Of a DNA stretch of 50,309 nucleotides, positions 1 to 50,309 are shown in pieces. Numbering within the stretch: position 1 is the first letter of the stretch; every line of letters starts with the position of its first letter. The notes below the pieces were generated by a model. The model had not been told where the DNA came from. It worked only from the letters and a program-made list of their open reading frames with translations, and made no database searches. This DNA comes from Shigella phage Sfin-3. Location of the stretch: the sequence record MN296515; one strand, given 5' to 3'. The translations under genes and the position numbers were made by a program.

Positions 1-161
1 GCGGCGATTCTTGGGTTGAGATTACCGCGACACCAAAAACCATCGAGGTGCACGACGATATCATCACGCTGCTATTGCATCACGGAGGATTCAAGCATAA
101 GACGGTATCAGGTGAAATCAGCATTGAGCGCGGAACGCTTGTCCGCTATGAGGTGAAATAA
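1..161 (+). CDS. hypothetical protein, C-terminal fragment (start lies upstream of window)
   Basis: Frame 3 open from window edge to TAA 159-161; stop overlaps next ATG (TAATG). Confidence 0.3.
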   Translation, partial: GDSWVEITATPKTIEVHDDIITLLLHHGGFKHKTVSGEISIERGTLVRYEVK

Positions 162-310
162 TGGCTGCATGGGTATTGATTATCTTGATGAGCACCGGGC
201 CGGATCACGTATACATGGAAAGTCAGCAAGCATGTAACAAGGCTCGGGAAGTAATTGCAGAAAACAAGCCGTTCGGATACGAAGTAAAAACAATGTGCGT
301 TAAACGATAG
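161..310 (+). CDS. hypothetical small protein (49 aa, hydrophobic N-terminus)
   Basis: ATG 161 overlaps upstream stop; TAG stop 308-310 is first triplet of promoter-module palindrome; below ORF-track size cutoff. Confidence 0.35.
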   Translation: MAAWVLIILMSTGPDHVYMESQQACNKAREVIAENKPFGYEVKTMCVKR

Positions 311-350
311 CAAGAATTGCTAAACCTTCCGCAAGGCCATTTGATATAGT
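308..350 (+). promoter_or_regulatory. composite promoter module (palindrome TAGCA-agaat-TGCTA, 22-nt spacer, -10 TATAGT)
   Basis: Palindrome 308-322; -10 345-350 inside hairpin 333-356; ATG 391. Confidence 0.55.
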
Positions 351-390
351 GGCCTTATTGAAGCACGGCAACCAATCAGAGGAATCAGCT

Positions 391-603
391 ATGGCTACAC
401 GACTCACGCAGTGGCAGATTTACGACAAGGCTTCACGCCTTCGTGAATCACTTCGAGGTCTGACACCGAACGATCGCATGGAAATCATCGGTCATGCATT
501 GCACGAACTAACGTCTCAGGACGTAATCTATCATTCGTGCGGCAATAAGTTATGGAACGTAACATTTGAGGTAAAGAAAGATGAGCAAGATTCACAAACT
601 TAA
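391..603 (+). CDS. hypothetical protein (70 aa)
   Basis: ATG 391 preceded by AACCAATCAGAGGA RBS and promoter module 308-350; track ORF 349 begins with GTG inside the promoter hairpin. Confidence 0.55.
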   Translation: MATRLTQWQIYDKASRLRESLRGLTPNDRMEIIGHALHELTSQDVIYHSCGNKLWNVTFEVKKDEQDSQT

Positions 604-868
604 GATCAATCCTGTACATTTCATTGGTGTAATGAACGGAACCAAAACGGCAGAGTTCCGCATTAATGACCGCAACTTCCAGCTTGGCGATATCCTGGAG
701 CTATGCGAGTTCGATCGTGACGAGTTTACCGGGTGGGAAGTTCACGCCAGGGTGTCCGATGTTACAGACGTGACGCCATACATCAATCGCGGGTATGACG
801 ATCAGGAATGCGACTTCACGCAATACGTGATGTTATCAATCAAACCTTACAGGAAGGTTAGACCATGA
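581..868 (+). CDS. ASCH/DUF3850-like protein
   Basis: 95 aa; N-terminal KLKINPVHF...G.KT.EFR.NDR.FQ.GD pattern resembles ASCH/PUA-like DUF3850 domains; RBS gaggtaaag. Confidence 0.55.
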   Translation: MSKIHKLKINPVHFIGVMNGTKTAEFRINDRNFQLGDILELCEFDRDEFTGWEVHARVSDVTDVTPYINRGYDDQECDFTQYVMLSIKPYRKVRP

Positions 869-1503
869 AATTTGAATGCGTATCAAGTGACGGAACGGGA
901 TTTAAGTGGGGAAAAATCTACGAAGGCGCTCGCGTCAATAACGACAGCTTCGTTGTCGTGGATGAGCACGGTAGCAATGTGAACATCATCCGTCGTCACG
1001 AATACCAAGAAATTTTCCTGCCGTATGGCGGTAGTTCAAAATATATCTTCCATCGAATCGTGGATGGTGTTAAATTTAACGACGTAATCGAAGCAATCAA
1101 CCAACTGCATAATAAAGAGGTAAAATTTATGAAATTTGAATGTATCAGTGATAACACCAAAAAATTTACTGTTGGCAAAATCTACGACGTTCCTACTGAG
1201 CACGCAAAGCACACTGTAGCGCTTACTGACGACACGGGCCGTCACCGCATTGCTACCGTAACGCATAATGGCGAAGGTCTGCGATGGAATAGCGGCAGCA
1301 CTAAGTTTGCAACGTTCGGCAAGAAGCGTAAGCGCACTTTCTGCGTTAAAGGCAAGGTTGCAGCAAACAAGATCCACAACGTCAAGCCGTCGGAAGTTGA
1401 CAGCAAGCCAGCACTTAAGTTTGAAGATAAGGCAGATTTGTCTGGTCTGGCTATCGCTCTTGTTCTCCTGGTTGCTTCGATTTCTCTGATGTTCATCATG
1501 TAA
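865..1503 (+). CDS. tail-anchored membrane protein with internal tandem repeat
   Basis: 212 aa; two ~65 aa repeats each starting MKFEC(V/I)S...GKIY; C-terminal hydrophobic helix LAIALVLLVASISLMFIM. Confidence 0.6.
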   Translation: MKFECVSSDGTGFKWGKIYEGARVNNDSFVVVDEHGSNVNIIRRHEYQEIFLPYGGSSKYIFHRIVDGVKFNDVIEAINQLHNKEVKFMKFECISDNTKKFTVGKIYDVPTEHAKHTVALTDDTGRHRIATVTHNGEGLRWNSGSTKFATFGKKRKRTFCVKGKVAANKIHNVKPSEVDSKPALKFEDKADLSGLAIALVLLVASISLMFIM

Positions 1504-1510
1504 TTTTAAC

Positions 1511-1544
1511 GGGGAATCGGCTCTGAACGGTTCCCCTTTATTTT
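1511..1544 (+). terminator. rho-independent terminator candidate
   Basis: Stem GGGGAA/TTCCCC (1511-1516 / 1531-1536) with 14-nt loop, then TTTATTTT. Confidence 0.4.
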
Positions 1545-1556
1545 GGAGAAAACACT

Positions 1557-1667
1557 ATGCCAGACTTTTCTAACTGGAATAACGAGCCGCCATCATTTCA
1601 GGAGTTGCTATTCTGCCTCTTGGTCCTGACATTATCTCTTAAGGGTGTTTTATGGCTACTATCATGA
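1557..1667 (+). CDS. hypothetical small hydrophobic peptide (36 aa)
   Basis: ATG 1557 with GGAGA RBS directly after hairpin 1511-1544; hydrophobic LLFCLLVLTLSL; overlaps next ORF. Confidence 0.3.
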   Translation: MPDFSNWNNEPPSFQELLFCLLVLTLSLKGVLWLLS

Positions 1668-1870
1668 CAGCAGAAGATGCAGCACGCGACGCAGTGGAAG
1701 GAATGCGCCCAAATACCTCCAGAATAGCACACTACTACAAATCTGAGGTGTCGGCAGTGCAATTGGTCAACGAAATTTTAAGGCTGCCACAAGTCGATTC
1801 AGCGCGCGTGGTGACGTGCTTAAAAAATTATTTTTGCATCACTATTAAAACGAATAGCACGAATTGCTAA
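1652..1870 (+). CDS. hypothetical protein (72 aa)
   Basis: Track ORF; weak AGGG RBS; TAA stop lies inside promoter-module palindrome 1855-1869. Confidence 0.35.
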   Translation: MATIMTAEDAARDAVEGMRPNTSRIAHYYKSEVSAVQLVNEILRLPQVDSARVVTCLKNYFCITIKTNSTNC

Positions 1871-1897
1871 AACCTATCAAGGGGAATGCGCTATGAT
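1855..1897 (+). promoter_or_regulatory. composite promoter module (TAGCA-cgaat-TGCTA, 22 nt, -10 TATGAT)
   Basis: Palindrome 1855-1869; -10 1892-1897 in hairpin 1881-1902; ATG 1928. Confidence 0.55.
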
Positions 1898-1927
1898 TCC
1901 CCTACACCAACAAACGAGGAAACGATA

Positions 1928-2374
1928 ATGAAACACTTAATCTGCATTGAAGCGCCTAACTATGAATACACTCTGCACGGCATTGGAATGTTCAAAGGCC
2001 ACTACATGACAGCAAGCATTTATGATGCGCATCGAGGCGATGGCGATCTAATGATTACTTCAAAAGAAGTTAATCCGTACATCATGCAGAATCTCGGGAA
2101 CAATGAGTATATGGCTTACGGATGCAACGCGGTGTACAAGCATATCAAGATCCGCAAGCGCGTAGTTCGCGCATTCAAGAAGATTGCAATTAAATACTGG
2201 AAGATGAGCAAGAAGGACGCCGGAACATGGGCGCGTAACGTTGCTGATTCATACTTCTATCGTAACGGTGAGTCGTGCTACTTTTTGATCGATGATATTC
2301 ATGACAATTACGGCGGCTCATTCAGTCAGGAAGAGTTTGATAGCTGGGCTGAATACGAGATCAGTTGCTGGTAA
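1928..2374 (+). CDS. hypothetical protein (148 aa)
   Basis: ATG 1928 with GAGGA RBS downstream of module 1855-1897; track ORF 1886 starts inside promoter hairpin. Confidence 0.6.
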   Translation: MKHLICIEAPNYEYTLHGIGMFKGHYMTASIYDAHRGDGDLMITSKEVNPYIMQNLGNNEYMAYGCNAVYKHIKIRKRVVRAFKKIAIKYWKMSKKDAGTWARNVADSYFYRNGESCYFLIDDIHDNYGGSFSQEEFDSWAEYEISCW

Positions 2375-2417
2375 TAGCACTAATTGCTAAAACTTGCTCA
2401 AGGGCATTTGATAGAAT
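2375..2417 (+). promoter_or_regulatory. composite promoter module (TAGCA-ctaat-TGCTA, 22 nt, -10 TAGAAT)
   Basis: Palindrome 2375-2389; -10 2412-2417 in hairpin 2401-2422; ATG 2458. Confidence 0.55.
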
Positions 2418-2457
2418 GCCCTTCGTTGAGTTAAGCAACCAATCATAGGAATAAATC

Positions 2458-2991
2458 ATGGATAAAATTACCATTTGGGGTCAAACTATCAACCTGTTTC
2501 TCGGCACGCGATGCGTGGCAATCTTTGACTTTGACGGAACGCTTAGTGATGGATCAAAGCGCCTTCACCTGTTGCCGACAAAGGATTTGCACTTAACTGA
2601 AAGCTGGTCTGAGTTTAACCGAGCGGCAATATTTGATAACCCAATCCAGAGCACGATTGAGGTTATGAACTCTATGTTTGCTGCCGGGTATCACGTAATA
2701 GTTTTAACCGGGCGAAGTGATGAGGTTCGTTACGCATCTGAGTTATGGCTTAAGCATCACGGTGCGAGATATGATTACTTAGTCATGCGACCGCACACAG
2801 ACAACAGGAAAGACACGGTGATGAAAGAAGAAGCGGTTCGAGCGATCGGTATTGAAAACATCCTGGCAGCTTGGGATGACTCACCGCAAATTATTCCATT
2901 ATTCCGGTCGCTTGGAATAACAACATATGCGGTAGTTGACTATGGCGATAACATTCACGATCATTTAAAATCGCACGGGGTAGAGAAATGA
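2458..2991 (+). CDS. HAD-family phosphatase, T4 Pnk 3'-phosphatase-domain-like
   Basis: 177 aa; IFDFDGTLSD (DxDGT motif), VIVLTGRSD, RKDTVMKEE align by eye to the C-terminal phosphatase domain of T4 polynucleotide kinase. Confidence 0.7.
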   Translation: MDKITIWGQTINLFLGTRCVAIFDFDGTLSDGSKRLHLLPTKDLHLTESWSEFNRAAIFDNPIQSTIEVMNSMFAAGYHVIVLTGRSDEVRYASELWLKHHGARYDYLVMRPHTDNRKDTVMKEEAVRAIGIENILAAWDDSPQIIPLFRSLGITTYAVVDYGDNIHDHLKSHGVEK

Positions 2992-3098
2992 ACCTATACG
3001 AATTTATTGCAGCACATCCGGTATTGACGGTTATCATCCTGCTAATCATCAATCACACCATCATCAATATGGCAAAATTATTTTTAGGGAGATACTAA
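2988..3098 (+). CDS. hypothetical small membrane peptide (36 aa)
   Basis: ATG overlaps upstream TGA (ATGA); hydrophobic core VLTVIILLIINHTII; not in ORF track. Confidence 0.3.
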   Translation: MNLYEFIAAHPVLTVIILLIINHTIINMAKLFLGRY

Positions 3099-3099
3099 T

Positions 3100-3672
3100 A
3101 TGAAAACAGCTATCATTTTAAACGGCGCTCCTGGAGCAGGCAAGGACACTATCGGATGCATCCTGGCTGACACTTACGATCATGTAGCTTTGCGCAGCTT
3201 CAAAGCACCAATGTTTGAGATTGCTCGGGCAATACTGGGTGAGGCTAACTACGAGTATTTCATGTTCTTGTATGAGGATCGTCGTTACAAAGAAGAGCCA
3301 GCGTCAATCCTGAACGGTAAAAGCCCTCGCCAGTTTATGATCTGGATTAGCGAGGAAGTCATCAAGCCACAGTTCGGAAATCGATTCTTCGGTATGCGAG
3401 CGGAAAGCAAGGTCAAAGAGTCATATTCTCTGTCAGTATTTACTGATGGTGGATTCAAAGATGAGGTATTGCAGATGATTGAAGGTGATATCCAGGTCAA
3501 GCTATGCCGAATCCACCGCAAAGGCTGCAACTTTGACAACGACAGTCGTGATTATATTTACCTGGAAGATATGATCGGGGTTAATGGTTATCAGGAGTGT
3601 GATTTTTTCTCTGTCGAAGGTCATCCAGAAATTACCGCTCAGCACATAGCCGCTACGTTCATCAACAAATAG
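3100..3672 (+). CDS. P-loop nucleotide kinase, dNMP kinase (T4 gp1)-like
   Basis: 190 aa; Walker A GAPGAGKDT and ILNGKSPRQ resemble T4 deoxynucleoside monophosphate kinase; TAG stop is first triplet of palindrome 3670-3684. Confidence 0.65.
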   Translation: MKTAIILNGAPGAGKDTIGCILADTYDHVALRSFKAPMFEIARAILGEANYEYFMFLYEDRRYKEEPASILNGKSPRQFMIWISEEVIKPQFGNRFFGMRAESKVKESYSLSVFTDGGFKDEVLQMIEGDIQVKLCRIHRKGCNFDNDSRDYIYLEDMIGVNGYQECDFFSVEGHPEITAQHIAATFINK

Positions 3673-3712
3673 CACGAATTGCTAAAACGTCGGTGGGGTG
3701 ATTTGATATAGT
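3670..3712 (+). promoter_or_regulatory. composite promoter module (TAGCA-cgaat-TGCTA, 22 nt, -10 TATAGT)
   Basis: Palindrome 3670-3684; -10 3707-3712; ATG 3745. Confidence 0.55.
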
Positions 3713-3744
3713 TACCTCATCGACAACGAAGAGAGAAAATCGAA

Positions 3745-3954
3745 ATGATGGTATCAACTGATAAGTTTTTCACTTGCACTAAAACTTCTGAAGTATTCGA
3801 ACTCGTTCATACTGATAACGGTGATTTCATGCATGACGGTTGCGACGTTTTCATTGAAGTGAAAGAAAGCGACTATGATGACGGAGTTTATTACAACCCG
3901 GCAGTGAACACTCAGTTTTTTACACCGATCGAAGATGAAGGAGAAGAGGCATGA
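3745..3954 (+). CDS. hypothetical protein (69 aa, acidic C-terminus)
   Basis: Track ORF; GAGAGA RBS; downstream of module 3670-3712. Confidence 0.55.
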   Translation: MMVSTDKFFTCTKTSEVFELVHTDNGDFMHDGCDVFIEVKESDYDDGVYYNPAVNTQFFTPIEDEGEEA

Positions 3955-4295
3955 TTACGATTAACCTATCAGAGAAGCAAGCTCGTGAAATCCTTGATGC
4001 GATCGGCGACCAATTGCACGTAAAAGGAGCAACTGCCGAGTTGCTCAACCAGATCGAAAAGCAACTTACTCCTGTTTCAACGAATCAAGCTGAGTTTGCA
4101 GCCTGGAAGAGCGAGCGCATCCTGCCAAATATCATCAAGGCATGGAAGCGCAAGCATAAAAAAGAAATCAATGTTGATGACTTATTTTCTGATGAATTAA
4201 GTCCTTCAAAGGTTGCTCAATATCAGTTGCGATACATGGAATCAGTTTGCAATCAGATCTTAAATGTCAACTTTTCATTCGGGAGTGGTAAATAA
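3951..4295 (+). CDS. hypothetical protein (114 aa)
   Basis: Track ORF; start overlaps upstream stop (ATGA). Confidence 0.55.
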   Translation: MITINLSEKQAREILDAIGDQLHVKGATAELLNQIEKQLTPVSTNQAEFAAWKSERILPNIIKAWKRKHKKEINVDDLFSDELSPSKVAQYQLRYMESVCNQILNVNFSFGSGK

Positions 4296-4525
4296 TGTTT
4301 GGTTTAAGTGAAGCGGAATGGAACGTGGTAAAGCGCGCGGCGAAGGAATTGAATAAATTTGTTAGCGGAATGAAGAAGGAAGATCGCAAAAACGAAAAGA
4401 TTATGATTGATGTGATCTCAACTCATCACAAAAAGGTTGAGCTACTCATCGACCGCTACAAGTTTGTATGGACCGCCGGATATATTGCAGGGCGCGTAGG
4501 TAACAAAGAGGGTGATTACGAATAA
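4295..4525 (+). CDS. hypothetical protein (76 aa)
   Basis: Track ORF; translationally coupled to neighbours. Confidence 0.5.
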   Translation: MFGLSEAEWNVVKRAAKELNKFVSGMKKEDRKNEKIMIDVISTHHKKVELLIDRYKFVWTAGYIAGRVGNKEGDYE

Positions 4526-4728
4526 TGGCTAACTTACCGAAGAAAGGCGATCAGGTTCGATGTGTTACATCACGCAATGGTGATGCTTTCTCAGCGGGAT
4601 GCTTGTATGACGTTGAAAAAGTAAGTAAAGCAAAGAGACTCGTATTTGTATACGGAGACGATGGAAATATTCATGAGATTGACTACCCGCAGGATATTAC
4701 TAAGGGCCAATTTGAAATTAATGATTGA
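4525..4728 (+). CDS. hypothetical protein (67 aa)
   Basis: Track ORF; start overlaps upstream stop. Confidence 0.5.
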   Translation: MANLPKKGDQVRCVTSRNGDAFSAGCLYDVEKVSKAKRLVFVYGDDGNIHEIDYPQDITKGQFEIND

Positions 4729-4754
4729 CCTGAATCTCTGAGCGGTGATAGTAT
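4725..4754 (+). promoter_or_regulatory. sigma70-like promoter candidate (TTGACC-18-TAGTAT)
   Basis: -35 4725-4730, -10 4749-4754; precedes 140-nt structured leader of gene 4893. Confidence 0.3.
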
Positions 4755-4892
4755 TAATCCCGTAGACAGACGAGGCGCAAATAAGCGCAACGCGTGAGAC
4801 GATTCTCACACTTCCAGCTAACAAGCTCGGTTGCATAGTGGTTAAGCAACGCCGCAGACCCGTAAGCGGCAACAATTCAAGAGGATTGCGTA

Positions 4893-5054
4893 ATGCAAAA
4901 TATCAAAAACGAATCAGTCAAAATCGAAATTAAAGTAACTCGCAACGGCAAAACAACTCTTTATAAAAAGCGGTTAAATCCTGGAGAGGCTGTTATTGGT
5001 CGCATCGATGGCGTTATGATTAAGGCGCAAGAAGATGAAGCGATTCAAAGTTAA
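4893..5054 (+). CDS. hypothetical small protein (53 aa)
   Basis: ATG 4893 with AAGAGGA RBS after 164-bp structured leader; below ORF-track cutoff. Confidence 0.45.
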   Translation: MQNIKNESVKIEIKVTRNGKTTLYKKRLNPGEAVIGRIDGVMIKAQEDEAIQS

Positions 5055-5220
5055 ATTGATCATTCGAAAGATGGGGATGTTTTGCCAATCATGCAAACAA
5101 TCTTTCGAGACTGAATTATCGGCAACCAGTCAGGCAGAAGCCATCGCGAAAGCAAAAAAACTTTCCGGCGCAAACCTTGACACTCACAAAATAAACATTG
5201 AATTAATTAAGGAGATCTAA
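5035..5220 (+). CDS. hypothetical small protein with CxxC
   Basis: Track ORF; overlaps previous ORF by 20 nt; alternative start MGMFCQSC possible. Confidence 0.4.
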   Translation: MKRFKVKLIIRKMGMFCQSCKQSFETELSATSQAEAIAKAKKLSGANLDTHKINIELIKEI

Positions 5221-5221
5221 C

Positions 5222-5449
5222 ATGGAAATTTTTTTATGGATTATCGCTGGTATCGTTATTTTTGGTGCTGGTTTATTTTCTGGCTTCGCACTTGTGGCGG
5301 CAGCAATTGCGATGGACGCGAAGGATAAAACTGGTGTATGGCTTACCTACTCACCAAAGACGGATCAATGGGAAATGACTGGCGATCTTGCTCACTGCTA
5401 CTCTAAAGCTCAGACCCACCCTAAAGGCATTAAACGACGATTATCGTGA
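5222..5449 (+). CDS. hypothetical membrane protein (75 aa)
   Basis: N-terminal hydrophobic helix IFLWIIAGIVIFGAGLFSGFALVAAAIA; followed by terminator 5460-5480. Confidence 0.5.
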   Translation: MEIFLWIIAGIVIFGAGLFSGFALVAAAIAMDAKDKTGVWLTYSPKTDQWEMTGDLAHCYSKAQTHPKGIKRRLS

Positions 5450-5459
5450 TAAATACTAA

Positions 5460-5480
5460 CCCGCTACGGCGGGTTTTTTT
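5460..5480 (+). terminator. rho-independent terminator
   Basis: CCCGC-tacg-GCGGG followed by T7; ends left early gene block. Confidence 0.65.
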
Positions 5481-5500
5481 ATGCCTGCAATATGGTAAAA

Positions 5501-5515
5501 TAGCACTAAATGTTA
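5501..5515 (+). promoter_or_regulatory. degenerate palindrome copy (TAGCA-ctaaa-TGTTA) without 22-nt-spaced -10
   Basis: Sits between terminator 5460-5480 and TerS start; only TATATT 11 nt downstream. Confidence 0.35.
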
Positions 5516-5533
5516 AACAAAGAGGGTATATTT

Positions 5534-6058
5534 ATGAGTGAACCTAAGAACGCTCCCGTAGTTCAGGGTGGTAATTTCAAAGAGCTATACAAGAAAAAGT
5601 TCGGCACTGTTCTTGCGAAGAATCGGGCCATGACGCCTGAGCAATTATTCGATCTATCAGTTAAGTATTTCGAATGGGCTGAGGACAATGCGATCAAGGC
5701 GTCTGAATCAGCCAGCTTTCAGGGTGGCGTGTACGAATCTCTTGTTCATAAGCCTCGGGTGTTCACCTGGACAGGGTATCGACTATTCATCGGTGCAAGT
5801 GAGGCAGCTATCATTAAGTGGAAGCGAGAAGAGGAATATAGCGAGGTTATGGAGTTCGTGGAATCTGTAATCAACGAGCAAAAATTCCAACTTGCCGCCA
5901 ACGGTGTTATTAACGCCTCCTTTATCGGCAAGGATCTCGGGATCGATAAGCCAGCCTCAATCAATATCGAAAACTCAGCAGCTTCAGCATCTACCTCTGT
6001 TGCCACCACTGAGGATGCAATGAAAGAGGCAGTGAACAGCATTCTTGACATGCTTTAA
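5534..6058 (+). CDS. putative terminase small subunit
   Basis: Position directly upstream of TerL; ATG 5534 with AGAGGG RBS (track ORF 5510 starts inside palindrome 5501-5515); assignment by synteny only. Confidence 0.45.
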   Translation: MSEPKNAPVVQGGNFKELYKKKFGTVLAKNRAMTPEQLFDLSVKYFEWAEDNAIKASESASFQGGVYESLVHKPRVFTWTGYRLFIGASEAAIIKWKREEEYSEVMEFVESVINEQKFQLAANGVINASFIGKDLGIDKPASINIENSAASASTSVATTEDAMKEAVNSILDML

Positions 6059-6097
6059 CGTTACGGGCGCGAAAGCGCCCATGAAGGAGATTTAATT

Positions 6098-7666
6098 ATG
6101 ATTCAATGGGAAGACCTCGACGCAACTCAGAAGTTAGCGATCAAGAAAATGAGTGAGGCGAATTTCGAAAAGATGATTAGGATCTGGTTCCAGCTTATGC
6201 AGGCTCAGCAGTTCCAGCCTAACTGGCATCACCTTTATTTATGTCACGAAGTTGAGGAAATAATTGCAGGTCGACGCGGGAACACTATCTTTAACGTCAC
6301 GCCAGGTTCGGGTAAAACCGAGGTGTTCTCAATTCACCTTCCTGTTTACGCAATGCTCAAGTGCAAGAAGGTACGAAACCTTAACGTTTCATTTGCAGAT
6401 AGCCTTGTAAAGCGTAACAGTAAGCGAGTTCGTGAGATTATCAGCAGCAAAGAGTTCCAAGAGTTGTGGCCTTGTAAGTTCGGCACATCGAAAGATGAAG
6501 AGATGCAAGTTCTTAACGAAGATGGCAAGGTCTGGTTCGAGCTAATATCCGCAGCAGCCGGAGGTCGAATCACAGGTTCGCGTGGTGGCTATATGATGCC
6601 GGGATTCTCCGGGATGGTAATGCTCGACGATATAGACAAGCCTGACGATATGTTCTCAAAGGTTAAGCGTGAGCGTACTCACATGCTATTGAAGAACACC
6701 ATACGATCCCGTCGTATGCACAACGAGACGCCGATTATCGCAATCCAGCAGCGACTGCACGCGCAGGATTCAACTTGGTTTATGATGAATGGAGGTATGG
6801 GTATTGAGTTTGACCAGATCTCGATCCCGGCACTGGTGACTGAAGAATACGGAAAGACACTTCCTGACTGGTTGCAGCCTTATTTCGAGCGCGACGTTTT
6901 GTCGTCTGAGTATGTAGAATTGGATGGTGTTAAGCATTATTCATTCTGGCCCAGCAAGGAGAGTGTTCACGACCTATTGGCTTTGCGCGAAGCGGACCAG
7001 TACACCTTTGATTCTCAGTACCAGCAGAAGCCGATCGCGCTTGGCGGCTCCGTGTTTAACTCGGAATGGTGGACTTATTACGGCAGCAGTCTTGACGCTA
7101 ACGAGCCAGATCCGGGCAAATATGATTACCGTTTCATCACTGCCGATACCGCTCAGAAGACAGGTGAACTAAACGACTACACGGTGTTTTGCTTATGGGG
7201 CAAGAAAAACGATAAGGTTTACTTTATCGACGGCATTCGCGGCAAGTGGGAAGCGCCTGATATGGAGAAACAATTTACCGCCTTCGTGAATCAGGCATGG
7301 AGGCACAATAAATCAATGGGTGTGCTTCGCAAAATCTACGTGGAAGATAAGGCGAGCGGGACGGGCTTGATTCAGAACTTAAGGAAAAAGACTCCGATCT
7401 CAATCACACCATTGCAGCGTAACAAAGATAAAGTTACCCGAGCTATGGATGCTCAGCCAGTAATTAAGGCCGGGCGCGTGGTTCTTCCAGAAGAGCACCC
7501 TATGCTTGCGGAAATCATCGCAGAACATAGCGCCTTCACTTATGATGATACTCACCCTCATGATGATATTGTCGATAACTTCATGGATGCGGCGAACATC
7601 GAATTGCTGACCATTGATGATCCTATCGAGAGAATGAAGCGACTCGCTGGGATGGTTAAGCGGTAA
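6098..7666 (+). CDS. terminase large subunit
   Basis: 522 aa; size and position before portal; ATPase then nuclease-like acidic motifs; GAAGGAGA RBS. Confidence 0.85.
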   Translation: MIQWEDLDATQKLAIKKMSEANFEKMIRIWFQLMQAQQFQPNWHHLYLCHEVEEIIAGRRGNTIFNVTPGSGKTEVFSIHLPVYAMLKCKKVRNLNVSFADSLVKRNSKRVREIISSKEFQELWPCKFGTSKDEEMQVLNEDGKVWFELISAAAGGRITGSRGGYMMPGFSGMVMLDDIDKPDDMFSKVKRERTHMLLKNTIRSRRMHNETPIIAIQQRLHAQDSTWFMMNGGMGIEFDQISIPALVTEEYGKTLPDWLQPYFERDVLSSEYVELDGVKHYSFWPSKESVHDLLALREADQYTFDSQYQQKPIALGGSVFNSEWWTYYGSSLDANEPDPGKYDYRFITADTAQKTGELNDYTVFCLWGKKNDKVYFIDGIRGKWEAPDMEKQFTAFVNQAWRHNKSMGVLRKIYVEDKASGTGLIQNLRKKTPISITPLQRNKDKVTRAMDAQPVIKAGRVVLPEEHPMLAEIIAEHSAFTYDDTHPHDDIVDNFMDAANIELLTIDDPIERMKRLAGMVKR

Positions 7667-7684
7667 TAAATGAGATATAATCAA

Positions 7685-7710
7685 GGCTGTCAATTGACGG
7701 CCTTTTTTAT
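7685..7710 (+). terminator. hairpin + T-tract between TerL and portal (attenuator candidate)
   Basis: GGCTGTCA-attg-ACGGCC stem (one G-U pair) followed by TTTTTTATT. Confidence 0.5.
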
Positions 7711-7720
7711 TGGAGGAAAC

Positions 7721-9004
7721 ATGAAAATTGTTAAGCATGATGGATATAACGATATCTTTAACGGCGGTGCGGACGGCTCACCTAAGCCATTCTTTATGTC
7801 CGACGCATCATATCACGTCGGCTCTTTCTACAACGATAACGCCACAGCAAAGAGGATTGTAGACGTAATACCTGAAGAAATGGTTACGGCTGGATTTAAA
7901 ATATCAGGCGTCAAGGATGAAAAAGAGTTCAAATCTCTGTGGGATAGTTACAAAATTGATCCTAGCTTGGTTGATGTTCTTTGCTGGGCGCGCCTATACG
8001 GTGGGGCGGCTATTGTAGCAATCATTAAAGACAACAGAATGCTAACCAGTCCAGTTAAACCTGGAGCTAAACTTGAAGGTGTGCGTGTTTACGATAGGTT
8101 CGCAATTACAATCGAAAAAAGAGTAACCAATGCGCGATCGCCTCGCTATGGTGAGCCTGAGATCTATAAGGTGTCGCCCGGTGACAATATTCAACCTTAC
8201 TTAATCCACCACACGAGAATTTTCATTGCTGATGGTGAGAGAGTTACCCCTCAGATGCGGAAGCAGAATCAGGGGTGGGGTGCTTCAGTTTTGAATAAGT
8301 CACTGATTGATGCAATCTGCGACTACGACTATTGCGAATCACTTGCGACTCAGATCCTGCGGCGTAAGCAACAGGCGGTATGGAAGGTCAAAGGTCTTGC
8401 CGAAATGTGCGATGATGACGATGCTCAGTATGCTGCGCGCCTGCGACTTGCTCAGGTTGATGACAACTCCGGAGTAGGCCGTGCGATCGGTATCGATGCT
8501 GAGACGGAAGAATACGATGTTCTAAACTCTGATATCAGCGGAGTGCCTGAGTTCTTATCGAGCAAGATGGATCGTATTGTTTCCCTTTCCGGGATTCATG
8601 AGATTATCATCAAAAATAAGAACGTAGGCGGCGTATCAGCGAGCCAAAATACAGCACTTGAGACTTTCTATAAGCTGGTAGATCGTAAGCGTGAGGAAGA
8701 TTACAGGCCTCTTCTTGAGTTCTTGCTGCCGTTCATTGTTGACGAGCAAGAGTGGTCGATCGAGTTCGAGCCTTTATCCGTTCCTAGCAAGAAAGAGGAA
8801 TCAGAGATCACGAAGAATAACGTTGAGTCGGTTACGAAAGCTATCACTGAGCAAATCATCGATCTGGAAGAAGCTCGCGACACGTTGCGATCTATTGCCC
8901 CTGAGTTCAAACTCAAGGATGGTAATAACATCAACATTCGCGAACCGGAAGAAACTACCGAACCGGAACCTGGATTAGGGGAGAAGTTAGAAGATGAAAA
9001 TTAA
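7721..9004 (+). CDS. portal protein
   Basis: 427 aa between TerL and head morphogenesis gene; ATG 7721 with GGAGGA RBS lies downstream of hairpin 7685-7710, so track start 7670 rejected. Confidence 0.75.
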   Translation: MKIVKHDGYNDIFNGGADGSPKPFFMSDASYHVGSFYNDNATAKRIVDVIPEEMVTAGFKISGVKDEKEFKSLWDSYKIDPSLVDVLCWARLYGGAAIVAIIKDNRMLTSPVKPGAKLEGVRVYDRFAITIEKRVTNARSPRYGEPEIYKVSPGDNIQPYLIHHTRIFIADGERVTPQMRKQNQGWGASVLNKSLIDAICDYDYCESLATQILRRKQQAVWKVKGLAEMCDDDDAQYAARLRLAQVDDNSGVGRAIGIDAETEEYDVLNSDISGVPEFLSSKMDRIVSLSGIHEIIIKNKNVGGVSASQNTALETFYKLVDRKREEDYRPLLEFLLPFIVDEQEWSIEFEPLSVPSKKEESEITKNNVESVTKAITEQIIDLEEARDTLRSIAPEFKLKDGNNINIREPEETTEPEPGLGEKLEDEN

Positions 9005-9755
9005 TGGCGTTGCTACTCAGTGGCGCTATCCTGAAATGAGCGAGCGCGCAATGTCGCGCTCCCTACAGGATATTGCAGCCAAACTAACTGAAAAAATGCG
9101 CGACGAATTAAAGCTGATGAAATTTGATGCTACCGACGAAGAGATAGATCAGGCAGAAAGGTCATTGCTTAATTACGTTGAATCACTCATCGCGCCGATT
9201 ATCGGTTCTCTATCATCCGTTGCGCTCACGATCTATAAATTCAACTCTAAGCAGTGGCTGCGCATCGCTCGCAATGCTGGAGGTAAGAAGAATAAAGCCG
9301 TGATGCTACTTGCCCTGATTGGTCCTACCGCTGCCGAAAGTTGGTACTCAGGACAATATAATCTGTGGCGATCGCAGGTGACTACTTCTATCAGGAAATT
9401 TGCCGCCAACATGGTTACTGATTTCACTGATAAACTTCGTGCGGCATCCGGTCAGGGTAAAAGCAAGGATTTTGTTGTTGAACTTGCTAAGGAGCGATTT
9501 GGTATTTACCGGAATTGGGCCAAAAATAGAGCATCGGGAATTGTCGGAACCTGGAACAGTAGGCTAATGCGGCAGCGCATAAAAGACGCTGGTGTCTCTT
9601 ATTATTTCTGGCGAGGGGTGATGGATTTACGCGAACGTGAAAAACATGTAAGATGGGAAGGTAAGCGTATAGCGGTAGATTCCGATCACGTATTCCCTGG
9701 TGAAGAATACAATTGCCGCTGTTGGGCTGTTCCAGACTTTTCCACAGGAGATTAA
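8994..9755 (+). CDS. head morphogenesis protein (Mu F / SPP1 gp7-like)
   Basis: 253 aa; C-terminal ...VFPGEEYNCRCWAVP typical of Mu-F-like minor head proteins; follows portal. Confidence 0.7.
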   Translation: MKINGVATQWRYPEMSERAMSRSLQDIAAKLTEKMRDELKLMKFDATDEEIDQAERSLLNYVESLIAPIIGSLSSVALTIYKFNSKQWLRIARNAGGKKNKAVMLLALIGPTAAESWYSGQYNLWRSQVTTSIRKFAANMVTDFTDKLRAASGQGKSKDFVVELAKERFGIYRNWAKNRASGIVGTWNSRLMRQRIKDAGVSYYFWRGVMDLREREKHVRWEGKRIAVDSDHVFPGEEYNCRCWAVPDFSTGD

Positions 9756-9757
9756 AA

Positions 9758-10870
9758 ATGAAGGCAAAGCAAAGATTCGATTCAGTAAAAATCAAGGCGC
9801 ACTTTGATGATAATGGTTTTTTGGTTGACCGCCCCATTGTGGCACGAATCGGCGCTCAGGTTTACAAGACTCCCCACGGCGATCGAGTTGAGTTCCGTCC
9901 GGCGTCCGAAGTTTTCAAGCAAGATTCCTTGCAAAGTTTTGCAGGCAAGCCGATCACAGTCGGTCACGTAACGGTAACCCCCCAAAATGCTAAGGACGTT
10001 GTTGTAGGATCGTGCGCTGGCGCTGGTATTGCTTCAGGTGTTGGAGTTGAAGTCCCTTTGAGCATTTACAGCGACTACGCGATCAGCAAGGCTAAAGCAA
10101 AAGAAGCTGGTGAATTATCTGTTGGCTACACGTCAGTAGATATTGATAAACCGGGATGGGGTTCAAATGAGACTGGAGAATATATCTTCGAAGAGGATAT
10201 GAAACAGGACGAAGAGCCGCCTGAAGGTTGGGTTAAATTCGATGCTGTACAGACTAATATCAAGGTCAACCATATTGCTCTGGTTTTTAAAGGTCGCGCG
10301 GGAATTGCCAAATTAAATCTTGATGCTGAGCAGGAATTCCCGTATGATAATAACGTTCAATTAACTAACGAGGACAAGCAAATGAAGAAAATTAAGATCG
10401 ACTCAGTTGATGTGGAAGTAACCGAAGATGTTGCGAACCATATCGAAAAATTAACCGCGCAGATTGCTACCATTCAGGGAAAAGCTGATGGCTTCGAAGC
10501 TGAGCGCGATGCGCTGAAGGTTAAGGTTGACTCTCTGCCTGAACTTGTGAAGGCCGAGGTAGAGAAGCAAAAAGCCGATGCCGCCGCACGCGCAGAAGTT
10601 ACCGCAGTAGCAGAAACCGCAGGCGTCAAACATGATGGTCTTGATATCAAAGACGTCAAGATTGCCGTAGTTAAAGCCATGCTTGATAAAGATGTTAGTG
10701 AAAAATCAGACGCATATATCGACGCTATGTTTGATGTTGCTAAAGATTCTGATATCATGGCTATTCAGCGTAAAGCAGTAAAAGGCGACTCTATCGAAGG
10801 CGGTAAGCCGGAAGAGAAAAACGACGCCGCGCCTGTTACGCCAAATTCACGTTTAAGCAAAGTAATGTAA
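9758..10870 (+). CDS. capsid scaffolding protein with N-terminal protease-like domain
   Basis: 370 aa; N-terminal globular domain then long Ala/Lys/Glu-rich coiled coil; located between head morphogenesis and capsid genes; ATG 9758 with ACAGGAG RBS. Confidence 0.5.
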   Translation: MKAKQRFDSVKIKAHFDDNGFLVDRPIVARIGAQVYKTPHGDRVEFRPASEVFKQDSLQSFAGKPITVGHVTVTPQNAKDVVVGSCAGAGIASGVGVEVPLSIYSDYAISKAKAKEAGELSVGYTSVDIDKPGWGSNETGEYIFEEDMKQDEEPPEGWVKFDAVQTNIKVNHIALVFKGRAGIAKLNLDAEQEFPYDNNVQLTNEDKQMKKIKIDSVDVEVTEDVANHIEKLTAQIATIQGKADGFEAERDALKVKVDSLPELVKAEVEKQKADAAARAEVTAVAETAGVKHDGLDIKDVKIAVVKAMLDKDVSEKSDAYIDAMFDVAKDSDIMAIQRKAVKGDSIEGGKPEEKNDAAPVTPNSRLSKVM

Positions 10871-10881
10871 GGGGAAATATC

Positions 10882-11358
10882 ATGGCACAAATTAATGCAT
10901 CTTATCAGCGAGATATGGCGATTGCGCTTCCGGGTATGGTTGCGGATACTTCAAAGTACAATATTGACGGCGCTTGTGTCGTTAATGAAGGTGATGTTCT
11001 TGTTGGTTCTGCCGTACAAGTTGTTCAAGCTCAGGCGGTTGATGGTCATAAGTTGGTTAAGGCTCTTACTACCGGAACAACTCCTTACGGCGTGGCAATC
11101 CGATCTCACTGGCAGACTGTTAACGCTCAAAATCAGATGATTTACGAAAATGGCGGCGCTATCAACGTGATGACTTCAGGCCGAGTATGGATGCTTTCCA
11201 AGTCCACCGAAGCACCAACTTTCGGCTCTGCCGTTAAACTTGATGTTGATGGTCAGGAAAAATCTGATGGCACGATCGAAACAGCCTGGACCTACGCTGG
11301 CGGTTGGACTAAATACAAAGATATTCAGCTTGTTGAGGTTCAGTTGCATCAACTGTAA
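10882..11358 (+). CDS. capsid-associated protein (decoration-like), paralog of next gene
   Basis: 158 aa; N-terminus ...TSKYNIDGACVVNEGDV.VGSAVQVV paralogous to the 11420 gene; followed by strong terminator. Confidence 0.45.
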   Translation: MAQINASYQRDMAIALPGMVADTSKYNIDGACVVNEGDVLVGSAVQVVQAQAVDGHKLVKALTTGTTPYGVAIRSHWQTVNAQNQMIYENGGAINVMTSGRVWMLSKSTEAPTFGSAVKLDVDGQEKSDGTIETAWTYAGGWTKYKDIQLVEVQLHQL

Positions 11359-11373
11359 TTAGCGTTTAATATG

Positions 11374-11405
11374 GGGACTATCCTTTTTTGGATAGTCCTT
11401 TTTTT
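11374..11405 (+). terminator. rho-independent terminator
   Basis: 9-bp stem GGACTATCC/GGATAGTCC with TTTTTT loop, then T8. Confidence 0.75.
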
Positions 11406-11419
11406 ATGGAGAAATCATT

Positions 11420-12187
11420 ATGGCTTACGAAAATTTAATGTTGCGCCCGGCGTGTCCGGGAAATCTTTCTGATACTTCAGCCTACAATATTGATGGCGCT
11501 TGTGTGGCTCAAGGTGACATTGAGTTCGGCGCGGCGGTTCAGGTTGTCGGCATCGTTGATGGCGTAAAAGTCGTCAAAGTACTTTCTGATGGCGGGACTC
11601 CTTACGGTATCGCTTTCCGTTCTCAATATGAACACCTGAGCGGTAAAATCTTAGACGGCGAAGTGTGCAACGTAGTTTCTCACGGTCGCATGTGGACGCT
11701 TACTTCTCTTGATGAGGCTCCCGACTTATTCTCAAAGTTGCAATTTGGATCTGGTGGCGTTGTTACTGGTGGATCTGGTTCCGCAGGTTGGACCTTCGCT
11801 GGTGGATTTGTTAAGCATGAAGACGGCTACATCATTGAGGTTCAGGTGAAACAAAATGCTTTCATCGTCCCACCGCCGCCGCCTCCAGTTGTTCTTGTTG
11901 AATCAGCTACGATCACTACCGACAAGGAAAGTCCTCAGCCGAACAATGTTACGATTCAGTGCGTAGCTAATGTTCTTCCTGTGAACGCTGATGATAAAAC
12001 TGGCAAGTGGTCAATTGACGCCACCAACATTGCTACTGTGGATCCTGACTCCGGTTTGGTTACTCCTGTAGGTGGAGAAGTCGTCGGTAATTTCAATATT
12101 ACCTGGACGGCTAATGATGCCAGCAAGACTAAGGCTACTATTGCTTATCGCGTCGAGGCAGTTCCAACTCCAGAAGATGAGGCATAA
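11420..12187 (+). CDS. capsid-associated protein with C-terminal Ig-like domain
   Basis: 255 aa; N-terminal half paralogous to 10882 gene; poly-Pro linker PPPPPP; C-terminal Big_2-like segment (VTPVGGEVVGNFNITWTA). Confidence 0.45.
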   Translation: MAYENLMLRPACPGNLSDTSAYNIDGACVAQGDIEFGAAVQVVGIVDGVKVVKVLSDGGTPYGIAFRSQYEHLSGKILDGEVCNVVSHGRMWTLTSLDEAPDLFSKLQFGSGGVVTGGSGSAGWTFAGGFVKHEDGYIIEVQVKQNAFIVPPPPPPVVLVESATITTDKESPQPNNVTIQCVANVLPVNADDKTGKWSIDATNIATVDPDSGLVTPVGGEVVGNFNITWTANDASKTKATIAYRVEAVPTPEDEA

Positions 12188-12208
12188 CACAAAAACACTT
12201 TGACGCTT

Positions 12209-12223
12209 TAACAAAAAGTGCTA
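12209..12223 (-). promoter_or_regulatory. orphan palindrome copy, antisense to late operon
   Basis: Minus-strand reading TAGCA-ctttt-TGTTA; no - strand gene downstream; adjacent to terminator 12232-12257. Confidence 0.35.
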
Positions 12224-12231
12224 TTATTGAA

Positions 12232-12257
12232 GCCGTGAACATAATCACGGCTTTTTT
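12232..12257 (+). terminator. rho-independent terminator
   Basis: 7-bp stem GCCGTGA/TCACGGC, loop acataa, then T6. Confidence 0.7.
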
Positions 12258-12278
12258 ATTAACTACGGAGAAGTAATC

Positions 12279-13238
12279 ATGACTACTAAAAAATTTGATG
12301 AAGCAGATAAAAGTAACGTTGAAATGTATCTGATCCAGGCTGGCGTAAAACAGGATGCAGCCGCAACAATGGGTATCTGGACCGCTCAGGAACTACACCG
12401 CATTAAAAGCCAGTCCTATGAAGAAGACTACCCGGTCGGCTCCGCTCTACGCGTATTCCCGGTTACAACCGATCTTTCTCCGACTGATAAGACGTTCGAA
12501 TACATGACCTTTGATAAGGTTGGCACGGCTCAGATTATCGCGGACTACACCGACGACCTGCCGCTTGTTGATGCCCTTGGTACTTCTGAGTTCGGTAAAG
12601 TGTTCCGTTTGGGTAACGCGTATCTGATCTCAATCGACGAAATCAAAGCGGGTCAGGCAACTGGTCGCCCACTGTCAACTCGTAAGGCAAGTGCGTGCCA
12701 GTTGGCTCATGATCAGCTTGTTAACCGCCTGGTGTTCAAAGGTTCCGCGCCGCACAAGATTGTGTCCGTGTTCAATCATCCGAACATCACCAAAATTACC
12801 TCCGGTAAGTGGATGGATGGCGCAACTCAGAAACCGGAAACGGCTGAAGCGGAATTGACTCAGGCGATCGAAACCATCGAGACGATTACTCGAGGCCAGC
12901 ACCGAGCTACCAACATTCTGATCCCGCCGTCCATGCGTAAGGTGCTGGCGATTCGTATGCCTGAGACTACCATGTCTTATCTGGACTATTTCAAGTCTCA
13001 GAACTCAGGTATCGAAATCGACTCTATCGCAGAGCTTGAGGATATTGACGGCGCAGGCACCAAAGGCGTACTGGTGTACGAAAAGAATCCGATGAACATG
13101 TCCATAGAGATCCCGGAAGCATTTAACATGCTGCCAGCACAACCGAAAGACTTGCACTTTAAAGTGCCTTGCACCTCTAAGTGTACTGGTCTTACAATTT
13201 ATCGCCCGATGACTATTGTCTTAATCACTGGCGTGTAA
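12279..13238 (+). CDS. major capsid protein (lambda gpE-like)
   Basis: 319 aa; position, size and flanking terminators typical of a highly expressed capsid gene; GGAGAAG RBS. Confidence 0.8.
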   Translation: MTTKKFDEADKSNVEMYLIQAGVKQDAAATMGIWTAQELHRIKSQSYEEDYPVGSALRVFPVTTDLSPTDKTFEYMTFDKVGTAQIIADYTDDLPLVDALGTSEFGKVFRLGNAYLISIDEIKAGQATGRPLSTRKASACQLAHDQLVNRLVFKGSAPHKIVSVFNHPNITKITSGKWMDGATQKPETAEAELTQAIETIETITRGQHRATNILIPPSMRKVLAIRMPETTMSYLDYFKSQNSGIEIDSIAELEDIDGAGTKGVLVYEKNPMNMSIEIPEAFNMLPAQPKDLHFKVPCTSKCTGLTIYRPMTIVLITGV

Positions 13239-13245
13239 TATTATA

Positions 13246-13273
13246 GGGGCTAACTTAGTTAGTCCCTTTTTTT
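13246..13273 (+). terminator. rho-independent terminator
   Basis: ~10-bp stem GGGGCTAACT/AGTTAGTCCC (one G-U) then T7; after major capsid gene. Confidence 0.7.
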
Positions 13274-13288
13274 ATTGGAGAAATCAAA

Positions 13289-13576
13289 ATGGCTAAAGAA
13301 AAAACTGTTGTTATCGTAAACGTTGGTGTAGCTCTTCAGATGTTCCGTCTTGAAGATGGTTCCTTTGCTAAAGTTCTTCCAGATGAAGAGGTCACGCTTC
13401 CGGCGTCCGTTCTTGATTTACCTGGTCTGCGTTGCTTAATTGCTCGCGAAGAAATCGAAGTTAAAGACGACAGTGCAACCAACCGCAAAATCCGCGCTGA
13501 AATGGCAAAGATCACTAAGCCAGATCCGTGGGATAGCAAAAGCGTTAAAGAGCTTGAGGACGGCGGCGAATATTAA
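13289..13576 (+). CDS. hypothetical structural protein (95 aa)
   Basis: Flanked by terminators 13246-13273 and 13583-13607; function unknown. Confidence 0.5.
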   Translation: MAKEKTVVIVNVGVALQMFRLEDGSFAKVLPDEEVTLPASVLDLPGLRCLIAREEIEVKDDSATNRKIRAEMAKITKPDPWDSKSVKELEDGGEY

Positions 13577-13582
13577 TCATCA

Positions 13583-13607
13583 AGGCGCTCATGTAGCGCC
13601 TTTTTTT
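13583..13607 (+). terminator. rho-independent terminator
   Basis: Stem GGCGCT/AGCGCC, loop catgt, then T7. Confidence 0.7.
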
Positions 13608-13620
13608 GTGGAGTTTGGTT

Positions 13621-14031
13621 ATGAATCAAGAAACTTTAATTTCAGTTGTTGAGCAAATGCGAAAGCTGGTCCCTGCACTTCGCAAAGTTCCAGATGAAAC
13701 TCTTTATGCATGGGTGGAAATGGCTGAGCTATTCGTATGCCAGAAGACCTTTAAAGACGCATACGTCAAAGCGCTCGCTCTTTATGCATTGCACCTTGCT
13801 TTCCTTGACGGGGCGCTAAAAGGTGAAGATGAGGATCTGGAATCGTACTCACGACGCGTTACGTCATTCTCCCTGAGCGGTGAATTTAGCCAGACTTTCG
13901 GAGAGGTTACGAAGAACCAGTCAGGAAACATGATGCTTTCGACGCCGTGGGGTAAGATGTTCGAGCAGCTTAAAGCGCGACGCCGTGGTAGATTCGCATT
14001 AATGACAGGACTCCGTGGAGGATGCCACTAA
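13621..14031 (+). CDS. putative head-tail connector protein
   Basis: Position between capsid and tail genes; ATG 13621 with GTGGAG RBS after terminator. Confidence 0.45.
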   Translation: MNQETLISVVEQMRKLVPALRKVPDETLYAWVEMAELFVCQKTFKDAYVKALALYALHLAFLDGALKGEDEDLESYSRRVTSFSLSGEFSQTFGEVTKNQSGNMMLSTPWGKMFEQLKARRRGRFALMTGLRGGCH

Positions 14032-14402
14032 TGAACTACTCACAGATTGAAAGAATGGCTCGCAAAGGCGTGGCTTTCTTCACCGATCCGTCAAGACCTA
14101 TGAGCCTGATAAAACAAGTTGAATACGGATATGATGAAAACGGATTCGAGATCCAACCGATGGAACAGGTTATTCCAATATCCGGCGCGACGCGAAGACC
14201 GAAAGCGCGTGAGATTGACGGAGAAACCATCCGCGCCTCAGATATTTTGGGGATCTTCAATAATGATCATGAAATAAACGAAGGTGACTATATAGATATT
14301 GATGGCATTCGTCATGTTGTCGTTGATGCTCGCCCGGTTCAGGCGTCACTGGAACCAGTCGCCTATCGTCCAGTATTGCGGAGGGTATCAGTCGGTGGCT
14401 AA
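14022..14402 (+). CDS. putative head-tail joining protein
   Basis: 126 aa; start overlaps upstream gene; synteny only. Confidence 0.45.
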   Translation: MPLMNYSQIERMARKGVAFFTDPSRPMSLIKQVEYGYDENGFEIQPMEQVIPISGATRRPKAREIDGETIRASDILGIFNNDHEINEGDYIDIDGIRHVVVDARPVQASLEPVAYRPVLRRVSVGG

Positions 14403-14838
14403 TTATCAGATTCGTAGATTTCAAGGCGAGATTGATGCGTGGATTAAGGCCGCTGAAAGCACGTTAGAACATGCCATTGAAATATTCGTAAGGGATGTTC
14501 ACGACGCTCTTGTTAGCCGATCCCCTGTTGATACAGGTCGATTCAAGGGTAACTGGCAGATAACTTTTAACGAAATCCCTAACCACGCATTAAACCGATA
14601 CGATAAAACTGGCGGTGTCGTCAGGGGTGAGGAACAGGCAAAAACTTATGGCATGTTCAGCCGTGGCGGCGCGATAACATCCGTTCACTTTTCAAACATG
14701 TTGATTTATGCAAACGCTCTTGAGTACGGTCATTCACAGCAAGCACCGAGCGGCGTTGTCGGCCTTGTGGCATTAAGGCTGAGATCATATATGGCTGACG
14801 CAATCAAGCAGGCAAGGAGACAGCAAAATGCACTATGA
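14395..14838 (+). CDS. putative tail completion protein (HK97 gp10-like)
   Basis: GTG 14395 with GGAGGG RBS chosen over upstream in-frame ATGs that lie deep inside previous gene; synteny. Confidence 0.4.
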   Translation: MANYQIRRFQGEIDAWIKAAESTLEHAIEIFVRDVHDALVSRSPVDTGRFKGNWQITFNEIPNHALNRYDKTGGVVRGEEQAKTYGMFSRGGAITSVHFSNMLIYANALEYGHSQQAPSGVVGLVALRLRSYMADAIKQARRQQNAL

Positions 14839-15226
14839 GTTATCAGCGGCGGCGCGAGCCGCTTTTCTATCAAAGTACAGAGACTTTCCTCACTACATGG
14901 AAAACAGAAATTTCATACCGCCGAAGGATGGCGGGATGTGGCTGAGGTTCAACTACATTGAAGGGGATACGCTTTATCTATCCATTGACAGAAAGTGTAA
15001 ATCTTACATCGCAATCGTTCAGATCGGAGTAGTGTTCCCTCCAGGATCCGGCGTTGACGAAGCAAGATTGAAAGCAAAAGAGATTGCTGATTTTTTCAAA
15101 GATGGTAAAATGCTTAACGTTGGTTATATTTTCGAGGGTGCAATCGTGCATCAAATTGTTAAACATGAAAGCGGGTGGATGATTCCGGTTCGCTTTACAG
15201 TACGAGTAGACACAAAGGAGACTTAA
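14828..15226 (+). CDS. putative tail terminator/neck protein
   Basis: 132 aa; immediately upstream of tail tube gene. Confidence 0.45.
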   Translation: MHYELSAAARAAFLSKYRDFPHYMENRNFIPPKDGGMWLRFNYIEGDTLYLSIDRKCKSYIAIVQIGVVFPPGSGVDEARLKAKEIADFFKDGKMLNVGYIFEGAIVHQIVKHESGWMIPVRFTVRVDTKET

Positions 15227-15228
15227 TT

Positions 15229-15897
15229 ATGCACTTACCAAATGGCGCGCAAATTTTCGTGGAAACCTCTCGCGGAGAAGAGATTGAGGCAACCGCTATT
15301 ACTAACGCAGAAAATCCTGTTGCTACAGTTGCATCTAAGGGCGACTTAGTAAAAGGCGATTACGTTATTGTAACTCAGTCAACCTGGGCCAAGATGGTCA
15401 GTCGAGTGCTAATTGTTACTGACGCTCAGGAAACAAGCATCACTCTCGCTGGGATTGACACCTCTGATACTCTTGTTTTCCCGGCTGGCGGTACGATGAG
15501 CTTTGCAAAAATTACTGGCTGGACTGAGATTCCTTGTGTACAGGAGATTGGTAAGGACGGCGGCGAGCAGCAGTATTATACTTATCAGTGCTTGTCCGAC
15601 GATAAAGAACAGCAGATCCCAACGTTTAAATCTGCGATCTCGCTAACTTACACATTCGCGCACGAATTTGATAACCCGATCTACCCTATTCTGCGTAAGC
15701 TGGATTCTTCTGGTCAGGTAACTGCGGTTCGGATGTATGTTCCAAAAGCGAACGAGATGCGCATGTGGGCTGGTATCTTGTCTTTTAACGACATTCCATC
15801 TACGCAAGTAAACGAAATGGAAACGGTACAACTCGCCGTATCACTGAAGGGTGATTTCACTTTCGTTTCATCCGCTCTGGCATCACCTGGTGCCTAA
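15229..15897 (+). CDS. major tail (tube) protein
   Basis: 222 aa; AAGGAG RBS; position before chaperone/tape-measure genes; followed by terminator. Confidence 0.6.
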   Translation: MHLPNGAQIFVETSRGEEIEATAITNAENPVATVASKGDLVKGDYVIVTQSTWAKMVSRVLIVTDAQETSITLAGIDTSDTLVFPAGGTMSFAKITGWTEIPCVQEIGKDGGEQQYYTYQCLSDDKEQQIPTFKSAISLTYTFAHEFDNPIYPILRKLDSSGQVTAVRMYVPKANEMRMWAGILSFNDIPSTQVNEMETVQLAVSLKGDFTFVSSALASPGA

Positions 15898-15909
15898 ATC
15901 ATATCCACA

Positions 15910-15934
15910 GGGGGCTTGCGCCCCCTTATTCATT
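15910..15934 (+). terminator. rho-independent terminator candidate
   Basis: GGGGGC-ttgc-GCCCCC followed by TTATTCATTT (interrupted T-tract); after tail tube gene. Confidence 0.5.
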
Positions 15935-15973
15935 TCTGTAAAATCATCGTATCAAGTTTGCACTATTCTCTTT

Positions 15974-15988
15974 TAACAAAAAGTGCCA
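15974..15988 (-). promoter_or_regulatory. orphan palindrome copy, antisense to late operon
   Basis: Minus-strand reading TGGCA-ctttt-TGTTA between tail tube and chaperone genes; 22 nt then TACGAT on minus strand. Confidence 0.35.
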
Positions 15989-16010
15989 TTAACCAATCAG
16001 GAGAAATATC

Positions 16011-16328
16011 ATGGCTAAATTTAATTTCGTTCTTGGTCAACTTCCAGACTTCAAACTTCCAGTCACCTTCACCATGCCTAACGGTGAAGATGCAACGATC
16101 ATTTTCACTGTACGCCACCTTTCCAGTAAAGAAGTTCAGGATATGTATGCCAACCAGGGAGAAATGAACGACAGCGAGTTCATTACCAAGATCGCGTCAG
16201 GATGGAACCTTGAAGAAGAATTTAACGAAGAAAATGCGCGAAAACTGGTTCAGTATTATCCTTCAGCAGCGTACAACCTGACAGCAACTTACATCAAGGC
16301 TCTCGCCGGACACCGCGCAAAAAACTAA
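16011..16328 (+). CDS. tail assembly chaperone (lambda gpG-like)
   Basis: 105 aa immediately upstream of tape measure; ends at slippery heptamer A-AAA-AAC. Confidence 0.7.
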   Translation: MAKFNFVLGQLPDFKLPVTFTMPNGEDATIIFTVRHLSSKEVQDMYANQGEMNDSEFITKIASGWNLEEEFNEENARKLVQYYPSAAYNLTATYIKALAGHRAKN

Positions 16329-16645
16329 AAAGGGCGGTCTATCTGTTATATCAGAAGCCGCCAACAGAGGAACAATTGCGATCGGTTGGTTTAAGTCTTT
16401 CCGACTATGAAGACGAGGAACCTGAAACGATAATTGGCGACGCTGAAATGGTGAAGGCTTGGAATGTTTTTACATCAATGCTCACTCAGTGGAGAAGTTC
16501 AGGCGCTGGCGCTTATGGTCTTGACTATAATGTTTTGCCTATGTTGTTTAAAATCTATAAAATAGAAGATGAAGAACTGGCATTGCAGGACGTTAGGATC
16601 ATGGAAGCGAAAGCGCTTGAAATGATTGCTAAGCAGAATAACTAA
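16011..16645 (+). CDS. tail assembly chaperone, -1 frameshift fusion product (lambda gpGT-like)
   Basis: -1 frame is open from slippery site 16319-16325 to TAA 16643-16645; frame phase of downstream ORF matches a -1 shift. Confidence 0.55.
16319..16325 (+). other. -1 programmed ribosomal frameshift slippery heptamer A-AAA-AAC
   Basis: Zero-frame codons GCA-AAA-AAC-TAA; -1 frame stays open for 107 codons to 16645. Confidence 0.6.
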
Positions 16646-16647
16646 GC

Positions 16648-16665
16648 CGCCGTCTGGCGTTTTTT
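16648..16665 (+). terminator. weak terminator candidate
   Basis: 4-bp stem CGCC/GGCG then T6, just upstream of tape measure gene. Confidence 0.3.
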
Positions 16666-16683
16666 GTATATAAGGGGGGTTAT

Positions 16684-19557
16684 ATGGTTGATAAGGTAGC
16701 AGGTCTATCGCTTGACGTTGATGTGTCGACAGTGCAGCGCGCCGTCAAGTCATTGAAAGAGTTTTCAAAAGCTAACGACCAAGCCGCTGACTCTATGGGG
16801 TCTTTAATCAATGAGGCCGAGGTTGCAAAACAGAAGGCTAAAGAACACGCTGAGCAACTTAAGCGCCAGCGCAAAGAGTACGAGGCTGTAGAAAAGGCAA
16901 TCGATCCTACAGTATCAAAAATGGAAAGGCTGAAGATTGCATCTCAGCAGCTTGATAAACTCTGGCAAAAGGGTGTTGTTCCAGATGAAACATTTTTCCG
17001 TTTGGGTGAAATGCTGGACATGCAAAATGCAAAACTTGCTCGCAGCCGAGCCATGCTTACTGAAGAGGGGCAGGCAGCATTGCAGGAAGCGAAAGCAAAA
17101 GAGCAGGCAGCAGCGAAAAACAAAGCGTTCATGGATTCCCTGAACAGTCAGGTTAACGCTATTGGCAAAACTCACGCAGAGTTAATGGAACTGAAAGCGG
17201 CTCAGCTTGGACTATCAAATGAAGCAGCGCCACTGATCGCAAAACTGAAAGAGCAGGGTCGAGCCATGAATGCCGCAGGTATTAGCGCGGGGCAATATAG
17301 GCAGGCAATGCGAATGCTTCCTGCACAGATTACCGACGTCGTTACATCTCTTGCGTCCGGTATGCCAGTTTGGATGGTTGCCATCCAGCAAGGCGGTCAA
17401 ATCAAGGACTCGTTCGGCGGGATCGGGAATACGTTTAAGGTATTGCTCAGCTATATTAATCCGGTCACAGTTGGTGTTGGTGTTCTTGTCGGCTCTTTAG
17501 GTCTTCTTGCGAAAGCTGGTTATGACTCTTACAAGTCAATAACTGATATGCAGAAGGCTCTTGTTGAGACTGGAGGTTATGCAGGAGTCACGGCTGAAGA
17601 ACTTGATTCTGTTGCTAAAAAGGTGTCTCAGACGAGCAATTCAACAATTTCAAGCATTCGTGAGATTGTTACTGAACTTGCCAGTACGGGGAAGTATACG
17701 CGAGAGCAGATTCAGAACATCACAAAGGCTACCGCTGAGTGGTCGACAGCAACCGGTAAATCAGCAAGTAAAATCATCGCTGAGTTCGATAAAATCGCAA
17801 GCGATCCTGTAAAGGGTCTGGCTAAACTTAACGAGCAATACAACTTTTTAGAAAAAGGGCAACTGACATATATCGATACGCTAAGCCGCACTAAGGGTGA
17901 AACAGAGGCAGTGTCTGAAGCCACGAAATTATTCGCCGATGTAATGGAAAAACGAATGAAGTCGATCGCTGATAATGCTACCCCTCTGGAAAAAATGTGG
18001 AACGATATTAAGCAGTGGGCCTCTGATGCGTGGGGGTGGGTTGGGGATCATACTCTCGGAGCATTAAACCTGATTATTGACGTAGTTCAGGGTACGGTAA
18101 TTCAGGTAAAAATGATTCTGGCGAAGGGTGATGAGTACATCTCAAACTTTATAGCCTCTGCAATTAAGGCTACGCAGTCTCTGCCTGGAATGAGTGATTT
18201 CGGCGCTGATGTACTGAAGGAGCAGGAGAACATCGTAAAAAGTTCTCGCGACAACTACGATCAGTTGGCTTCAGAGCTTGATGCCATCAACGCTCGTGTA
18301 GAAAAAGGCGAGATGGGATACATTGAAGCAATGAGGCAGCGTCGCACTCTTGAAAAGCAGTACAGCGAGGAAACTAAGGAAGCAATAAGGAAAGAAGCAG
18401 AAGAGATCGAGAAGCGAAACCGAGAACGAAATAAGCAGTCGAAAATTGTACGCTCACCGACAGAGCAATTCGACAAGGAGTTAATTTCACTCAAGGCTCA
18501 ACTTAAGGTATTGCAGGAGCACAAGGAGATCGGGCAAAAACTTTCCGCACAGAGAAAAGCGCTGTTTACGACCGAGGCAACGATTGCTGTTCTTCGTGAA
18601 GCCAGTTCTAAGCGTCAGTTGTCTGCGGAAGAAAAAGCGTTGCTGGCAAGTCAGGAGAGAGTTATTGAGCTTGCAAAACAGAAGGCCGAGATTGGCGATC
18701 AGATTGTTAAGCAACAACAGTTGAATGATCTTACCGATAAATCTCTGAAGTTTGTCAATGAGATGACGGCGGCGACAGAACAGCTTAACGCGTCACGCGG
18801 TCTTAGCACGCGCGAGATGGAACGACAAGCGGAACTGGCTAAAATAACCACTGATTACATCAACTCTGGAGGTAGTGAGGGAGACGAAAAACTCCAGAAC
18901 ATGATTAAGGCGCAAAATGATTACTATGCTGCGGAAGATGCCAAGCGCGCTGACTGGTTAGCTGGTGCTGAAAGCGCATTTGCAGATTACGGCGATTCTG
19001 CAATGGATATGTACGGCAACGTGTATGATATCGCGTCAAGTTCACTTAACGGAATGAGTGATATGATGACCCAATTCCTGACTACAGGTAAGGCAAACTT
19101 TGAGGACTTTGCGAAAAACATCATTAGCATGATTATAAAGATGATTGCTCAGATGGTAATCTTCAATACGATCTCAGGCATGATGGGCGGTAAGACGTGG
19201 AGCTTTGCTGGAGTGGCGTCGTCTGGTGCTTCTGCGGCATCACAGGCAACCCCTACGCCTGCCGCCTCCGGTTTTAGGTCTTTATCATCTGGCGTTGCTG
19301 TTACCTCGCTTGCTGCCGCAGCTGGTAGTGTGGCAACATCTGGATTTAACGCATCTAAAGCAGCGCCGAAGGCAGTAAACCAATCAGCAGGTGGGACGGT
19401 CGTTGACGTTAGGGGCATGGAGGTTAAAGTTGACAATGGTTCAGATCCGAGAGGAATTTCTCAGGGCGTAGAGATGATGTTCAAAAAAATGATTCGCGAG
19501 TCTTGTTCGCAGGGCGGTGAGGTTTACAATTACATTCAGGAGAAAACGGGAGGCTAA
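16684..19557 (+). CDS. tail tape measure protein
   Basis: 957 aa; coiled-coil-rich N-terminal two thirds, hydrophobic segment, Gly/Ala/Ser-rich C-terminus; classic position. Confidence 0.9.
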
Positions 19558-19559
19558 TA

Positions 19560-19913
19560 ATGGCGGCACTTGATACTTTCAGTTGGTGTACGCAGGTTCA
19601 AGGTGGCGGTGGCTCCCTTACCACTACCAACAATGACAGATCCATACAGTTTGGAAACGGCTACATGCAGCTTGCATCATCTGGATTTAACACCACTCGA
19701 CGCGAGTATTCGGTTGTCTACGCTGGGGAGGATTTCATGGCTGTTTACAACTTCTGCGATTCTCACCGCATTAAACCGTTCGCATGGACGCCGCCGGACG
19801 GAAAGATCGGGATATGGGTTGTTAAGCCTAACAGCCTGGGCGCGAAGCCAGTATCACGCGACGTGATGGAGATTAACGTCACGTTTATGGAGCAGTTTAC
19901 ATCTATGGATTAA
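19560..19913 (+). CDS. minor tail protein (lambda gpM-like)
   Basis: 117 aa directly after tape measure; synteny with lambda-like M-L-K-I-J module. Confidence 0.65.
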   Translation: MAALDTFSWCTQVQGGGGSLTTTNNDRSIQFGNGYMQLASSGFNTTRREYSVVYAGEDFMAVYNFCDSHRIKPFAWTPPDGKIGIWVVKPNSLGAKPVSRDVMEINVTFMEQFTSMD

Positions 19914-19929
19914 CGCCACATAACAAAAG

Positions 19930-19951
19930 CCCGCCTTGCGCGGGTTTTTTT
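19930..19951 (+). terminator. rho-independent terminator
   Basis: CCCGC-cttgc-GCGGG then T7; same hairpin sequence as 22108-22130. Confidence 0.65.
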
Positions 19952-19992
19952 GTAGCTGTAGAATGGTTGCAGGTAAACAAGAGGAAAAATCA

Positions 19993-20775
19993 ATGAGCGA
20001 AAACAAAAAACTTTATGATGAAGAAAGCGGAAGAAGCCTGTTTCACAACTGCCTACAATCACTATATCCGGGAGAGATAATCACTCTCATCGAAGTTGAT
20101 GGTAGTAAGTTCGGCGCTCAGGTGTACCGATTCCACGGTGAGAATATCCAGTACACTCCAGAAGAAATCATGCAGGCCCAGCAAACTGGAACGCTACCGC
20201 CGAAGGAAATTACATTCCGTGGCGAGAAATACGGGGCGCGACCTTTCGGTATATCCGGGATCTCATTTGACAGTTCAGGCAAGGCAACAAAACCGCAGTT
20301 GACGGTGGCGAACATTGATAGCAGAGTATCTGCAATGATTCGATCATATAACGGATTGATGCAAGCTAAGGTGACAATCTGGATCACTCAAAAGGACTTA
20401 ATTCAACCTGACGGCTCAATAGCTGACGGCGCTTACCGCAAACTGGTATACTATATCGAACGCCCGAGCTATGTCGATAAGAGCGTCGCCCGATTCGATC
20501 TCACGTCTCCGTATGATATGGATGGCATCATGATCCCGTCTCGACTAACGCAAAGCGTTTGCTATTGGGCGCAGCGGGGATGGTATAAAACCGGGAAAGG
20601 CTGCGGATACAACGGGCAAAACGGTTATTTTGACAAAGACAATAATCCGGTAGACGATCCTGCTTTGGATTTCTGCCCAGGTACGGTAACGGCCTGCCGC
20701 CTTCGATTCGGCGCAAACAATGAACTGGATTTTGGCGGCTGCGCGGTTGCTTCACTACAGAGGAAAAATCAATGA
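19993..20775 (+). CDS. minor tail protein (lambda gpL-like)
   Basis: ATG 19993 with GAGGAAAAA RBS; C-terminal Cys cluster (CGYNG...CPG...CRLRF...GGC) resembles gpL. Confidence 0.7.
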   Translation: MSENKKLYDEESGRSLFHNCLQSLYPGEIITLIEVDGSKFGAQVYRFHGENIQYTPEEIMQAQQTGTLPPKEITFRGEKYGARPFGISGISFDSSGKATKPQLTVANIDSRVSAMIRSYNGLMQAKVTIWITQKDLIQPDGSIADGAYRKLVYYIERPSYVDKSVARFDLTSPYDMDGIMIPSRLTQSVCYWAQRGWYKTGKGCGYNGQNGYFDKDNNPVDDPALDFCPGTVTACRLRFGANNELDFGGCAVASLQRKNQ

Positions 20776-21506
20776 TTAATGCAAAAATTAAACTTGAAAT
20801 CATGACTCACGCTCAAGAAGAATACCCCCGCGAATGCTGCGGGGTAGTTACCCAAAAAGGACGCGTGCAAAAATACCATCGCATTGATAACGTGCATCGC
20901 GATCCTGAGAATCATTTCATGATGGACGCAGTGCAATACGCATGTATTGAGGATGACGCAGACTCAACCACGATTGCGATCGTTCACAGCCACACAGGAG
21001 ACGGGGCTACAACTCTTCCCAGTGCGCACGATACATGCATGTGCAACGAGATGGAAGTTACATGGATTATTGTTAGCGTACCGGAAGGAGATATGCGATT
21101 TGTTAAGCCTGAGAAATTACCTCTGATTGGTCGACCGTGGTCGTTAGGATCATTTGACTGTTACGGGCTAGTAATGGCGTGGCACAAAGAGCACGGCGTA
21201 GAGTTACGCGATCGCCGATTGAATTTTGAATGGTGGAAACCTGAGTACGGAATTAATCTCTATCAGGATTATTACAAGCAAGATGGATTCGTTGAGATTC
21301 CAGATCAGAATAACCCATCATTCGGGGATATGGTAATCATGCAGATAGGGCAAAATGTTCCAGTATGGAACCACGCAGGGATTTACCTGGGTGATAATCA
21401 GATCTTGCATCACGCCTTTGGCAAACTTTCGCGACGTGATATCTATTCCGGCTGGTATCAGGATCATACTGTTTTAATTGTTCGCCATAAGGATCTTAAA
21501 TTATGA
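20772..21506 (+). CDS. tail assembly protein (lambda gpK-like, JAB/MPN + NlpC/P60)
   Basis: 244 aa; N-terminal ...CCGV...HSH..GD (MPN-like) and C-terminal Cys/His papain-like region. Confidence 0.7.
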   Translation: MINAKIKLEIMTHAQEEYPRECCGVVTQKGRVQKYHRIDNVHRDPENHFMMDAVQYACIEDDADSTTIAIVHSHTGDGATTLPSAHDTCMCNEMEVTWIIVSVPEGDMRFVKPEKLPLIGRPWSLGSFDCYGLVMAWHKEHGVELRDRRLNFEWWKPEYGINLYQDYYKQDGFVEIPDQNNPSFGDMVIMQIGQNVPVWNHAGIYLGDNQILHHAFGKLSRRDIYSGWYQDHTVLIVRHKDLKL

Positions 21507-22096
21507 ATGATGTAAAAGTAATCAAATTATCCGGTTCACTTGGAAGGCGCTTCGGCGTCTTTCACAGATTCGCCGTTGACTCTTACCCGGAAGCTATCCG
21601 GGCGCTATCCAGTCAGGTGGATGGATTCAAAGAATATATGCAAAGTGAGGTCGGATCACGTAGCAAGTTTGCAATATTTGTGGATGGCGTTAACGTTGGA
21701 CACCATGAAGAGGAAAAATTCAAGTGTGCCAAAGAGATAAGGATTGTCCCGATCCCGACTGGTTCTAAGTCAGGCGGTCTATTCCAGGTTGTATTGGGTG
21801 CGGCAATAATGGTTGCTGCGTTCTATACTGGCGGCGCATCTCTGGCGTTAATGGGAACAATGTCCTCGTCTCTGTTTATGATGGGCGGCGCTATGGTGCT
21901 GGGCGGCGTGATGCAGATGATTTCACCGCAGCCTGGAGGCGCAAATTTTGAGGTTCAGTCAAGCAAGAATAAACCTTCGTACGCGTTCGGTGGTGCTGTC
22001 AATACTACGGCGCGGGATACCCTCTCCCGGTCCCGTATGGATATCGCGCCGGAGGTGGCGCAACTTTCTCAGCAGGTTCTTATGCCGAGGATATGA
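21503..22096 (+). CDS. tail assembly protein (lambda gpI-like)
   Basis: 197 aa; C-terminal Gly/Ala/Met-rich hydrophobic segment typical of gpI; followed by terminator 22108-22130. Confidence 0.65.
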   Translation: MNDVKVIKLSGSLGRRFGVFHRFAVDSYPEAIRALSSQVDGFKEYMQSEVGSRSKFAIFVDGVNVGHHEEEKFKCAKEIRIVPIPTGSKSGGLFQVVLGAAIMVAAFYTGGASLALMGTMSSSLFMMGGAMVLGGVMQMISPQPGGANFEVQSSKNKPSYAFGGAVNTTARDTLSRSRMDIAPEVAQLSQQVLMPRI

Positions 22097-22107
22097 GTTA
22101 AAATTAA

Positions 22108-22130
22108 CCCGCCTTGCGCGGGTTTTTTTT
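22108..22130 (+). terminator. rho-independent terminator
   Basis: CCCGC-cttgc-GCGGG then T8; just before tail tip gene. Confidence 0.65.
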
Positions 22131-22178
22131 CGCCTGTATAATGAGTCCACCGATAAATAGCACAAAAAGGTAAACATC

Positions 22179-25100
22179 ATGATTCAAAAAGTGATAAGCG
22201 GATCTAAAGGTGGGTCACAGAAGCCTCATAACCCGGTTGAGATGGAGGACAATCTAATCTCAATCAACAAAATCAAGATCCTGTTAGCTGTATCTGATGG
22301 TGAAATTGACGAAACATTCAGCCTAAAGCAGTTGATGTTTAACTCAGTTCCGGTGCAAAACGAGGATGGATCGTTCAACTTCGAAGGGGTGAAGGCAGAG
22401 TTCAGGTCGGGGACGCAGACTCAGGAATATATCAAGGGAATGGAAGATAGCTCTAGTGAGGTAACTGTGAATCGTGAGGTTACTACCGATAATCCATACA
22501 CGATCTCAGTAACCAACAAAACGCTGTCGGCAATCCGTATCAAAATGTTCATGCCTCGCGGCGTACGAATTGAAAATAACGGTGATAAAAATGGCGTAAG
22601 AGTTGAGTATGAGGTGCAACAAGCTGTTGATGGCGGCTCGTTTGAGACGGTGCTCACCGATGTAATCGAAGGCAAAACAATGTCAGGTTACGATCGAAGC
22701 CGTCGCGTAAACCTTCCGAACTTCAACAATCAGGTAATATTCAGAGTTGTTCGAAAGACTCCAGACTCTAACGACTCTAACGTTGTTGATGCGATCCAGG
22801 TAAAGAGTTATGCCGAGGTGATTGATGCCAAATTCCGTTACCCTCTGACAGGTCTTCTTTTCGTCGAGTTCGACTCGAAGATGTTCCCAAACCAGTTACC
22901 TACGATCTCAATTCGTAAGCGCTGGAAGATTGTAAACGTTCCATCAAACTACGATCCGGAATCACGAACCTACAACGGCAATTGGGATGGGACTTTCAAG
23001 AAGGCGTGGACTAACAACCCGGCATGGGTTCTATACGACCTGATGATTAATCAGCGCTACGGGCTGGATCAGAAGGAGCTTGGAATCTCCGTCGATAAAT
23101 GGGCGCTCTATGAGGCGGCGCAATATTGCGACCAGATGGTTCCAGACGGGAAAGGTGGTACGGAGCCTCGCTACCTTTGCGACGTGATAATTCAGTCACA
23201 GACTGATGCGTACAAGGTGATTCGAGATATTTGCTCAATATTCCGTGGTATGAGCTTCTGGAATGGTGAAAGCATCTCGGTAATCATCGACAGACCGCGT
23301 GAGCCTGCGTACATCTTCACTAACGACAACGTTGTTAATGGTGACTTCTCCTATACGTTCGCAAGCGAAAAGAGTATGTACACGACGTGTAACGTGATGT
23401 TTGACGACGAGCAAAACATGTATCAGCAGGACGTTGAGCCAGTATTCGATCGTGAGGCTACTCTACGGTTCGGGAACAACGTAACGAGCATTACAGCGAT
23501 CGGCTGCACACGTCGAAGTGAGGCCAACCGACGCGGGAGATGGATTCTGAAAACTAACCTCCGCAGCACTACGGTAAACTTCGCTACCGGGCTTGAAGGT
23601 ATGATCCCGACAATAGGTGATGTTGTGGCAATAGCCGACAACTTCTGGTCAAGCAACTTGACTATGAACCTATCAGGGCGCTTGCTTGAAGTGTCTGGAA
23701 GCCAGATTTTCTTGCCGTTCCGTGTGGATGCGCGCGCAGGTGACTTTATTATCGTAAATAAGCCCGACGGCAAGCCCGTGAAGCGCACAATCTCAAGTGT
23801 TAGTGCGGATGGTAAGACTATAGAGGTTAACATTGGCTTTGGCTTTCCTGTGAAGCCTAACGCGGTATTCGCTATCGACCGCACCGACATTGCGCTACAA
23901 CAGTACGTCGTGACAAAAATCGATAAGGGCGATGATGACGAGGAATTTACCTACAAAATCACGGCGGTGGAGTACGATCCTAACAAGTACGACGAGATTG
24001 ATTACGGAGTTAACATCGACGACCGACCGACGAGCATCGTTGAACCAGATCAGATCCCTAGACCGGAAAACGTGCAAGTGTCCTCAGAGTCGAGAATCGT
24101 CCAGGGGATGAGCGTAGAAACGATGATTGTTAGCTGGGATAAAGTGCCGTACGCAGTTTTCTATGACGTACAGTGGAGAAAGGATAACGGCAACTGGCAA
24201 AACGTTCCGCAGACAGCAAACAAAGAGGTTTACGTTGAGGGTATTTACGCTGGCAACTATCAGGTTCGCGTTCGCTCCGTAGCTGGTTCCGGTACGACTT
24301 CAGGATGGTCAAATATCGTAGCTGCGACGCTGACGGGCAAACAAGGTGAGCCGGGTCGACCGATTAACCTCACAGCTACGGATGATGTTGTTTTTGGTAT
24401 CCGTACAAAATGGGGGTTCTCTGATGGTTCTGGAGATACGGCCTATACAGAGTTGCAACAGTCACCGGATGGAACGGTTGACAATGCGAGTTTACTCTCT
24501 CTGATCCCGTATCCGCAGCATGAGTATTATCATTCACCGATGCCGGGCGGGAATATTGTGTGGTATCGGGTAAGGACGGTTGATAGGATCGGTAACGTGT
24601 CTCAGTGGACTGATTTTGTCAGAGGTATGGCATCAACAAACGTTGACGATATCATCGGAGAGATTTCTGTCGATATAGAAAACTCGCCGGGCTACAAGTG
24701 GCTTGTTGATAACGCAACAGACAACGCGGCGCAGAACGCAGCTAACGCAGAGGCAGCAATAGAAAACGCGCTCGCCAATGACAAAGACGCGATCTACATG
24801 AAGAAGGAGAACGGAAAACGAAAAGCTGAGTACACGAAATCACTGAAACTTATTGCTGATGAGACGCAGGCACGAGTGACGGCGATCGAGCAATTGAAGG
24901 CAAGTTTTGGAGATCAGATTAGCGCAAGCAACAGCGAATTGCGTGAGGTTATCGCAACCGAGACTGAAGCACTATCGCGTGAGATTGATCAGCTTAAGGC
25001 TCAGATTGGTGACGATATTCAGGCAAGTTTGACTGATATCAGAGAGGCTATAGCAAACGAGGCTGAGGCGAGAACGCAAGCTGACTTGTCATTAAGCGCG

Positions 25101-25598
25101 AGGCTTGGGGATAATGAGGCGGCACTTTCTCAAAAACTTGATTCGTGGAGTAATGCGGATTCGACTGGTGCAATGTACGGCGTCAAGCTGGGTCTGAAGT
25201 ATAACGGCCAAGAATACAGTGCTGGTATGGCTATGTCTCTTATTGGTTCAGGTGCTGCGGTTAAGGCGCAAATTCTATTCGAGGCGTCACGATTTGCAAT
25301 CATGACAGGGATGAACGGTCAGACTCAGTATCCTTTCGTTGTTGAAGGTAATCAGGTGATTCTTAATAGCGCCATCATTAAGAACGGATTCATCACGAAT
25401 GCGATGATTGGAAACTTCATTCAGTCGAATAACTATGTCTTTAACCAGTCCGGATGGAGGCTTGACAAGGGTGGAACATTCGAAAACTACGGAAGTGACG
25501 GTGAGGGTGCAATGAAGCAAACTAATACCACAATATCTGTTAGGGATGCGAGTGGTCGCCTGAGGGTTCAGATTGGCAGGTTGACTGGTTCATGGTAA
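22179..25598 (+). CDS. tail tip / host specificity protein (lambda gpJ-like)
   Basis: 1139 aa; fibronectin-III-like repeats; C-terminal coiled coil and receptor-binding region; classic position. Confidence 0.85.
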   Translation: MIQKVISGSKGGSQKPHNPVEMEDNLISINKIKILLAVSDGEIDETFSLKQLMFNSVPVQNEDGSFNFEGVKAEFRSGTQTQEYIKGMEDSSSEVTVNREVTTDNPYTISVTNKTLSAIRIKMFMPRGVRIENNGDKNGVRVEYEVQQAVDGGSFETVLTDVIEGKTMSGYDRSRRVNLPNFNNQVIFRVVRKTPDSNDSNVVDAIQVKSYAEVIDAKFRYPLTGLLFVEFDSKMFPNQLPTISIRKRWKIVNVPSNYDPESRTYNGNWDGTFKKAWTNNPAWVLYDLMINQRYGLDQKELGISVDKWALYEAAQYCDQMVPDGKGGTEPRYLCDVIIQSQTDAYKVIRDICSIFRGMSFWNGESISVIIDRPREPAYIFTNDNVVNGDFSYTFASEKSMYTTCNVMFDDEQNMYQQDVEPVFDREATLRFGNNVTSITAIGCTRRSEANRRGRWILKTNLRSTTVNFATGLEGMIPTIGDVVAIADNFWSSNLTMNLSGRLLEVSGSQIFLPFRVDARAGDFIIVNKPDGKPVKRTISSVSADGKTIEVNIGFGFPVKPNAVFAIDRTDIALQQYVVTKIDKGDDDEEFTYKITAVEYDPNKYDEIDYGVNIDDRPTSIVEPDQIPRPENVQVSSESRIVQGMSVETMIVSWDKVPYAVFYDVQWRKDNGNWQNVPQTANKEVYVEGIYAGNYQVRVRSVAGSGTTSGWSNIVAATLTGKQGEPGRPINLTATDDVVFGIRTKWGFSDGSGDTAYTELQQSPDGTVDNASLLSLIPYPQHEYYHSPMPGGNIVWYRVRTVDRIGNVSQWTDFVRGMASTNVDDIIGEISVDIENSPGYKWLVDNATDNAAQNAANAEAAIENALANDKDAIYMKKENGKRKAEYTKSLKLIADETQARVTAIEQLKASFGDQISASNSELREVIATETEALSREIDQLKAQIGDDIQASLTDIREAIANEAEARTQADLSLSARLGDNEAALSQKLDSWSNADSTGAMYGVKLGLKYNGQEYSAGMAMSLIGSGAAVKAQILFEASRFAIMTGMNGQTQYPFVVEGNQVILNSAIIKNGFITNAMIGNFIQSNNYVFNQSGWRLDKGGTFENYGSDGEGAMKQTNTTISVRDASGRLRVQIGRLTGSW

Positions 25599-25604
25599 TA
25601 TCAA

Positions 25605-25630
25605 GGGCATCGAGAGATGCCCTTTTCTTT
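25605..25630 (+). terminator. rho-independent terminator
   Basis: 7-bp stem GGGCATC/GATGCCC, loop gaga, then TTTTCTTTT. Confidence 0.65.
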
Positions 25631-25643
25631 TGGAGGATTTATT

Positions 25644-25949
25644 ATGGCGTACGGTATATCAACTTGGGACGCAAATGGCGTTTATAATAACTATGGAATT
25701 AAGCCTGTTACGGTTGTTGGTTGGAACTTTTTGTCAGCAGGACAGAATTCAGCATCGTTCAGCTATCAAGTTCCTCCTGGTATGCATGTGAACTACGTTA
25801 TAAGCCTTGACGATGGCGCCATTAGTGGGCCTGGCAGGAAAATTATTGCTAGCGGTAATACGATAACAGTAACGCCAACAAACTCACCTGGGCCAAACGT
25901 GTACCCATCATCAAACTGCTACTTAATAGCATATCTGGAGAATGATTAA
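25644..25949 (+). CDS. hypothetical protein downstream of J, paralog of next gene
   Basis: ATG 25644 with GGAGGA RBS after terminator; N-terminus MAYGISTWDANG similar to MSYGAFIDVNGN of next gene. Confidence 0.45.
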   Translation: MAYGISTWDANGVYNNYGIKPVTVVGWNFLSAGQNSASFSYQVPPGMHVNYVISLDDGAISGPGRKIIASGNTITVTPTNSPGPNVYPSSNCYLIAYLEND

Positions 25950-26638
25950 TGTCATACGGTGCTTTTATAGATGTAAACGGAAACCCATTCATAACCCCGT
26001 TATCCACGCCATTCGCCTTATATGCGAGAGGGGAAATTCAATCAGTAAATGTTAGTGGTTCACAGGTTGCGGAGAGATATGTTCGGATACCTACAGGTGT
26101 TCCGGTTATAGCTTTTTGCAAAACAACAAACACGCAGCAGGGGACCGCGCTTTCAGCCTTTACTTTCAGAGACGGACCCAATGTTGGAACTGTTTACATA
26201 AGGGGGACAAATCCAGCAAACCAATCATACACGCTAACATACTACATATTTGCCATATTTGAGCAGTCACTACCGAGCTGGGGTATGGCAATATGGGATT
26301 CGTCAGGAAAGCTAGTGCTGACAAATGAGACAAAAGTCCTTAGTGATTTGGTTACAATTGGCACACCTGGATACGCTGGCGGTGGATTAAACATAGACAC
26401 AACACTCAGCGGAAGCTACGCAGTTGTCCCAACCATACTTGGCAACTATCAAATTGTTATCGGCACACTTCCAACTGGGCAACCCATAATAGGAAACTCA
26501 ACAGCAGGAAGTTCATGCAGGTACAACGGGAGCGCGACGAGAATAAATGCAGCAGCAACCACTGCGACGGGTCAGATAATGAACACCACTAACAATGGAA
26601 ATATCATAACAGCAATCAACACGTCAGCATACGACTAA
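25949..26638 (+). CDS. hypothetical protein downstream of J (Gly/Thr/Asn-rich)
   Basis: 229 aa; start overlaps upstream stop; followed by terminator. Confidence 0.5.
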   Translation: MSYGAFIDVNGNPFITPLSTPFALYARGEIQSVNVSGSQVAERYVRIPTGVPVIAFCKTTNTQQGTALSAFTFRDGPNVGTVYIRGTNPANQSYTLTYYIFAIFEQSLPSWGMAIWDSSGKLVLTNETKVLSDLVTIGTPGYAGGGLNIDTTLSGSYAVVPTILGNYQIVIGTLPTGQPIIGNSTAGSSCRYNGSATRINAAATTATGQIMNTTNNGNIITAINTSAYD

Positions 26639-26661
26639 GCCCCTTCCGGGGCTTTTCTTTT
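26639..26661 (+). terminator. rho-independent terminator at end of late operon
   Basis: GCCCC-ttcc-GGGGC then TTTTCTTTT; overlaps cor stop codon on the other strand. Confidence 0.6.
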
Positions 26662-26887
26662 ACATCGAGCAATCGTGAGACTTGAAGTTATTCTCTGATA
26701 CGTAATGGAATGAGAATGGATACCCAGCACGTAACAGCATCTCCTCTCCGCGCATCTTAGAGCCAAAAACGTAAACCGAGTACTCCGCGCCGCCTGATTC
26801 ATAAACTGCCGTACAAGTGCGCTCAGGCATTGATGAACAACCAGTCAGGATGAATGCCGCAGCAATAATGGTGATTAACTTTTTCAT
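26660..26887 (-). CDS. cor: Cor-like outer-membrane lipoprotein (FhuA-blocking superinfection exclusion)
   Basis: 75 aa; signal peptide plus lipobox LTGC; size, lipoprotein nature and position after tail genes match Cor of T1/phi80-type phages; own sigma70-like promoter. Confidence 0.65.
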   Translation of the reverse strand: MKKLITIIAAAFILTGCSSMPERTCTAVYESGGAEYSVYVFGSKMRGEEMLLRAGYPFSFHYVSENNFKSHDCSM

Positions 26888-26916
26888 TTGTATGTCCTCG
26901 TCGTTAGTGTGATTGC

Positions 26917-26945
26917 ATTGTATGTCGCATTTACTTTTATTGCAA
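26917..26945 (-). promoter_or_regulatory. sigma70-like promoter for cor (TTGCAA-17-TACAAT)
   Basis: Minus-strand -35 at 26940-26945 and -10 at 26917-26922; 30 nt upstream of cor ATG. Confidence 0.5.
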
Positions 26946-27353
26946 TAGAGCGATTACAATTTTTCGTGTAACAAGTGTCTATTTTTGTAACCGGAGCGGG
27001 TGTTACAAAATCCACCCCATACGACCGCAGAAGGATATGATAAAAACTCTATATAATATATATAGATAGATAATATTTAATTTTAGCTTTATATATATAA
27101 TTATTGTTGTGTAACAGTTGTCTATCGTGTAACTGGTGATTTGATTGATTCGTCAAATTTCTATCATATATGTTCAAAATTTAATCAATATGGATTCTAC
27201 TTGTAGCTATCTCTGTATTTCTAAGAAAAAGCGGTTACAAGTATTACACAGTAGACATCACATAAAAATAGACTTAAGTCATTGATTCCGTTAATGCTGG
27301 TTGTAACTTGAGCGATATAGACACGCTATTACACACCAATTACATGTATCCGA

Positions 27354-27381
27354 TTGACTAAACGCTGTTAATGGCTATAAT
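27354..27381 (+). promoter_or_regulatory. sigma70-like promoter for exonuclease/Erf/SSB operon (TTGACT-16-TATAAT)
   Basis: -35 27354-27359, -10 27376-27381; 32 nt upstream of ATG 27413. Confidence 0.55.
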
Positions 27382-27412
27382 GGATTCATCGTAAACGAGG
27401 GAGATAAACGAA

Positions 27413-28477
27413 ATGTTCCAGGTATTCACATCAAGTCAGCTTTCTAATGACGAGTATCATAGCAACGAAGGTTGGGCGGCAGAGTATGTAAGCGGTTCTA
27501 GCCTTGCAGAAATTTATCAGACTTGCCCGGCTAACTGGCGATTCAAGAAGAACGAGACTACTAAAGCGCTGGAGTTCGGCACTCAGTCGCACACTAACTT
27601 TGAGAGTCGAGATCTGTTTACTGCAACGTATGCGCGTTGTCCTGCTCCGTCAGAGTTTAAGGATCTGATTACTTCGCAGGCAGCACTGGCAGCAAAATTA
27701 AAATCTTTTGGCCTGAAAGGTACATCCGGTAAGCAGTACCCTGACCTCATCAAAATGATGGTTGATTGCGGTGAAGATCTCAATGTTCAATATCTTATTG
27801 AACTGATTGCTGAAGCTGAGGCGCGCGCTGAAGGAAAGCAACTGGTTGACGCTGATAAATATGATGCCTGTATGAAGATGAGGGCCATTCTTGAGCAAAA
27901 TCCCGATCATGAAGCGTGCATCAATAGCGAAACTGCGCAGCGTGAGATCTCAATTTTCGGTGAGATATCCGGCGTCAAGGTTAAGGTTCGACTTGACCAT
28001 TTGGACTACAAAGAGAATGTTCCAGGTCGTGTGCTGACTGGTTATGATGAGAATGGCGATCCGGTATTTGAAGACGTGATTTTTCCTGAAGCTCTGATTA
28101 TCACTGACTTCAAAACCACGATGAGCGCCAACCCGTTAGAGTTCCCGAGACTGGCATACAATCACGGGTATTATCTTAAAATGGCCTTACAGCATGACCT
28201 ATTGCGGCGTGCAATTCAGGCTGGAGCATTTGAAGGAAACTTCCCGGAAGATATTCCGATCGTAGTTCGATTGCTGGCACAGGAGAAAAAGGAACCTTAC
28301 ATTGCCCTTGCTTACCGCATGACTATGGAGCAAATCAGAATAGGTCGCAATCAGTATATTAGCGTGGTCCACACTTATAAGGCTTGCTCTGAGATGGACG
28401 TTTGGCCAGGATATGCTGGCGACGCAAGCGAGATCGAACTTGAAACGCCGTCATGGGTACGATATCAAAACAAGTAA
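27413..28477 (+). CDS. PD-(D/E)XK exonuclease (RecE/Cas4-like recombination nuclease)
   Basis: 354 aa; VRLDHL ... IITDFKTT (D...D/E-x-K core); first gene of exo/annealase/SSB operon. Confidence 0.55.
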   Translation: MFQVFTSSQLSNDEYHSNEGWAAEYVSGSSLAEIYQTCPANWRFKKNETTKALEFGTQSHTNFESRDLFTATYARCPAPSEFKDLITSQAALAAKLKSFGLKGTSGKQYPDLIKMMVDCGEDLNVQYLIELIAEAEARAEGKQLVDADKYDACMKMRAILEQNPDHEACINSETAQREISIFGEISGVKVKVRLDHLDYKENVPGRVLTGYDENGDPVFEDVIFPEALIITDFKTTMSANPLEFPRLAYNHGYYLKMALQHDLLRRAIQAGAFEGNFPEDIPIVVRLLAQEKKEPYIALAYRMTMEQIRIGRNQYISVVHTYKACSEMDVWPGYAGDASEIELETPSWVRYQNK

Positions 28478-28551
28478 ACGGCACAAATAGCTAAACAAAT
28501 AATTAATGAGGTGTTATAATGCACCTCATACACCAATCAGGAGAAGTTAAG

Positions 28552-29199
28552 ATGCAATTATCACCGGAAACAAACGAAATCCTCCCAGCACTGTTTAATG
28601 CTCGCAATAAATTCGCGAAGGCAAAGAAGGACGCTAAAAACAATCACCTGAAGAACTCATACGCAACTCTTGATGCGATGATGGCGGCAGTTAGCCCAGC
28701 GTTAACCGATAACGATATCATGATCCTGCAATCAATGCTGGATACCAGTACAGAAACGACTTTCCATCTTGAAACTATGCTGATTCACAAATCAGGGCAG
28801 TGGGCCAAATTCTTCATGATGATGCCGATTGCAAAACGCGATCCTCAAGGTGTAGGTTCCGCAATGACTTATGCTCGACGCTACTCTCTCGCTGCGGCGC
28901 TTGGTATTAGTCAGAGTGACGACGATGCGCAGCTTGCAGTGAAATCCGTCAAGGACTGGAAAAAAGAACTTGATGCGTGCGAAGATATCGAATCACTGAA
29001 GGATGTATGGGCCAGCGCCTACCGTCAGACTGACACGGCAAGCAAGTCAATCATTCAGGATCACTACAACGCACTTAAGGCTAAGTTTGAGATCGGTAAA
29101 GCTCGTGGTATTCGCCCGGCGCAACCGGAACAGAAAAAACAGGTTGAAGCAACTAGCGCGAAGCCTGTACAATCTCAATCAATCACCAACTTTGAATAA
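28552..29199 (+). CDS. single-strand annealing protein (Erf/Rad52-like)
   Basis: ATG 28552 with ACCAATCAGGAG RBS; position between exonuclease and SSB; call is by context. Confidence 0.5.
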   Translation: MQLSPETNEILPALFNARNKFAKAKKDAKNNHLKNSYATLDAMMAAVSPALTDNDIMILQSMLDTSTETTFHLETMLIHKSGQWAKFFMMMPIAKRDPQGVGSAMTYARRYSLAAALGISQSDDDAQLAVKSVKDWKKELDACEDIESLKDVWASAYRQTDTASKSIIQDHYNALKAKFEIGKARGIRPAQPEQKKQVEATSAKPVQSQSITNFE

Positions 29200-29245
29200 C
29201 AATACGGGCGGCTTCGGTCGCCCATAAATTTTAGGAGAGAAAATC

Positions 29246-29659
29246 ATGCATATTATTACTGGCGAGATCCGAAAAGAACCTAAGATTCTTGAACGTAACG
29301 GCGGGAATACTTATATAATCGAACTGGCAGAGAGCTACAAGCCTCGAGATGGAGATCGAGAATACACCAACTACACATTCTTTTTTAGCGACGGTGGAAA
29401 GCCTGGCCTTGCTGACTGGTATCGTGAAGCGTTCCAGGTTGGTCGCGTCGTATCAGTATCATGCGAGACGTTGAAGATCTCATCACGTGAACACAATGGA
29501 ACGGTTTACAATTCATTGCAGGCCGCTGACTTCCCGAAGTTGGTATTTAGTCAACGAGGACAAAGCAATCAACAACGATCACCGCAGCAACAACAGCGAA
29601 CACAATCACAACCACAGCCAAATCCTCAATCAACTTTCGATGATGATATCCCGTTCTAA
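29246..29659 (+). CDS. ssb: single-stranded DNA-binding protein
   Basis: 137 aa; OB-fold-like N-terminus, Gln/Pro-rich linker, canonical SSB C-terminal tail DDDIPF. Confidence 0.85.
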   Translation: MHIITGEIRKEPKILERNGGNTYIIELAESYKPRDGDREYTNYTFFFSDGGKPGLADWYREAFQVGRVVSVSCETLKISSREHNGTVYNSLQAADFPKLVFSQRGQSNQQRSPQQQQRTQSQPQPNPQSTFDDDIPF

Positions 29660-29660
29660 C

Positions 29661-29694
29661 AAAAATCCCCGCATTGCGGGGATTTTATCATTTG
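29661..29694. terminator. bidirectional terminator between convergent ssb and tail fibre genes
   Basis: TCCCCGC-att-GCGGGGA flanked by A5 upstream and T-rich downstream. Confidence 0.65.
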
Positions 29695-31472
29695 GACTTC
29701 AACATTTTTATCTCTTCTTGTAACTCTTCAACTTTCTTTATTGTATCCTGTAAAGCTCTCATAGTGTCAAGCAATAAAGGAGTTGTATCAAGCTCAAGCC
29801 TTTCAACTTTTGGCCCGTTTAGCTCGTGGCTCTCATACATCCTTCTCTTAACATATAGATTGTCGATCTCTTCTATCTCCTGAGCTATAACACCTCGCCT
29901 TACCCTTTCTTGCTCATCATCGTTAAAGATAAAGTTCCTAAATCTCATTGATTTTATGTTGTTGTATGCAATGCTTGATTCATCATCCTTTATGCTGTGC
30001 TTTATATTTCTGTCAGATGCCGGAATCTGTTGGAAACTTCCAGCCCCTTGCTGTCCAACGTAAGATATTTGCCCTGAAGCCATAAACCTGAAATGCATTT
30101 GCAAACCAATATTGCCTTCCCCATCCCTATCTTGAGCGCCTACTGATATTTGTGCCCTGGGCCATTCAGGATTGCCCGTAGTCATCATGCCAAAAGCTAC
30201 GCCGCCAACATACCCTTGACCCCTTGTATCACACGATCCAGAAATAAGTGATTGATAGTTTTCAGCGCCACTATCGGCGGTGTAAGCATTACCCTGGAAG
30301 CATGAAGCAGACCACATCTGGTTATAACCCATAGTTGTTTTCTGGCATAAAAACTGATTGGCTCTGAATCTATTATTAGTCTCGAAGTAGTTTGGTCCCT
30401 CATAAAATAATAAAGTCCCAGCATAACCATTATCGCTATGTTCTTTTCTGACGTAAATCCCTGGCGAGGATATTCCATCAGGTGACATAATCATCAATGA
30501 TGACAACATGGACTGACTACCCCAGTTAGAACCGTTCCATGAGTTCCTTCCTGCACCTATAGCCCCCGTGGTGTTAATAGTAAGAAAGTTAGCAGCATCA
30601 TTTTCACCTAACCCAATATTTTTTCTTGACTCTTTTTTATCCTCAAGACCAGCCAAGTTTCCATCCTTAGTTAAAAGATTTTCAGCATTGATGCTGTTAG
30701 CTGCGTCTTTAGCTTCTTGAGCACTTACCGCAGCAGCATCTTTTGAGCTTACCGCTTCGTCACGTGCTGCCTGAGCGTCGTTTTTTGCAGAGGTAGCCGT
30801 TTGTGCTGCCGTTTGAGCGTCATTAACGTAACCTGACAGATCGCCTTTCGCGTCATTAATTGCCTGAATCGCCGCCGCTTCTTCTGAGTCAATGTGAGTG
30901 ATGGATGAATTTTCTTTTTGCTGCACATCGGTTATAGCCTGATCCTTAGCCGCATTGATGCTACCGACAGCACCGTCAACAATCTGTTGCGTCTGATTCT
31001 TGATTGAGTTAGTTTCATCGCGTGCAGCGTTGGCTGCGTCACGCGCTAATTCAGCCTGATTTTGCGCAGCTTGAGAATCAGATTTCGCCTGATTCACATC
31101 AGCAACTATTTGCTCAAGTTTATTCATATCAAGCTGATTTATCAGATCTATAGCTGCCGCGATCTCAGTCTCTTTGCTTTGATAGTATCGAAGCGTCTCA
31201 GCAACGTTTTGAGCTAATCCGTTAACAGTCAACGAATCGTTAAGCAGGATCACATACTTACCGTCAGCGGCAGTCTGACCATCCGTAGAGATAGCCTTTA
31301 ATTCTGTATCACTAACGATATCGCTAATCACAGCCAGCTTAATTGGTTGCTCAAGGAACACGATAGTTGCACCTACGCGAATAAGAGCAAGCTGATCTTT
31401 CCATTTTGTATCGGTTCCGTGAACCGTTCCGTCTGCATCCATTGATGCAGTACCGCGTCTGTATAAAGCCAT
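29688..31472 (-). CDS. tail fibre protein with C-terminal intramolecular chaperone (peptidase S74-like) domain
   Basis: 594 aa; central Ala/Gln/Asp-rich coiled coil; C-terminal SDRNIK...RRGVIAQEIEEI...LDT pattern of auto-cleaving chaperone domains. Confidence 0.75.
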   Translation of the reverse strand: MALYRRGTASMDADGTVHGTDTKWKDQLALIRVGATIVFLEQPIKLAVISDIVSDTELKAISTDGQTAADGKYVILLNDSLTVNGLAQNVAETLRYYQSKETEIAAAIDLINQLDMNKLEQIVADVNQAKSDSQAAQNQAELARDAANAARDETNSIKNQTQQIVDGAVGSINAAKDQAITDVQQKENSSITHIDSEEAAAIQAINDAKGDLSGYVNDAQTAAQTATSAKNDAQAARDEAVSSKDAAAVSAQEAKDAANSINAENLLTKDGNLAGLEDKKESRKNIGLGENDAANFLTINTTGAIGAGRNSWNGSNWGSQSMLSSLMIMSPDGISSPGIYVRKEHSDNGYAGTLLFYEGPNYFETNNRFRANQFLCQKTTMGYNQMWSASCFQGNAYTADSGAENYQSLISGSCDTRGQGYVGGVAFGMMTTGNPEWPRAQISVGAQDRDGEGNIGLQMHFRFMASGQISYVGQQGAGSFQQIPASDRNIKHSIKDDESSIAYNNIKSMRFRNFIFNDDEQERVRRGVIAQEIEEIDNLYVKRRMYESHELNGPKVERLELDTTPLLLDTMRALQDTIKKVEELQEEIKMLKSK

Positions 31473-31493
31473 AGCGTAAACTCCTTAAGTAAA

Positions 31494-31508
31494 TAGCACG
31501 AATTGCTA
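31494..31508. promoter_or_regulatory. palindrome copy in operator position at tail-fibre promoter
   Basis: TAGCA-cgaat-TGCTA lies between the predicted TSS of the - strand sigma70-like promoter (31516-31544) and the tail-fibre RBS. Confidence 0.45.
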
Positions 31509-31515
31509 AACACAG

Positions 31516-31544
31516 ATTTTATCATTGTGCTATTGGTCTTGCAA
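31516..31544 (-). promoter_or_regulatory. sigma70-like promoter for tail fibre gene (TTGCAA-17-TAAAAT)
   Basis: Minus-strand -35 31539-31544, -10 31516-31521; palindrome 31494-31508 begins at predicted TSS. Confidence 0.5.
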
Positions 31545-31550
31545 CGGGCA

Positions 31551-31574
31551 ATAAAAAACCGCCCGAAGGCGGTT
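31551..31574 (-). terminator. minus-strand terminator after primase gene
   Basis: Minus-strand reading AACCGCC-ttcg-GGCGGTT followed by T6. Confidence 0.6.
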
Positions 31575-32508
31575 ATAGTAGGTCACTTGCTGAGAATAAC
31601 TTAGCTTGCATTCCTGAACGGTATCCTCCAGGATTCGGGATGATTATTTTTAATTGCCGGTCGTCAGCCATGTATAAAGTCTCCTTATCTGAAGGTTCGC
31701 ACGCCACTCTTACCTCGCGATCTCCTTTGTATCTGTACGCAACCATTTCGAGATTTTCAGGAGTGAAGCAGGCCCACACCTCTTGCTTTGTGTGAAATGC
31801 AATATGCTGAGCATCAATCCAATTAAGGCATAAGTAGATCGCTTTTTCAGTTTTACCAGTCACGGCAACCGAGCAACTTGTGTATTTCTTAGCGTAAAAT
31901 GACTCCCTTCCTTCCTCATCAATAATCAAAATATTGCAAAATTCATCATCAAGACCGTCCTCGTGTACAAGTTGACATGGTATGGTGTGAAATACGCTCT
32001 CGCCGCCATCCTCGCGACGTTTTACGCCAACGTCGAATGATTCGGTTGGTAGCGACTCAAACATGCTTAGAGGCGTGTTTACGCGCTTCTCTGTACGCTC
32101 CATGACTTTCATCACTGCCTCATGGTCTGCCATCATGACGTTTACGCCAGCTACCGGAGTGCGGCGCGCTTTCTTATTTGCCTTGACAATGTACTCCTGC
32201 GGAACTTTTCCGAGGAATCTCCCCAAGATGTTTATGCATTCGCTGTACGGCATACCAGTTAATTTCATCAACCAACCGATCCCGGAGTCATTGCCGCATG
32301 AGTTACAGATCGCACCGCCGTCTCCCGGAGTGTTTAGGTTGTCAGTCCAGCGAAAACGGTCTTTGCCGCCGCAGTTAGGGCAAGGCTGGTGCTTCTTGTT
32401 GAATACCTCGTTCGGTAATCCGCAGACGGACTGGAACGCATCGCGCCATAACCCCTTCATATACGGCAATACGTCCTCTTTCTGAAACATCATAAATTCT
32501 TCGTTCAC
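31573..32508 (-). CDS. DNA primase (zinc-ribbon + TOPRIM-like)
   Basis: 311 aa; CPNCGGKDRFRW...CNSCG zinc ribbon then acidic IIDEEG / EDGLDDEF motifs; GTG start 32508 with GGAG RBS (ATG 32493 alternative). Confidence 0.6.
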   Translation of the reverse strand: MNEEFMMFQKEDVLPYMKGLWRDAFQSVCGLPNEVFNKKHQPCPNCGGKDRFRWTDNLNTPGDGGAICNSCGNDSGIGWLMKLTGMPYSECINILGRFLGKVPQEYIVKANKKARRTPVAGVNVMMADHEAVMKVMERTEKRVNTPLSMFESLPTESFDVGVKRREDGGESVFHTIPCQLVHEDGLDDEFCNILIIDEEGRESFYAKKYTSCSVAVTGKTEKAIYLCLNWIDAQHIAFHTKQEVWACFTPENLEMVAYRYKGDREVRVACEPSDKETLYMADDRQLKIIIPNPGGYRSGMQAKLFSASDLL

Positions 32509-32521
32509 TTCCAGATCTCCA

Positions 32522-32559
32522 AATAAAAAACGCGTAGAAGGATGTTAACCCGCTACGCG
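32522..32559 (-). terminator. minus-strand terminator candidate after Cro-like gene
   Basis: 7-bp stem ACGCGTAG/CTACGCGT with 15-nt loop followed by T7 on minus strand. Confidence 0.45.
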
Positions 32560-32568
32560 TCGTTTGTT

Positions 32569-33021
32569 TTAACTAAAAATGCTATTGGTCGTTCCGATAT
32601 CTTCCTTCTTGACAACTCGCATAAACTTCTTGTTTTTGCAGCGCTTCTCAAGGCACTTGCCGTTCCCATCAAACTTCAGATCGAATCGCAGCCATGCGGC
32701 CCGAAATCCTTTGCAACCCTGTCGGCGATAAGCACGATGCGCCGCTTCAGCGCCTTGCCAGGAAATCATATTTCGATCCTTCCACCCTTGAACCGTCTGG
32801 TTGCTAACTTTCAGAGCCTTTGCGCAAGCCGCCGGACCACCATAATATTCAATAAGAGCATCCAATCGCGCTCTCAGTCCTGCGCGCGTTTCTTCTTTAT
32901 GGATATAAAATCCGCAGCGCTGGCGAGGCTTTTTATCTTTACCGCGTCGTGTTCCGTTGTTACCATTGATGTGACGTTTATCGATTTCACCAGTAGACTC
33001 TGCGATACGCTTCATATTCAT
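32569..33021 (-). CDS. Cro/YdaS-like HTH DNA-binding protein
   Basis: ATG 33021 with GGAGA RBS (track start 33093 would overlap the promoter); central ...ACAKALKVSNQTVQGW...RFDL resembles YdaS/Cro-type HTH; basic N-terminus. Confidence 0.5.
   Translation of the reverse strand: MNMKRIAESTGEIDKRHINGNNGTRRGKDKKPRQRCGFYIHKEETRAGLRARLDALIEYYGGPAACAKALKVSNQTVQGWKDRNMISWQGAEAAHRAYRRQGCKGFRAAWLRFDLKFDGNGKCLEKRCKNKKFMRVVKKEDIGTTNSIFS
32570..32584 (-). promoter_or_regulatory. degenerate palindrome copy (TAGCA-ttttt-AGTTA) at 3' end of Cro-like gene
   Basis: Encodes the C-terminal NSIFS* of the Cro-like protein; followed on minus strand by terminator 32522-32559. Confidence 0.3.
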
Positions 33022-33034
33022 ATTAATTCTCCTG

Positions 33035-33077
33035 TAGCACTTTTTGCTAAAAACGTTTACTGTATGCCGTGTATTAT
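33035..33077 (+). promoter_or_regulatory. composite promoter module for helicase operon (TAGCA-ctttt-TGCTA, 22 nt, -10 TATTAT)
   Basis: Palindrome 33035-33049; -10 33072-33077; GTG 33116; palindrome is also in the 5' leader of the divergent Cro-like gene. Confidence 0.55.
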
Positions 33078-33101
33078 ATCGTAAACGATACAACGATTCA
33101 A
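33073..33101 (-). promoter_or_regulatory. sigma70-like promoter for Cro-like gene (TTGAAT-17-TATAAT)
   Basis: Minus-strand -35 33096-33101, -10 33073-33078; its -10 overlaps the + strand -10 (33072-33077) of the helicase promoter. Confidence 0.55.
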
Positions 33102-33115
33102 AGGATTAAATAGCC

Positions 33116-35134
33116 GTGACAATTAACATCAAAAAGCAAATCGCATTACTTGGCGATGACTATATAAAACGCACTCAAGAACGATTCACTGTTGGTGAGG
33201 TCGTTCCGTATCCGTACCAGGTTGTTGCTTATGCTGAGATCGCAAAACGCCTATCAAATTATGAGCATCCATTCTTTGTTAAAGCGTCAGTATCGGCGGG
33301 TAAGACCATCATTTTTGCTATGGTTGCAAAGCAGTGTCAAAAAATGGGCTTGAAAATGCTTGTGCTGGCACGCCAGGGTGAGATTGTCGATCAGGATAGT
33401 GAAGAGATCGACAATTTCGGGGTGACTAACTCTATATTCTCAGCGTCACTTGGAATCAAGTCTTGCTACTTCCCGATCGTGGTAGGCTCTGAGGGTACTG
33501 TTGCAAATGGTTTAAATAATGAGCTAGCTGATTTTGTCCCTCACGTAATCGGGATAGATGAATGTCACCAGGTGGATTGGGAAGACCTTGCACAAGCCAT
33601 AGATGGCAAGGAAACGATGGAACAGATGCGGGAAGAGAAGGGAAAAATCATTATGAATGGGGAGGTTCCTCTGATTGGTAATGATGGGAAGCCTCTACTT
33701 GGAACTAAGCGAAGCCAATACACGATCGTAATCATGGAAATGATGCGCCGCTGCAAAGAAACTCACGGTCACGACCTCAGAATATTTGGTATGACTGGAT
33801 CTGAATTTCGTGGCGTAGTTCCTATTCTTGTTGAGAATCCAAAGGCGTTAGGCTTCTGGCGTGAGCGCGTTACTGATATAGACACCAACTACCTTATTGA
33901 GTTTGGCTCAGTTGTTCCTACTATATTCGGCTCGACGGACGGAGTTCACTACGATCTTGATAAATTTAAGGCATCAAGCGAGGATGGGGTACAGGACTTT
34001 ACAGAGAAAGATATGAAGGCAATGGAAGATGAGATCCTTCATGATAAATCTCTTACTCAGCGAATCATGCAAATGGTTGCTAAAAAGGCTGAAGAGCGTA
34101 ACGCAGTCCTGATTACATGCGCCGGGGTGCGTCACTGCAAAGAGGCGGCAGCGGCACTACCGCATGGAAGCACATATGCAATTATTACTGGCGACACAGA
34201 CACTAAAACGCGCAAGAAGATTCTTGATGATGTGAGGGCAGGGAAAATTAAATACACCTTTCAGGTCATGGCGCTAACTACTGGCGTTAACGTTCCAAAC
34301 TGGGATTTCAGTGTAATACTTCGCAAGATAGGATCTCTCACCTTGCTGATTCAGCTTTTGGGTAGGGGTATGCGACTTCTTAAATCATGGCAGGTTGCTG
34401 AAGGGATGGTTAAGCAAGACCATCTTGTATGGGATTTCGCAGGCACGATGGATGAGTTGGGGCAGCTTTATTTCGATCCTATACTTGAGCAGGCTCAGTT
34501 CCAGAAGCGATTTGAGAACGGAAAAGACCCGAAAAAGTGTCCGAAATGTGGTTGCGTAAATAGCTTCTACGCTCGCCGATGCGTTAACGTTATCGACGGT
34601 GAACGCTGTGATCATTTCTGGACTTCTCAGATTTGCGAGGACCAGGTTGATGAACGTACCGGGAAAATTCTTGTTAAAGGGTGCGGTGCCGAGAATGACG
34701 TTGTTGCCCGAGTCTGTCGCTGTTGCGATGTTTCTCTTGTTGATCCTAACCTTAAGTTATCCGGTAAGGCGTACACTAAGAATGACTGGTACGAGGTCAA
34801 GAATTTTGAAGTTACGTTAACCAAAAACCAAAAGGGTGTGATATACAAATACACACTTATTAACGACGATGGTGATGAGTTCAAGGCGTATGAAAAATTC
34901 TTCCCTGAGTCAGACTCTAAGATTTGCGGTACGCTATGGAAAACGAAAGGAGTATTGCCTCACGTATCAGATCCTAAAATGCGTCGCTACTTTATCGGAA
35001 TGAAGAACGCTATCAAGATCGTGCAATACGCTCATCATATAGCGCATCCGGTACGCGTTACTCATAGACGCAACCAGAAGAAAGAAGATATTATTTTACG
35101 CAAAGATTTTGGTATGGAGGATATCCCGGAATGA
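33116..35134 (+). CDS. SF2 DNA helicase (DExH box) with C-terminal zinc fingers
   Basis: 672 aa; Q-motif PYPYQ, Walker A SAGKT, DECH box; C-terminal CPKCGC...C...C clusters; GTG start after module 33035-33077. Confidence 0.8.
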   Translation: MTINIKKQIALLGDDYIKRTQERFTVGEVVPYPYQVVAYAEIAKRLSNYEHPFFVKASVSAGKTIIFAMVAKQCQKMGLKMLVLARQGEIVDQDSEEIDNFGVTNSIFSASLGIKSCYFPIVVGSEGTVANGLNNELADFVPHVIGIDECHQVDWEDLAQAIDGKETMEQMREEKGKIIMNGEVPLIGNDGKPLLGTKRSQYTIVIMEMMRRCKETHGHDLRIFGMTGSEFRGVVPILVENPKALGFWRERVTDIDTNYLIEFGSVVPTIFGSTDGVHYDLDKFKASSEDGVQDFTEKDMKAMEDEILHDKSLTQRIMQMVAKKAEERNAVLITCAGVRHCKEAAAALPHGSTYAIITGDTDTKTRKKILDDVRAGKIKYTFQVMALTTGVNVPNWDFSVILRKIGSLTLLIQLLGRGMRLLKSWQVAEGMVKQDHLVWDFAGTMDELGQLYFDPILEQAQFQKRFENGKDPKKCPKCGCVNSFYARRCVNVIDGERCDHFWTSQICEDQVDERTGKILVKGCGAENDVVARVCRCCDVSLVDPNLKLSGKAYTKNDWYEVKNFEVTLTKNQKGVIYKYTLINDDGDEFKAYEKFFPESDSKICGTLWKTKGVLPHVSDPKMRRYFIGMKNAIKIVQYAHHIAHPVRVTHRRNQKKEDIILRKDFGMEDIPE

Positions 35135-35547
35135 TTACAGATAAAGGCGATTACTTAGAGTTTTACGAGCGAGATCCTAGCGACACGCGAAAGGAGGACG
35201 CTCATCAAGTAGACTGCGTGTCCTGGTTGAAATACAATTTTCCTCAGCTTCTATTTTGGCACACAGTTAACGAAGGTGAAAAAACAATCACTTCGGCACT
35301 TAGGGATGAGCAGGCTGGATTACTTAAAGGCGTATCAGACTTTGTTATTCTGATTGGTATAAACTCACGTTACCCGTTCGCAGCTATCGAACTCAAGCGG
35401 GTTAATAAGTCCGGCAAAGGAAAGGCATCACCAGTCAGCGATAAGCAAAGGGAGTTTCTCAAAAAGGTTCGGGATCGCGGTGGATTCTCTGCCGTTGCAT
35501 ACGGATTTGAGCAATTCAAGCTGGCAATATACGATTTAACGAAATAG
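35131..35547 (+). CDS. VRR-NUC domain nuclease
   Basis: 138 aa; GVSDFVI...ELKRVNKSGKGKASPVSDKQREF pattern of VRR-NUC (PD-(D/E)XK) domains. Confidence 0.7.
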   Translation: MITDKGDYLEFYERDPSDTRKEDAHQVDCVSWLKYNFPQLLFWHTVNEGEKTITSALRDEQAGLLKGVSDFVILIGINSRYPFAAIELKRVNKSGKGKASPVSDKQREFLKKVRDRGGFSAVAYGFEQFKLAIYDLTK

Positions 35548-35587
35548 CACTTTTTGCTAAACATGCCGGAATGGATTCTGGCATTAT
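35545..35587 (+). promoter_or_regulatory. composite promoter module (TAGCA-ctttt-TGCTA, 22 nt, -10 CATTAT)
   Basis: Palindrome 35545-35559; -10 35582-35587; ATG 35615 (dam). Confidence 0.5.
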
Positions 35588-35614
35588 TATCTCACTGAAA
35601 CGAGAGGATTAAAA

Positions 35615-36328
35615 ATGAAAGACTTTAATGATATCGAAACCATTGATTTTGCTGAAACTGGTTGCTCATTTACTCGCGAAGCAATAGCATCAGGCGGTTA
35701 TTATCAGGCATTGAAAACGCCAACCTGCAAAGAGATTTCAGGACGTCGATACAAGGGAACCAATACACCTGACGCAGTTCGTGATTTATGGTCAACCCCA
35801 CGCGAGGTTATCGCATATCTTGAGGGGCGCTACGGAAAATACGATCTCGACGCTGCGGCAAGCGAAGAAAATAAAGTTTGCGAGAAGTTTTATTCTCAGG
35901 AAACAAACTGCTTAAAACGTTGGTGGGGTAAAAATAAGCACGTATGGTTAAATCCTCCTTACAGTCGACCTGATATATTCGTCAAGAAGGCGATCGAGCA
36001 AATGGAGCACAACAATCAGATTGATATTCTGTTGCCTGCCGATAATTCCACAGCGTGGTTTACTGAGGCGCGACAGAACGCGGCTGAAATCATCTGGATT
36101 GAAGCTGATTTGACTGAGGATATTGACGGCAATGAATACGCACGATCCGGTCGTCTGGCTTTCATATCAGGTGAAACTGGAAAAGCCGTAGACGGCAACA
36201 ACAAAGGTTCGGTTATTTTTATTATGCGCGAACTTAAAGAAGGTGAGACGCAACAGACTCACTACATCCCAATCACAAGCATTTGCCCTTCGGTGAAAAA
36301 CAAGCGCGCAAAAGTGAGGAAAGTATGA
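35615..36328 (+). CDS. dam: DNA N6-adenine methyltransferase (phage Dam family)
   Basis: 237 aa; ...WSTPREV...YDLDAAAS...WLNPPYS (NPPY catalytic motif) typical of phage N6A-methylase family. Confidence 0.8.
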   Translation: MKDFNDIETIDFAETGCSFTREAIASGGYYQALKTPTCKEISGRRYKGTNTPDAVRDLWSTPREVIAYLEGRYGKYDLDAAASEENKVCEKFYSQETNCLKRWWGKNKHVWLNPPYSRPDIFVKKAIEQMEHNNQIDILLPADNSTAWFTEARQNAAEIIWIEADLTEDIDGNEYARSGRLAFISGETGKAVDGNNKGSVIFIMRELKEGETQQTHYIPITSICPSVKNKRAKVRKV

Positions 36329-36576
36329 TGAACGATAAAATGATTCCGGTTAAGTTAACTGATCAAGGTTTATGGCTGCTTTATCGAGCTACCTGCTGCG
36401 AAATTATGGAGCGAAACGGATTGACTCAGGATGTTATTGGTTGCGATCTGTGGGAGTTCACTAGTTCTCTTGATATGTCTTTCGATGAGATAAAAAATGA
36501 ACACATAGAGAATTGGCCTTCAATCATACAGAAAGACGTGGAAGAACTTAAAGCTTATACAATCGTAAAGCACTAA
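36325..36576 (+). CDS. hypothetical protein (83 aa)
   Basis: ATG 36325 overlaps dam stop (ATGA), RBS GTGAGGAAAG; TAA stop inside palindrome 36568-36582. Confidence 0.55.
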   Translation: MMNDKMIPVKLTDQGLWLLYRATCCEIMERNGLTQDVIGCDLWEFTSSLDMSFDEIKNEHIENWPSIIQKDVEELKAYTIVKH

Positions 36577-36610
36577 TTGCTAAAACTACCCGGCGAAAGT
36601 CGGGTATAGT
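36568..36610 (+). promoter_or_regulatory. composite promoter module (AAGCA-ctaat-TGCTA, 22 nt, -10 TATAGT)
   Basis: Palindrome 36568-36582; hairpin 36588-36605; -10 36605-36610; ATG 36643. Confidence 0.55.
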
Positions 36611-36642
36611 TATTTCATCAAAACGAAATGAGGAATAAGAAG

Positions 36643-36852
36643 ATGGCACGCATTAACGCAAACTTTTTCAATATCGCTCAGCAGTCTGCAAAAATGGCTG
36701 TTCATATCACTGACAAGCAAGGCGGCAATTTTGATTGGGATATTGCTATGAACTTCCTTAAAATGGCTTACTATCGCTGCTCAGTCAAAGATGTTGAGTA
36801 TTTTATTGAAAGCGTGGAGAAATTAACCAATGTTGATAAAAAAACAAGGTAA
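36643..36852 (+). CDS. hypothetical protein (69 aa)
   Basis: ATG 36643 with GAGGAATAAGAAG RBS after module 36568-36610. Confidence 0.55.
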   Translation: MARINANFFNIAQQSAKMAVHITDKQGGNFDWDIAMNFLKMAYYRCSVKDVEYFIESVEKLTNVDKKTR

Positions 36853-37102
36853 ACGCGAGGTTTGGGAGCACGCGAAGGAGTGCGGGATCTCAGGTGATAT
36901 AGCACTAATAGCCAAATATTTCGATATAAAGGATGTTAGCATTATCTCAAATGGCAAGATTTCATTTATGGAAGATATGCCGAGAAAAATGCATAGAGTG
37001 CCAGCCACCCCATCACTTGAATTTTATCGTGAAGAAGGAAAGAGAATTGAGCGAGAACGAAAAACAGCAAAGAACAATAAGTCTTCCAGGATTAAACATT
37101 AA
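36830..37102 (+). CDS. hypothetical protein (90 aa)
   Basis: Track ORF; overlaps both neighbours; see finding on possible recoding/overlap. Confidence 0.4.
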   Translation: MLIKKQGKREVWEHAKECGISGDIALIAKYFDIKDVSIISNGKISFMEDMPRKMHRVPATPSLEFYREEGKRIERERKTAKNNKSSRIKH

Positions 37103-37334
37103 CGAAGACGATTACCAGACCATATGGATCGGAAAGAAGCAGGTTAAGAAAATACCTTTCTCTGATTGGTTGCCTCCTGACTTCGCAAACGTGCTGTGTA
37201 CCATAGGGATCGATCAGGAGTTGCATATAGGTTATTACTCACCTGGTAGAAACAGTATGATGCTTGAGGTTGACGGAAAGCTGGTTGAGTTTAAATCGTC
37301 AGATCTAGGATTCTGGTTAAAGGCTGTGGCATGA
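37047..37334 (+). CDS. hypothetical protein (putative, TTG start)
   Basis: Protein-like frame (…WIGKKQVKKIPFSDWLPPDF…) opens after GAAGGAAAGAGA RBS; start codon uncertain; overlaps previous ORF by 56 nt. Confidence 0.3.
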   Translation: MSENEKQQRTISLPGLNINEDDYQTIWIGKKQVKKIPFSDWLPPDFANVLCTIGIDQELHIGYYSPGRNSMMLEVDGKLVEFKSSDLGFWLKAVA

Positions 37335-37412
37335 ATCTTTATTTTGCTGTAGTATTAACACCGCTAATTTCATTTTCAGTAATGTATTTCATTATCATGT
37401 AAGGATTAAAAT

Positions 37413-38564
37413 ATGTCACAAGCTAAAATCACTACCGAGCAACTTATCGAAGAGCGCATGAGCGGCCTTACACTTCGCGAGATTGCGGAAAAGTACGGTA
37501 TGCACATCCGCACTGTTGAAGCTCGTCACGCAAAACTTGCAAAGGAAGGTCACTTCCACGGTAACGAGCATGTTGCTAAGAACGTACCGGAAGGATTCAT
37601 GGTAAAAGGCACATCAACGATGATTCGCGGCGATGGGACCGAGGTAGTGCGATGGGTTAAGACCGATCAGGACCGTGAGAAGATTGCGGCAATGATGGAA
37701 GCAGCGCGTATTGCATTCTGTGAAGACTTGCCGCGAGCAAAACCAACTGAGCTACTCACATCGCAAGGGCTTACAACCGCTATTGGCAAGCTGGCACTCT
37801 ACCCGGTGTTCGATCTTCACATTGGCGCGCTTGCTCACAAGCATGAATGCGGAGAGAACTACTCTACAGACGTAGCGGAAAAAGTGCTGAATGACTTCTT
37901 TAACTACGCGATCGATATTGCCCCGAACGCAGAGAAGGCTGTTCTGTTAATCGGCGGCGACTTCCTTCACTCAGACGGTCTTGATGCTGTTACCCCGGCA
38001 AGCGGTCACGTTCTGGATCAGGATTCACGATATGCGAAATTGGTGCATGTGGCTATTCGATCGGTGCGACGAGCTATCGACAAAATGCTGACTAAACACA
38101 AAGAGGTCGAAGTTCAGGTTATCGAAGGGAACCACGACCAGGCCGGAATGATTTGGCTACGCGCTGCAATGGCTGCATACTATGAGGACGAGCCGCGAGT
38201 ATTCGTTGACGTTAGTCCTATGATTCTGCATAAGACCCGCTGGGGAAATACCTTGTTGGGATACACTCACGGTCACACGATGAAAAAGGCAGACACGCGA
38301 CTTGCAGCGATGGCGGCAGACTTCCGTGCAGACTTCGGTGAAAGCAAATACGTGTATACTCACAGTGGACACTGGCACCATCAAACAATCACAGAACACT
38401 CGTTAGGTATTGATGAGGTTCACGGGCAGTTAGGCGCGAAAGATGCATACGCCGCGCGAGGCGGGTGGCGCTCATATCGCCAGGCGGCGGTAATCGTTTA
38501 CGATAAACAGTTTGGTGAAATCGGTCGATTCATCTATCGTCCAGAAATGACAGGATCGCACTAA
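37413..38564 (+). CDS. HTH domain fused to calcineurin-like metallophosphoesterase
   Basis: 383 aa; N-terminal LTLREIAEKYGMHIRTVE (sigma-region-4/LuxR-like HTH); then DLH, GDFLHSDG, GNHD, GHTM, GHWHH phosphoesterase motifs. Confidence 0.65.
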   Translation: MSQAKITTEQLIEERMSGLTLREIAEKYGMHIRTVEARHAKLAKEGHFHGNEHVAKNVPEGFMVKGTSTMIRGDGTEVVRWVKTDQDREKIAAMMEAARIAFCEDLPRAKPTELLTSQGLTTAIGKLALYPVFDLHIGALAHKHECGENYSTDVAEKVLNDFFNYAIDIAPNAEKAVLLIGGDFLHSDGLDAVTPASGHVLDQDSRYAKLVHVAIRSVRRAIDKMLTKHKEVEVQVIEGNHDQAGMIWLRAAMAAYYEDEPRVFVDVSPMILHKTRWGNTLLGYTHGHTMKKADTRLAAMAADFRADFGESKYVYTHSGHWHHQTITEHSLGIDEVHGQLGAKDAYAARGGWRSYRQAAVIVYDKQFGEIGRFIYRPEMTGSH

Positions 38565-38598
38565 TTGCTAAAAATACCCGAATGGACTCGGGTATAGT
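38556..38598 (+). promoter_or_regulatory. composite promoter module (TCGCA-ctaat-TGCTA, 22 nt, -10 TATAGT)
   Basis: Palindrome 38556-38570; hairpin 38575-38594; -10 38593-38598; ATG 38628. Confidence 0.55.
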
Positions 38599-38627
38599 AG
38601 ACACATAGAAAATAAAGAGGACATATC

Positions 38628-38804
38628 ATGAAACGAGTTAAGTGCATCCGAAATGATTCCAAAACGCTTCCATTCCGCGTAAATCAGATCTATAGTGTTG
38701 GTTATGATTTCGGAGGTGGATTGTTTGAGATTTACGATGGTAGAGGTTCAACAATCCAAGCTCCTCTGAACGGTCATTACCTGGAATTTATTGAGCTAGA
38801 TTAA
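38628..38804 (+). CDS. hypothetical small protein (58 aa)
   Basis: ATG 38628 with AAAGAGG RBS after module 38556-38598; followed by terminator 38827-38856; below ORF-track cutoff. Confidence 0.45.
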   Translation: MKRVKCIRNDSKTLPFRVNQIYSVGYDFGGGLFEIYDGRGSTIQAPLNGHYLEFIELD

Positions 38805-38826
38805 CAATATCATTCATAACCTTACG

Positions 38827-38856
38827 GGCTGGCATGGTTTACATGCTGGCCTTTTT
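38827..38856 (+). terminator. rho-independent terminator before lysis cassette
   Basis: 10-bp stem GGCUGGCAUG/CAUGCUGGCC (two G-U pairs), loop guuua, then T5. Confidence 0.55.
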
Positions 38857-38859
38857 GCG

Positions 38860-38888
38860 TTGTATCAAGTAAATTTGAAGGTTAAAAT
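38860..38888 (+). promoter_or_regulatory. sigma70-like promoter for lysis cassette (TTGTAT-17-TAAAAT)
   Basis: -35 38860-38865, -10 38883-38888; follows terminator 38827-38856; 35 nt upstream of holin ATG. Confidence 0.5.
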
Positions 38889-38922
38889 CAACTCACTTGT
38901 TCAAAAAATATATGGTGAGATT

Positions 38923-39138
38923 ATGAAAGAATTTTTAACAGCGGCTACGTCCAGCACGGGCGGCGCTTCACTGGTAGGGGCGGCGACAGGGCAACTTTAT
39001 ATTGCTGGCGCTACATTCATTTGCTTTCTGCTTTTTGGTGCATGGGGCGCATACTGGAAGTATCGTGATAGTAAGGCAATTCAGGAAGCGTTAAACGATG
39101 GCGATCTAAATAAGGCGCTTAAGATTAGGGGGAGATAA
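38923..39138 (+). CDS. holin (single TMD, possible pinholin)
   Basis: ATG 38923 with GGTGAG RBS downstream of promoter 38860-38888 (track start 38860 lies inside the promoter); one [22 protein letters not shown]; precedes endolysin. Confidence 0.6.
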
Positions 39139-39626
39139 TGAGTTTAAAAAATAACGTTATAGGCGCATCGATAGGGGCCGCTTTGACGTTGACGCCTACT
39201 CTACTGGAACGAATCGAAGGTATAGAGTACGAGGTGTATTACGATATCGCCGGAGTACCTACCGTATGCAGCGGAATAACCGGGCCGGACGTCATACCTG
39301 GTAAGAAATACACTAAGCGAGAATGCGATGCATTACTGATAAAACATATCGGCGTCGCTCAGCGATACGTTGACAAGAAGGTTAAGGTTGAAATTCCGGT
39401 AACGATGCGCGCCTCACTCTACAGCTTTACTTTCAACGTTGGTACTGGCGCATTCGGATCTTCTACAATGCTTAAGCTAATCAATCAGAGTAAGCACAAG
39501 GAGGCGTGCAATCAGTTATGGCGATGGGTATACTACTACAATCCAAAAACCAAAAAGCGCGAAGTGTCTAGAGGACTCAAGAACCGACGCGCTGAAGAAT
39601 ACGCGTATTGCGTTAAGGAATTATGA
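39138..39626 (+). CDS. SAR endolysin (T4-lysozyme-like muramidase, GH24-like)
   Basis: 162 aa; Gly/Ala-rich N-terminal signal-anchor [17 protein letters not shown]; catalytic E-x8-D-x5-T ([16 protein letters not shown]). Confidence 0.85.
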
Positions 39627-40027
39627 TGAAACTGAAGAAAACGTGCATTGCGATTGCGGTGGCTGTTGGCGTTATTTCTCTATCCGGTTGCTCGACGGCA
39701 TCTGCTCTGAGCGGTTTAATTGGATCTAAACCGGAAGTTACGGCGCAGATTGGAGAGGAGAACACAAAGCAATTAGCAGGAGTAACCGCAAAATCCGAAG
39801 ATAAGCGAGATGTTAAAGTTGAGAAGTCCAATGTAGGAAAGGTTGACTCTTCCGTGAAAAAATCAATTGAAGTGTCAACCATTAAGGCCAACACAGTTAA
39901 CGCTGAAAGCATCACAGTCACTAAGCCTGGTAATTGGTACGACGCAATAGTTGTATGCACTCTCGTTTTAATTGGTCTGTTGATGGTTTATTTTTCACTT
40001 CGTAAGGACGGAAAAAAGGAGGCCTAG
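39623..40027 (+). CDS. unimolecular spanin (lipoprotein with C-terminal TMD)
   Basis: 134 aa; signal peptide with lipobox LSGC and C-terminal [20 protein letters not shown]; architecture of T1 gp11-type u-spanin. Confidence 0.65.
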
Positions 40028-40041
40028 CCTCCTTTTCTTTT
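40012..40041. terminator. bidirectional terminator between convergent spanin gene and - strand early arm
   Basis: AGGAGG-cctag-CCTCCT flanked by A5 and T-rich runs; spanin stop codon lies in the loop. Confidence 0.6.
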
Positions 40042-40255
40042 ATGCGTCTTCCCACATATAACTCTCGTTTGTGAGTTTTGCGTATTCGCGAACCTCAATC
40101 TCGCAGGTTTCGCCGTACATCTCAGCGACCTTCTTCTCGTTCGCTACCGCCGTTTCTTCAGTCCATCCATCAGCATTGCTGTAAAGTGTAGGAATCTCAC
40201 TGCTAGTGCCGTTAGAGTGGTTGTAAACGCGAACTACTAAAAATTTGTTAGCCAT
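40040..40255 (-). CDS. hypothetical protein (71 aa)
   Basis: Track ORF; AAGGAAAAC RBS; module 40293-40335 upstream. Confidence 0.55.
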   Translation of the reverse strand: MANKFLVVRVYNHSNGTSSEIPTLYSNADGWTEETAVANEKKVAEMYGETCEIEVREYAKLTNESYMWEDA

Positions 40256-40292
40256 GATGTTTTCCTTCAGGTCGTTTCATTTCGATGAAACA

Positions 40293-40335
40293 AATATACC
40301 CGATACGAGATCGGGTGTTTTAACAAAAAGTGCTA
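40293..40335 (-). promoter_or_regulatory. composite promoter module, minus strand (TAGCA-ctttt-TGTTA, 22 nt, -10 TATATT)
   Basis: Palindrome 40321-40335; hairpin 40298-40316; -10 40293-40298; ATG 40255. Confidence 0.5.
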
Positions 40336-40444
40336 TTTGTACCTTTTCACATGAAGGAGCAACTCCCCATCCTGATTGCAAAGGTTGTGTTCGCTGTCAT
40401 TGTTGGCCCTCATTGAAGTAAGTAACAGGCTGAGTAACCCCTGT

Positions 40445-40852
40445 TCAAATTCTTCCTTTGTAAGCTGGAGTCTTGCGCACAATTCGACGTTCCGATCTAT
40501 CAATGTTTCTACGTTCGCCAAACAAATCCTCATCACTCATCTCTCCAATATGCATCATTTCCCATGTATACCGATTGTTGTAACCATCAATACACATCAG
40601 CTTCATCATTACCGGGCGCTTAATCTTTCCCTTGCACCAGTAAACACCATCCTTGCGATCCAAGTAACCCTCAGTTACGCAACGAGAGCAAAACTCCTTA
40701 GATAGCGCACTTGTAAATTCACGGTGAGTCATTCCAGCAGCCTTAGCAAATCGCTCACTTTCCTTGTGGGCGTATATAAATTTCGCTATGTGCTGTCGGG
40801 TGTATTTGTCGTAACCTTCGCAGAACCTGAACAGATCTAAAAGAAGCAGCAT
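40445..40852 (-). CDS. hypothetical protein (135 aa, Cys-rich), operon partner of P-loop ATPase
   Basis: Track ORF; start 4 nt after stop of upstream ATPase gene. Confidence 0.55.
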   Translation of the reverse strand: MLLLLDLFRFCEGYDKYTRQHIAKFIYAHKESERFAKAAGMTHREFTSALSKEFCSRCVTEGYLDRKDGVYWCKGKIKRPVMMKLMCIDGYNNRYTWEMMHIGEMSDEDLFGERRNIDRSERRIVRKTPAYKGRI

Positions 40853-40856
40853 ATCA

Positions 40857-42425
40857 TTAACCCATCAGTCTAGGATTGATGAAAACAATATCATCAATGC
40901 GGCAAGTGTAGTTCATCTCTTCGAGCGTGATCAGCAGGCTATCGATTCGCTCAGATACTTTCTGTTGACCGTTGAACGGAGTAACGTTCCGGCACTTTGC
41001 AACGATGCTATGAATAGGAGCGCGCCCTTTATTCTTCTTTGCGATCTCAGTGATAACATCAATCAGCTTACGAGATTCAGCCTCATCACCAGCATACCCG
41101 GCAGCGCTGGCAGACGACAGATAAGTCCTGGAAAGCTCATTGAAGATCATGATTGCTTCCTGCATTGTTTCAAGGTCAATCTCACGGTTGGAACGGTTCG
41201 GTGATTCACCCTCCCAATTCTTGATCGTGTGGAGAACTGAAGCAATACGCAAGGCGTGCTTATCGAACTTGCCGAGATGACCGCGTAGCATTGAGTGAGA
41301 GTATTTCCCACCTGCGGCGAAATCCGGTTCCATCGCCTGACGCGAAAGGTTTAATTCACGCATAGCATTACGGCTTACAGAAAGAACAACGTTTTCCTCC
41401 TTCATAATGTTGTGCACGAGTCGATAATATTTACTCACCAATCCTCGATCGACTTCCTTATACAGTGCATCACCATTTTCATCGCAAAGGATACGAGTGC
41501 CTAAAAGAGGTTCCTCACGAACAAGAAGGAAGCGCTCAGATACGCCGATTCCTCGTTGGCCTGCGTCCATGATACCCTTGATTGTTTCATCCTGCGCAAT
41601 AACGCAGATGGAACCGACCGGGCAAAGGGACAAGTTGTTATCCTGGTTGGAACGCGCTACCTCCATATGGTTTTTATCCCACGCCTTAAGGATAAGCTCA
41701 CTATTTGATTTCTTGTCTGAACCACCATAAGTCAGGCCGAGCAATGTATTGATTGCTGTCGCCTCATCAGAGATTACGGAGAAATGACCTTGAACAGCGG
41801 CTACCTTCGCAAGACCTTCAGGTGTAGGATCTGATACCGCGAAAACAATATCAGCCATCTTCTTGATCTTCTCTTCCAGTTTTTCCTTGTCCTCGTACAG
41901 CGCCGCCGTCGTGTTACCCTTCGGGTCGTTTTTAATTTCCTTCTCGACCTGACGTAGCTGACTGGTTAAACGGATACGTTCCTTTTTTCGCTCTTCATTC
42001 AGTCGCTGAATCTCTGCGCGCATAGGCGTAATCGCTGCGGAGTTAATCGCAGATTTACCTGTTGAAGGTGGCTGGCTGATTACCATGTAAAGAGCGGTAG
42101 GTTGTTCTTCTCCGTGATATTGCACCCAAAACTTCCCGAGCATCGCGGCTGAGATGCACCCAATGAAATGAGCGTACGCAGACGAAACAGGGAACTGTAC
42201 AGACTCGGCCTTTGCTTTTGCATATTCGAATACCAGGTTATCGCCACCTAACGAAATCAGAGGGAACTTATCGTTGCCGCTATTGATATCGATCGGATCT
42301 TGCCAAAATGAAACTGAGTCACCATAGCTGTTTTCACGAATTGCGATTGCCACCGGATTAACTCCAGTGCTATTGGCGATCTCAATAATCTGTTGGTAAT
42401 TCAGTTTTGGCTTAATATTAAACAT
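40857..42425 (-). CDS. P-loop NTPase (Walker A/B), putative replication/helicase-like ATPase
   Basis: ATG 42425 with AAGGAG RBS (track TTG 42488 is inside promoter hairpin); Walker A QPPSTGKSA, Walker B FSVISDEA; 522 aa. Confidence 0.6.
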   Translation of the reverse strand: MFNIKPKLNYQQIIEIANSTGVNPVAIAIRENSYGDSVSFWQDPIDINSGNDKFPLISLGGDNLVFEYAKAKAESVQFPVSSAYAHFIGCISAAMLGKFWVQYHGEEQPTALYMVISQPPSTGKSAINSAAITPMRAEIQRLNEERKKERIRLTSQLRQVEKEIKNDPKGNTTAALYEDKEKLEEKIKKMADIVFAVSDPTPEGLAKVAAVQGHFSVISDEATAINTLLGLTYGGSDKKSNSELILKAWDKNHMEVARSNQDNNLSLCPVGSICVIAQDETIKGIMDAGQRGIGVSERFLLVREEPLLGTRILCDENGDALYKEVDRGLVSKYYRLVHNIMKEENVVLSVSRNAMRELNLSRQAMEPDFAAGGKYSHSMLRGHLGKFDKHALRIASVLHTIKNWEGESPNRSNREIDLETMQEAIMIFNELSRTYLSSASAAGYAGDEAESRKLIDVITEIAKKNKGRAPIHSIVAKCRNVTPFNGQQKVSERIDSLLITLEEMNYTCRIDDIVFINPRLMG

Positions 42426-42454
42426 CACAATAAACTCCTTAGTTGACGGTGTAA

Positions 42455-42497
42455 ATGATACACCGCCAATGGTATACGCTTTTTGCAAAAAGTGCTA
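42455..42497 (-). promoter_or_regulatory. composite promoter module, minus strand (TAGCA-ctttt-TGCAA, 22 nt, -10 TATCAT)
   Basis: Palindrome 42483-42497; -10 42455-42460 inside hairpin 42448-42464; ATG 42425. Confidence 0.5.
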
Positions 42498-42501
42498 TTG
42501 G

Positions 42502-42918
42502 TTATAAGTATTTGGCCTCAAAGGTTGTGCCGTCTGCGATACTAAAACCAACCTCTTCGCGAAACAAGGTCCATCGACAACCATCTTCATCAAAGATGTA
42601 ACCAGCTACGCCACCGAGAGCGCGACCGCTTTCAACCTGGTAACGCTTGCCAACTTTGAATGATTTTTTCATTGGGTTGCGATGGTCAAGCCCGGTGCAC
42701 TTGAGCGTCTTTGTTTTCAACTCAGTGAACTTCGCGAAGAAGATTTCATCAGATCCGTGAATCTGTAATTCATCATGCTTTTCAAGTTTTAAATACTTGC
42801 CGCATTTTAACTTGATTTCACGAGTGCCATCATAGCGCTCACGACCCTTGTATAGGTTGTTTACTTCAAATCCTGTGATTTTATCTGTGTAAGTGCATTT
42901 CAGTTTGATGGATTTCAT
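42502..42918 (-). CDS. hypothetical protein (138 aa)
   Basis: Track ORF; AACCAATCAGGAG RBS; module 42955-42997 upstream. Confidence 0.55.
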   Translation of the reverse strand: MKSIKLKCTYTDKITGFEVNNLYKGRERYDGTREIKLKCGKYLKLEKHDELQIHGSDEIFFAKFTELKTKTLKCTGLDHRNPMKKSFKVGKRYQVESGRALGGVAGYIFDEDGCRWTLFREEVGFSIADGTTFEAKYL

Positions 42919-42954
42919 TTCGTTAACTCCTGATTGGTTATCTTGAATAAGGTC

Positions 42955-42997
42955 ACTTTATCAAATGACCTTACGGCAATATTAACAAATCGTGCTA
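42955..42997 (-). promoter_or_regulatory. composite promoter module, minus strand (TAGCA-cgatt-TGTTA, 22 nt, -10 TAAAGT)
   Basis: Palindrome 42983-42997; -10 42955-42960 inside hairpin 42950-42972; ATG 42918. Confidence 0.5.
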
Positions 42998-42998
42998 T

Positions 42999-43208
42999 TT
43001 ACCAGGGAATATAATCGTCGTCGTCTTCATTAATATCATCACTAGGTAATTCAAAGTTAGGATCGTATTCGCTTTCAGCATCCATATCCATATCGCCAAG
43101 AGCCTCATCAAGTGTTATTTCTTTATATGCAACCTTGATGCACCATTCGGCACTAAGTCCAGCATCAAGCGCTGCAAAATAACGGGTCCAAAAATTATCC
43201 TGCTCCAT
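42999..43208 (-). CDS. small acidic protein with SSB-C-terminus-like tail
   Basis: 69 aa; C-terminus ...INEDDDDYIPW resembles the SSB tip DDDIPF; GGAG RBS. Confidence 0.55.
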   Translation of the reverse strand: MEQDNFWTRYFAALDAGLSAEWCIKVAYKEITLDEALGDMDMDAESEYDPNFELPSDDINEDDDDYIPW

Positions 43209-43211
43209 TAA

Positions 43212-43436
43212 TTAACTCCATGAATTAATATAAATTGAGCTTGCTTCAAGCGTAGCACGAACATCGGCATCTGTTGCATTTACTAAGCGCGAGCCTGGCG
43301 TGCTGCCGATAACGTTATTACCGTTACGAGTCTTAGTTACCGTCATTGAAATAAAGCCGGAAGACTTATCCATTTTGATAACTACACGGCCTTTCGCGTT
43401 CAGGTGCTTGATGATATTCTCAACTTTAATGCTCAT
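43212..43436 (-). CDS. hypothetical protein (74 aa)
   Basis: Track ORF; module 43469-43512 upstream. Confidence 0.55.
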   Translation of the reverse strand: MSIKVENIIKHLNAKGRVVIKMDKSSGFISMTVTKTRNGNNVIGSTPGSRLVNATDADVRATLEASSIYINSWS

Positions 43437-43468
43437 TTTTAATTCCTTTGTTTGTTTGATGTGGGAGT

Positions 43469-43512
43469 AATATACCTTACTCCCTGATGATTGTCTTTAG
43501 CTATTCGTGCTA
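43469..43512 (-). promoter_or_regulatory. composite promoter module, minus strand (TAGCA-cgaat-AGCTA, 23 nt, -10 TATATT)
   Basis: Palindrome 43498-43512; -10 43469-43474 in hairpin 43463-43484; ATG 43436. Confidence 0.45.
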
Positions 43513-43656
43513 TCAGTACTCAGAAATTACTTTGCACTCTTTGATTGTGCCGCCTAGAACTACTTTCTGCATCATTGCTTTTTGTTGGCTATCGTAAACG
43601 CGAACATTTTTTACGCTGTTAAATTTGCCAGTATAGAAAGTGTGAATATAAATCAT
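43513..43656 (-). CDS. hypothetical small protein (47 aa)
   Basis: ATG overlaps upstream TGA; TGA stop abuts palindrome 43498-43512; below ORF-track cutoff. Confidence 0.3.
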   Translation of the reverse strand: MIYIHTFYTGKFNSVKNVRVYDSQQKAMMQKVVLGGTIKECKVISEY

Positions 43657-43973
43657 TTTTTACCGTCCCAAGTTTGATACGCCGTCACCAGGTTGATGCT
43701 ATGATCGAACTCATCAATGCTTAGCGATCCGATTCGAACCAATTCTTTTTCATGCTTGATATCAATCATCCTGCCATATGGATGACCTGGAACGTATTTG
43801 AACAGTCGCTTGCTGTCGGCAATGTCGGCATTGATCCCGTAGAATCTACCTACCGCCGCCTTCACGCGCTCCATGATATTTTTTTCGTGAATTGCCGCCG
43901 CGTTATTCAGTGCCGCAACCGTGCTTCCGTTAATCTTCGGTGACTTCGTTGTGATTTTGTAAGTGTGGTTCAT
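43653..43973 (-). CDS. hypothetical protein (106 aa)
   Basis: Track ORF. Confidence 0.55.
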   Translation of the reverse strand: MNHTYKITTKSPKINGSTVAALNNAAAIHEKNIMERVKAAVGRFYGINADIADSKRLFKYVPGHPYGRMIDIKHEKELVRIGSLSIDEFDHSINLVTAYQTWDGKK

Positions 43974-43990
43974 TACTCCCCCTTAACCAT

Positions 43991-44191
43991 TCAGGATAGC
44001 TTTCGCGCTTCATCAATGATAACAGGTTCGAGGCGCTCAAGTCGAACGCGGAACGTGTTCATAAATCCCTCGTTGTTCTTCAATAATTCGAAGGCATCCG
44101 TAGCTTCAATTGCGCTATTTCCCATGTAGGCAACTACTCTCTTTTGCGTCTTGCGTGAGATCGCAACCACGCGGTAGATATTATCACTCAT
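43991..44191 (-). CDS. hypothetical protein (66 aa)
   Basis: ATG 44191 with AAGGGGG RBS; overlaps stop of upstream gene. Confidence 0.5.
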   Translation of the reverse strand: MSDNIYRVVAISRKTQKRVVAYMGNSAIEATDAFELLKNNEGFMNTFRVRLERLEPVIIDEARKLS

Positions 44192-44555
44192 ACAATGCCC
44201 CCTTAACACGATCCGCAATGCAGGAGTTTACAGTGATTGAGTAGTTAGCCACGCCCCATAATGCAATATTGCCAAGCTCGGTACGCATTGATGGATTGTT
44301 AAGCTGGATTATTGTCTCTCCAGTATCATTATCAATAAAGCGAGACACGCCTAAATGGTCCACCACGCGGGTTACTCGGTTCACGCACTCCATTGCATCA
44401 CTTACACCGTAATAAGCGCTTAGAGCGGCTCTCACTGCCTTCTCTTGCTTGTTGTAAATCTTGCGAGCAATGTTCTCGATCGCTACGTTCTCTTTCTCGT
44501 CAGTCTGGATTGCTGTGCTTGCTGAGAAGTCAAGGTCTACGAATTGTTTAAACAT
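44184..44555 (-). CDS. hypothetical protein (123 aa)
   Basis: ATG 44555 with AGAGGG RBS (track start 44579 is TTG overlapping upstream gene). Confidence 0.5.
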   Translation of the reverse strand: MFKQFVDLDFSASTAIQTDEKENVAIENIARKIYNKQEKAVRAALSAYYGVSDAMECVNRVTRVVDHLGVSRFIDNDTGETIIQLNNPSMRTELGNIALWGVANYSITVNSCIADRVKGALYE

Positions 44556-44559
44556 GTAA

Positions 44560-44790
44560 TCACCCTCTAAAACTATCAATTGTATCGTTGATGTATTTCA
44601 CTTGCGCCTCTACGTCAGACGTGGCTATATACTGGAATGTATCGTAATCTTCCCAAAGGTCGACAAGCTCAACCTTTGTATGATGCTCTTTTAATCCACC
44701 CATGTGACCGTAATGTGTGCGGTAGACGATGAATCCCTCATCATTGGCGCGCTGGATTGCTTTCTTCAATCCGGGGTGTTTAATTGCCAT
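44560..44790 (-). CDS. hypothetical protein (76 aa)
   Basis: ATG 44790 with AACCAATCAGGAG RBS; track GTG start 44823 overlaps the -10 at 44822-44827. Confidence 0.55.
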   Translation of the reverse strand: MAIKHPGLKKAIQRANDEGFIVYRTHYGHMGGLKEHHTKVELVDLWEDYDTFQYIATSDVEAQVKYINDTIDSFRG

Positions 44791-44821
44791 CTTATCAATC
44801 TCCTGATTGGTTGGTGTGTTC

Positions 44822-44864
44822 ACTATACCCCGATTCCCTTCGAGGCGTTTAGCAAAAAGTGCTA
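44822..44864 (-). promoter_or_regulatory. composite promoter module, minus strand (TAGCA-ctttt-TGCTA, 22 nt, -10 TATAGT)
   Basis: Palindrome 44850-44864; -10 44822-44827; ATG 44790. Confidence 0.55.
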
Positions 44865-44865
44865 T

Positions 44866-45051
44866 TTAGAATTTTACATCTTCAACAAGCTCAACCATTT
44901 TGTAACCCAAGCGATAAGAGTCGCCGAACAACAACAGACCCATAAATTCATCGTTGGTTATTGACTCCTTGCCAACAGTTTTAAGCTCTCCGTTGTGAAT
45001 CACGGTATCGCCTATCTTGATCTCTGATTTATGAACTAATTTTGTTTTCAT
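44866..45051 (-). CDS. hypothetical protein (61 aa)
   Basis: Track ORF. Confidence 0.5.
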   Translation of the reverse strand: MKTKLVHKSEIKIGDTVIHNGELKTVGKESITNDEFMGLLLFGDSYRLGYKMVELVEDVKF

Positions 45052-45066
45052 TTTCTGACCCGTTAA

Positions 45067-45252
45067 TTAGAAGAAAGATACGTAGTTTGCAATACCTTTA
45101 GCGTCGTCGTTAGGCATTGCTTTGATAGCCAGGTCATAACCAGCCTCGACCTTCTGCTTTGCTGACTCTTCGTTGTATCCCCAAATAACCAGGATCTTAA
45201 CTACGTTTTCTTTGCTCAGGACTTTAAGGTCTTTAGTGATGCGAAGTGCCAT
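45067..45252 (-). CDS. hypothetical protein (61 aa)
   Basis: Track ORF; GAGGAAAAAC RBS; module 45287-45329 upstream. Confidence 0.5.
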   Translation of the reverse strand: MALRITKDLKVLSKENVVKILVIWGYNEESAKQKVEAGYDLAIKAMPNDDAKGIANYVSFF

Positions 45253-45286
45253 TTTTGTTTTTCCTCAATCTCGTTTCGATGAGGTA

Positions 45287-45329
45287 ATTATGCCAAATCA
45301 CACCGATCGAGTTTTAACAAAAAGTGCTA
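45287..45329 (-). promoter_or_regulatory. composite promoter module, minus strand (TAGCA-ctttt-TGTTA, 22 nt, -10 CATAAT)
   Basis: Palindrome 45315-45329; -10 45287-45292; ATG 45252. Confidence 0.5.
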
Positions 45330-46018
45330 TCCGCGATAGCTTTAAAAAATCCCCTGGGCGACAGGGATCGTATCAACTTAGTTTTGGCAGATTTGCCGCC
45401 CAGCTTGTTTTGCTGTGCAGAGTACCCGTCAGGCAGGTTTACAGGTTTTCTCTCGGGCATGACAAAATCGCCAGAGGTCCAAAGACAAGTTTTCTTCGGA
45501 TAAGCATCGCGCGGCGCAATATACATCGGGAACCAGGGATGTGAGTCATTCTCAGGAAGATAGCCGCCATACTCCCAGGGATTGAAGGAGTGATTTGGTT
45601 TTCTCCACGCAGACGACAGGACGCTCACCGGATTCTCAATGATGTAAGTCACGCCCAGGCTATCTCCAATGTTCGCAGCAATCCGGGCGGTGGCGACAGC
45701 TTTCTCCTGGAACAACGGATCACGTTCACGCTTGCTGGCAAAGTGGCGAGCACCACTAACAGCCAGGTCAGTGCACGGCGGGAAGGCTATAATGAAATCC
45801 GGCTTGCCATACACGCCAGCTATAGCATCACGCTCAAACGCTGCGTCAATGAACACGTTCACATACTCAATGTTCGGATGCTCCACTCGGGCATTGTACT
45901 TTGCATAATCCCCGTGATCGGCTCCGTCAAAGTTGAAGCACATCACCTTGTGACCTTGCTTAGCCAGTTCATGACCTGCAAGGCCGGAACCGTCGAATAG
46001 CGACCAAATCAACTTCAT
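45314..46018 (-). CDS. small DNA (cytosine-5)-methyltransferase-like protein
   Basis: 234 aa; motif I SLFDGSG, motif IV FPPC (catalytic Cys), motif VI ENP in canonical order; shorter than typical C5-MTases. Confidence 0.55.
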   Translation of the reverse strand: MKLIWSLFDGSGLAGHELAKQGHKVMCFNFDGADHGDYAKYNARVEHPNIEYVNVFIDAAFERDAIAGVYGKPDFIIAFPPCTDLAVSGARHFASKRERDPLFQEKAVATARIAANIGDSLGVTYIIENPVSVLSSAWRKPNHSFNPWEYGGYLPENDSHPWFPMYIAPRDAYPKKTCLWTSGDFVMPERKPVNLPDGYSAQQNKLGGKSAKTKLIRSLSPRGFFKAIADSTFC

Positions 46019-46158
46019 TTTGCGATCTCCTTTTTGTAGTGATTCAGCTTGTCGATGATTGACTTCGACTTGTTGGCTAGCGCCATGTCAGAGAACAGAG
46101 CCACGCGATAGATGTGTTCGTAACGATTAATGGCCGCGTTGATGTTTGCAATATTCAT
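46015..46158 (-). CDS. hypothetical small protein (47 aa)
   Basis: ATG 46158 with CAACCAATCAGAGGA RBS; track GTG start 46197 would overlap the -10; stop overlaps next ATG. Confidence 0.45.
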   Translation of the reverse strand: MNIANINAAINRYEHIYRVALFSDMALANKSKSIIDKLNHYKKEIAK

Positions 46159-46188
46159 GTCGATTCCTCTGATTGGTTGATGTGATGA

Positions 46189-46233
46189 ATCATACACTGC
46201 CAGCCTGACCAGGTCGTTAGCAAAAAATGCTAT
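46189..46233 (-). promoter_or_regulatory. composite promoter module, minus strand (perfect TAGCA-ttttt-TGCTA, 24 nt, -10 TATGAT)
   Basis: Palindrome 46219-46233; -10 46189-46194; ATG 46158. Confidence 0.5.
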
Positions 46234-46433
46234 TCCAATAGTTGCTCATTATTCCACCAGTAATGGAATATCTGGAATAATTGCGATCCCGATTGATCTC
46301 GAATGATGAAATGTGATTGTTGCATGATGTGCAACTGTTGATGTGATTGTTGCTTGGAATGCAATGATTGTGAGAGGGAGGATTTAGTGTTACCCGGTTC
46401 GCCTGGTAGTCATCTCCATTTTTAGCAAAACGT

Positions 46434-46448
46434 GCTATCGATTACACT
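46434..46448 (-). promoter_or_regulatory. palindrome copy (TAGCA-cgttt-TGCTA) without evident -10
   Basis: Minus-strand orientation in intergenic region B; no TATAAT-like hexamer at 22-24 nt. Confidence 0.35.
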
Positions 46449-46754
46449 TTAACTTGTCACGACTGTAATATTTGTCTAGAATCGCACTTGTGACAAAATT
46501 ACGCACTGTGACGCATAACAATAGACATGTAGATATATGTATATATATAATATATATAGTGTTTTTTTATTTATATATATAGATAATCATATTGTAATGG
46601 TTGTGTATAGCCGTCTTACATTGTCTAGCGTACTGTTGGCATATTTCTATCTGCATGTTTATATATACAGTACTTTTTTGAGAGCCATATATTTCTATAT
46701 GGACCCTAGACAGCTAGACAAATGTTACACAGCTTAAAATTGGCTCGCAGGCAT

Positions 46755-46783
46755 TGACAGCCCTACATTGCGCCGTCACAATG
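46755..46783 (+). promoter_or_regulatory. weak sigma70-like promoter candidate (TTGACA-17-CACAAT)
   Basis: -35 46755-46760 perfect, -10 46778-46783 poor; in AT-rich region B upstream of gene 46842. Confidence 0.3.
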
Positions 46784-46841
46784 GCAATTGTTGACATGTT
46801 ATGACAACATTTACACATCAATAGACAAATAAGGATGAATT

Positions 46842-47357
46842 ATGAGCAATACCAATCAGGAATTAAAAATCACCGATATGATTCGACTAACCTGCGATGC
46901 AATGTACCGCGACAAAGGCATGACCGAGTTCTCTTTCGTGGCTGATGATATGGCCATCGAGGCCGCGCGATTCTACTTCCGTGGCCAGGAGGTAAGCGAT
47001 GCCGATCTTGAATCTGCCGCTGCCGGATGGGTGGACCAGAACCAGGGGGAGGTAGAGAAGAGATTCAAGTCCGCTTTCATTACTCCGATCATTACCCGGC
47101 ACTTTTGCAAGTACGGCAAGGTGGCAAAGGTGAAGGTAGGCCGGAATGACGCGGCAATCACAATGATAACCGTTATCGTTACAGACGAAGAGGTTCCAGT
47201 GAAGAAACGCCGTAGCCGGAAAAAAGTTAGCCTGGCCGACTGCCTGGATTCGTTTGATGTTGATGTTAGCAAGCTATCCGATAGCGAGTTAATGGTTCGT
47301 GATGTGAATGAGATCGTGCGCCAGATGAAAGCGCATATTGAAAAGTGTGGACTGTAA
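46842..47357 (+). CDS. hypothetical protein (171 aa)
   Basis: Track ORF; first gene after AT-rich region B; AAGGATGAA RBS. Confidence 0.6.
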   Translation: MSNTNQELKITDMIRLTCDAMYRDKGMTEFSFVADDMAIEAARFYFRGQEVSDADLESAAAGWVDQNQGEVEKRFKSAFITPIITRHFCKYGKVAKVKVGRNDAAITMITVIVTDEEVPVKKRRSRKKVSLADCLDSFDVDVSKLSDSELMVRDVNEIVRQMKAHIEKCGL

Positions 47358-47372
47358 CGCTGATAGGTGAAA

Positions 47373-47415
47373 TAGCACTTTTTGTTAAAGCTCGGTCGAG
47401 CGGATCGGGTATTAT
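47373..47415 (+). promoter_or_regulatory. composite promoter module (TAGCA-ctttt-TGTTA, 22 nt, -10 TATTAT)
   Basis: Palindrome 47373-47387; -10 47410-47415; ATG 47448. Confidence 0.55.
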
Positions 47416-47447
47416 CTTTTCATCGACACGATACAGAGGAAACGAAG

Positions 47448-47642
47448 ATGGAAACGCAAATTGACGTAGTGGTTGTTCAGCGGGACTCAACTCATGAAAA
47501 GGGTCTTTTCAAGAAAGGAACCGAAATCACGATCGACCTTGAGGATATGGTTGCGTATCACTCGGGCCTTACCTGGAACGTGGTGCGCGTAGGGAGCGAC
47601 TACAAACTCAAAGGCTTTAACACTTACTTTGCGGAGGCTTAA
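47448..47642 (+). CDS. hypothetical protein (64 aa)
   Basis: ATG 47448 with CAGAGGAAACGAAG RBS after module 47373-47415. Confidence 0.5.
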   Translation: METQIDVVVVQRDSTHEKGLFKKGTEITIDLEDMVAYHSGLTWNVVRVGSDYKLKGFNTYFAEA

Positions 47643-47644
47643 TC

Positions 47645-48115
47645 ATGGCGACAATTACCGTATTTCTTGCTAAAGATGAACTTGACGATGAAATGTCATT
47701 CTTCGCATTCGAGCACAAAACCGGATCGCACTGGCACACTTACAGCCATTACACGGTTATCTCAATCGAAGCGTACGACGGCGAACTGCTCACTGATAAA
47801 CTGAGTAATTTCATTGAAGCCGTTAAAGCTAGCGGCGGCTGCGAGTGGAAGGAAGATCACGAAGTTATGCGAATGCTTGAGATGGTCAATCCGGTTCGAC
47901 TTGAGTCTTTCGAGCTTGATTCTGACGTGAGCATTAAGGTGAGAAAGCCGGGTGAGTTGTTGCCGGGGATGCGTGTGCTGACTGGTTACTCAGGTCGTAA
48001 AGTGTGGCGAACCATATCGAAGATTCGCCAGCGTTCGGCAACATGCTATAGCGTATTCTTTGATGACGGCTGGAATGAGGTTGCTGGTAGTAACGTGAAG
48101 TATCTTACCAAATAG
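47645..48115 (+). CDS. hypothetical protein (156 aa)
   Basis: Track ORF; TAG stop is first triplet of palindrome 48113-48127. Confidence 0.55.
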   Translation: MATITVFLAKDELDDEMSFFAFEHKTGSHWHTYSHYTVISIEAYDGELLTDKLSNFIEAVKASGGCEWKEDHEVMRMLEMVNPVRLESFELDSDVSIKVRKPGELLPGMRVLTGYSGRKVWRTISKIRQRSATCYSVFFDDGWNEVAGSNVKYLTK

Positions 48116-48155
48116 CACGAATTGTTAAAACAGGATCGGGGTATCTTGCTATAGT
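48113..48155 (+). promoter_or_regulatory. composite promoter module (TAGCA-cgaat-TGTTA, 22 nt, -10 TATAGT)
   Basis: Palindrome 48113-48127; -10 48150-48155 inside hairpin 48138-48161; ATG 48194. Confidence 0.55.
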
Positions 48156-48193
48156 TACCCCATCAAAACGAGATACCAATCAGAGGATTCACC

Positions 48194-48424
48194 ATGTCAA
48201 TCGTCAAGAACCAACAAGCCATCGACTCAACCAGCCACAACCGCTTTGCTATTTTCATCACATCTATAGGTCGCCGATTTGCAGTTAAGGCCGCGCCTGG
48301 TGGATACAAAACATACATGGAGGATAACGGGAAATGGGTGTGGTGCGAAAACCTAGCCAACTTCCTGGTATGGAACGCAGACCTGCAAGGATTCGATGAT
48401 ATCAGCACTTTAATTGAGGAGTAA
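48194..48424 (+). CDS. hypothetical protein (76 aa)
   Basis: Track ORF; ACCAATCAGAGGA RBS; module 48113-48155 upstream. Confidence 0.5.
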   Translation: MSIVKNQQAIDSTSHNRFAIFITSIGRRFAVKAAPGGYKTYMEDNGKWVWCENLANFLVWNADLQGFDDISTLIEE

Positions 48425-48430
48425 ATAATA

Positions 48431-48658
48431 ATGCCACGTTACAGTAACCTAACCAAACTAGTCCGCGTCAACGGGCATATGATCCCGGCTAAATCTACTC
48501 ACTGCGCGAAAGGCGCAAAGCACGGATTATATTTCAAGTGGCGCGGTCAATGGAACTTCACGGCGGTGAGCAATTTTTACATGCGAGTTCCAGGTGATGA
48601 CCCGCAATCGGTAGTAGAAAACTCAATAGGTGACAACAAGATCGAGGTGCTAAAATGA
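48431..48658 (+). CDS. hypothetical protein (75 aa)
   Basis: Track ORF. Confidence 0.5.
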   Translation: MPRYSNLTKLVRVNGHMIPAKSTHCAKGAKHGLYFKWRGQWNFTAVSNFYMRVPGDDPQSVVENSIGDNKIEVLK

Positions 48659-48765
48659 ACTTCAATACAATAGCTCTATGGTCTGCCGTCTGGTTCTTCT
48701 GCATGGGTCACGTTATGGTCGGCATCGTGGTAATGCTTCCCCTGTGTGCGGGGGCGTTCGAATGA
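48655..48765 (+). CDS. hypothetical small membrane peptide (36 aa)
   Basis: ATG overlaps upstream TGA; hydrophobic ALWSAVWFFCMGHVMVGIVVMLPL; below ORF-track cutoff. Confidence 0.35.
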   Translation: MNFNTIALWSAVWFFCMGHVMVGIVVMLPLCAGAFE

Positions 48766-48935
48766 TGCGAATATTGATTTGCATGATGGCGGCTGTCGCC
48801 CTGGCTATCCTGGTAGTGTCCGGCTGCGGCGAGGTCAAAGAGCGATGCCATGAAACCGGGAGCCAGGCTACTACTTTCGTGATGGTTGGCAATGTTTTGC
48901 TACCAATCACATCAAATGAGATCACTTGCGAATAG
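48762..48935 (+). CDS. putative small lipoprotein (57 aa)
   Basis: ATG 48762 overlaps upstream stop (ATGATG); signal peptide with lipobox VVSGC; track ORF 48678 has a longer unsupported N-terminus. Confidence 0.45.
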   Translation: MMRILICMMAAVALAILVVSGCGEVKERCHETGSQATTFVMVGNVLLPITSNEITCE

Positions 48936-48944
48936 GATTTAACA

Positions 48945-49136
48945 ATGGCTGATTTTATGCACCAAATGATTGCAGTATTCAAAGGTAGTGAGGACCAGGA
49001 AGTGAAAGAGTGCTTTACCGTTGACAAGCCTTATAGTGCGTCGCTAACCAGCTTCGGTAACGTCTCATTGCTTGATGATAATGGCGACCCCTGGGTATTC
49101 GACGAAGATACTGATTGCTTCGAAATTAAAGAATAG
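48945..49136 (+). CDS. hypothetical protein (63 aa)
   Basis: Track ORF; TAG stop is first triplet of palindrome 49134-49148. Confidence 0.5.
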   Translation: MADFMHQMIAVFKGSEDQEVKECFTVDKPYSASLTSFGNVSLLDDNGDPWVFDEDTDCFEIKE

Positions 49137-49176
49137 CACTTTTTGTTAAAACTCAATTCCGGGGTTGCGATATAGT
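49134..49176 (+). promoter_or_regulatory. composite promoter module (TAGCA-ctttt-TGTTA, 22 nt, -10 TATAGT)
   Basis: Palindrome 49134-49148; -10 49171-49176 inside hairpin 49161-49182; ATG 49207. Confidence 0.55.
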
Positions 49177-49206
49177 AACCCCATCGATAACGAACGAGGA
49201 TTTATC

Positions 49207-49413
49207 ATGAAACTGCGGTGCATTGAATCAAATCAAATTAACTACTCAGAAGGCTTCGAATATGTCGCTCAAATCGATAGCTTTACAAACAAAAGCGGAG
49301 AGGTTATTGATGTGGTTCATGGAGTGTATACGTGGTTCTACTTTGACAAGAAAGCGCTAACAGCAACTAAGCACAATGGCGATGTGGTGGCTAAATTTAA
49401 ACGTGAACAATGA
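49207..49413 (+). CDS. hypothetical protein (68 aa)
   Basis: ATG 49207 with GAGGA RBS after module 49134-49176. Confidence 0.5.
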   Translation: MKLRCIESNQINYSEGFEYVAQIDSFTNKSGEVIDVVHGVYTWFYFDKKALTATKHNGDVVAKFKREQ

Positions 49414-49424
49414 GGATTGAAATC

Positions 49425-49913
49425 ATGAAAATTAAATTACTTTGCACTGGCGGTTACAAGGGCTTTACTCGCGACCTGGAATCTGACCCTATTATCGTTG
49501 ACGCCGTGAAGTGCGATGATAGCACGGGCGGCTACCGCGTAAAGGTCGATGACCTGGTTAAAGCTGGCGTGTACGATCTCGATTACGGCCTATCGGTTAG
49601 TCCAGTATTTGGCCCGGCTGACTTCAACGAGAATGACGGAACGATGTTCTTTTTTGAATGGGAAGTTCAGGCAAACATCAAGCCGCGAAAGGTTCGGCTT
49701 CTAAACAATGGCGGGTATCCTATGCGCCCTGGTTATGAGAATCGCACGTTCCCGGTTATTGTTGACTTTGAGGAAATTACCAGCACCCTGGCTTACGTTG
49801 GCAATGAACAACTCAATGCTGTAGGTTTTTGGGGTGGGATGAATAAAGAGTCACTTTGCTTCTTCCATCGCGACTCCGAACCGTTCTCTATTGAGTGCGA
49901 GCTAGTCTACTAA
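49425..49913 (+). CDS. hypothetical protein (162 aa)
   Basis: ATG 49425 with TGAGGATTGAAATC RBS (49410 alternative). Confidence 0.55.
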   Translation: MKIKLLCTGGYKGFTRDLESDPIIVDAVKCDDSTGGYRVKVDDLVKAGVYDLDYGLSVSPVFGPADFNENDGTMFFFEWEVQANIKPRKVRLLNNGGYPMRPGYENRTFPVIVDFEEITSTLAYVGNEQLNAVGFWGGMNKESLCFFHRDSEPFSIECELVY

Positions 49914-49954
49914 GCACGAATTGTTAAAAGTGGATTCGTCCTGACTGGTACAAT
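49912..49954 (+). promoter_or_regulatory. composite promoter module (AAGCA-cgaat-TGTTA, 22 nt, -10 TACAAT)
   Basis: Palindrome 49912-49926; -10 49949-49954; ATG 49985. Confidence 0.5.
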
Positions 49955-49984
49955 CCCCACATCGACCACTAAGAGGAAATCATT

Positions 49985-50309
49985 ATGTTGAAATTAAACG
50001 AGATTAAATTCCCTGTAGTTTTTAACACTATTAGCTGCGGTAAAATAACCTGCCATAGCAAAGAACGCGCGACAGACTCGTCACTTAATGAGTGTCACCC
50101 GTCGATTGTTTGCAATCTTATTGATTTGCACAACAAGCATAACCCCAACAATATTTCATCTCTTCCTTATTATGTTGAGTATGTTAGTTCTGGCTGGAAG
50201 ACTGGTCGAGCCATCTTTCACGCGGCAAAGCCAGAAATCAAGCCGATGCTACAATGCACTCAAATCGAGAACATGCCACTTAGCGCAACGCTAAAAGGTG
50301 TCCAGATTA
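49985..50309 (+). CDS. hypothetical protein, N-terminal fragment (runs off window end)
   Basis: ATG 49985 with AAGAGGAAA RBS after module 49912-49954; frame open to window end; track ORF 50088-50294 in another frame judged spurious. Confidence 0.45.
   Translation, partial: MLKLNEIKFPVVFNTISCGKITCHSKERATDSSLNECHPSIVCNLIDLHNKHNPNNISSLPYYVEYVSSGWKTGRAIFHAAKPEIKPMLQCTQIENMPLSATLKGVQI

Follow-up and report, generated by a model that had tools for sequence, protein, structure and literature searches.

Reversed marbox-type repeats in the late region of the T1-like phage Sfin-3 as putative sites of interference with late promoters

Two copies of a short repeat that lie backwards among the plus-strand late genes of Shigella phage Sfin-3 are probably (we put the chance at about 0.6) working protein-binding sites, at which a factor that activates some 20 early promoters would also interfere with late sigma-70 promoters. 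The window (the whole 50,309-nucleotide stretch of sequence record MN296515) shares 95% identity with phage ADB-2 and 94% with T1 over 6 kb; by sequence it is a T1-like phage (Tunavirus), from a family for which our literature search found no transcriptome. One copy lies at 12209-12223 (plus strand TAACAAAAAGTGCTA), between the genes for the decoration protein and the major capsid protein, and the other at 15974-15988 (plus strand TAACAAAAAGTGCCA), between those for the major tail protein and the tape-measure chaperone. The initial annotation of this DNA had placed and oriented both correctly, describing them as orphan copies of a palindrome that might be antisense promoters, roadblocks to late read-through or decay remnants. 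The plus-strand promoters that house them had been overlooked.

The motif is asymmetric rather than palindromic. On the minus strand the copies read AATAGCACTTTTTGTTAAAA (12209-12223) and AATgGCACTTTTTGTTAAAA (15974-15988), the family's consensus in its extended, asymmetric form. With up to three mismatches allowed, the 15-mer occurs 19 times in the whole window against 3.3 expected, a count reached in none of 100 shuffles. The E. coli marbox is defined as GCAnnWWnTGnnAAA (PMC12052159), and the resulting pattern GCANNWWNTGNNAAA is matched without mismatch at 21 places in the window, the two late copies included, where 0.95 are expected and the shuffle maximum is 5; four diverse genomes of the family hold 13-18 perfect matches apiece. 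Around 20 copies in the window have a TAnnnT -10 at 20 nt downstream and no -35, and the same layout, together with a conserved start-site motif, is seen in a set of 61 sites. At positions outside those used to select the sites, the logo of this set follows the asymmetric consensus and breaks the dyad, with C at -44 opposite T at -40 and G at -47 (2 bits) opposite C/T at -37 (0.7 bits). Published rules for class II sites specify a forward box centred near -41 and no -35 (PMC12052159, PMC10268841). In layout the repeat family matches these rules, and in sequence it matches the DNA site of the host stress activators MarA, SoxS and Rob.

The repeat is already known from TLS and T1, where it has been given no function (German et al. 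2024, PMC11447400). That account concerns 21-nt direct repeats of TLS, T1, Rtp and Rogue1 (consensus aaATAGCACnnnTTGnTAAAA, three centre variants), numbering about 20 per genome, mostly intergenic and oriented with transcription some 76 nt ahead of start codons; as to their role it guesses at stoperators, enhancer sites or UP elements, and a fixed -10 partner and marbox identity are absent from it. The window's element is the same as these repeats, but the 12209 and 15974 copies are reversed. Amongst host promoters of the MarA/SoxS/Rob/RamA class II kind, E. coli micF (GCACTGAATGTCAAA-N20-TAGAAT) is close in design, its forward asymmetric box lying over the -35 position, with no -35 and, as in the phage sites, 20 nt between box and -10. 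Host class II boxes are degenerate, however, whereas the phage boxes, about 20 per 50 kb in a virulent phage, are nearly all perfect. The design is exemplified by a reference site:

33037-51, plus strand: marbox, followed by 20 nt and the -10 TATTAT (33072-77) of the helicase gene promoter

This promoter and the pir promoter stand back to back, the former overlapping the -10 of the latter (TATAAT, 33079-74, minus strand), and the pir leader crosses the box. The opposed layout recurs in four diverse Drexlerviridae genomes and in phage Motto, and the pir promoter has been found experimentally to be down-regulated.

At the capsid gene the features are as follows:

12207..12221, minus strand: perfect marbox GCACTTTTTGTTAAA, the core of the 12209-12223 copy, backward relative to the late genes
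12200..12227, plus strand: P_mcp, predicted sigma-70 promoter of the major capsid gene
12229..12257, plus strand: intrinsic terminator, a hairpin (arms 12229-12254) and T run

P_mcp consists of TTGACG (12200-05), a 16-nt spacer and TATTAT (12222-27), and is the top plus-strand promoter match across 5-25 kb (10/12, plus TG); the T1 record carries a promoter annotation here. An A-rich tract lies upstream. The spacer is made up of 1 nt and the 15-nt marbox, the TG of which (12219-20) doubles as the extended -10. Of 61 related loci, 60 have a box with at most one mismatch at this place and in this orientation, and the combination of box, -35 and -10 is retained in 60 of the 61; these loci comprise 44 distinct sequences, of which 40 have a perfect box. 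Both hexamers vary in relatives within the consensus only, the -35 as TTGACG, TTGCAC, TTGAAC, TTGACC, TTGCTG or TTGATT and the -10 as TATTAT, TATATT, TATCAT, TATGAT or TATTCT. Conservation of the late copies in position and orientation reaches down to 57% capsid identity, and they are therefore neither orphans nor decay remnants. That they are chance matches, or decaying leftovers of former early promoters, is very improbable indeed: the unusual orientation is the one point in favour, set against that conservation and against exact matches to a pattern with a genome-wide expectation of 0.95.

The proposal that this copy is an antisense promoter fails here, as no usable minus-strand -10 accompanies it (TATGCC in the window, TATGCG or GTAGCG in relatives). 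On sequence grounds its position is instead of the repressor type known from E. coli pbpG, where MarA, SoxS and Rob repress through a marbox in the promoter spacer (PMC12052159). The box at P_mcp likewise overlaps the spacer, filling it exactly, but differs from pbpG in providing the extended -10 TG, in the upstream A-rich tract and in the overlapping downstream terminator, and repression at P_mcp is putative. Further repressive marboxes inside core promoters occur at rob, purA and hdeA. The terminator begins merely 2-4 nt beyond the -10, so placed that the predicted P_mcp start (about 12235) falls within its 5' arm, and a similar overlap is seen in most relatives. RNA begun at 12235 retains just a 4-bp stem of the hairpin and would presumably escape termination.

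Could the 12209 copy bind nothing, and be retained as parts (the TG and an A-rich 16-nt spacer) of a very strong capsid promoter? The TGC of the box does form the TGn of the extended -10, and the capsid promoter of the Braunvirinae phage 2004V has no box. Fifteen specified bases are more than a spacer needs, however, yet 40 of the 44 distinct sequences keep the box perfect, and in one lineage the GAA-centre variant replaces the TTT-centre one with the box pattern preserved. We regard this reading as improbable. On the preferred reading, a protein bound to a box that fills the spacer and supplies the TG would block RNA polymerase at the capsid promoter, giving direct repression.

The second copy lies in a different setting:

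15972..15986, minus strand: perfect marbox GCACTTTTTGTTAAA, the core of the 15974-15988 copy, at the head of a minus-strand promoter
15946..15951, minus strand: -10 TACGAT of a class II promoter, predicted start about 15939
15939..15944, plus strand: -10 TAAAAT of P_chap, the promoter of the tape-measure chaperone gene, predicted start about 15951
15909..15934, plus strand: terminator after the major tail protein gene, a hairpin (15909-15926) plus tail

This copy has every feature of the family and appears to head a complete class II promoter, antisense, with a predicted start. Here the initial annotation was borne out: TACGAT lies exactly 22 nt from the 15-mer, at 15951-15946, and the hairpins it noted beside both copies are real. 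In 24 of 24 distinct sequences the minus-strand -10 is TAnnnT, in eight variants (TAGGAT in seven, TACGAT in six, TAGAGT in four and TAGCAT in three, along with TAAGAT, TACAGT, TATCAT and TATATT), and it falls invariably 20 nt past the box, the spacer being otherwise free to vary. Such a fixed distance over a variable spacer argues that selection keeps the minus-strand promoter. The box is found in 28 loci, the window included, but is missing in about half of related loci, in which the intergenic region is about 40 nt shorter, and it is thus dispensable. In contrast to host class II promoters, this one has no gene behind it, and binding of a host protein is putative.

P_chap is modest: its -35 matches at 3/6 positions and it has no annotation in T1. 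The -35-like TTGCGC (15916-21) lies within the loop and 3' arm of the terminator, 17 nt before TAAAAT. The terminator hairpin is conserved in relatives and the P_chap -10 always directly follows the terminator, as TAAAAT, TAGAAT or TACAAT where the box is present and as TAATAT or CATAAT where it is not. Counted from the predicted P_chap start, the box itself covers roughly +21 to +35. The two -10s are 1 bp apart, with predicted starts divergent and about 12 bp apart; since both promoters would melt the same DNA, recruitment of polymerase by the 15972-15986 box and firing backwards would exclude firing forwards. The short antisense RNA would then enter the reverse of the tail-gene terminator. 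The pir and helicase promoters described above form an opposed pair of the same design.

It is unlikely, although compatible with promoter competition rather than exclusive of it, that what matters at this copy is the product. The major tail protein mRNA, to whose 3' end and terminator the antisense RNA is complementary, might be altered in stability, or antisense transcription might collide with read-through polymerases and so determine how much tail tube is made relative to the tail proteins encoded downstream. A conserved minus-strand promoter directed into the reverse of a terminator hairpin is consistent with this. The first 30-40 nt of the transcript, however, are conserved only where they are the reverse of the plus-strand -10, T run and hairpin; the region has no Rfam match, a simple scan found no minus-strand terminator, a 16-codon ORF is not conserved, and the copy is dispensable, as noted above.

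Boxes are also found at other promoters:

5493-5501, plus strand: extended -10 promoter TGgTAAAAT where the late operon begins (small terminase)
5503-5517, plus strand: perfect forward marbox covering the predicted start of the terminase promoter
22160..22174, plus strand: degenerate forward marbox GCACAAAAAGGTAAA
46421..46482, plus strand: backward marbox (46421-35), then 18 nt and TTGTCA-N17-TAGAAT

In the late region, then, the 5503 and 22160 boxes are forward and the 12207 and 15972 boxes backward. The terminase arrangement (TG-n-TAAAAT and box, n varying) is retained in the diverged relatives L144 and L145. The half-site reported near 22160 is present as AATAGCAC at 22156-22163, one base off the range first given, and is really the 5' end of a conserved, degenerate full site. 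Ahead of the tail fibre (J-like) gene there is a late promoter, TTGCGC (22114-19)-N17-TATAAT (22137-42), and the box covers roughly +12 to +26 relative to it. Of the dyad in this box the right half is gone, but TAAA(C) is retained; in many relatives the site is conserved as AA(T/C)AGCACAAAAGGTTAAA, and in L096, L102, L111 and L121 it is a perfect box, GCACAAATTGTTAAA, and the ribosome-binding site is separate. Equivalent interference may operate at the terminase start and just 3' of the tail-fibre promoter. The roadblock idea survives in part, each site lying across a late promoter or shortly after one, but the targets would be promoters, not read-through. The 46421 box, centred at about -62 of a promoter with a good -35, has class I geometry; it shares 14 of 15 positions with the marRAB box of E. 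coli, whose geometry is the same, with 19 nt between box and TTGACT-N17-TATTAT.

As to the protein involved, there is a slightly better than even chance that it is of the host MarA/SoxS/Rob type (RamA in Klebsiella); otherwise a phage protein would bind. No AraC-type domain was found among the 20 early ORFs examined, and Orf65 homologues were found at 73% identity or above only. The same logic could operate with the phage's Cro-like Pir (T1 Orf23), a possible but doubtful binder, as a dimer on TAGCA-N5-TGCTA: Pir would activate from -42, as lambda cI does at PRM, and repress wherever the site overlaps a core promoter, the host marbox match being coincidence or mimicry. Pir is a near-core gene (823 phage records), nearly universal in the family, and adjoins one of the boxes. 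Its structure is predicted with confidence (pLDDT 81) and finds matches in the all-alpha Cro proteins of Xfaso 1 and N15, a fold that would suit a dyad centred at -42. In reporter assays Pir activates the dam promoter, where a box takes the class II position, and represses the pir promoter, where the box is in the leader. However, orf65, with a perfect and perfectly dyadic class II box, does not respond to Pir, whilst the boxless hol is activated and the boxless recE repressed. Site information is moreover asymmetric, reaching the 5' AAT and 3' AAA(A/C); these flanks are retained even in copies without promoter context, and the 22160 box keeps TAAA(C) without the right dyad half. The host proteins are therefore favoured over Pir. 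Against the host proteins, a family member whose recorded host is Pseudomonas aeruginosa, a species not known to have MarA, SoxS or Rob, retains the box. Motto and Vc1, with hosts labelled non-enteric, carry Pir homologues, which is in line with binding by Pir, and Motto retains the box.

Lambda cI at OR2 activates PRM and represses PR. The predicted phage arrangement is similar, in that one protein would activate from about -42 and repress on overlap, with divergent overlapping promoters; it differs in that lambda operators are dyad-symmetric and dimer-bound, whereas the phage site is asymmetric, and in that the promoter opposing that of the chaperone gene serves no gene. The stoperators of mycobacteriophage L5 are known only as blocks, effective in one orientation relative to transcription. 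They too are asymmetric sites in many copies across a phage genome, transcribed regions included, but most of the phage copies described here have a -10 at fixed distance, and those in the late region lie in both orientations.

From the sequence, geometry and conservation of the late sites we infer binding, start sites, the direction of regulation and its timing. A single factor that drives early promoters and represses capsid and tail promoters requires, as a prediction, that the factor later declines; as it becomes limiting, early promoters would fade and late promoters open. The marbox match thus suggests how the poorly understood T1-like phage family might time its genes.

Over 6 kb spanning the finding, the window shares 95% identity with Escherichia phage ADB-2 and 94% with phage T1. 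In the T1 annotation, the first late copy of the repeat (12209-12223) falls between the gene for the Ig-like decoration protein and that for the major capsid protein, and the second (15974-15988) between the major tail protein gene and the gene for the tape-measure chaperone. Both copies described in the initial annotation are present, reading TAACAAAAAGTGCTA (12209-12223) and TAACAAAAAGTGCCA (15974-15988) on the + strand; on the minus strand the same positions read AATAGCACTTTTTGTTAAAA and AATgGCACTTTTTGTTAAAA, respectively, and fit the direct-repeat consensus aaATAGCACnnnTTGnTAAAA of phage TLS. Each is oriented against the late genes, 56 nt (12223 to 12279) or 23 nt (15988 to 16011) ahead of the next + strand start codon. 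The terminators and the minus-strand TACGAT that had been placed beside them also stand: a terminator scan identifies a G+C-rich hairpin followed by a T run on the + strand at 12229-12254 and at 15909-15926, and 22 nt separate the TACGAT from the second copy. With three mismatches or fewer, the 15-mer occurs 19 times in the window (3.3 expected).

Neither the repeat nor the capsid promoter is itself new, the latter being annotated as a promoter in the T1 record. A 2024 reannotation of TLS reported 21 copies of the repeat consensus, with similar repeats in T1, Rtp and Rogue1, assigned only three sigma-70 promoters and guessed that the repeats were stoperators, enhancer sites or UP elements (PMC11447400). 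In TLS the direct-repeat elements run with transcription and precede a start codon by about 76 nt, unlike the late copies here. Four points appear to be new: the identity of the repeat as a marbox, the -10 that partners it at a fixed distance, the geometry of classes I and II, and the interpretation of the reversed copies as a circuit's repressive arm. A literature search found no paper tying T1-like phages to marboxes or to the host activators MarA, SoxS and Rob, and no Drexlerviridae transcriptome or start-site map.

When every copy in the window is oriented and its flanks are read, about 20 take the form TAGCACnnnTTGYTA and point in the same direction as the local genes, with a TAnnnT hexamer 22 nt (occasionally 23) after the 15-mer, CATCGAA a further 5-6 nt on and no -35 hexamer. 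This layout holds for the + strand genes at 0.3-3.7, 33-38.6 and 47-50 kb and for the minus-strand genes at 40-46 kb. Work from the Grainger laboratory defines the binding site of MarA, SoxS and Rob (the marbox) as the asymmetric sequence 5'-GCAnnWWnTGnnAAA-3', which in class II promoters lies forward, overlaps the -35 position with its centre near -41 and is not accompanied by a recognisable -35 (PMC12052159, PMC10268841). The window contains 21 perfect matches to this sequence, both late copies among them, where 0.95 would be expected; the box is the same element as the 15-mer, its frame offset by 2 nt.

A search for relatives with the phage Cro-like protein Pir as query gave only close ones, and four diverse, unannotated family members were therefore taken instead (one Tempevirinae, two Webervirus and one Braunvirinae). 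Each has 13-18 perfect marboxes and 9-16 sites with TAnnnT 18-20 nt after the box, mostly 20. In a logo of 61 sites from five genomes, the forward box occupies -47 to -33, 20 nt from TAnnnT and without a -35, its centre at about -40 from the predicted start. The longer marbox consensus reportedly drawn up by Martin et al. in 1999, the 20-mer AYnGCACnnWnnRYYAAAYn, is also matched at positions outside the site selection, with A at -50, T at -49, C at -44, C/T at -37 and T at -36 (A1, Y2, C7, Y14 and Y15 of the 20-mer). At E. coli K-12 micF, GCACTGAATGTCAAA is followed after 20 nt by TAGAAT, with an annotated RNA 5' end 8 nt past the hexamer, and the spacing from box to -10 is identical to that of the phage class II sites. 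This shared layout suggests that about 20 early promoters per genome, with predicted starts, are class II marbox-type promoters. One box is of class I type, lying upstream of a promoter with its own -35:

46421-46435 (region 46421-46482), backward: class I-type box, 18 nt upstream of TTGTCA-N17-TAGAAT, centre at about -62

This box, at the start of the rightward early genes, is identical at 14 of 15 positions to that of E. coli marRAB, which stands 19 nt upstream of TTGACT-N17-TATTAT in the same class I geometry. A class I role can be dismissed for both late copies, as a start 62-72 nt downstream would hit coding regions and no -10 is found there.

Three other identities for the repeat were considered and rejected. 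The sequence TGGCACTTTTTGTTA at 15974 resembles a sigma-54 promoter (TGGCAC-N5-TTGCW) only superficially, the family having AG rather than GG, a spacing one base short and a conserved TAnnnT 20-22 nt downstream. The MotA boxes of T4 lie 11-13 bp from the -10, as against 20-22 here, and TTGYTA as a displaced -35 would need a 22-nt spacer. An Rfam search of the whole window gave no matches. The boxes fall into three types by their centres (TTT, GAA and TAA), the left arm having mostly GAA or TAA and the right arm and both late copies mostly TTT, and orthologous boxes change centre type between phage lineages.

The two late copies are built into their surroundings in different ways: the minus-strand promoter at 15972-15946 has class II geometry and the box at 12207-12221 does not, starts being predicted in each case. 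At 12209-12223 the proposal of an antisense promoter fails, the minus strand having no usable -10 at the family distance (TATGCC here, TATGCG or GTAGCG in relatives). Instead, the + strand reads TTGACG, 1 nt, the 15-nt box and then TATTAT directly, giving a 16-nt spacer in which the box's own TG is placed as the extended -10 of the capsid promoter, which among + strand sequences of the late region gives the best promoter match. Across 61 related loci (capsid identity 57% to 100%), the backward box is present with at most one mismatch in 60 (44 distinct sequences, 40 perfect), whilst the -35 is only ever TTGACG, TTGCAC, TTGAAC, TTGACC, TTGCTG or TTGATT and the -10 only TATTAT, TATATT, TATCAT, TATGAT or TATTCT. 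Such restricted variation in the hexamers, with the box kept in all but one locus, argues for selection both on the + strand promoter and on the site within its spacer. The -35 is preceded by an A-rich tract, ATAACAcAAAAA, and the terminator hairpin starts 2-4 nt past the -10. In RNA from the predicted start at about 12235 only a 4-bp stem of the hairpin remains; transcripts from upstream would thus stop whilst those of the capsid promoter itself would escape. The distant phage 2004V has the promoter and lacks the box, so the promoter is apparently the more widely kept of the two and the box an added control. In the repressive marbox of the pbpG type, the box likewise overlaps the spacer of an otherwise activator-independent sigma-70 promoter (PMC12052159), and repression of the capsid promoter is predicted.

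The minus-strand promoter proposed for 15974-15988 fares better. The copy is found at 28 loci including the window (24 distinct sequences) and is missing from about half of related loci, where the intergenic region is some 40 nt shorter. Where it is present, a minus-strand TAnnnT lies exactly 20 nt after the box in all 24 distinct sequences, with eight different hexamers and a spacer that is nearly free to vary. A -10 kept at a fixed distance across a varying spacer makes a strong comparative case that the minus-strand class II promoter is real. On the + strand, a -10 (TAAAAT, TAGAAT or TACAAT; 15939-15944 here) directly follows the tail-gene terminator, and relatives without the box also have one at that place. 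TTGCGC occurs in the loops of two late terminators (15916-15921 and 22114-22119), each time 17 nt upstream of a -10, suggesting that each terminator also supplies the promoter after it with a -35 region. The two opposed -10 hexamers are 1 bp apart in 24 of 24 sequences and the predicted starts, at about 15951 (+) and 15939 (minus), are divergent and 12 bp apart; both promoters would therefore melt the same DNA and their polymerases should exclude each other. The predicted antisense RNA begins with the reverse of the terminator hairpin, although no minus-strand terminator passes the same scan when 15909-26 is read in that direction. A small ORF on the antisense transcript is not conserved among relatives and was set aside.

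Boxes are also found at two further late promoters and, in an opposed design shared with the chaperone-gene region, between pir and the helicase gene:

5493-5501, + strand: promoter at the head of the late operon, extended -10 TGgTAAAAT, with a perfect forward box overlapping it and lying over the predicted start
22160-22174, + strand: degenerate forward box, about 12-26 nt downstream of the predicted start of TTGCGC-N17-TATAAT
33023-33115, both strands: back-to-back pir/helicase promoters, helicase TATTAT at 33072-77 (+) overlapping pir TATAAT at 33079-74 (minus)

The extended -10 and box at the head of the late operon are kept in diverged relatives, the middle base varying. The half-site that the initial annotation saw just upstream of the tail tip gene exists as AATAGCAC at 22156-22163 but is better described as the 5' end of the degenerate forward box. 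This box is widely conserved, which overlap with a ribosome-binding site could partly explain in the window; in one lineage it is perfect and has a separate ribosome-binding site. In the pir/helicase region, the helicase promoter is read as box-dependent and the pir promoter as constitutive, with the box inside the pir leader, and the opposed design is conserved in all four diverse Drexlerviridae genomes. A third reversed copy (31494-31508), a perfect box against the primase and orf26 genes, lies just upstream of the orf26 ribosome-binding site and has no usable -10 on either strand. The recE promoter (27354-27381, TTGACT-N16-TATAAT) is near-consensus sigma-70, lacks a box and may be an immediate-early promoter. 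A class II promoter with a box (38556-38600, TCGCACTAATTGCTA-N22-TATAGT) precedes an unlisted 58-codon ORF (38629-38805) ahead of the lysis genes.

The protein that binds the box is, on the match to the marbox, somewhat more probably than otherwise a host factor of the MarA/SoxS/Rob type. A phage-encoded AraC-type protein can be discounted, as a Pfam scan of 20 early ORFs revealed no AraC-type domain. Against a host factor, the pir/helicase spacer of phage Motto (L168), labelled a Pseudomonas phage, retains both box and -10, and the T1-like Vibrio phage Vc1 likewise carries a non-enteric host label; however, the 'Campylobacter' records among T1-like phages are marked unverified, and host labels in this group are thus often doubtful.

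Pir is a less likely binder, and another phage protein less likely still. T1 Pir (Orf23) is reported to activate the hol and dam promoters and to repress its own promoter and recE, and Orf65 to repress pir and activate itself (PMC6737242). When the published reporter primers are mapped onto the window, the dam reporter holds a class II box and the leader of the pir reporter contains a box. A perfect class II box begins 10 nt into the orf65 reporter, which is nevertheless Pir-independent; the hol reporter (which begins downstream of the 38556-38600 promoter) has no box yet is Pir-activated, and the recE promoter has no box. Orf65 itself was rejected, its homologues being found only at 73% identity or above and, where named, all in T1-type phages; its AlphaFold model (pLDDT 50) is unusable. 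The near-universality of Pir in the family makes its presence or absence uninformative. Its model is confident and comprises a single Cro-type helix-turn-helix, which eliminates Pir as a MarA-like protein. A Cro/cI-type dimer operator with symmetric half-site conservation is not what the logo displays: C at -44 is opposite T at -40, and G at -47 has 2.0 bits as against 0.7 for its C/T partner at -37, an asymmetry that lowers the case for such a dimer. About half of the copies have TAGCA/TGCTA arms; of the two flanks, both A-rich, one is AAT and the other AAA.

Within Pir (32572-33021, minus strand), the stretch that varies least across the family is a predicted disordered N-terminal arm, residues 11-33 (STGEIDKRxINGNNGTRRGKDKKPR), which may contact DNA or another protein. 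The sequence CGTAAACG occurs six times in the window (27390, 33080, 43593, 13315, 32139 and 38495; 1.4 expected), once just downstream of the recE -10 and once over the predicted helicase start, and could be the real Pir operator, since both regions are Pir-repressed.

In the circuit that we propose, one factor would activate about 20 early promoters and interfere with four late ones, by sitting in the spacer, over the start site or just downstream, or by driving an opposing promoter, so that late expression would need the factor to become limiting. Speculatively, this might come about by decay of MarA or SoxS, which have a short half-life (PMC6307708), after host shut-off, or by titration on replicated genomes, with Rob diluted over hundreds of genomes of about 25 sites each. 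Tentatively, then, T1-like phages may entrust their entire programme to a host stress regulator (MarA, SoxS, Rob or RamA), with about 20 early perfect class II promoters (one class I), the same protein shutting the late capsid, tail and terminase promoters and the switch made by its loss or titration; we would put the probability of this at about 0.4.

T1 belongs to the seven classic T phages and is notorious as a laboratory contaminant. If the repeats are marbox promoters, most early operons of over 800 sequenced phages would gain an assigned promoter, and the reversed copies would be explained as the repressive arm of the same circuit. If a host factor binds them, the regulators that drive multidrug resistance would also be linked to susceptibility to a widely used group of therapeutic phages of Klebsiella, E. 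coli and Shigella, and, were the circuit as a whole correct, the success of infection would depend on the stress state of the host (bile salts, salicylate, oxidants).

Follow-up and report, generated by a model that had tools for sequence, protein, structure and literature searches.

Why should promoter-like hexamers stand directly behind terminators in the tail-gene block of a T1-like phage, and do they belong to promoters? We addressed this question in a 50,309-nt stretch of Shigella phage Sfin-3 DNA (family Drexlerviridae; MN296515), the whole of which is called the window here. The tail genes follow the lambda order, V-G-T-H-M-L-K-I-J (Pfam assignments), and three terminator hairpins mark the V/G, M/L and I/J boundaries of this lambda-like module. 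The first-pass annotation had described these terminators as being followed by CTG-TAAAAT, CTG-TAGAAT and CTG-TATAAT; direct reading confirmed all coordinates, and the hexamers start 9-13 nt past the end of the stem. It had also stated that the hexamers have no recognisable -35. A pattern search contradicted this: each hexamer is preceded, at a distance of exactly 17 nt, by TTGCGC within the terminator hairpin (Table 1). On the evidence of layout and conservation given below, each site is probably a compact terminator/promoter overlap used by host RNA polymerase with sigma70.

Terminators and promoter-like elements in the tail block

Table 1 Genes and putative regulatory elements of the three modules (positions in the window; MFE, minimum free energy in kcal/mol; rank, position in the weight-matrix scan)
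Feature	Position	Strand	Evidence or remarks
Tail tube protein gene (lambda V / T1 gp41 equivalent), upstream of module 1	15175-15897	+	Pfam Phage_tail_3, E=4e-70; T1 annotation
Module 1 (V/G) terminator hairpin, AGGGGGC-TTGC-GCCCCCT	15909-15926	+	MFE -14.6, z=-3.5; homologous T1 site annotated as terminator
Module 1 -35-like hexamer TTGCGC, loop and 3' arm of hairpin	15916-15921	+	17 nt upstream of -10
Module 1 -10 hexamer TAAAAT, preceded by CTG	15939-15944	+	CTGTAAAAT = 15936-15944; rank 29/100,546
Tail assembly chaperone gene (lambda G equivalent), first after module 1	16011-16328	+	Pfam Phage_TAC_4, E=5.5e-37
Minor tail protein M gene, upstream of module 2	19560-19913	+	Pfam Phage_min_tail, E=5.8e-26
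Module 2 (M/L) terminator, CCCGC-CTTGC-GCGGG (19930-19944) and U7 (19945-19951)	19930-19951	+	MFE -14.0
Module 2 -35-like hexamer TTGCGC, loop and 3' arm of hairpin	19936-19941	+	17 nt upstream of -10
Module 2 -10 hexamer TAGAAT	19959-19964	+	CTGTAGAAT = 19956-19964; rank 22/100,546; family conservation
Tail tip unit L, K, I, between modules 2 and 3	19993-22096	+	
Tail tip gene L	19993-20775	+	Pfam Phage_tail_L
Tail tip gene K	20772-21506	+	Pfam Prok-JAB and NLPC_P60
Tail tip gene I	21503-22096	+	Pfam Lambda_tail_I
Module 3 (I/J) terminator, AACCCGC-CUUGC-GCGGGUU (22106-22124) and U8 (22123-22130)	22106-22130	+	MFE -12.8, z=-2.8
Module 3 -35-like hexamer TTGCGC, loop and 3' arm of hairpin	22114-22119	+	17 nt upstream of -10
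Module 3 -10 hexamer TATAAT, full consensus	22137-22142	+	CTGTATAAT = 22134-22142; rank 10/100,546
ATAGCAC box (21 nt in the family), degenerate copy aaATAGCACaaaaagGTAAAc, in predicted J leader	22155-22175	+	DR8 in TLS
Tail tip/host specificity protein J gene, unit after module 3	22179-25598	+	Pfam FNIII-A_GpJ, Phage-tail_3, Phage_Tail_Tip

The terminator stems have 5-7 GC-rich pairs, start 11-17 nt past the V, M and I stop codons and are co-directional with the genes (MFE -12.8 to -14.6 kcal/mol; z -1.8 to -3.5). An uninterrupted U-run follows the stem at site 2 (U7) and site 3 (U8). Site 1 has UUAUUCAUUU instead (15927-15935), a weak U-tract that is the same in T1; most relatives have U6-7 there. 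The three intergenic regions are nearly identical to those of T1, a member of the same phage group whose GenBank record annotates all three terminators and contains no promoter features. Those of modules 2 and 3 are also annotated as terminators in phage TLS (T46 and T49). The earlier observation that two of the terminators share an identical hairpin also held: the 15-mer CCCGCCTTGCGCGGG was found exactly twice in the window, against 0.07 copies expected at ≤2 mismatches, and its second copy (22108-22122) is the core of the module 3 hairpin, which A-U pairs extend to 22106-22124. Rfam returned two chance-level matches only (E ~0.8, far under the gathering scores).

The hexamers match TATAAT at five (TAAAAT, TAGAAT) or six (TATAAT) of six positions, and all have A at -11 and T at -7. 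The -35 element TTGCGC has the TTG core and three of six consensus matches, and is separated by 17 bp from the -10 at all three sites; the sites thus have the sigma70 layout of a TTGACA-like -35 placed 16-18 bp from the -10. With an approximate sigma70 weight matrix run over both strands, the three sites ranked 10th, 22nd and 29th among 100,546 positions. A consensus promoter scan that required at least 4/6 matches in the -35 flagged none of them, because their -35 has three. Terminator and promoter overlap, since the -35 extends from the loop of the hairpin into its 3' arm and the spacer contains the U-run. Neither CTGTANAAT nor TGTANAAT was enriched genome-wide: CTGTANAAT occurred four times in the window (1.7 expected), with three of the four copies directly behind terminator hairpins. 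The signal of these motifs is their position, not their copy number.

Spacing of loop and hexamer in the family

A search with a single protein returned near-identical phages only; alignment of gpM homologues led to 88 related Drexlerviridae loci, which formed the comparison set. The V/G, M/L and I/J intergenic regions were extracted on hit boundaries, and all counts refer to unique regions. Nearly all lineages showed a loop TTG (or TAG) followed, after 16-17 nt, by TAnAAT. A hairpin with the loop T(T/A)G and a -10 hexamer 15-19 nt on was present in 57 of 63 V/G, 46 of 56 M/L and 67 of 71 I/J regions. The spacer of these 170 unique family sites was 17 nt in 149, 16 nt in 20 and 18 nt in one; at I/J it was 17 nt in all 67 unique relatives having the module.

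The spacer was divided into stem remainder, T-run and linker. At I/J these parts occurred in eight combinations, for example (3,8,6), (4,6,7), (3,9,5), (2,6,9) and (6,5,6), and all eight summed to 17 (permutation P < 5e-5), as did six of eight at V/G (P = 3.5e-4) and four of seven at M/L (P = 0.025), the partitions compared in these permutations not being phylogenetically independent. The comparison indicates that the 17-nt spacing is kept family-wide by compensating length changes. It likewise indicates that the hexamers are under selection and not products of chance, because they persist alongside a changing flanking linker in lineages that share only ~65% DNA identity. At V/G, the relatives had TAAAAT, TAGAAT, TAATAT or CATAAT as the -10.

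Some lineages have exchanged one element for another. Rogue1-like V/G sites showed the loop TTCACA, 16 nt and TATAAT, and two lineages that lost the loop TTG at M/L (TCGCGC) have a canonical TGn extended -10. These swaps look like promoter logic. The hairpin was present in every lineage with variable arms (GGGGGC/GCCCCC, GGGGAAG/CTTCCCC, GGCGGGGC/GCCTCGCC), its conservation being judged per sequence; consensus folds of the promoter-anchored alignments were weak or mis-registered.

Initiation without a -35, terminators alone, or pausing

The first-pass annotation had taken the hexamers for -35-independent promoters within terminator/re-initiation pairs. Such promoters would be either extended -10-like or served by a phage late activator, with the hairpin acting as terminator only. 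In the relatives, the base immediately ahead of the hexamer (-13) is almost always G, often with T at -14; the -35 fits the consensus poorly (3/6). The downstream genes are late, and copies of the ATAGCAC box, possible sites for a phage regulator, lie near modules 1 and 3. The degenerate copy at module 3 overlaps the J ribosome-binding site, and at the J leader of relatives the box is conserved as A(T/C)AGCACAAAAGGTTAAAA. A promoter without a -35, however, would put no constraint on the distance to the hairpin loop, and we observed the TTG exactly 17 nt off at three of three sites, with a spacing held family-wide by compensating indels.

The likeness to the canonical extended -10 (TGnTATAAT) consists in a good -10 with TG close by and a -35 that is weak, and some relatives do have TGn at M/L and I/J (TGC-TATAAT, TGA-TACAAT). 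The terS-proximal site of the window reads TGGTAAAAT. In the window, the TG of CTG-TAnAAT instead adjoins the hexamer at -14/-13 and is one base out of the canonical -15/-14 register, which reflects contacts with sigma70 region 3.0. Many I/J relatives have CCG before the hexamer and no TG. Nor do the sites look like the -35-independent late type known from T4, which needs a phage sigma factor or activator: the loop TTG keeps its 17-nt distance, and neither a sigma factor nor an RNA polymerase gene is reported for the family (PMC11447400). We regard initiation independent of a -35 as unlikely; the terminator/re-initiation pairs of the earlier proposal stand as the best reading.

Alternatively, the hairpins could be terminators or stabilisers of mRNA 3' ends and nothing more, with the hexamers and the loop TTG as by-products at which no transcript starts. 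AT-rich DNA past terminators could account for the hexamers, and a preference for CUUG-type loops for the TTG; G(CUUG)C tetraloops occur among the hairpins, and CUUG is a stable loop class. The lack of genome-wide enrichment of CTGTANAAT fits this explanation, as do the late-region terminators without a promoter behind them (11373, 13245, 13582 and 25603). By-products would not be expected to show a hexamer that is conserved while linker and downstream sequence diverge, nor a distance to the loop TTG that is held at 17. The promoter-less GT/H terminator of the same 88 loci differs from the three modules: the ribosome-binding site follows directly, no promoter hexamer stands behind it, and the loops are UACG, UUCG (both UNCG), GUUU or GUCU, with TTG in 1 of 41. 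Compared with such promoter-less sites, the three intergenic regions have an extra 20-60 nt ahead of the ribosome-binding site. A loop TTG in combination with a -10 16-18 nt away was seen at none of the other terminators in the window. Termination without initiation is, in our judgment, improbable. At the promoter-less late terminators, read-through or antitermination must occur, so the module promoters may be non-essential.

That the hexamers are sigma70-dependent pause sites, aiding termination or factor loading, is very improbable. They do lie in transcribed DNA just past a terminator, and polymerase that retains sigma can pause at -10-like elements that it transcribes (lambda pR', Q). The most conserved feature here, a constant 17-nt distance to a -35, would not be required for pausing, however, and the sites lie many kilobases beyond any upstream promoter, a distance at which little sigma is retained.

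Proposed working and relation to known systems

The terminator/promoter overlap would work at two levels. In the RNA, the GC hairpin and U-run would stop the upstream transcript, at least partly. In the DNA, the same segment would supply the -35, with the loop contributing TTG and the 3' arm CGC. With the TAnAAT -10 17 bp further on, a new transcript would start ~7 nt later, past the terminator, and so escape it. Predicted starts lie near A15951 (leader of ~60 nt to the chaperone ATG at 16011), A19971 (~22 nt to the L ATG at 19993) and A22149 (~30 nt to the J ATG at 22179). The tail block would be split into the short units ...V, G-GT-H-M, L-K-I and J, each expressed according to how strong its own promoter is and how much transcription reads through into it. 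The anatomy of the sites, its conservation in the family and the maintained 17-bp spacing are observed; actual termination and initiation at the three sites, their efficiency and their timing are what we infer from the sequence. The proposal that the modules set stoichiometry is plausible at V/G only: far more of the tube protein is required than of the tail proteins encoded downstream.

In TLS, neither a phage-encoded RNA polymerase nor a phage sigma factor was found (PMC11447400); the sites should therefore be read with host sigma70. A sigma70 promoter should be active from the start of infection, which leaves the late timing unexplained; the module sequence neither demands nor precludes a late activator. 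Because the -35 sits inside the terminator, the overlap might also serve as a polymerase hand-off, in which a polymerase that has released its RNA at the U-run would find itself on the promoter of the following unit and could re-initiate by one-dimensional diffusion. We consider this doubtful. Post-termination recycling of polymerase with re-initiation at nearby promoters, a possible mechanism for supplying polymerase to promoters that lie within a few nucleotides of an intrinsic terminator, was described in vitro with single molecules on artificial templates by Kang et al. (2020; PMC6978380), who state that it had not been observed in vivo. If the hand-off took place, promoters with a weak -35 would fire mainly when upstream late transcription brings polymerase, and such a relay would set late timing and fixed unit-to-unit ratios without a late activator.

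The lambda late block, with the same tail gene order, is a single pR' transcript with Q antitermination; in the T1-like family the order is interrupted by modules at V/G, M/L and I/J. If the modules work as proposed, T1-like tail genes would be a chain of short host-polymerase units, unlike the single transcript of lambda. The gain over earlier work is incremental: the idea had already been put forward for T1, and arrangements of this kind are known in bacteria. Late-region "transcriptons" in T1 are credited (PMC11447400) to the T1 genome paper of Roberts, Martin and Kropinski (2004). The 2024 reannotation of TLS allowed ≤2 mismatches in its promoter rule and placed no promoter at the homologous sites, missing them because the -35 matches at three of six positions; its authors wrote that transcriptons could not be confirmed (PMC11447400). 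Standard promoter finders miss such sites, as did the consensus scan used here. We found no published statement of the -35-in-loop geometry or the family-wide 17-nt spacing in a search outside whose range Roberts et al. (2004) lay, and the literature yielded no 5' or 3' end mapping or transcriptomics for T1-like phages.

In bacteria, interoperon overlaps in which an upstream terminator shares DNA with the -35/-10 promoter of the following unit were described in 2019 (PMC6735719). They are chromosomal, join ribosomal and translation operons, are conserved over long evolutionary distance and were proposed to couple or regulate expression; tufB-secE is experimentally supported (PMC6735719). The phage sites, here predicted from sequence, differ in occurring as at least three copies within one morphogenesis block. 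If the proposed reading is true, they would provide a naturally repeated system in which to study how terminators and promoters are coupled in vivo, and swaps of J or of the tip module in Drexlerviridae therapy phages should preserve the intergenic cassette.

Other candidates were rejected. The small hairpin at 16646-16665, followed by TATATA, is not taken as a fourth module: its loop-hexamer spacing is ~10 nt and the hexamer adjoins a ribosome-binding site. The TTGnTA of the ATAGCAC box, considered as a -35 at 17-18 nt, lies at a measured distance of 22 nt. The annotated "promoter" of phage EC3a is within a coding sequence and irrelevant here.

Hairpins and putative promoter elements at three tail-gene boundaries

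Pfam matches placed the flanking genes in a lambda-like tail module with the gene order tube protein V, chaperone G, tape measure H, M, L, K, I and J. The three sites, modules 1, 2 and 3, were located at the V/G, M/L and I/J boundaries, respectively, and all three intergenic sequences were nearly base-for-base the same in phage T1. Direct reading of the sequence agreed with the first-pass annotation at every coordinate. The 15-mer hairpin shared by modules 2 and 3 had exactly 2 copies vs. 0.07 expected at ≤2 mismatches. Folding energies of the three stems ranged from −12.8 to −14.6 kcal/mol, and the homologous sites in T1 and TLS are annotated as rho-independent terminators. The U-tract of module 1 was poor in Sfin-3 (UUAUUCAUUU); most relatives had U6-7.

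Coordinates of the modules (direct reading) and of related features in the window
Feature	Coordinates	Strand	Elements
Module 1 (V/G)	15909-15926; 15916-15921; 15936-15944		hairpin; TTGCGC; CTGTAAAAT
Module 2 (M/L)	19930-19944; 19936-19941; 19956-19964		hairpin + U7; TTGCGC; CTGTAGAAT
Module 3 (I/J)	22108-22122; 22114-22119; 22134-22142		15-mer identical to module 2 hairpin + U8; TTGCGC; CTGTATAAT
Fourth CTGTANAAT copy	29165-29173		CTGTACAAT
Other late-region terminators	11373, 13245, 13582, 25603, 26637
terS-proximal site	5458-5530		terminator 5458-5475
Capsid-upstream site	12200-12254		promoter 12200-12227; hairpin 12229-12254
Box in module 1 leader	15971-15989		TTTTAACAAAAAGTGCCAT
ATAGCAC starts	1854, 2374, 3669, 35544, 47372, 48112, 49133	+
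ATAGCAC starts	46438, 45330, 44865, 43513, 42998, 42498, 40336	−
Early promoters with inverted repeat	~1875-1900, 2395-2420, 3690-3715, 48135-48160, 49155-49180

The 9-mer CTGTANAAT itself was not enriched in the window (4 copies vs. 1.7 expected); its position, not its count, was unusual, with three of the four copies directly after terminators. The loop of each of the three hairpins was (C)TTGC, and TTGCGC was found exactly 17 nt upstream of the hexamer at all three sites. TTGCGC carries the sigma70 −35 core (TTG) at optimal spacing from a −10 matching 5/6 or 6/6, which contradicts the earlier proposal of −35-independent promoters. A consensus scan missed the three sites only because it demands 4/6 matches in the −35; with an approximate textbook sigma70 weight matrix, they ranked 10th, 22nd and 29th of 100,546 positions (both strands). 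In a canonical extended −10, the TG is at −15/−14, one base before the hexamer. At the three sites, the TG adjoins the hexamer at −14/−13 with no base between, and a canonical extended −10 was ruled out. The fourth CTGTANAAT copy had TTGAAG 18 nt upstream (sigma70 matrix rank 14th); its position, in the 3′ end of the 28519-29199 ORF and ahead of the 29246-29659 gene, suggests a possible internal promoter.

In every lineage, a ribosome-binding site came directly after the GT/H terminator, which separates the chaperone frameshift product from the tape measure gene. The loop of this terminator was UACG, UUCG, GUUU or GUCU, with TTG in only 1 of 41 unique versions. The window's other late-region terminators had neither a loop TTG nor a downstream hexamer and ran straight into the next ribosome-binding site. 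Thus, the loop TTG and the downstream −10 co-occur or are both absent.

Conservation across the Drexlerviridae

Through an alignment of gpM homologues, viral contigs yielded another 80 Drexlerviridae loci (88 related loci in total, near-identical to approximately 46% protein identity). Among unique intergenic sequences, we counted as a module any hairpin whose loop contained T(T/A)G and that had a −10-like hexamer 15–19 nt further on. Modules were present in 57 of 63 unique V/G regions (spacer of 17 nt in 39 and 16 nt in 18), 46 of 56 M/L regions (17 nt in 43, 16 nt in 2 and 18 nt in 1) and 67 of 71 I/J regions (17 nt in all 67). The loop TTG and the hexamer were kept across relatives; the linker and downstream leader diverged.

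The make-up of the 17-nt spacer (3′-arm remainder, T-run, linker) varied by lineage. The I/J partitions were (3,8,6), (4,6,7), (3,9,5), (3,6,8), (2,6,9), (3,7,7), (6,5,6) and (7,4,6). Each of these eight adds up to 17, a result never reproduced by shuffling the components (P below 5e-5), as do 6/8 partitions in V/G (P = 3.5e-4) and 4/7 in M/L (P = 0.025), these P values being indicative only because the partitions are phylogenetically non-independent. Rogue1-like V/G sites had a TTCACA loop, 16 nt and TATAAT, and two lineages had lost the M/L loop TTG (TCGCGC), both with a canonical TGn extended −10; both element swaps read like promoter logic. This family-wide evidence points to selection on the three sites.

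In a close relative, L020 (IMGVR_UViG_2974611450_000001), the I/J hairpin was disrupted (CCCGCTCCGCATTCA), with the terminator and −35 gone and CTGTATAAT retained, and small insertions were also present in the V/G loop and M/L leader. Either genuine decay or faulty assembly could account for these changes, which affect all three intergenic regions. Several relatives had additional genes inserted precisely in module regions, downstream of the terminator (M/L in L037; I/J in L081, L083, L024 and L025; V/G in L080 and L081), and these regions seem to be preferred insertion points. Some inserted genes we take to be putative HNH-endonuclease-like ORFs. The inserts come with promoters of their own, such as TTGACC-17-TATTAT in L037 and, in L080 and L081, a promoter with the ATAGCAC box, a repeat of the phage family.

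Proposed mechanism and earlier work

The three sites are most likely terminator/promoter overlaps for the host sigma70 polymerase. The sequences show anatomy and conservation; termination and initiation, with their efficiencies and timing, are inferences. The RNA hairpin and U-run would end transcripts from upstream, at least partly, and the same DNA would supply the −35 and the promoter spacer. Predicted starts (approximately A15951, A19971 and A22149) are beyond the terminator, so that the new transcript would escape termination there. The late region would be a chain of units, one ending in V, followed by G-GT-H-M, L-K-I and J. Read-through must occur at those late terminators that lack a following promoter; the module promoters therefore probably supplement, rather than replace, upstream transcription.

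The first-pass reading is partly supported: terminator/re-initiation couples hold up, −35-independent promoters do not, and the proposed late activator and control of stoichiometry are hypothetical. Its central idea is already published for T1 (transcriptons, short late transcription units; credited to the 2004 T1 genome paper by PMC11447400). The TLS reannotation lists the three homologous terminators as T42, T46 and T49, none with a promoter; it used a stricter promoter rule and could not confirm transcriptons in TLS (PMC11447400). The T1 sequence record had zero promoter features, and no mapped transcript ends for any T1-like phage turned up in our literature search. In single-molecule work, polymerase that has terminated intrinsically can remain bound to the DNA and start again from a promoter close by (PMC6978380), which makes a polymerase hand-off at the three sites conceivable. 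The sites are a well-conserved new example of a known arrangement already sketched for T1-like phages, to which we add the −35-in-the-loop geometry with maintained 17-bp spacing and the family-wide evidence of selection.

Similar late sites and the ATAGCAC box

Terminator and promoter logic recurs elsewhere in the late region, at terS and the major capsid gene. Upstream of terS, the first gene of the packaging/structural block, a terminator (AACCCGC-TACG-GCGGGTT + U7) was followed by GCCTG-CAATAT (module 3-like) and then by TGGTAAAAT, a canonical extended −10; the subsequent ATAGCAC box adjoins the terS ribosome-binding site. This site is probably the main late promoter. Just upstream of the capsid gene, TTGACG-16-TATTAT, with TGc before the −10, was among the window's best sigma70 matches (rank 6) and overlapped an inverted ATAGCAC box. 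A terminator-like hairpin follows directly, and the predicted start is inside its 5′ arm, so that transcripts would carry an incomplete hairpin. The site is kept in T1; in Klebsiella phage Shelby the order is reversed, with the terminator before the TTGACG promoter.

ATAGCAC was approximately 4-fold over-represented in the window (23 copies vs. 5.6 expected), almost always in the early-gene direction, and a 21-nt box (aaATAGCACnnnTTGnTAAAA) is built around it. Most + strand boxes were followed at a constant distance of 22 nt by a TAtAgT-like −10, which TGn often preceded; this distance exceeds that of a canonical −35. The box is the TLS "direct repeat," with no function assigned there (PMC11447400). 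The predicted leader that links the module 1 promoter to the chaperone gene contains an inverted, slightly degenerate copy, which T1 and most relatives have in intact form (GTGCTAT). Many of the early promoters associated with the box had a short GC-rich inverted repeat, with the −10 hexamer in or beside its loop. Because the arms varied by copy (GGGCAT..ATGCCC, GGGGAAT..ATTCCCC, GGGGTA..TACCCC), a structure is favoured over a sequence-specific operator. On the opposite strand, the hairpin with TTTTAACAAAAAG resembles a terminator facing the promoter.

Follow-up and report, generated by a model that had tools for sequence, protein, structure and literature searches.

A predicted G/GT-type -1 ribosomal frameshift on A_AAA_AAC in the gene for the tail assembly chaperone of a T1-like phage

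The -1 frameshift of the G/GT tail assembly chaperone of phage lambda, on the heptamer G_GGA_AAG, was reportedly described by Levin et al. (1993) and by Xu, Hendrix and Duda (2004, 2013). The lambda class has since been summarized (PMC5009743), and a frameshift efficiency of 6-7% has been measured for HK97-like chaperone genes (PMC3711429). Within the Drexlerviridae, a G/GT-like frameshift has been published for Klebsiella phage Skenny (Webervirus), deposited as a joined coding sequence at 18116..18756 (GenBank MK931444; PMC6763657). In Escherichia coli, experiments have established the heptamer A_AAA_AAC as a -1 site of low efficiency, in IS1 (PMC4066793, PMC5009743), where it serves the insA-insB' frameshift (Sekine and Ohtsubo; Escoubas et al. 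1991; both cited in PMC4066793); it ranks among the weaker heptamers in E. coli and is less slippery than A_AAA_AAG (PMC5009743). A literature search returned no description of an A_AAA_AAC site in T1 or Tunavirus, only the Skenny note and general reviews. Here, we describe a site of this kind in the tail module of a T1-like phage and compare it with these systems.

The window is the whole stretch of DNA that was analyzed (50,309 nucleotides of Shigella phage Sfin-3; MN296515), and all features given below lie on its plus strand. It is a T1-like phage (Drexlerviridae, Tunavirus); over the 1.9 kb around the site, Escherichia phage AV106 and Shigella phage ISF002 (both Drexlerviridae, Tunavirus) match it at 99% identity. 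The upstream neighbor of the chaperone pair (15175..15897) matches Pfam Phage_tail_3 (PF08813; E=4e-70) and is the tail tube gene, annotated as major tail protein in relatives; close relatives have its start annotated at an ATG equivalent to about 15229. The downstream neighbor (16684..19557) is the tape measure protein gene, with matches to TMP_2 (PF06791; E=8e-75) and Tape_meas_lam_C (PF09718; E=7e-25), and the pair lies between the two, in the G/GT position. Further flanking tail genes recognized with Pfam encode a tail terminator (PF13554) and a minor tail protein (PF05939).

The first open reading frame of the pair (16011..16328; 105 aa, 11.9 kDa), the gene G analogue, encodes a member of a recognized chaperone family, with an end-to-end match to Phage_TAC_4 (PF08748; E=5.5e-37, 127 bits against a cut-off of 21) and assignment to phrog_569 and phrog_17368. 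The T analogue is a -1 extension of 106 sense codons plus a stop (16325..16645) that matches DUF1799 (PF08809; E=2.7e-12). In phrog_17368 (213 positions), G occupies positions 1-107 and the extension positions 109-212; because this family spans both halves, fused products of the Phage_TAC_4/DUF1799 family are already in databases. A database search with the 211-aa fusion returned only two fragments of the downstream open reading frame and was uninformative on natural in-frame fusions. A PDB sequence search gave no meaningful match, and thus no solved homologue by sequence, while an Rfam scan of 15850-16750 gave one sub-threshold chance match and no described RNA family.

Reading from ATG 16011, the G frame ends GCA AAA AAC TAA (16317-16328). 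The slippery heptamer A_AAA_AAC (16319..16325) consists of the last base of GCA and the final two sense codons of G, and in the 0 frame it has the X_XXY_YYZ form of canonical tandem-slippage -1 frameshifting. The UAA stop (16326..16328) abuts the heptamer and overlaps the -1-frame Leu codon CUA (16325-16327). The first-pass annotation had placed the end of the open reading frame and the heptamer at these same bases, and its reading is exact. Two open reading frames are tabulated here, one of 105 aa (16011..16328) and one of 89 aa with a TTG start (16376..16645); 16011 mod 3 is 0 and 16376 mod 3 is 2, which puts the second frame in the -1 phase relative to the chaperone, again as annotated. The -1 frame is free of stops from about 16229 to 16645 and the +1 frame is closed. 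Past the heptamer, the -1 frame holds 106 sense codons (16325-16642), ending in AKQNN, followed by TAA (16643-16645). An earlier count of 107 open codons had the right end at 16645 and was one too many, since it included either the stop or the re-read AAA. Likewise, the fusion product had been put at ~23 kDa and is computed here as 24.1 kDa for 211 aa. Within the 100-nt overlap of the two frames, no other heptamer or A_AAG-type tetramer stands in frame.

As a bare motif, AAAAAAC shows no enrichment: the two strands together hold 17 copies, and 15 +/- 3.8 are expected. Its placement was assessed among the 46 in-frame XXXYYYZ heptamers in open reading frames of at least 80 aa. The heptamer at 16319-16325 takes up the final two sense codons of its frame, and none of the 46 has a -1 extension reaching farther beyond the stop (105 codons; the median total -1 extension is 8); the few other heptamers with long -1 extensions are located in spurious overlapping frames. 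The placement of the heptamer, rather than the abundance of the motif, is non-random.

We infer, with a probability of about 93%, that a short G and a long GT are made by -1 ribosomal slippage on A_AAA_AAC. Most ribosomes would translate 16011-16325 and terminate at the UAA (16326-16328), releasing the 105-aa G. A small fraction would slip back by one base on the heptamer (16319-16325), either in tandem, with tRNA-Lys moving from AAA to AAA and tRNA-Asn from AAC to AAA, or through tRNA-Lys alone slipping in the P site; the two pathways differ in whether GT residue 105 is Asn or Lys. After the slip, CUA AAA AGG and the codons that follow would be read in the -1 frame up to 16645, yielding a 211-aa GT with the DUF1799 domain as its C-terminal half, and the T analogue would be translated in this form only. 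Relatives with only an A_AAG or A_AAA tetramer at the same Lys codon suggest that slippage of the single tRNA-Lys may suffice. The slip would probably be tuned by the stop directly 3' of the heptamer and by a hairpin at 16333-16362. The low efficiency of A_AAA_AAC fits a need for a small GT:G ratio. By analogy with lambda (PMC5009743, PMC13581612), G and the G part of GT would coat the tape measure protein and the T part would recruit tail tube subunits, neither protein being present in the virion.

The mechanism class is the textbook one of lambda G/GT, and the feature as such is already known; judged by sequence, the paradigm is found here in a different, nonhomologous chaperone family. Shared with lambda are the position between the tube and tape measure genes, an extension about as long as G and without a start of its own, and, as predicted here, low-efficiency recoding that gives two chaperone isoforms with a common N-terminal core. 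The differences lie in the protein families, in the slip site (A_AAA_AAC here and G_GGA_AAG in lambda), in the 0-frame stop that abuts the heptamer, and in the predicted hairpin 7 nt downstream. A Pfam scan at E<=0.01 matched only Phage_TAC_4 and DUF1799 and none of the lambda G/T families. The chaperone pair is therefore put forward as a predicted functional analogue of lambda gpG/gpT, without homology detectable by the Pfam test.

Skenny shares with our phage the protein family (~48% identity in G), the synteny and a -1 extension of ~105 codons, but its shift region reads GCA AAA GTT TAA, with an A_AAA tetramer and no canonical heptamer, and lacks the GGCGG/CCGCC hairpin. IS1 has the identical heptamer, the host translation apparatus and a low-efficiency shift yielding a fusion protein (predicted here) in common with the present site; its product is a transposase rather than a phage chaperone, no stimulator is established for it, and its stop codon is not known to abut the heptamer. 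The E. coli dnaX site (tau/gamma; A_AAA_AAG) likewise has an A-rich heptamer that tRNA-Lys decodes; the stem-loop that follows it within a few nucleotides has its counterpart here in the candidate hairpin. It differs in its far more slippery AAG second codon, in an upstream Shine-Dalgarno (SD)-like stimulator, of which there is none at the right distance here, and in its outcome: dnaX shifts at ~50% to a shorter product, whereas the predicted shifted product here is longer.

Relatives were collected as 35 IMG/VR loci found with the G protein and 80 found with a profile of diverse G proteins, to which GenBank loci were added from the Drexlerviridae subfamilies, Dhillonvirus, and Pectobacterium, Vibrio, Ralstonia, Yersinia and Pseudomonas phages. 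Across the resulting 94 distinct G..T segments, the G/GT architecture is conserved: all but one keep a -1 extension that is 103-107 codons long and stops shortly before the tape measure gene, at identities down to 26-38% and in a range from Tunavirus to Vibrio, Ralstonia and Pectobacterium phages. A slip-prone motif stands at the homologous last codons of G throughout, except in one low-quality assembly. The commonest form is A_AAA_AAC plus a stop (66/94 segments; Tunavirus and most other clades), followed by A_AAA_GTY (GCA AAA GTY TAA) in 19 segments from Webervirus and A_AAG_GTC (GCA AAG GTC TAA) in 6 Rogue1-like segments. G_GGA_AAC with TAG or TGA occurs in two (Vibrio phage Marilyn and a Ralstonia phage), and CAA_AAG with TAA in one (Pectobacterium phage Sabo). 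Segments of the A_AAA_AAC class never differ at the heptamer's three synonymous positions, while all four bases occur at the third position of the Arg codon before it; the heptamer is invariant across relatives whose neighboring synonymous sites are saturated. In Dhillonvirus CS16, the -1 frame opens just 2 codons ahead of the stop, and the shift must therefore occur on the heptamer.

The exception to the conserved extension is locus L079 (IMGVR_UViG_2974632794), which at ~1205-1225 has A5 for A6 at the slip site, putting T in the +1 frame; T itself contains another indel in this locus, for which reason we regard it as a low-quality assembly. Prematurely truncated G frames were seen in L034/L129 and L036. 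A different architecture was considered for these loci and for L079 and rejected in favor of indels in low-quality assemblies; the variants are most likely homopolymer or indel assembly errors and no real variants.

The same set of relatives bears on transcriptional slippage, by which RNA polymerase would add an extra A in the A6 run (16319-16324) and so create a subpopulation of mRNA with G and T in one frame. Some IS elements and Thermus dnaX exploit slippage on A runs (discussed in PMC5009743), the present site contains a homopolymeric A run, and the A5 variant of L079 indicates that run length can be miscopied or misread, although the second indel in that locus marks a poor assembly. Efficient transcriptional slippage takes runs of ~9 or more, however, and this one has six. 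Relatives of the same architecture with G_GGA_AAC, A_AAG_GTC or CAA_AAG have no usable homopolymer run, so the family-wide mechanism cannot be polymerase slippage, and we consider it extremely unlikely for this phage.

Open reading frame callers and most GenBank/RefSeq records show two coding sequences instead of one recoded gene, which would imply an 89-aa DUF1799 protein initiated at TTG 16376 (16376..16378) and working apart from G. In this genome, a GAGG (16367-16370) does lie 5 nt upstream of that TTG. The TTG is not conserved, however, being TTA in T1 and CTT or TTA in many other relatives. No ATG, GTG or TTG occurs in the -1 frame from about 16229 to 16375 of the window; the first possible in-frame start is extension codon 41 in many relatives, and Webervirus and Dhillonvirus have no start within the first 44 extension codons. 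The annotated starts also differ between public records; in the T1 RefSeq entry, ST39 is a 55-aa fragment from extension codon 50. The -1-overlapping frame is thus one without a conserved start of its own.

The 17 codons (51 nt) between the heptamer and TTG 16376 are conserved as protein. Their mean amino acid identity is 86% in the -1 frame versus 55% and 60% in the other two, at a nucleotide identity of 82%, and the minimum changes per codon position are 9/8/28 in the -1 frame (p=2e-4). Upstream of the heptamer, the changes follow a 0-frame periodicity (19/13/43), which gives way at the heptamer to that of the -1 frame. An independent gene would leave the 17-codon stretch untranslated, so its conservation as protein counts against two genes. 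Since the -1-frame coding constraint comes without a start codon, translation appears to cross from the 0 to the -1 frame at the heptamer with no initiation codon, which in sequence comparisons is the signature of recoding. TTG 16376 probably does no more than encode a Leu inside GT, and two independent genes are very unlikely, although a minor independent 89-aa product may be made in this genome. The first-pass annotation had treated the 16376 frame as the frameshift extension and not as an independent gene, and had assigned it to G/GT-type recoding; the nonconserved start and the -1-coding upstream codons support the former, and the chaperone family, synteny, conservation, lack of an independent start and coding signature, all predictions at the level of sequence, support the latter.

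Initiation could also be coupled to termination, with ribosomes stopping at UAA 16326 and restarting nearby in the -1 frame. The tight layout of stop and extension superficially resembles that of coupled genes, but in the window the -1 frame has no start codon for 48 nt downstream and 97 nt upstream of the stop, relatives share no conserved one, and the conserved LKRAVYL begins at the stop codon itself. Reinitiation is thus almost certainly not the source of the extension, and ribosomal slippage on A_AAA_AAC has the best support of these models.

A candidate stimulatory hairpin (16333..16362) begins 7 nt after the heptamer, with GGCGGU/GCCGCC and UCUG/CAGA pairing and a 6-nt loop. Its predicted folding energy is -15.4 kcal/mol (z=-4.2; 0/200 shuffles as stable), it persists in a 131-nt fold, and it is in the top 1% of local 42-nt windows for stability. 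Equivalent hairpins are found in 32 of 46 distinct A_AAA_AAC relatives, while Dhillonvirus and Vibrio phage Marilyn have hairpins that are equally spaced but of other sequence. Rogunavirinae, Braunvirinae, Webervirus and some Tempevirinae relatives lack the hairpin. In the covariation analysis, 75% of cells are paired versus 34-50% in slid controls; compensatory pairs are few and the structure was derived from the window itself, so we treat the hairpin as a candidate only. Its arms also encode conserved RAV and PP residues, and their conservation may therefore reflect coding. A clade-restricted role of 16333-16362 as a stimulator is plausible.

Next to the heptamer on its 3' side is a second A-rich run, TAAAAAG (16327-16333), which serves as the spacer to the hairpin and is read as CUA AAA AGG in the -1 frame. 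It varies among relatives (AAAAAG, AAAACG, AAAAAA) and therefore is probably no signal of its own.

Upstream, no SD-like element of the dnaX/IS911 type was found about 10-14 nt from the heptamer: GCTCTCGCCGGACACCGCGC has no GGAG, GAGG or AGGA core, and the AAGG nearest to the heptamer is 18 nt upstream. An upstream SD-like stimulator was rejected, there being none at a plausible distance.

Nearly all members of the family have a stop immediately next to the slip site, in keeping with the classical 'shifty stop' idea. The abutting stop and the hairpin, at its fixed 7-nt spacing, could together form a composite, evolutionarily tunable stimulator ('shifty stop' plus structure); we offer this tentatively, the odds being somewhat against it. 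If it were true, members of the Phage_TAC_4/DUF1799 family would offer a natural allelic series in which to dissect what sets -1 frameshift efficiency in bacteria.

Two terminator-like elements flank the chaperone genes. Between the tube and chaperone genes, a terminator scan found an intrinsic-terminator-like hairpin (15909..15926; -14.6 kcal/mol, z=-2.8), a strong GC hairpin followed by a T-rich tail, and T1 RefSeq, Skenny, Motto and CS16 carry a rho-independent terminator annotation at the homologous site. Its probable effect is that the chaperone gene is transcribed less than the tube gene. Between the GT stop and the tape measure start, a short CGCC/GGCG hairpin with a T6 run (16646-16666) begins directly after the stop. 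Its predicted fold is weak (-6 kcal/mol, z=-0.8), but the records of T1 (19508-19527), Skenny, Motto and MM01 have terminators annotated at homologous sites.

Several deposited records were examined alongside. Both chaperone frames are labelled 'tail length tape measure protein' in RefSeq (NC_041995, NC_005833 and others) and in PHROG (phrog_569, phrog_17368, phrog_680), a label that is a propagated misnomer. For Klebsiella phage KLB26 (PP556865; 901-1529), the G..T span is entered as a misc_feature with the remark 'unable to determine intron boundaries'; the submitters saw a split gene and missed the frameshift, whose site reads GTA AAA AAC TAA. A T1-like chaperone gene ~55% identical to ours occurs in 21 'Campylobacter phage' records (e.g., MG065673, Campylobacter phage A119), where it is unexpected and suggests contaminating or misassigned coliphage-like sequences.

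The finding leaves the understanding of recoding unchanged, and its main value is for annotation. In the T1 reference (NC_005833) and nearly every Tunavirus record, the chaperone is entered apart from a truncated 'second gene', with an inconsistent start for the latter, and these two-gene records leave 47-149 nt of conserved coding sequence unannotated. We agree with the first-pass proposal that the recoding anchors the annotation of the tail module, here through the predicted 211-aa GT fusion, and it improves on the deposited two-gene annotation. It supplies structural work and defence-sensing studies on tail assembly chaperones with the correct GT protein, and it flags a site to be left intact in the engineering of T1-like phages.

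Follow-up and report, generated by a model that had tools for sequence, protein, structure and literature searches.

Phages T1 and phi80 have been used for decades in studies of the tonA/FhuA receptor, and a literature search found no experimental identification of the FhuA binder on the phage side. This gap comes into focus at a single locus of Shigella phage Sfin-3 (sequence record MN296515; "the window" is the whole 50,309-nt stretch analyzed here), in which two small genes, here called ORF1 and ORF2, lie between the J-like central tail fiber gene and cor: what do these two proteins contribute to receptor recognition? The locus has already been described, under the term "bona fide RBP locus" (PMC8594841; PMC12309495; bioRxiv 10.64898/2026.04.02.716166), and its alleles track the terminal receptor across Drexlerviridae and relatives (PMC8594841; bioRxiv 10.64898/2026.04.02.716166). 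The Sfin-3 copy is an ordinary one, with the pair corresponding to the FhuA-type allele. What is new is limited to a short leader motif with three occurrences across ORF1 and ORF2; published work on the RBP locus includes neither this three-fold motif nor the repeats inside the larger protein.

Organization and conservation of the locus

The J-like gene (22179-25598, + strand; 1139 aa; Pfam domains FNIII-A_GpJ, Phage-tail_3, and Phage_Tail_Tip) is followed by a terminator-like hairpin and T-run of the intrinsic type (25603-25624, within a feature mapped to 25603-25633, +), at a site where the T1 record also annotates a terminator. ORF1 (25644-25949, +; 101 aa) starts at the ATG at 25644, 7 nt after a Shine-Dalgarno GGAGG (25632-25636, +), and its TAA overlaps by one base with the ATG of ORF2 (25949-26638, +; 229 aa). 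A hairpin (26637-26654, unstranded), also annotated in T1, serves as a common terminator for ORF2 and the convergent gene at 26660-26887 (− strand). Profile matches identify the latter as cor, which encodes a superinfection-exclusion lipoprotein reported to inactivate FhuA: its product matches NF047972 lamb_exclu_cor (E = 4.3e-16; score of 58.7 bits, above the cutoff of 31) and phrog_1119 (E = 1.1e-30), and includes an LTGC lipobox (MKKLITIIAAAFILTGC). An earlier note, made from the sequence alone, had placed two ORFs of 101 and 229 aa downstream of the J terminator and next to cor, and had called ORF2 Gly/Thr/Asn-rich; the coordinates, hairpin, and neighboring gene all hold, and the description of ORF2 is a fair one (T 13.1%, G 10.9%, N 7.9%). 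Because of the terminator between J and ORF1, expression of the pair in T1-like phages would need read-through or an unrecognized promoter; a promoter scan around the locus returned 8 sites vs. 6.4 expected, i.e., no better than chance.

ORF1 and ORF2 are real genes: about 340 phage records encode conserved versions of the proteins. ORF1 is 99% identical in amino acids to T1 ST32 (YP_003913) and ORF2 96% identical to T1 ST31 (YP_003914), within a locus sharing 96-97% nucleotide identity with T1-like phages. Both proteins match PHROG profiles over their full length (ORF1 to phrog_557, E = 1.1e-31, aa 1-100 of 100; ORF2 to phrog_425, E = 1.3e-67, aa 1-229), while Pfam and NCBIfam hold no family for either. 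The T1 record likens ST32/ST31 to N15 gp22/gp23 and the HK022 homologues, and direct orthologues of the pair include T1 ST32/ST31, N15 gp22/gp23, phi80 gp22/gp23, and ES18 gp30/gp31. In these T1-type relatives the gene order, stop/start overlap, and leader motifs are as in Sfin-3, with nothing substantial different; the Sfin-3 J protein is 33 aa shorter than that of T1 because 99 bp of the shaft region are tandemly duplicated in T1. Further homologues are found in JLBYU60, Teewinot, and other Dhillonvirus phages.

The order J–ORF1–ORF2–cor recurs in T1, phi80, and ES18. In phi80 and ES18, ORF1 starts 0-2 nt from the J stop or overlaps it, suggesting that the three genes form one coupled late operon. 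Across 80 IMG/VR loci with a related pair, ORF1 is the gene immediately before ORF2 in 79, the ORF1 stop and ORF2 start overlap or abut in 78, and a J C-terminus homologue precedes the pair in 76. A cor homologue is found in 77 of these loci, on the same strand as the pair in 65 and on the opposite strand in 12. Klebsiella Webervirus phages carry the pair without cor, and the link to FhuA may thus not be universal. The sequences of the two proteins also change in step with each other (r = 0.89), and this coupling is closer than that of either protein to J. According to a passage of PMC13164509 citing Wietzorrek 2006, T1, HK022, N15, ES18, and phi80 are all FhuA users and have the cassette in common. 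Taken together, the adjacency and coupling of the two genes, their co-divergence, and the single receptor point towards two proteins that work together.

A tail fiber without a receptor-binding domain

The Phage_Tail_Tip domain of the Sfin-3 J protein spans aa 982-1118 (domain plus C-terminal tail, aa 982-1139, at 25122-25598, +; PF09327, E = 5.3e-48), and just 21 residues lie beyond it. In lambda J, the same domain (aa 845-972) is followed by the receptor-binding domain (RBD) Ig_GpJ_C (PF12421; aa 1001-1132). Judged by its Pfam domain content, the Sfin-3 J protein is without the RBD that lambda J carries at this position. The last ~60 residues of J (…GTFENYGS…LRVQIGRLTG) are kept in the J proteins of T1, phi80, and ES18, and the C-terminal region as a whole (aa 982-1139) presumably forms the docking site for the downstream proteins. 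Since J has no RBD of its own, we propose that receptor recognition is provided in trans by ORF1 and ORF2. The pair and the lambda RBD would then have equivalent positions after Phage_Tail_Tip and an equivalent presumed role towards the terminal receptor, with one difference: the lambda RBD is a covalent part of J, present in three copies per trimer, whereas here the function would sit on separate genes.

This correspondence does not extend to detectable homology. Neither ORF1 nor ORF2 matched the lambda J RBD in Pfam at E ≤ 1, hhalign comparisons with lambda J aa 971-1132 were likewise negative (ORF1 family, E = 0.21; ORF2 family, E = 0.38), and lambda J chains were missing from the top 50 Foldseek matches in the PDB for either model. 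A published resemblance of ORF1 to the lambda J RBD is hence unsupported by Pfam, hhalign (E = 0.21), or the Foldseek top 50.

Our preferred reading, to which we assign a probability of about 0.7, is that ORF1 and ORF2 are distal tail-tip receptor-recognition proteins of the T1 gp32/gp31 type, forming an FhuA-directed device that is probably a detachable end of the tail. The earlier note had proposed a receptor-binding or host-range role from gene position, and this part of its interpretation is borne out by the RBD-less J, by the linkage of the pair to J and cor in FhuA phages, and by the literature. It had also considered the genes to be accessory cargo, which does not fit: with such a J, the pair is probably an essential terminal-receptor device.

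Predicted folds of ORF1 and ORF2

AlphaFold2 (AF2) predicted ORF1 as a single β-sandwich (aa 23-100; pLDDT 82), with the lowest pLDDT in the N-terminal leader. The ORF2 model (pLDDT 83, pTM 0.79) is composed of two packed β-sandwiches (aa 22-103 and 134-224), with low confidence in both the N-terminal leader (pLDDT 37-49) and an internal copy of the leader (47-62); in summary, leader pLDDT is <60 in both monomer models. When compared to the PDB with Foldseek, neither model had a match at E ≤ 0.001, the best being generic Ig-like or fiber-knob domains, and the two family profiles yielded 0 matches against all PDB chains (E ≤ 10 for ORF2). Weak structural neighbors of ORF1 included phage proteins of about 100 aa, among them a homologue from Pseudomonas phage 98PfluR60PP, as well as C-terminal knobs of trimeric fibers and spikes (H-type lectin, gp53-like, Sf6 tailspike C-terminus). 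A Foldseek search of ORF1 against BFVD likewise returned weak matches to small phage proteins and no ORF2-family protein. Within the ORF2 family, the body of the N-terminal domain is the most variable part of the protein (mean identity 0.63, minimum 0.31), which makes it a candidate contact surface.

These predictions bear on whether the pair is structural at all. Small genes located right after a fiber gene often encode chaperones, and ORF1, at just 101 aa, would be of suitable size; ORF1 and/or ORF2 could accordingly be non-structural chaperones of the J C-terminus, absent from the virion, with J itself binding FhuA. FhuA-predictive k-mers are also found in the C-terminal tip of J (bioRxiv 10.64898/2026.04.02.716166), and our literature search found no proteomic or structural study that places either protein in T1-type virions. 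Among individual reports, a cryo-EM structure of T1 does not show J beyond residue 820 or the distal tip, and gp31/gp32 are unlisted (PMC11945409); the mEpimmI proteomics paper does not mention ORF1/ORF2-type proteins; and in the phage of the Sfin-1 LC-MS/MS study the genes downstream of J are 957 and 231 bp long with other names, apparently a different allele. Wet-lab work offers a single hint of virion location, namely a band of 21 kDa on SDS-PAGE of a distant Pseudomonas phage (PMC12309495). We nevertheless consider a pure chaperone role quite unlikely, since J ends 21 residues past Phage_Tail_Tip with nothing at the position of the lambda RBD, the two proteins are predicted as stable β-sandwiches with fiber-knob-like neighbors rather than typical chaperone folds, and the ORF2 N-domain is hypervariable, as a contact surface would be. 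In addition, receptor classes in the literature are set by the allele type at the pair locus, not by J.

A leader motif repeated three times across the pair

The two proteins share a short motif, with the consensus [YW]G-x-x-[IT]-W-D-x-x-G, found at the N-terminus of ORF1 (aa 1-21, MAYGISTWDANGVYNNYGIKP; 25644-25706, +), at the N-terminus of ORF2 (aa 1-21, MSYGAFIDVNGNPFITPLSTP; 25949-26011, +), and again from residue 110 of ORF2 in the interdomain linker (aa 109-134, PSWGMAIWDSSGKLVLTNETKVLSDL; 26273-26350, +). Each copy is thus located ahead of a β-sandwich. The earlier note had remarked on similar N-terminal segments in the two ORFs, and profile comparison confirms a shared motif, but convincingly so only through the third copy, which that reading had missed. 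The direct profile match between the two N-termini is marginal and the weakest of the three (z = 1.9, P = 0.044), whereas ORF2 residues 110-123 (SWGMAIWDSSGKLV) match the ORF1 N-terminus with an hhalign probability of 87-90% and E of about 2e-6 (column-shuffle z = 10, 0/500 shuffles). The internal copy also lines up, in register, with the N-terminal copy of ORF2 (z = 5.4, P = 0.002), and it was the best non-self match when a PSSM of the ORF1 motif was run against a six-frame translation of the whole window.

Outside of the leader, similarity fades. Pairwise comparison of ORF1 and ORF2 was not significant (BLASTP E = 2.8; Smith-Waterman shuffle P = 0.13), nor was profile-profile similarity between the β-sandwich bodies (P = 0.2-0.4), and the best hhalign match of ORF1 to the N-terminal half of ORF2 reached E = 0.0017 with a probability of 15%. 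Long repeat proteins (PPC, fn3, Big_5) matched the β-sandwich body only and were judged generic. The predicted strand order of ORF1 (23-30, 37-40, 47-53, 64-70, 73-79, 91-100) is in register with that of the ORF2 N-domain (22-35, 38-46, 53-60, 67-72, 81-88, 95-103), as a comparison of strand positions rather than superposed coordinates. At the level of sequence profiles, homology therefore covers the leader motif and not the domains, and to call the genes a paralogous pair, as first suggested, overstates the case.

A search of 1.84 billion representative proteins with the ORF1 profile, in which J–ORF1 fusions were also sought, retrieved no ORF2-like protein. One fragment (P0167) carries a J C-terminus in frame with an ORF1 N-terminus; its end degenerates, and the fragment may be an artifact of assembly.

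The leaders are the most conserved segments of both families. The ORF1 family has 13 invariant columns, nine of them within aa 1-24, where column entropy is also lowest, and the motif is kept in relatives down to 22-28% identity. In ORF2, the N-terminal leader is conserved across the family, and no stretch is better conserved than the internal copy, even where overall identity falls to 31%. All three copies are retained at about 30% identity in Klebsiella phage Alina. Mean pairwise identities were 0.86, 0.80, and 0.87 for the three leaders vs. 0.74, 0.63, and 0.71 for the corresponding bodies. High conservation together with low pLDDT typically marks segments whose folding depends on a binding partner, so that the duplicated N-terminal attachment module originally suggested is plausible: the leaders are both the best-conserved parts of the proteins and the parts with lowest AF2 confidence in monomers.

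The same note went on to suggest two alternative distal domains sharing one attachment region. In its most explicit form, an ORF1 trimer and an ORF2 monomer would compete through the leader for one site on the J tip, so that particles would differ in their tips or the phage would have two receptor specificities. The shared motif is real, AlphaFold2-Multimer docks either an ORF1-like trimer or an ORF2-like monomer on the J C-terminus (PMC12309495), and one Tempevirinae lineage encodes an ORF2-like gene and cor without ORF1 (PMC13164509). Yet the pair occurs together in 78-79 of the 80 loci, the stop of one gene overlapping the start of the next, co-diverges (r = 0.89) more tightly than with J, and is associated with FhuA in all phages that have both the pair and a reported receptor. 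The motif itself also fits poorly, with two copies on ORF2 being at odds with simple competition for one site and the ORF1–ORF2 N-terminal similarity being the weakest of the three comparisons (P = 0.044). We thus regard interchangeable heads as improbable, and the suggestion of alternative distal domains as unsupported.

Subcellular localization

[quoted passage not shown] Neither ORF1 nor ORF2 includes a signal peptide, transmembrane helix, lipobox, basic n-region, or hydrophobic stretch, and the maximum Kyte-Doolittle values over 19 residues were 0.50 for ORF1 and 1.12 for ORF2, vs. 1.56 plus a lipobox for Cor, which served as a positive control. The AF2 models, too, are β-sandwiches of soluble type. 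From these sequence features, the two are not predicted to be membrane proteins, and the names lack a sequence basis. A role in superinfection exclusion, exerted from the membrane together with Cor, as read in the KanT1 paper and implied by RefSeq and PHROG names and by the constant association with cor and FhuA use (PMC13164509; 77/80 loci), is scarcely credible given the missing export features (all of which are as expected in Cor), the translational coupling that phi80 and ES18 show between the pair and J, a late structural gene, the variable orientation of cor (same strand as the pair in 65 loci, opposite in 12), and the occurrence of the pair without cor in Klebsiella phage Alina.

A proposed two-protein receptor-recognition device

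Returning to distal tail-tip recognition by ORF1 and ORF2, the following model would account for the features of the locus. ORF2, with its two β-sandwiches, would be the protein that probably binds FhuA, a transporter of the outer membrane. This assignment draws on the co-occurrence of the pair with FhuA phages and on published AlphaFold models (PMC12309495; bioRxiv 10.64898/2026.04.02.716166); in AlphaFold-Multimer runs, a "hand-like" homologue is docked on FhuA as well as on the three J chains (PMC12309495). ORF1, with a single β-sandwich, may act as a co-assembled cap or adaptor, and we infer that both proteins are carried on the virion. The leader, about 12-25 residues long, probably has no fixed structure as long as the monomer is free, and would fold on the tip of the J trimer, on the partner protein, or on both, fixing the device to the fiber. 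After infection, Cor would inactivate FhuA from the periplasmic side, such that the same device on other phages could not dock.

The number of modules suggests one further arrangement, which we consider unlikely. One module from ORF1 and two from ORF2 could assemble into an asymmetric, pseudo-trimeric knob, with one leader per J chain. If true, this stoichiometry would resolve the mismatch between a trimeric fiber and the monomeric, asymmetric FhuA, and would explain the constant adjacency, translational coupling, and co-evolution of the pair.

Comparison with other receptor systems and significance

In outline, the proposed device resembles the FhuA system of phage T5, in which a separate and probably monomeric receptor-binding protein, pb5, is associated with the trimeric central fiber of pb4, and in which Llp, like Cor, is a small periplasmic lipoprotein that inactivates FhuA after infection. 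T5 relies on the single protein pb5, encoded at a different genomic position, whereas a pair is found here. pb5 is also about three times larger. No relationship between pb5 and ORF2 was detected: the profile search of all PDB chains, pb5 included, gave 0 matches at E ≤ 10, and the Foldseek top 50 did not include pb5, with none at E ≤ 0.001.

A closer parallel in gene order is provided by Oekolampad and Rtp, in which the gene for an LptD-type receptor-binding protein lies downstream of J and is accompanied by a cognate exclusion lipoprotein, Rtp45, i.e., the same locus and logic. The LptD-type protein differs in having another receptor and a cryo-EM structure (bioRxiv 10.1101/2025.07.07.663478), whereas the family described here has none in the PDB. 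The tail-proximal part of the LptD-type protein is reportedly also poorly ordered off the phage. The FhuA and LptD locus families have been described as unrelated (bioRxiv 10.64898/2026.04.02.716166).

[quoted passage not shown] The J tip, ORF1, ORF2, and cor would together represent a compact, swappable cassette for retargeting small siphophages, and the triple leader motif points at specific residues for testing how a receptor-binding protein is attached to a trimeric fiber.

Organization and conservation of the locus

Across the roughly one kilobase surrounding the two ORFs between the J-like central tail fibre gene and cor (1,061 bases), the genome, a T1-like phage of the genus Tunavirus, is 96-97% identical to T1, JMPW1, and about 25 further records. 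ORF1 (25644..25949, 101 aa; GGAGG ahead of its start) comes after the J-like gene (22179..25598) and a terminator made up of a hairpin and T-run (25603-25624). The ATG of ORF2 (25949..26638, 229 aa) shares one base with the ORF1 TAA, and beyond ORF2 lie another hairpin (26637-26654) and cor, which is convergent (26660..26887). Both ORFs lie exactly where the earlier note had placed them, and ORF2 is enriched in Thr, Gly, and Asn as described there. An alternative in-frame ATG at 25617, giving a 110-aa product (additional segment 25617-25643), was rejected: it falls within the terminator hairpin, has no Shine-Dalgarno sequence, and all homologues begin MA(E)YG, so that 25644 is the real ORF1 start. 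Upstream of both cor (minus strand) and a recE-like exonuclease gene (27413..28477) lies a very AT-rich intergenic stretch (27030-27400) with a 21-bp tandem repeat (27153-27192) and a near-consensus sigma-70-like site on the plus strand (27354-27381; TTGACT-16-TATAAT, 11/12 matches); this stretch probably provides divergent early promoters for cor and for the recombination genes.

ORF1 matches PHROG 557 (E=1e-31) and ORF2 PHROG 425 (E=1e-67). Their T1 orthologues are ST32 (99% aa identity) and ST31 (96%), noted in the T1 record as similar to N15 gp22/gp23 and two HK022 proteins; the copy in the window is near-identical to the T1 genes. The order J–small gene–large gene–cor is common to phi80 and Salmonella phage ES18, in which the ORF1 start overlaps the J stop codon or lies at most 2 bases from it. 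Both genes occur in about 340 phage records, spanning T1-like phages, Dhillonvirus, HK/mEp lambdoids, and Klebsiella Webervirus. Of 80 IMG/VR loci that the ORF2 profile retrieved, 79 had an ORF1 homologue immediately ahead of ORF2, the ORF1 stop and ORF2 start overlapped or abutted in 78, a J C-terminus preceded the pair in 76, and cor was close by in 77 (same strand in 65, opposite strand in 12).

Several relatives depart from this layout. Klebsiella phage vB_KpnS_Alina (Webervirus; sequence L085, 2151-3124) carries the pair without cor, followed directly by an opposite-strand tail-fibre gene, so the pair is not obligatorily tied to Cor. In Escherichia phage ADB-2 (L007, 2697-2855), the ORF1 homologue is shortened to a 66-aa open segment, and for the matched region the RefSeq record lists nothing besides Cor and a "membrane associated protein". 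The shortening is due to a frameshift or sequencing error, or else ADB-2 is a naturally ORF1-defective T1-like phage, in which case it would be informative on whether ORF1 can be dispensed with. In a 139-aa metagenomic protein fragment (P0167), the C-terminus of a phi80-like J (…VQVGRLTGCSD) runs in frame into the N-terminus of an ORF1 (MAYGIQTWDASG…), and the sequence degenerates at the end; the fragment may be a genuine J–ORF1 fusion, or it may have arisen through an assembly error or a frameshift. Homologues of both ORFs also appear in eight "Campylobacter phage" records (host Campylobacter jejuni), unexpected for an enterobacterial FhuA-type module; these records may be mislabelled or contaminant T1-like genomes.

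A probable receptor-recognition device in place of the J receptor-binding domain

Lambda J contains a Pfam Phage_Tail_Tip domain (845-972) followed by the receptor-binding domain Ig_GpJ_C (1001-1132), whereas the J protein of the window ends at residue 1139, soon after Phage_Tail_Tip (982-1118) and with no Ig_GpJ_C. The receptor-binding part is therefore missing, with ORF1 and ORF2 encoded in its place; J of phi80 and ES18 has the same type of end. In the coiled-coil shaft, T1 J (1172 aa) carries a 99-bp (33-aa) tandem repeat (L001, 5247-5467; 2.2 copies, 97% matches), unlike the 1139-aa J of the window, in which 24879-25100 holds no tandem array, so that two closely related phages differ in central fibre length by a single repeat unit.

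AlphaFold2 was confident for the cores of both proteins, predicting a β-sandwich in ORF1 (residues 23-100, pLDDT 82) and two packed β-sandwiches in ORF2 (22-103 and 134-224, pLDDT 83, pTM 0.79). No PDB chain was related to either by sequence or by fold. ORF1 had weak structural neighbours of two kinds: small phage proteins, among them the homologue from Pseudomonas phage 98PfluR60PP, and C-terminal knob domains from trimeric fibres and spikes. These predicted folds would fit a fibre tip.

Published work concurs on the function. The BASEL study paired alleles of the locus with terminal receptors, describing them as bona fide RBP loci (PMC8594841); an FhuA-specific family with accessory proteins was confirmed in a 2026 preprint (10.64898/2026.04.02.716166), and a 2025 modelling paper docked the same "Ig-like 11 kDa + hand-like 21 kDa" pair on the J tip and FhuA (PMC12309495). 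The T1 cryo-EM structure ends at J residue 820 (PMC11945409), and a literature search for virion proteomics of the two proteins returned none. Given a J without a receptor-binding domain, the lack of export signals described below, the predicted folds, and this literature, ORF1 and ORF2 most likely form a receptor-recognition device, a role that the earlier note had proposed and that was already in the literature; the accessory cargo envisaged in the note was not supported.

That note also suggested that the two proteins might carry alternative distal domains. Their near-universal adjacency with stop/start overlap, their co-divergence (r=0.89, vs 0.61-0.66 with the J C-terminus), and the single receptor, outer-membrane FhuA, reported for pair-carrying phages of known receptor argue instead that they act together. 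More speculatively, and with low probability, one ORF1 and one ORF2 could supply three modules for the three J chains as an asymmetric pseudo-trimer. An envelope role for both proteins as helpers of Cor, as proposed in PMC13164509, is unlikely, since signal peptide, lipobox, and hydrophobic helix are absent from the ORF1 and ORF2 sequences, which are apparently not exported, whereas Cor has them.

A leader motif used three times

The suggested paralogy of the two genes held only for a short motif. Direct comparison was negative (BLASTP E=2.8; Smith-Waterman score within shuffled expectation), as were comparisons between the β-sandwich bodies (P=0.2-0.4), and family alignments identified the conserved parts as short leaders, [YW]G-x-x-[IT]-W-D-x-x-G, rather than domains. 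Leaders open ORF1 (residues 2-15, AYGISTWDANGVYN) and ORF2 (residues 2-15, SYGAFIDVNGNPFI), and a third copy lies in mid-ORF2 (residues 110-123, SWGMAIWDSSGKLV). The ORF1 and internal ORF2 leaders matched most strongly (hhalign Prob 87-90%, E about 2e-6, against E=0.2-0.3 for reversed-sequence controls; column-shuffle z=10, 0/500 shuffles), and the internal copy was the best non-self match of the ORF1 motif PSSM in a six-frame translation of the whole window. The two ORF2 leaders aligned in register (z=5.4, P=0.002), while the N-terminal pair seen originally scored lower (z=1.9, P=0.044). All three are retained by relatives with only about 30% identity, Alina among them, and the ORF1 leader by ORF1 relatives at 22-28%. 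For the domains, hhalign aligned ORF1 with the ORF2 N-half over 60 columns in register (E=0.0017, Prob 15%), with predicted strand orders also in register; the ORF1 profile retrieved only standalone relatives of about 100 aa, and no ORF2-like protein, from 1.84 billion representative proteins. Taken together, the evidence from leader statistics, family alignments, and body comparisons for a "leader + β-sandwich" unit used three times is good as regards the leader and only suggestive for the domains.

Conservation is highest in the leaders (mean pairwise identity 0.86, 0.80, and 0.87 vs 0.74, 0.63, and 0.71 for the bodies), which also have the lowest column entropy and are the only parts left unplaced by AlphaFold2 in the monomers (pLDDT 37-62); segments that fold against a binding partner typically combine these features. 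From this we infer that the leaders probably fasten ORF1 and ORF2 to one another, to the conserved tip of J (…LRVQIGRLTG), or to both. The most variable part, the ORF2 N-domain body (minimum 31% identity), behaves as would be expected of a receptor-contact surface. Our small addition, three motif copies coinciding with conserved low-confidence segments, concerns a locus that the earlier note had on the whole described correctly: the known receptor-recognition cassette of the T1/N15/phi80 type, which is associated with FhuA use.

Follow-up and report, generated by a model that had tools for sequence, protein, structure and literature searches.

Paired modules of phased hexamers around AT-rich cores in Shigella phage Sfin-3: a candidate replication origin for T1-like phages

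The replication origins of SaPI elements and of lactococcal phages carry sets of 6-8 bp repeats that flank an AT-rich segment within a non-coding gap of about 0.5 kb at promoters, and these repeats differ between related elements and match the cognate helicase or initiator. SPP1, a virulent, pac-packaged siphovirus, has two separated origin-type regions, oriL and oriR, each with initiator boxes and an AT-rich segment; oriL lies inside a gene, and function has been shown biochemically. T1, which belongs to the original set of T phages, is notorious for contaminating laboratories. The genome paper on SU57 found no oriC-like sequence (PMC7718038) and that on TLS found no lambda-type iterons (PMC11447400). 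The literature that we searched did not describe such a module and gave no usable information on the T1 origin, on a T1 transcript map or on the P4 iteron sequence; the T1 genome paper (PMID 14972552), which lay outside that search, may comment on the gaps.

The DNA analyzed here, referred to as the window, is a 50,309-nucleotide stretch from Shigella phage Sfin-3 (MN296515), whose genome is that of a Tunavirus (T1-like, Drexlerviridae). We put the probability at roughly one half that region A of this genome, the gap upstream of the recombination genes, is an origin like P4 ori/crr, built of iterons and an unwinding element and wired to an early promoter. The replication origin of T1-type phages is unmapped, and we regard this region as the best candidate so far. 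An origin and a repressor-controlled early region, both of which had been named in the initial annotation, are not separated by the sequence analysis.

The proven origin system of P4 has 8-bp repeats at 9-11 bp spacing in both ori and crr, as we verified in its record (NC_001609), and the Sfin-3 modules are like it in having repeats at 9-11 bp spacing, in both orientations and beside AT-rich DNA, in two separate regions per genome. The T1-type primase also shares the zinc ribbon of P4 alpha. However, the P4 type 1 repeat TGTTCACC is not present in the Sfin-3 modules, which use TGTAAY and TGTCTA; words like TGTTCAC, which accounts for seven of the eight bases of the P4 repeat, were found only in the Tempevirinae relatives. 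Unlike in P4, each T1-type module has its own AT core and a downstream promoter, and the functions of P4 alpha are divided in Sfin-3, where primase, helicase and candidate binder are separate genes and the helicase is an MCM-like DUF3987 protein. A phmmer search with P4 alpha against all ORFs of the window matched only the primase zinc ribbon and returned no sequence homologue of the C-terminal origin-binding domain of alpha, which is a point against an origin. In contrast to the SaPI and lactococcal origins, Sfin-3 has two paralogous copies of its candidate module together with an unrelated host and unrelated replication proteins. SPP1 differs in its boxes and in the protein that binds them, G38P, neither of which is related to the Sfin-3 elements. 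The OL/OR regions of lambdoid phages and N15 are also comparable, since they share with the Sfin-3 modules two paralogous early control regions, a phage Cro-fold protein and one operator-like inverted repeat (26983-27010). Lambdoid operators are three palindromes of 14-18 bp that overlap promoters, whereas Sfin-3 has about 15 hexamers, mostly in direct phased triplets, that are spread over 400 bp and stay clear of the -35 and -10 elements; the sole inverted repeat lies between the promoters and not on them. The text of PMC6649833 does not contain the N15 Cro operator sequence.

Table 1. Positions of the features of the two modules and of the genes discussed, in window coordinates.
Feature	Position	Strand	Description
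Region A	26888-27412		525-bp gap between cor and the exo-erf-ssb operon, upstream of the recombination genes
Copy 1 of the initial annotation	26966-26982		GTGTAACAAGTGTCTAT
Copy 2 of the initial annotation	27109-27125		GTGTAACAGTTGTCTAT
Copy 3 of the initial annotation	27243-27258		ATTACACAGTAGACAT
Copy 4 of the initial annotation	27317-27336		ATAGACACGCTATTACACAC
cor promoter, sigma-70-like	26917-26945	-	TTGCAA-N17-TACAAT, 9/12 matches
Triplet L1	26967-26991	+	TGTAAC-N3-TGTCTA-N4-TGTAAC, starts 26967/26976/26986; contains copy 1
Inverted repeat	26983-27010		TTTTGTAAC-N10-GTTACAAAA, 9-bp perfect arms
Central block	27035-27190		about 155 bp, nearly invariant in Tunavirus; includes triplet C and the AT core as well as a conserved segment with GGTGATTT
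AT core, candidate DNA unwinding element	about 27049-27103		TATATAATATATATAGATAGATAATATTTAATTTTAGCTTTATATATATAATTATT; almost pure A/T
Triplet C	27110-27133	+	TGTAAC-N3-TGTCTA-N3-TGTAAC, starts 27110/27119/27128; immediately right of the core; contains copy 2
Triplet R1	27234-27257	-	GTTACA-N3-ATTACA-N3-TAGACA, starts 27234/27243/27252; contains copy 3
IHF-consensus site, candidate bending site	27275-27287	-	AATCAATGACTTA; between R1 and R2
Array R2	27302-27344	-	lone TGTAAC (+) first, at 27302; then TAGACA-N4-ATTACA-N5-ATTACA, triplet starts 27318/27328/27339; contains copy 4
exo-erf-ssb operon promoter, sigma-70-like	27354-27381	+	TTGACT-N16-TATAAT, 11/12 matches
Region B, paralogous module	46198-46841	+	same hexamers, homologous AT core
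Region B hexamers left of core	46464/46473	+	
Region B AT core	about 46525-46590		
Region B hexamers right of core	46593/46604/46622	+	
Region B hexamers, minus strand	46707/46715/46724 and 46822	-	
Primase (T1 ST24 homologue)	31573-32508	-	P4-alpha-type zinc ribbon; part of the replication machinery that the module would serve
Cro-fold helix-turn-helix protein (T1 ST23 homologue)	32569-33021	-	candidate binder; between the primase and second helicase genes
DUF3987 protein (T1 ST9 homologue)	40857-42425	-	candidate binder and initiator helicase; MCM-like AAA+ fold, predicted C-terminal winged helix

Four copies of a symmetric bipartite iteron had been described in region A. All four are present where they had been placed (Table 1), but the repeating unit is a hexamer, and the hexamers are grouped into phased triplets with start-to-start distances of 9-11 bp. 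There are four such triplets, of which the two on the plus strand flank the AT core and the two on the minus strand adjoin the exo promoter. Copy 3, which had been assigned to the other strand, does not form a reverse complement of copies 1 and 2, since its halves are in the opposite order, and the centre of inverted symmetry sits to the right of the core rather than on it; R1 and triplet C form an inverted pair (repeat I6) with 86% complementarity. The concentration of these words in the gap is high: 11 of the 56 genomic copies of TGTAAY, counted on both strands, lie inside region A, compared to a mean of 1.6 in dinucleotide shuffles, none of 2000 of which reached 11, and 4 of the 18 genomic copies of TGTCTA lie there, with 6 more in region B. 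Taken together, the two words occur 15 times in 525 bp versus 1.9 expected (about 8-fold), a count that was equaled in 0 of 2000 shuffles, and an unbiased k-mer count returned the same top words. In addition, every one of the 20 ATATATA heptamers in the genome falls in region A (7) or region B (13).

The gap had also been taken for a second, separate control system that is free of the regulon palindromes found elsewhere in this DNA. Indeed, the window holds 27 copies of the "regulon" motif ATAGCACNNNTTGNTAAA and none is in region A; likewise, the word ATAGCACnnnTTGnTAAA of the Drexlerviridae 21-nt repeat system occurs 27 times in the window but never inside 26888-27412. That 21-nt intergenic repeat, aaATAGCACnnnTTGnTAAAA, described in the TLS paper (PMC11447400), is a conserved non-coding T1-like repeat as well, but it belongs to a different system and is absent from region A. 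The module is separate from the promoter-proximal 27-copy repeat but not single, since region B is paralogous to it and the architecture is family-wide.

The (TA)n core, which had been put near 27047-27100, was recovered at about 27049-27103 and is 90% A+T. Among the 60-bp duplex windows of the genome it ranks second in instability (-54.7 kcal compared to a mean of -82, sd 4.9), and the sole window less stable than it is the core of region B. In all five genomes analyzed in this way (Sfin-3, T1, KpCol1, DTL and TLS), the two module cores ranked as the least stable duplex windows: they lay about 5.5 sd from the mean, and about 10 kcal separated them from the window in third place. The hairpin and cruciform potential of the core showed no excess over shuffles (z = -0.3), and a cruciform reading of the core was dropped on this ground. 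GC skew was likewise set aside as an indicator of the origin, since it tracks only gene orientation and transcription. Region A contains no GATC, compared to about 5 per kb in the genome, and no perfect DnaA box, and is thus not oriC-like. The divergent sigma-70-like promoters that had been proposed for cor and exo do flank the gap (Table 1), and array R2 ends 9 bp before the -35 element of the exo promoter. A minus-strand TAGACA-N17-TGTAAT at 26981-26953 matches the promoter consensus at 10 of 12 positions; beyond it, the hexamer copies have no partner at promoter spacing, and we therefore rejected the idea that they are plain promoter elements.

Among 14 Tunavirus sequences, 87-95% of the hexamer columns are invariant versus 46-63% of the neighboring non-motif columns (Fisher p = 2e-4 and 2e-5), indicating that the hexamers footprint phylogenetically as putative binding sites. 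The L1 hexamers are invariant while their spacers vary, triplet C is nearly invariant, GTTACA and TAGACA are invariant in R1, and all four hexamers of R2 are invariant. Similarly, the arms of the inverted repeat are invariant around a variable spacer. The share of invariant columns is about 90% in the central block, 88-92% in the block of the cor promoter and 100% in that around the exo promoter. The IHF consensus WATCAANNNNTTR has six matches in the genome, one of which is the region A site; its variation in the alignment falls mostly on the four N positions, and 13 of 14 sequences agree with the consensus at every specified position, the exception being L016, in which one base of the TTR triplet is changed. 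In T1, TGTATA replaces TGTCTA at two sites of region A and also at two sites of region B. Some of these elements reach further: the L1 triplet is also present in the distant relative L024, together with an 8/9 version of the inverted repeat, a GTGTAAC or ATGTAAC word to the right of the core is common to AKS96, LF82-10, DTL and L024, GGTGATTT-like words also lie to the right of the core in Tempevirinae and LF82-10, and TTGACTAAA...GGCTAnAAT is kept at the exo promoter in several other lineages.

Conservation in related phages, on which the initial annotation had made its proposal depend, was found to go beyond detectable DNA similarity, as relatives with no blastn similarity to this DNA keep both the architecture and the orientation pattern of the module upstream of exo, with a varying gene on the opposite side. 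The order is fixed: a plus triplet, the core, a second plus triplet, about 100 bp, a minus triplet, an IHF-like site, another minus triplet and the sigma-70 promoter of the downstream early operon. The two-module layout was seen in every Drexlerviridae lineage examined, each with hexamers of its own, which are TGTTC-type in Tempevirinae, GTAAGAT in Webervirus and GCGTAAC/GTATAC in Braunvirinae and Rogunavirinae, and in the other lineages, too, the lineage-specific repeat abuts the -35 hexamer of exo. Region A is tied to the recombination operon in all of these lineages, while in Stevie and Webervirus the module is not within a divergent promoter gap. The hexamers differ even among phages that share a host, which points to a binder encoded by the phage. 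A sensitive blastn search (11-base words) of region A against E. coli genomes and plasmids gave no match, and thus those collections hold no satellite or plasmid with the module.

A local alignment of region A with region B spans 72 columns at 82% identity, scores 50 versus a shuffle maximum of 32-37 and brings the two cores into register. Shared hexamers and a homologous core in A and B were found in the same five genomes as above, and the module pairs are alike within a genome, with local scores of 50-165 compared to 26-47 across genera. We think it somewhat less probable than the origin role of region A itself that all Drexlerviridae replicate from paired paralogous, concertedly evolving origins, or from an origin and a crr-like enhancer, in which helically phased 6-bp repeats surround a (TA)n or (ATT)n unwinding element and lineage-specific repeats are read by a co-evolving phage protein, either through the winged helix of the MCM-like helicase or by a Cro-fold protein whose basic N-terminal arm is invariant.

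Two proteins are candidates for this binder. The DUF3987 helicase (Pfam DUF3987, E 9e-42) has an AF2 model with a pLDDT of 89.9 and a winged-helix topology at residues 447-516, and in the PDB its fold is closest to those of MCM2-7 subunits and AAV Rep. The ST23-like protein has weak P22_Cro and YdaS Pfam matches and an AF2 pLDDT of 83, and the PDB folds that match it best are those of Xfaso-1 Cro and N15 Cro (probability 0.96-1.0, target-normalized TM-score 0.62-0.73). All homologues found for it come from T1-like phages or metagenome contigs, and its putative recognition helix varies between genera. Neither protein had a PDB match by sequence. The primase was assigned by its Zn_Ribbon_Prim domain (Pfam, E 5.5e-16) and matched P4 alpha in phmmer (E 6e-11) over the N-terminal zinc ribbon only. 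The distance from module to primase gene is 4-5 kb in Sfin-3, T1, DTL and TLS, which may count against an origin; adjacency was seen only in Webervirus, where the module lies directly downstream of the regulator and primase genes.

If region A is an origin, the hexamers would be bound by a phage-encoded protein, which could be the DUF3987 helicase, through its C-terminal winged helix, or the Cro-fold protein. This protein would oligomerize along one face of the DNA, with IHF helping the bending and divergent transcription supplying negative supercoiling, and the AT core would then open, allowing the phage helicase and primase to load and the host polymerase to begin replication. The promoter-proximal triplet might also tune transcription of exo-erf-ssb, and region B may provide a second origin or act as an enhancer, the role that crr has for P4 ori. 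The suggestion of an origin draws on repeats that are far above chance and phased at 9-11 bp, on the hexamer footprint and invariant central block in Tunavirus, and on an architecture kept with lineage-specific hexamers in relatives that lack blastn similarity. It also draws on the pairing of modules that are alike within a genome and whose cores are stability minima in five genomes, on the TGTATA changes in both regions of T1, on the phage's own primase, Cro-fold protein and MCM/SF3-like helicase, the last of which carries a winged helix, and on the same design in P4. Furthermore, the core of region A has no canonical promoter, no Rfam RNA was found and the ORF in the gap lacks coding-type substitutions.

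The main rival, which we consider unlikely but to be taken seriously, is pure control of early transcription. The triplets would then serve a phage regulator as operators or enhancer sites; the simplest choice of regulator is the ST23-like Cro-fold protein, which would switch the early operons at A and B on or off as Cro and CI do at OL and OR. The core would be an UP-element, a promoter cluster or a spacer that bends easily, and would play no part in replication. Each module does lie directly upstream of an early operon whose polarity is conserved, and in every lineage a repeat, that of the last triplet, abuts the -35 element of the conserved exo promoter; transcription control fits this placement equally well, and it counts against an origin. 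The same is true of the Cro fold of one candidate binder, whose T1 counterpart ST23 is annotated as a transcriptional regulator, of the paired paralogous operator regions, which are the lambda OL/OR pattern, and of the core of region B, which holds a good promoter match, TAGACA-N18-TATAAT (11/12). In addition, TAGACA and GTTACA are similar to the -35 hexamer TTGACA, and the inverted repeat is operator-like. However, operators alone would hardly call for about 15 sites over 400 bp, mostly more than 100 bp from either promoter, when known phage operators need far fewer, and no hexamer overlaps the -35 or -10 elements of the exo and cor promoters. The core of region A has no acceptable -35/-10 pair and yet is the most conserved part, a role as spacer leaves the stability minima in five genomes unexplained, and the modules of Stevie and Webervirus are located outside divergent promoter gaps.

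It is quite improbable that the region serves another DNA transaction, such as pac-like packaging recognition, an exo/erf recombination hot spot or a DNA-entry signal. The end of the T1 record, at the start of its terminal repeat, maps to 46319 in the left part of region B, 200 bp left of the core, and the link of region A with the recombination operon would suit such a role, but this sub-region of B has repeats of its own (TGATTGTTGC / ATGCAA) that A lacks, and region A lies about 19 kb from the T1 end and far from terS, so that it does not coincide with a genome end as a pac-type site would. Moreover, headful packaging requires one pac site and there are two modules here, and the layout of hexamers plus core is not known from any pac site or recombination signal. 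That a host protein, either DnaA or a response regulator on phased direct repeats, binds the hexamers is less probable still. Direct repeats phased at 9-10 bp are typical of OmpR/PhoB-type regulators, as they are of this region, and the IHF consensus is conserved; matches to the DnaA box TTWTNCACA with one mismatch, which are the A-boxes themselves, number four in A and four in B versus about one expected in each. On the other hand, a perfect box occurs only once in the genome and in neither module, region A lacks GATC, what is invariant is TGTAAC and not the CACA end of a DnaA box, and the copies TTGTAACC and GGTTACAAG are not DnaA-like. Drexlerviridae of the same host carry other hexamers at the same positions, and the region is unmatched in E. 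coli genomes or plasmids; the DnaA-box scan and the lineage-specific hexamers led us to reject both DnaA and an OmpR-type host regulator. We give the least credence to a small protein or small RNA in the gap with incidental repeats. A 46-codon ORF (27145-27285) is open in 14 of 14 Tunavirus sequences, and the T1 record AY216660 annotates it, together with a ribosome-binding site, as CPTT1_049, but its substitutions are distributed 8:13:12 over codon positions 1:2:3 and almost every one alters the amino acid, which is not the pattern of a coding sequence and for which we rejected it as a gene. It has no Pfam match, an Rfam scan of 26500-27600 with E up to 1 gave no match, and the ORF explains neither the repeats outside itself nor the family-wide architecture.

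These data make the question of the T1-type origin testable, because they provide two precise candidate sites (cores at about 27049-27103 and 46525-46590), defined hexamers, two candidate binders and a comparative series of repeats. If the origin interpretation is true, this would be the first origin defined for the T1-like group, and the lineages would offer a natural series of matched iteron-initiator specificities. A cloned copy of a module might then be usable as an origin-titration tool against T1 contamination, or as a phage-dependent replicon. If the modules are operators instead, they would define how the family switches its early genes, a point that is likewise undescribed.

We confirmed that region A, the 525-bp gap between cor and exo (26888-27412), contains the four iteron copies, the A/T core and the two flanking promoter-like sites described in the initial annotation. 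Its third copy, placed there on the other strand from the first two, is not their reverse complement because its halves stand in the opposite order. The repeating unit is a single hexamer, TGTAAY or TGTCTA, and the hexamers are arranged as four triplets with a start-to-start spacing of 9-11 bp (see table). Region A holds 11 of the 56 TGTAAY and 4 of the 18 TGTCTA hexamers in the genome, and this total of 15 compares with 1.9 in dinucleotide shuffles of the region, none of 2000 reaching 15. The same words came out on top in an unbiased k-mer count, which also put the genome's 20 ATATATA heptamers, without exception, in just two places.

Features of region A, its neighbours and candidate binding proteins
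Feature	Position	Strand	Remarks
cor	26660-26887	-	left neighbour of region A; ST30 in T1 annotation
cor-side promoter-like site TTGCAA-N17-TACAAT	26945-26917	-	sequence match
Triplet L1	26967/26976/26986	+	left of AT core
Inverted repeat TTTTGTAAC-N10-GTTACAAAA	26983-27010		perfect 9-bp arms, made by extra single hexamers
Triplet C	27110/27119/27128	+	immediately right of AT core
46-codon ORF	27145-27285	+	CDS CPTT1_049 in T1 record AY216660
Triplet R1	27234/27243/27252	-	right of triplet C
IHF consensus AATCAATGACTTA	between R1 and R2		one of only 6 in genome
Triplet R2	27318/27328/27339	-	ends 9 bp ahead of exo promoter -35
exo promoter-like site TTGACT-N16-TATAAT	27354-27381	+	sequence match
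exo	27413-28477	+	right neighbour of region A; exonuclease VIII, ST29 in T1 annotation
ST23 homologue	32569-33021	-	Cro-fold candidate binder; gene between primase and second helicase
DUF3987 helicase	40857-42425	-	candidate binder; T1 ST9 homologue
21-nt repeat ATAGCACnnnTTGnTAAA, example sites	1854, 2374, 3669, 31493, 35544, 40319, 44848, 46421, 47372, 49133		

The sequence is a circularly permuted, complete genome of a T1-like Tunavirus (Drexlerviridae), and 1.1 kb around region A matches 64 phage records, T1 among them, at 90-99% identity. In the T1 annotation, exo is followed by erf and then an ssb-like gene. Similarity to the SH6, pSf-2, ISF001/002 and Sfin phages begins only at ~26838, in the 5' part of cor, and their records carry a lipoprotein or hypothetical protein, not Cor, on that side, indicating that the left edge of region A is a recombination junction at which the module stays while the neighbouring gene sequence is exchanged.

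For conservation within the genus, we compared region A in an alignment of fourteen distinct Tunavirus versions. Hexamer columns were invariant in 87% of cases in the left flank, compared to 46% of neighbouring columns (Fisher p = 2e-4), and in 95% compared to 63% in the right flank (p = 2e-5). The central 155-bp block (27035-27190) was ~90% invariant and the exo promoter block 100%. Variation in the IHF consensus fell mostly at its four unspecified positions; the specified positions fit in 13 of the 14 sequences, with one base of the TTR triplet changed in the other (L016). In T1, TGTATA replaces TGTCTA at two sites in region A and two in region B, a paralogous module at 46198-46841.

Region B, the divergent gap separating the two early gene arms, has hexamers identical to those of region A with their orientations in the same order, and the two cores align over 72 columns at 82% identity (score 50, against a shuffle maximum of 32-37). 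In its right arm, T1 carries three tandem CGATTAACA copies with a 9-bp period (~360-400, aligned to 46700-46730), where Sfin-3 has TAGACA-GC-TAGACA-AA-TGTTACAC; the promoter-proximal array is thus replaceable by another phased repeat within one genus. The left part of region B (46260-46400) has repeats of its own, TGTGATTGTTGC, ATGCAA / TGCAATGATT and TGGAATA, surrounding 46319, the counterpart of T1 record base 1, and Loudonvirus DTL has similar GATTGTTGC / TGCAATGATT words at the corresponding place of its own region B (L056 7600-7700). We regard this stretch as a candidate for pac or for recognition by the small terminase, and as separate from the hexamer module.

Region A DNA gave no blastn match beyond Tunavirus. 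Nevertheless, when conservation of the iterons in relatives was checked, the architecture proved to be kept across the family. In Tlsvirus, Warwickvirus, Webervirus, Loudonvirus, Rogunavirus and LF82-10, the exo operon likewise follows a non-coding gap of 420-585 bp, regardless of the gene on the gap's other side, and each gap has a core of the form TATATA...(ATT)n...TATAT. The gaps share one orientation pattern (+ repeats, core, + repeats, ~100 bp, - repeats, promoter), with a repeat immediately beside the -35 hexamer in every lineage. What differs between these otherwise similar gaps is the repeat sequence: TGTAAC/TGTCTA or TGTATA in two Tunavirinae-like contigs (L023, L024), TGTTC-type in Tempevirinae, GTAAGAT in Webervirus, and GCGTAAC plus GTATAC in Braunvirinae and Rogunavirinae. 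Two modules were also present in the whole genomes of Webervirus KpCol1, DTL, TLS and T1. Pairs within one genome gave local scores of 50-165 (82-91% identity over 72-127 columns), compared to 26-47 for cross-genus pairs; this is the pattern predicted by shared recognition by one genome-specific factor, although an identical one would result from gene conversion between the copies. In each of the five genomes, no 60-bp duplex window is less stable than the two cores, at -53 to -58 kcal; the genome means lie between -81 and -86 kcal (sd about 5), and the third-ranked window is ~10 kcal more stable. In Webervirus (KpCol1, 7089-7583), the exo-proximal module comes immediately after the genes for the Cro-fold regulator and the primase, and the orientation of the exo block is opposite to that of the structural genes, with the orientation of each core fixed relative to its own downstream operon.

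The conservation within the genus and across the family implies that the hexamers behave as protein-binding sites. Because phages of one host carry different hexamers at the same positions, we infer that their binder is most likely encoded by the phage and evolves along with them.

The reading in the initial annotation, of an origin or a repressor-controlled early region, is partly supported, the observation itself having been extended. We favour a replication origin of the iteron-plus-unwinding-element type, at a probability of about one half. A phage protein would bind the phased hexamer arrays, and IHF-assisted bending, together with negative supercoiling from transcription between the divergent promoters, would open the AT core, after which the phage helicase and primase would load; the promoter-proximal triplet would simultaneously modulate the exo promoter. 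Among proven systems, the nearest that we could verify is satellite phage P4. Its annotation shows two separate regions, ori and crr, beside AT-rich DNA, each with 8-bp TGTTCACC repeats that are spaced 9-11 bp apart and occur in both orientations. The T1-type primase has a zinc ribbon in common with P4 alpha, whereas the repeat sequences differ and no alpha-type DNA-binding domain was detectable by sequence; the likeness is one of functional analogy, not of membership.

The main alternative, which we consider less likely, is that region A is purely a transcription control region. The conserved position and polarity of the modules, each upstream of an early operon, support such a role, as do the repeat abutting the -35 hexamer, the phage-encoded Cro-fold protein and an 11-of-12 promoter match within the B core. 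However, the hexamer sites are numerous, widely spread and clear of the promoter elements, no promoter is present in the A core, and the cores combine extreme instability with extreme conservation. One role need not exclude the other.

Other explanations are unlikely. That the gap is a coding or RNA gene might be suggested by the 46-codon ORF, which is open in 14/14 Tunavirus sequences, but its substitutions are spread 8:13:12 over codon positions 1:2:3, indicating that it is not evolving as a protein. We therefore rejected it as a gene; CPTT1_049 is probably an annotation artefact, and region A matched no Rfam family. As to a pac or recombination role for the module, the position matching the end of the T1 record, where its terminal repeat starts, does map inside region B, at 46319, but it falls in another sub-region, 200 bp left of the B core. 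The hexamers could instead be host-factor sites, but this sits badly with the different hexamers in phages of one host.

Two proteins offer no more than a lead to the binder of the hexamers. The DUF3987 'DNA helicase' has a confident (pLDDT 89.9) MCM-like AAA+ model, with a winged-helix topology in its last 75 residues. The folds in the PDB that match it best are those of MCM subunits, MCM2-7 among them, from eukaryotes and archaea; AAV Rep ranks lower. Initiator helicases join a helicase core to a DNA-binding domain. The ordered part of the ST23 homologue matches the all-alpha Cro proteins Xfaso-1 Cro and N15 Cro, and every homologue that sequence searches found belongs to a T1-like phage or a metagenome contig. 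Its near-invariant basic N-terminal arm (STGEIDKRxINGNNGTRRGKDKKxRKR), predicted to be disordered, is more conserved than the helix-turn-helix, and the putative recognition helix varies among genera.

The dispersed 'regulon' repeat, correctly described as absent from region A, occurs 27 times in the window (0.57 expected), with most copies oriented like the adjacent gene; it is the 21-nt element described for TLS, whose function was posed as a question there (PMC11447400). Two genome papers on T1-like phages take up the question of an origin: that on SU57 found no oriC-like sequence (PMC7718038), and that on TLS no lambda-type iterons (PMC11447400). We found no description of the two modules in the accessible papers on T1-like phages that we checked, among which the T1 genome paper of 2004 is not. 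Elements of this kind are well known; the present one, and its organisation throughout the family as two copies with repeats particular to each lineage, appear to be undescribed. For a classic phage family whose origin (or early switch) is unmapped, the findings supply a small set of sites and proteins that can be tested.
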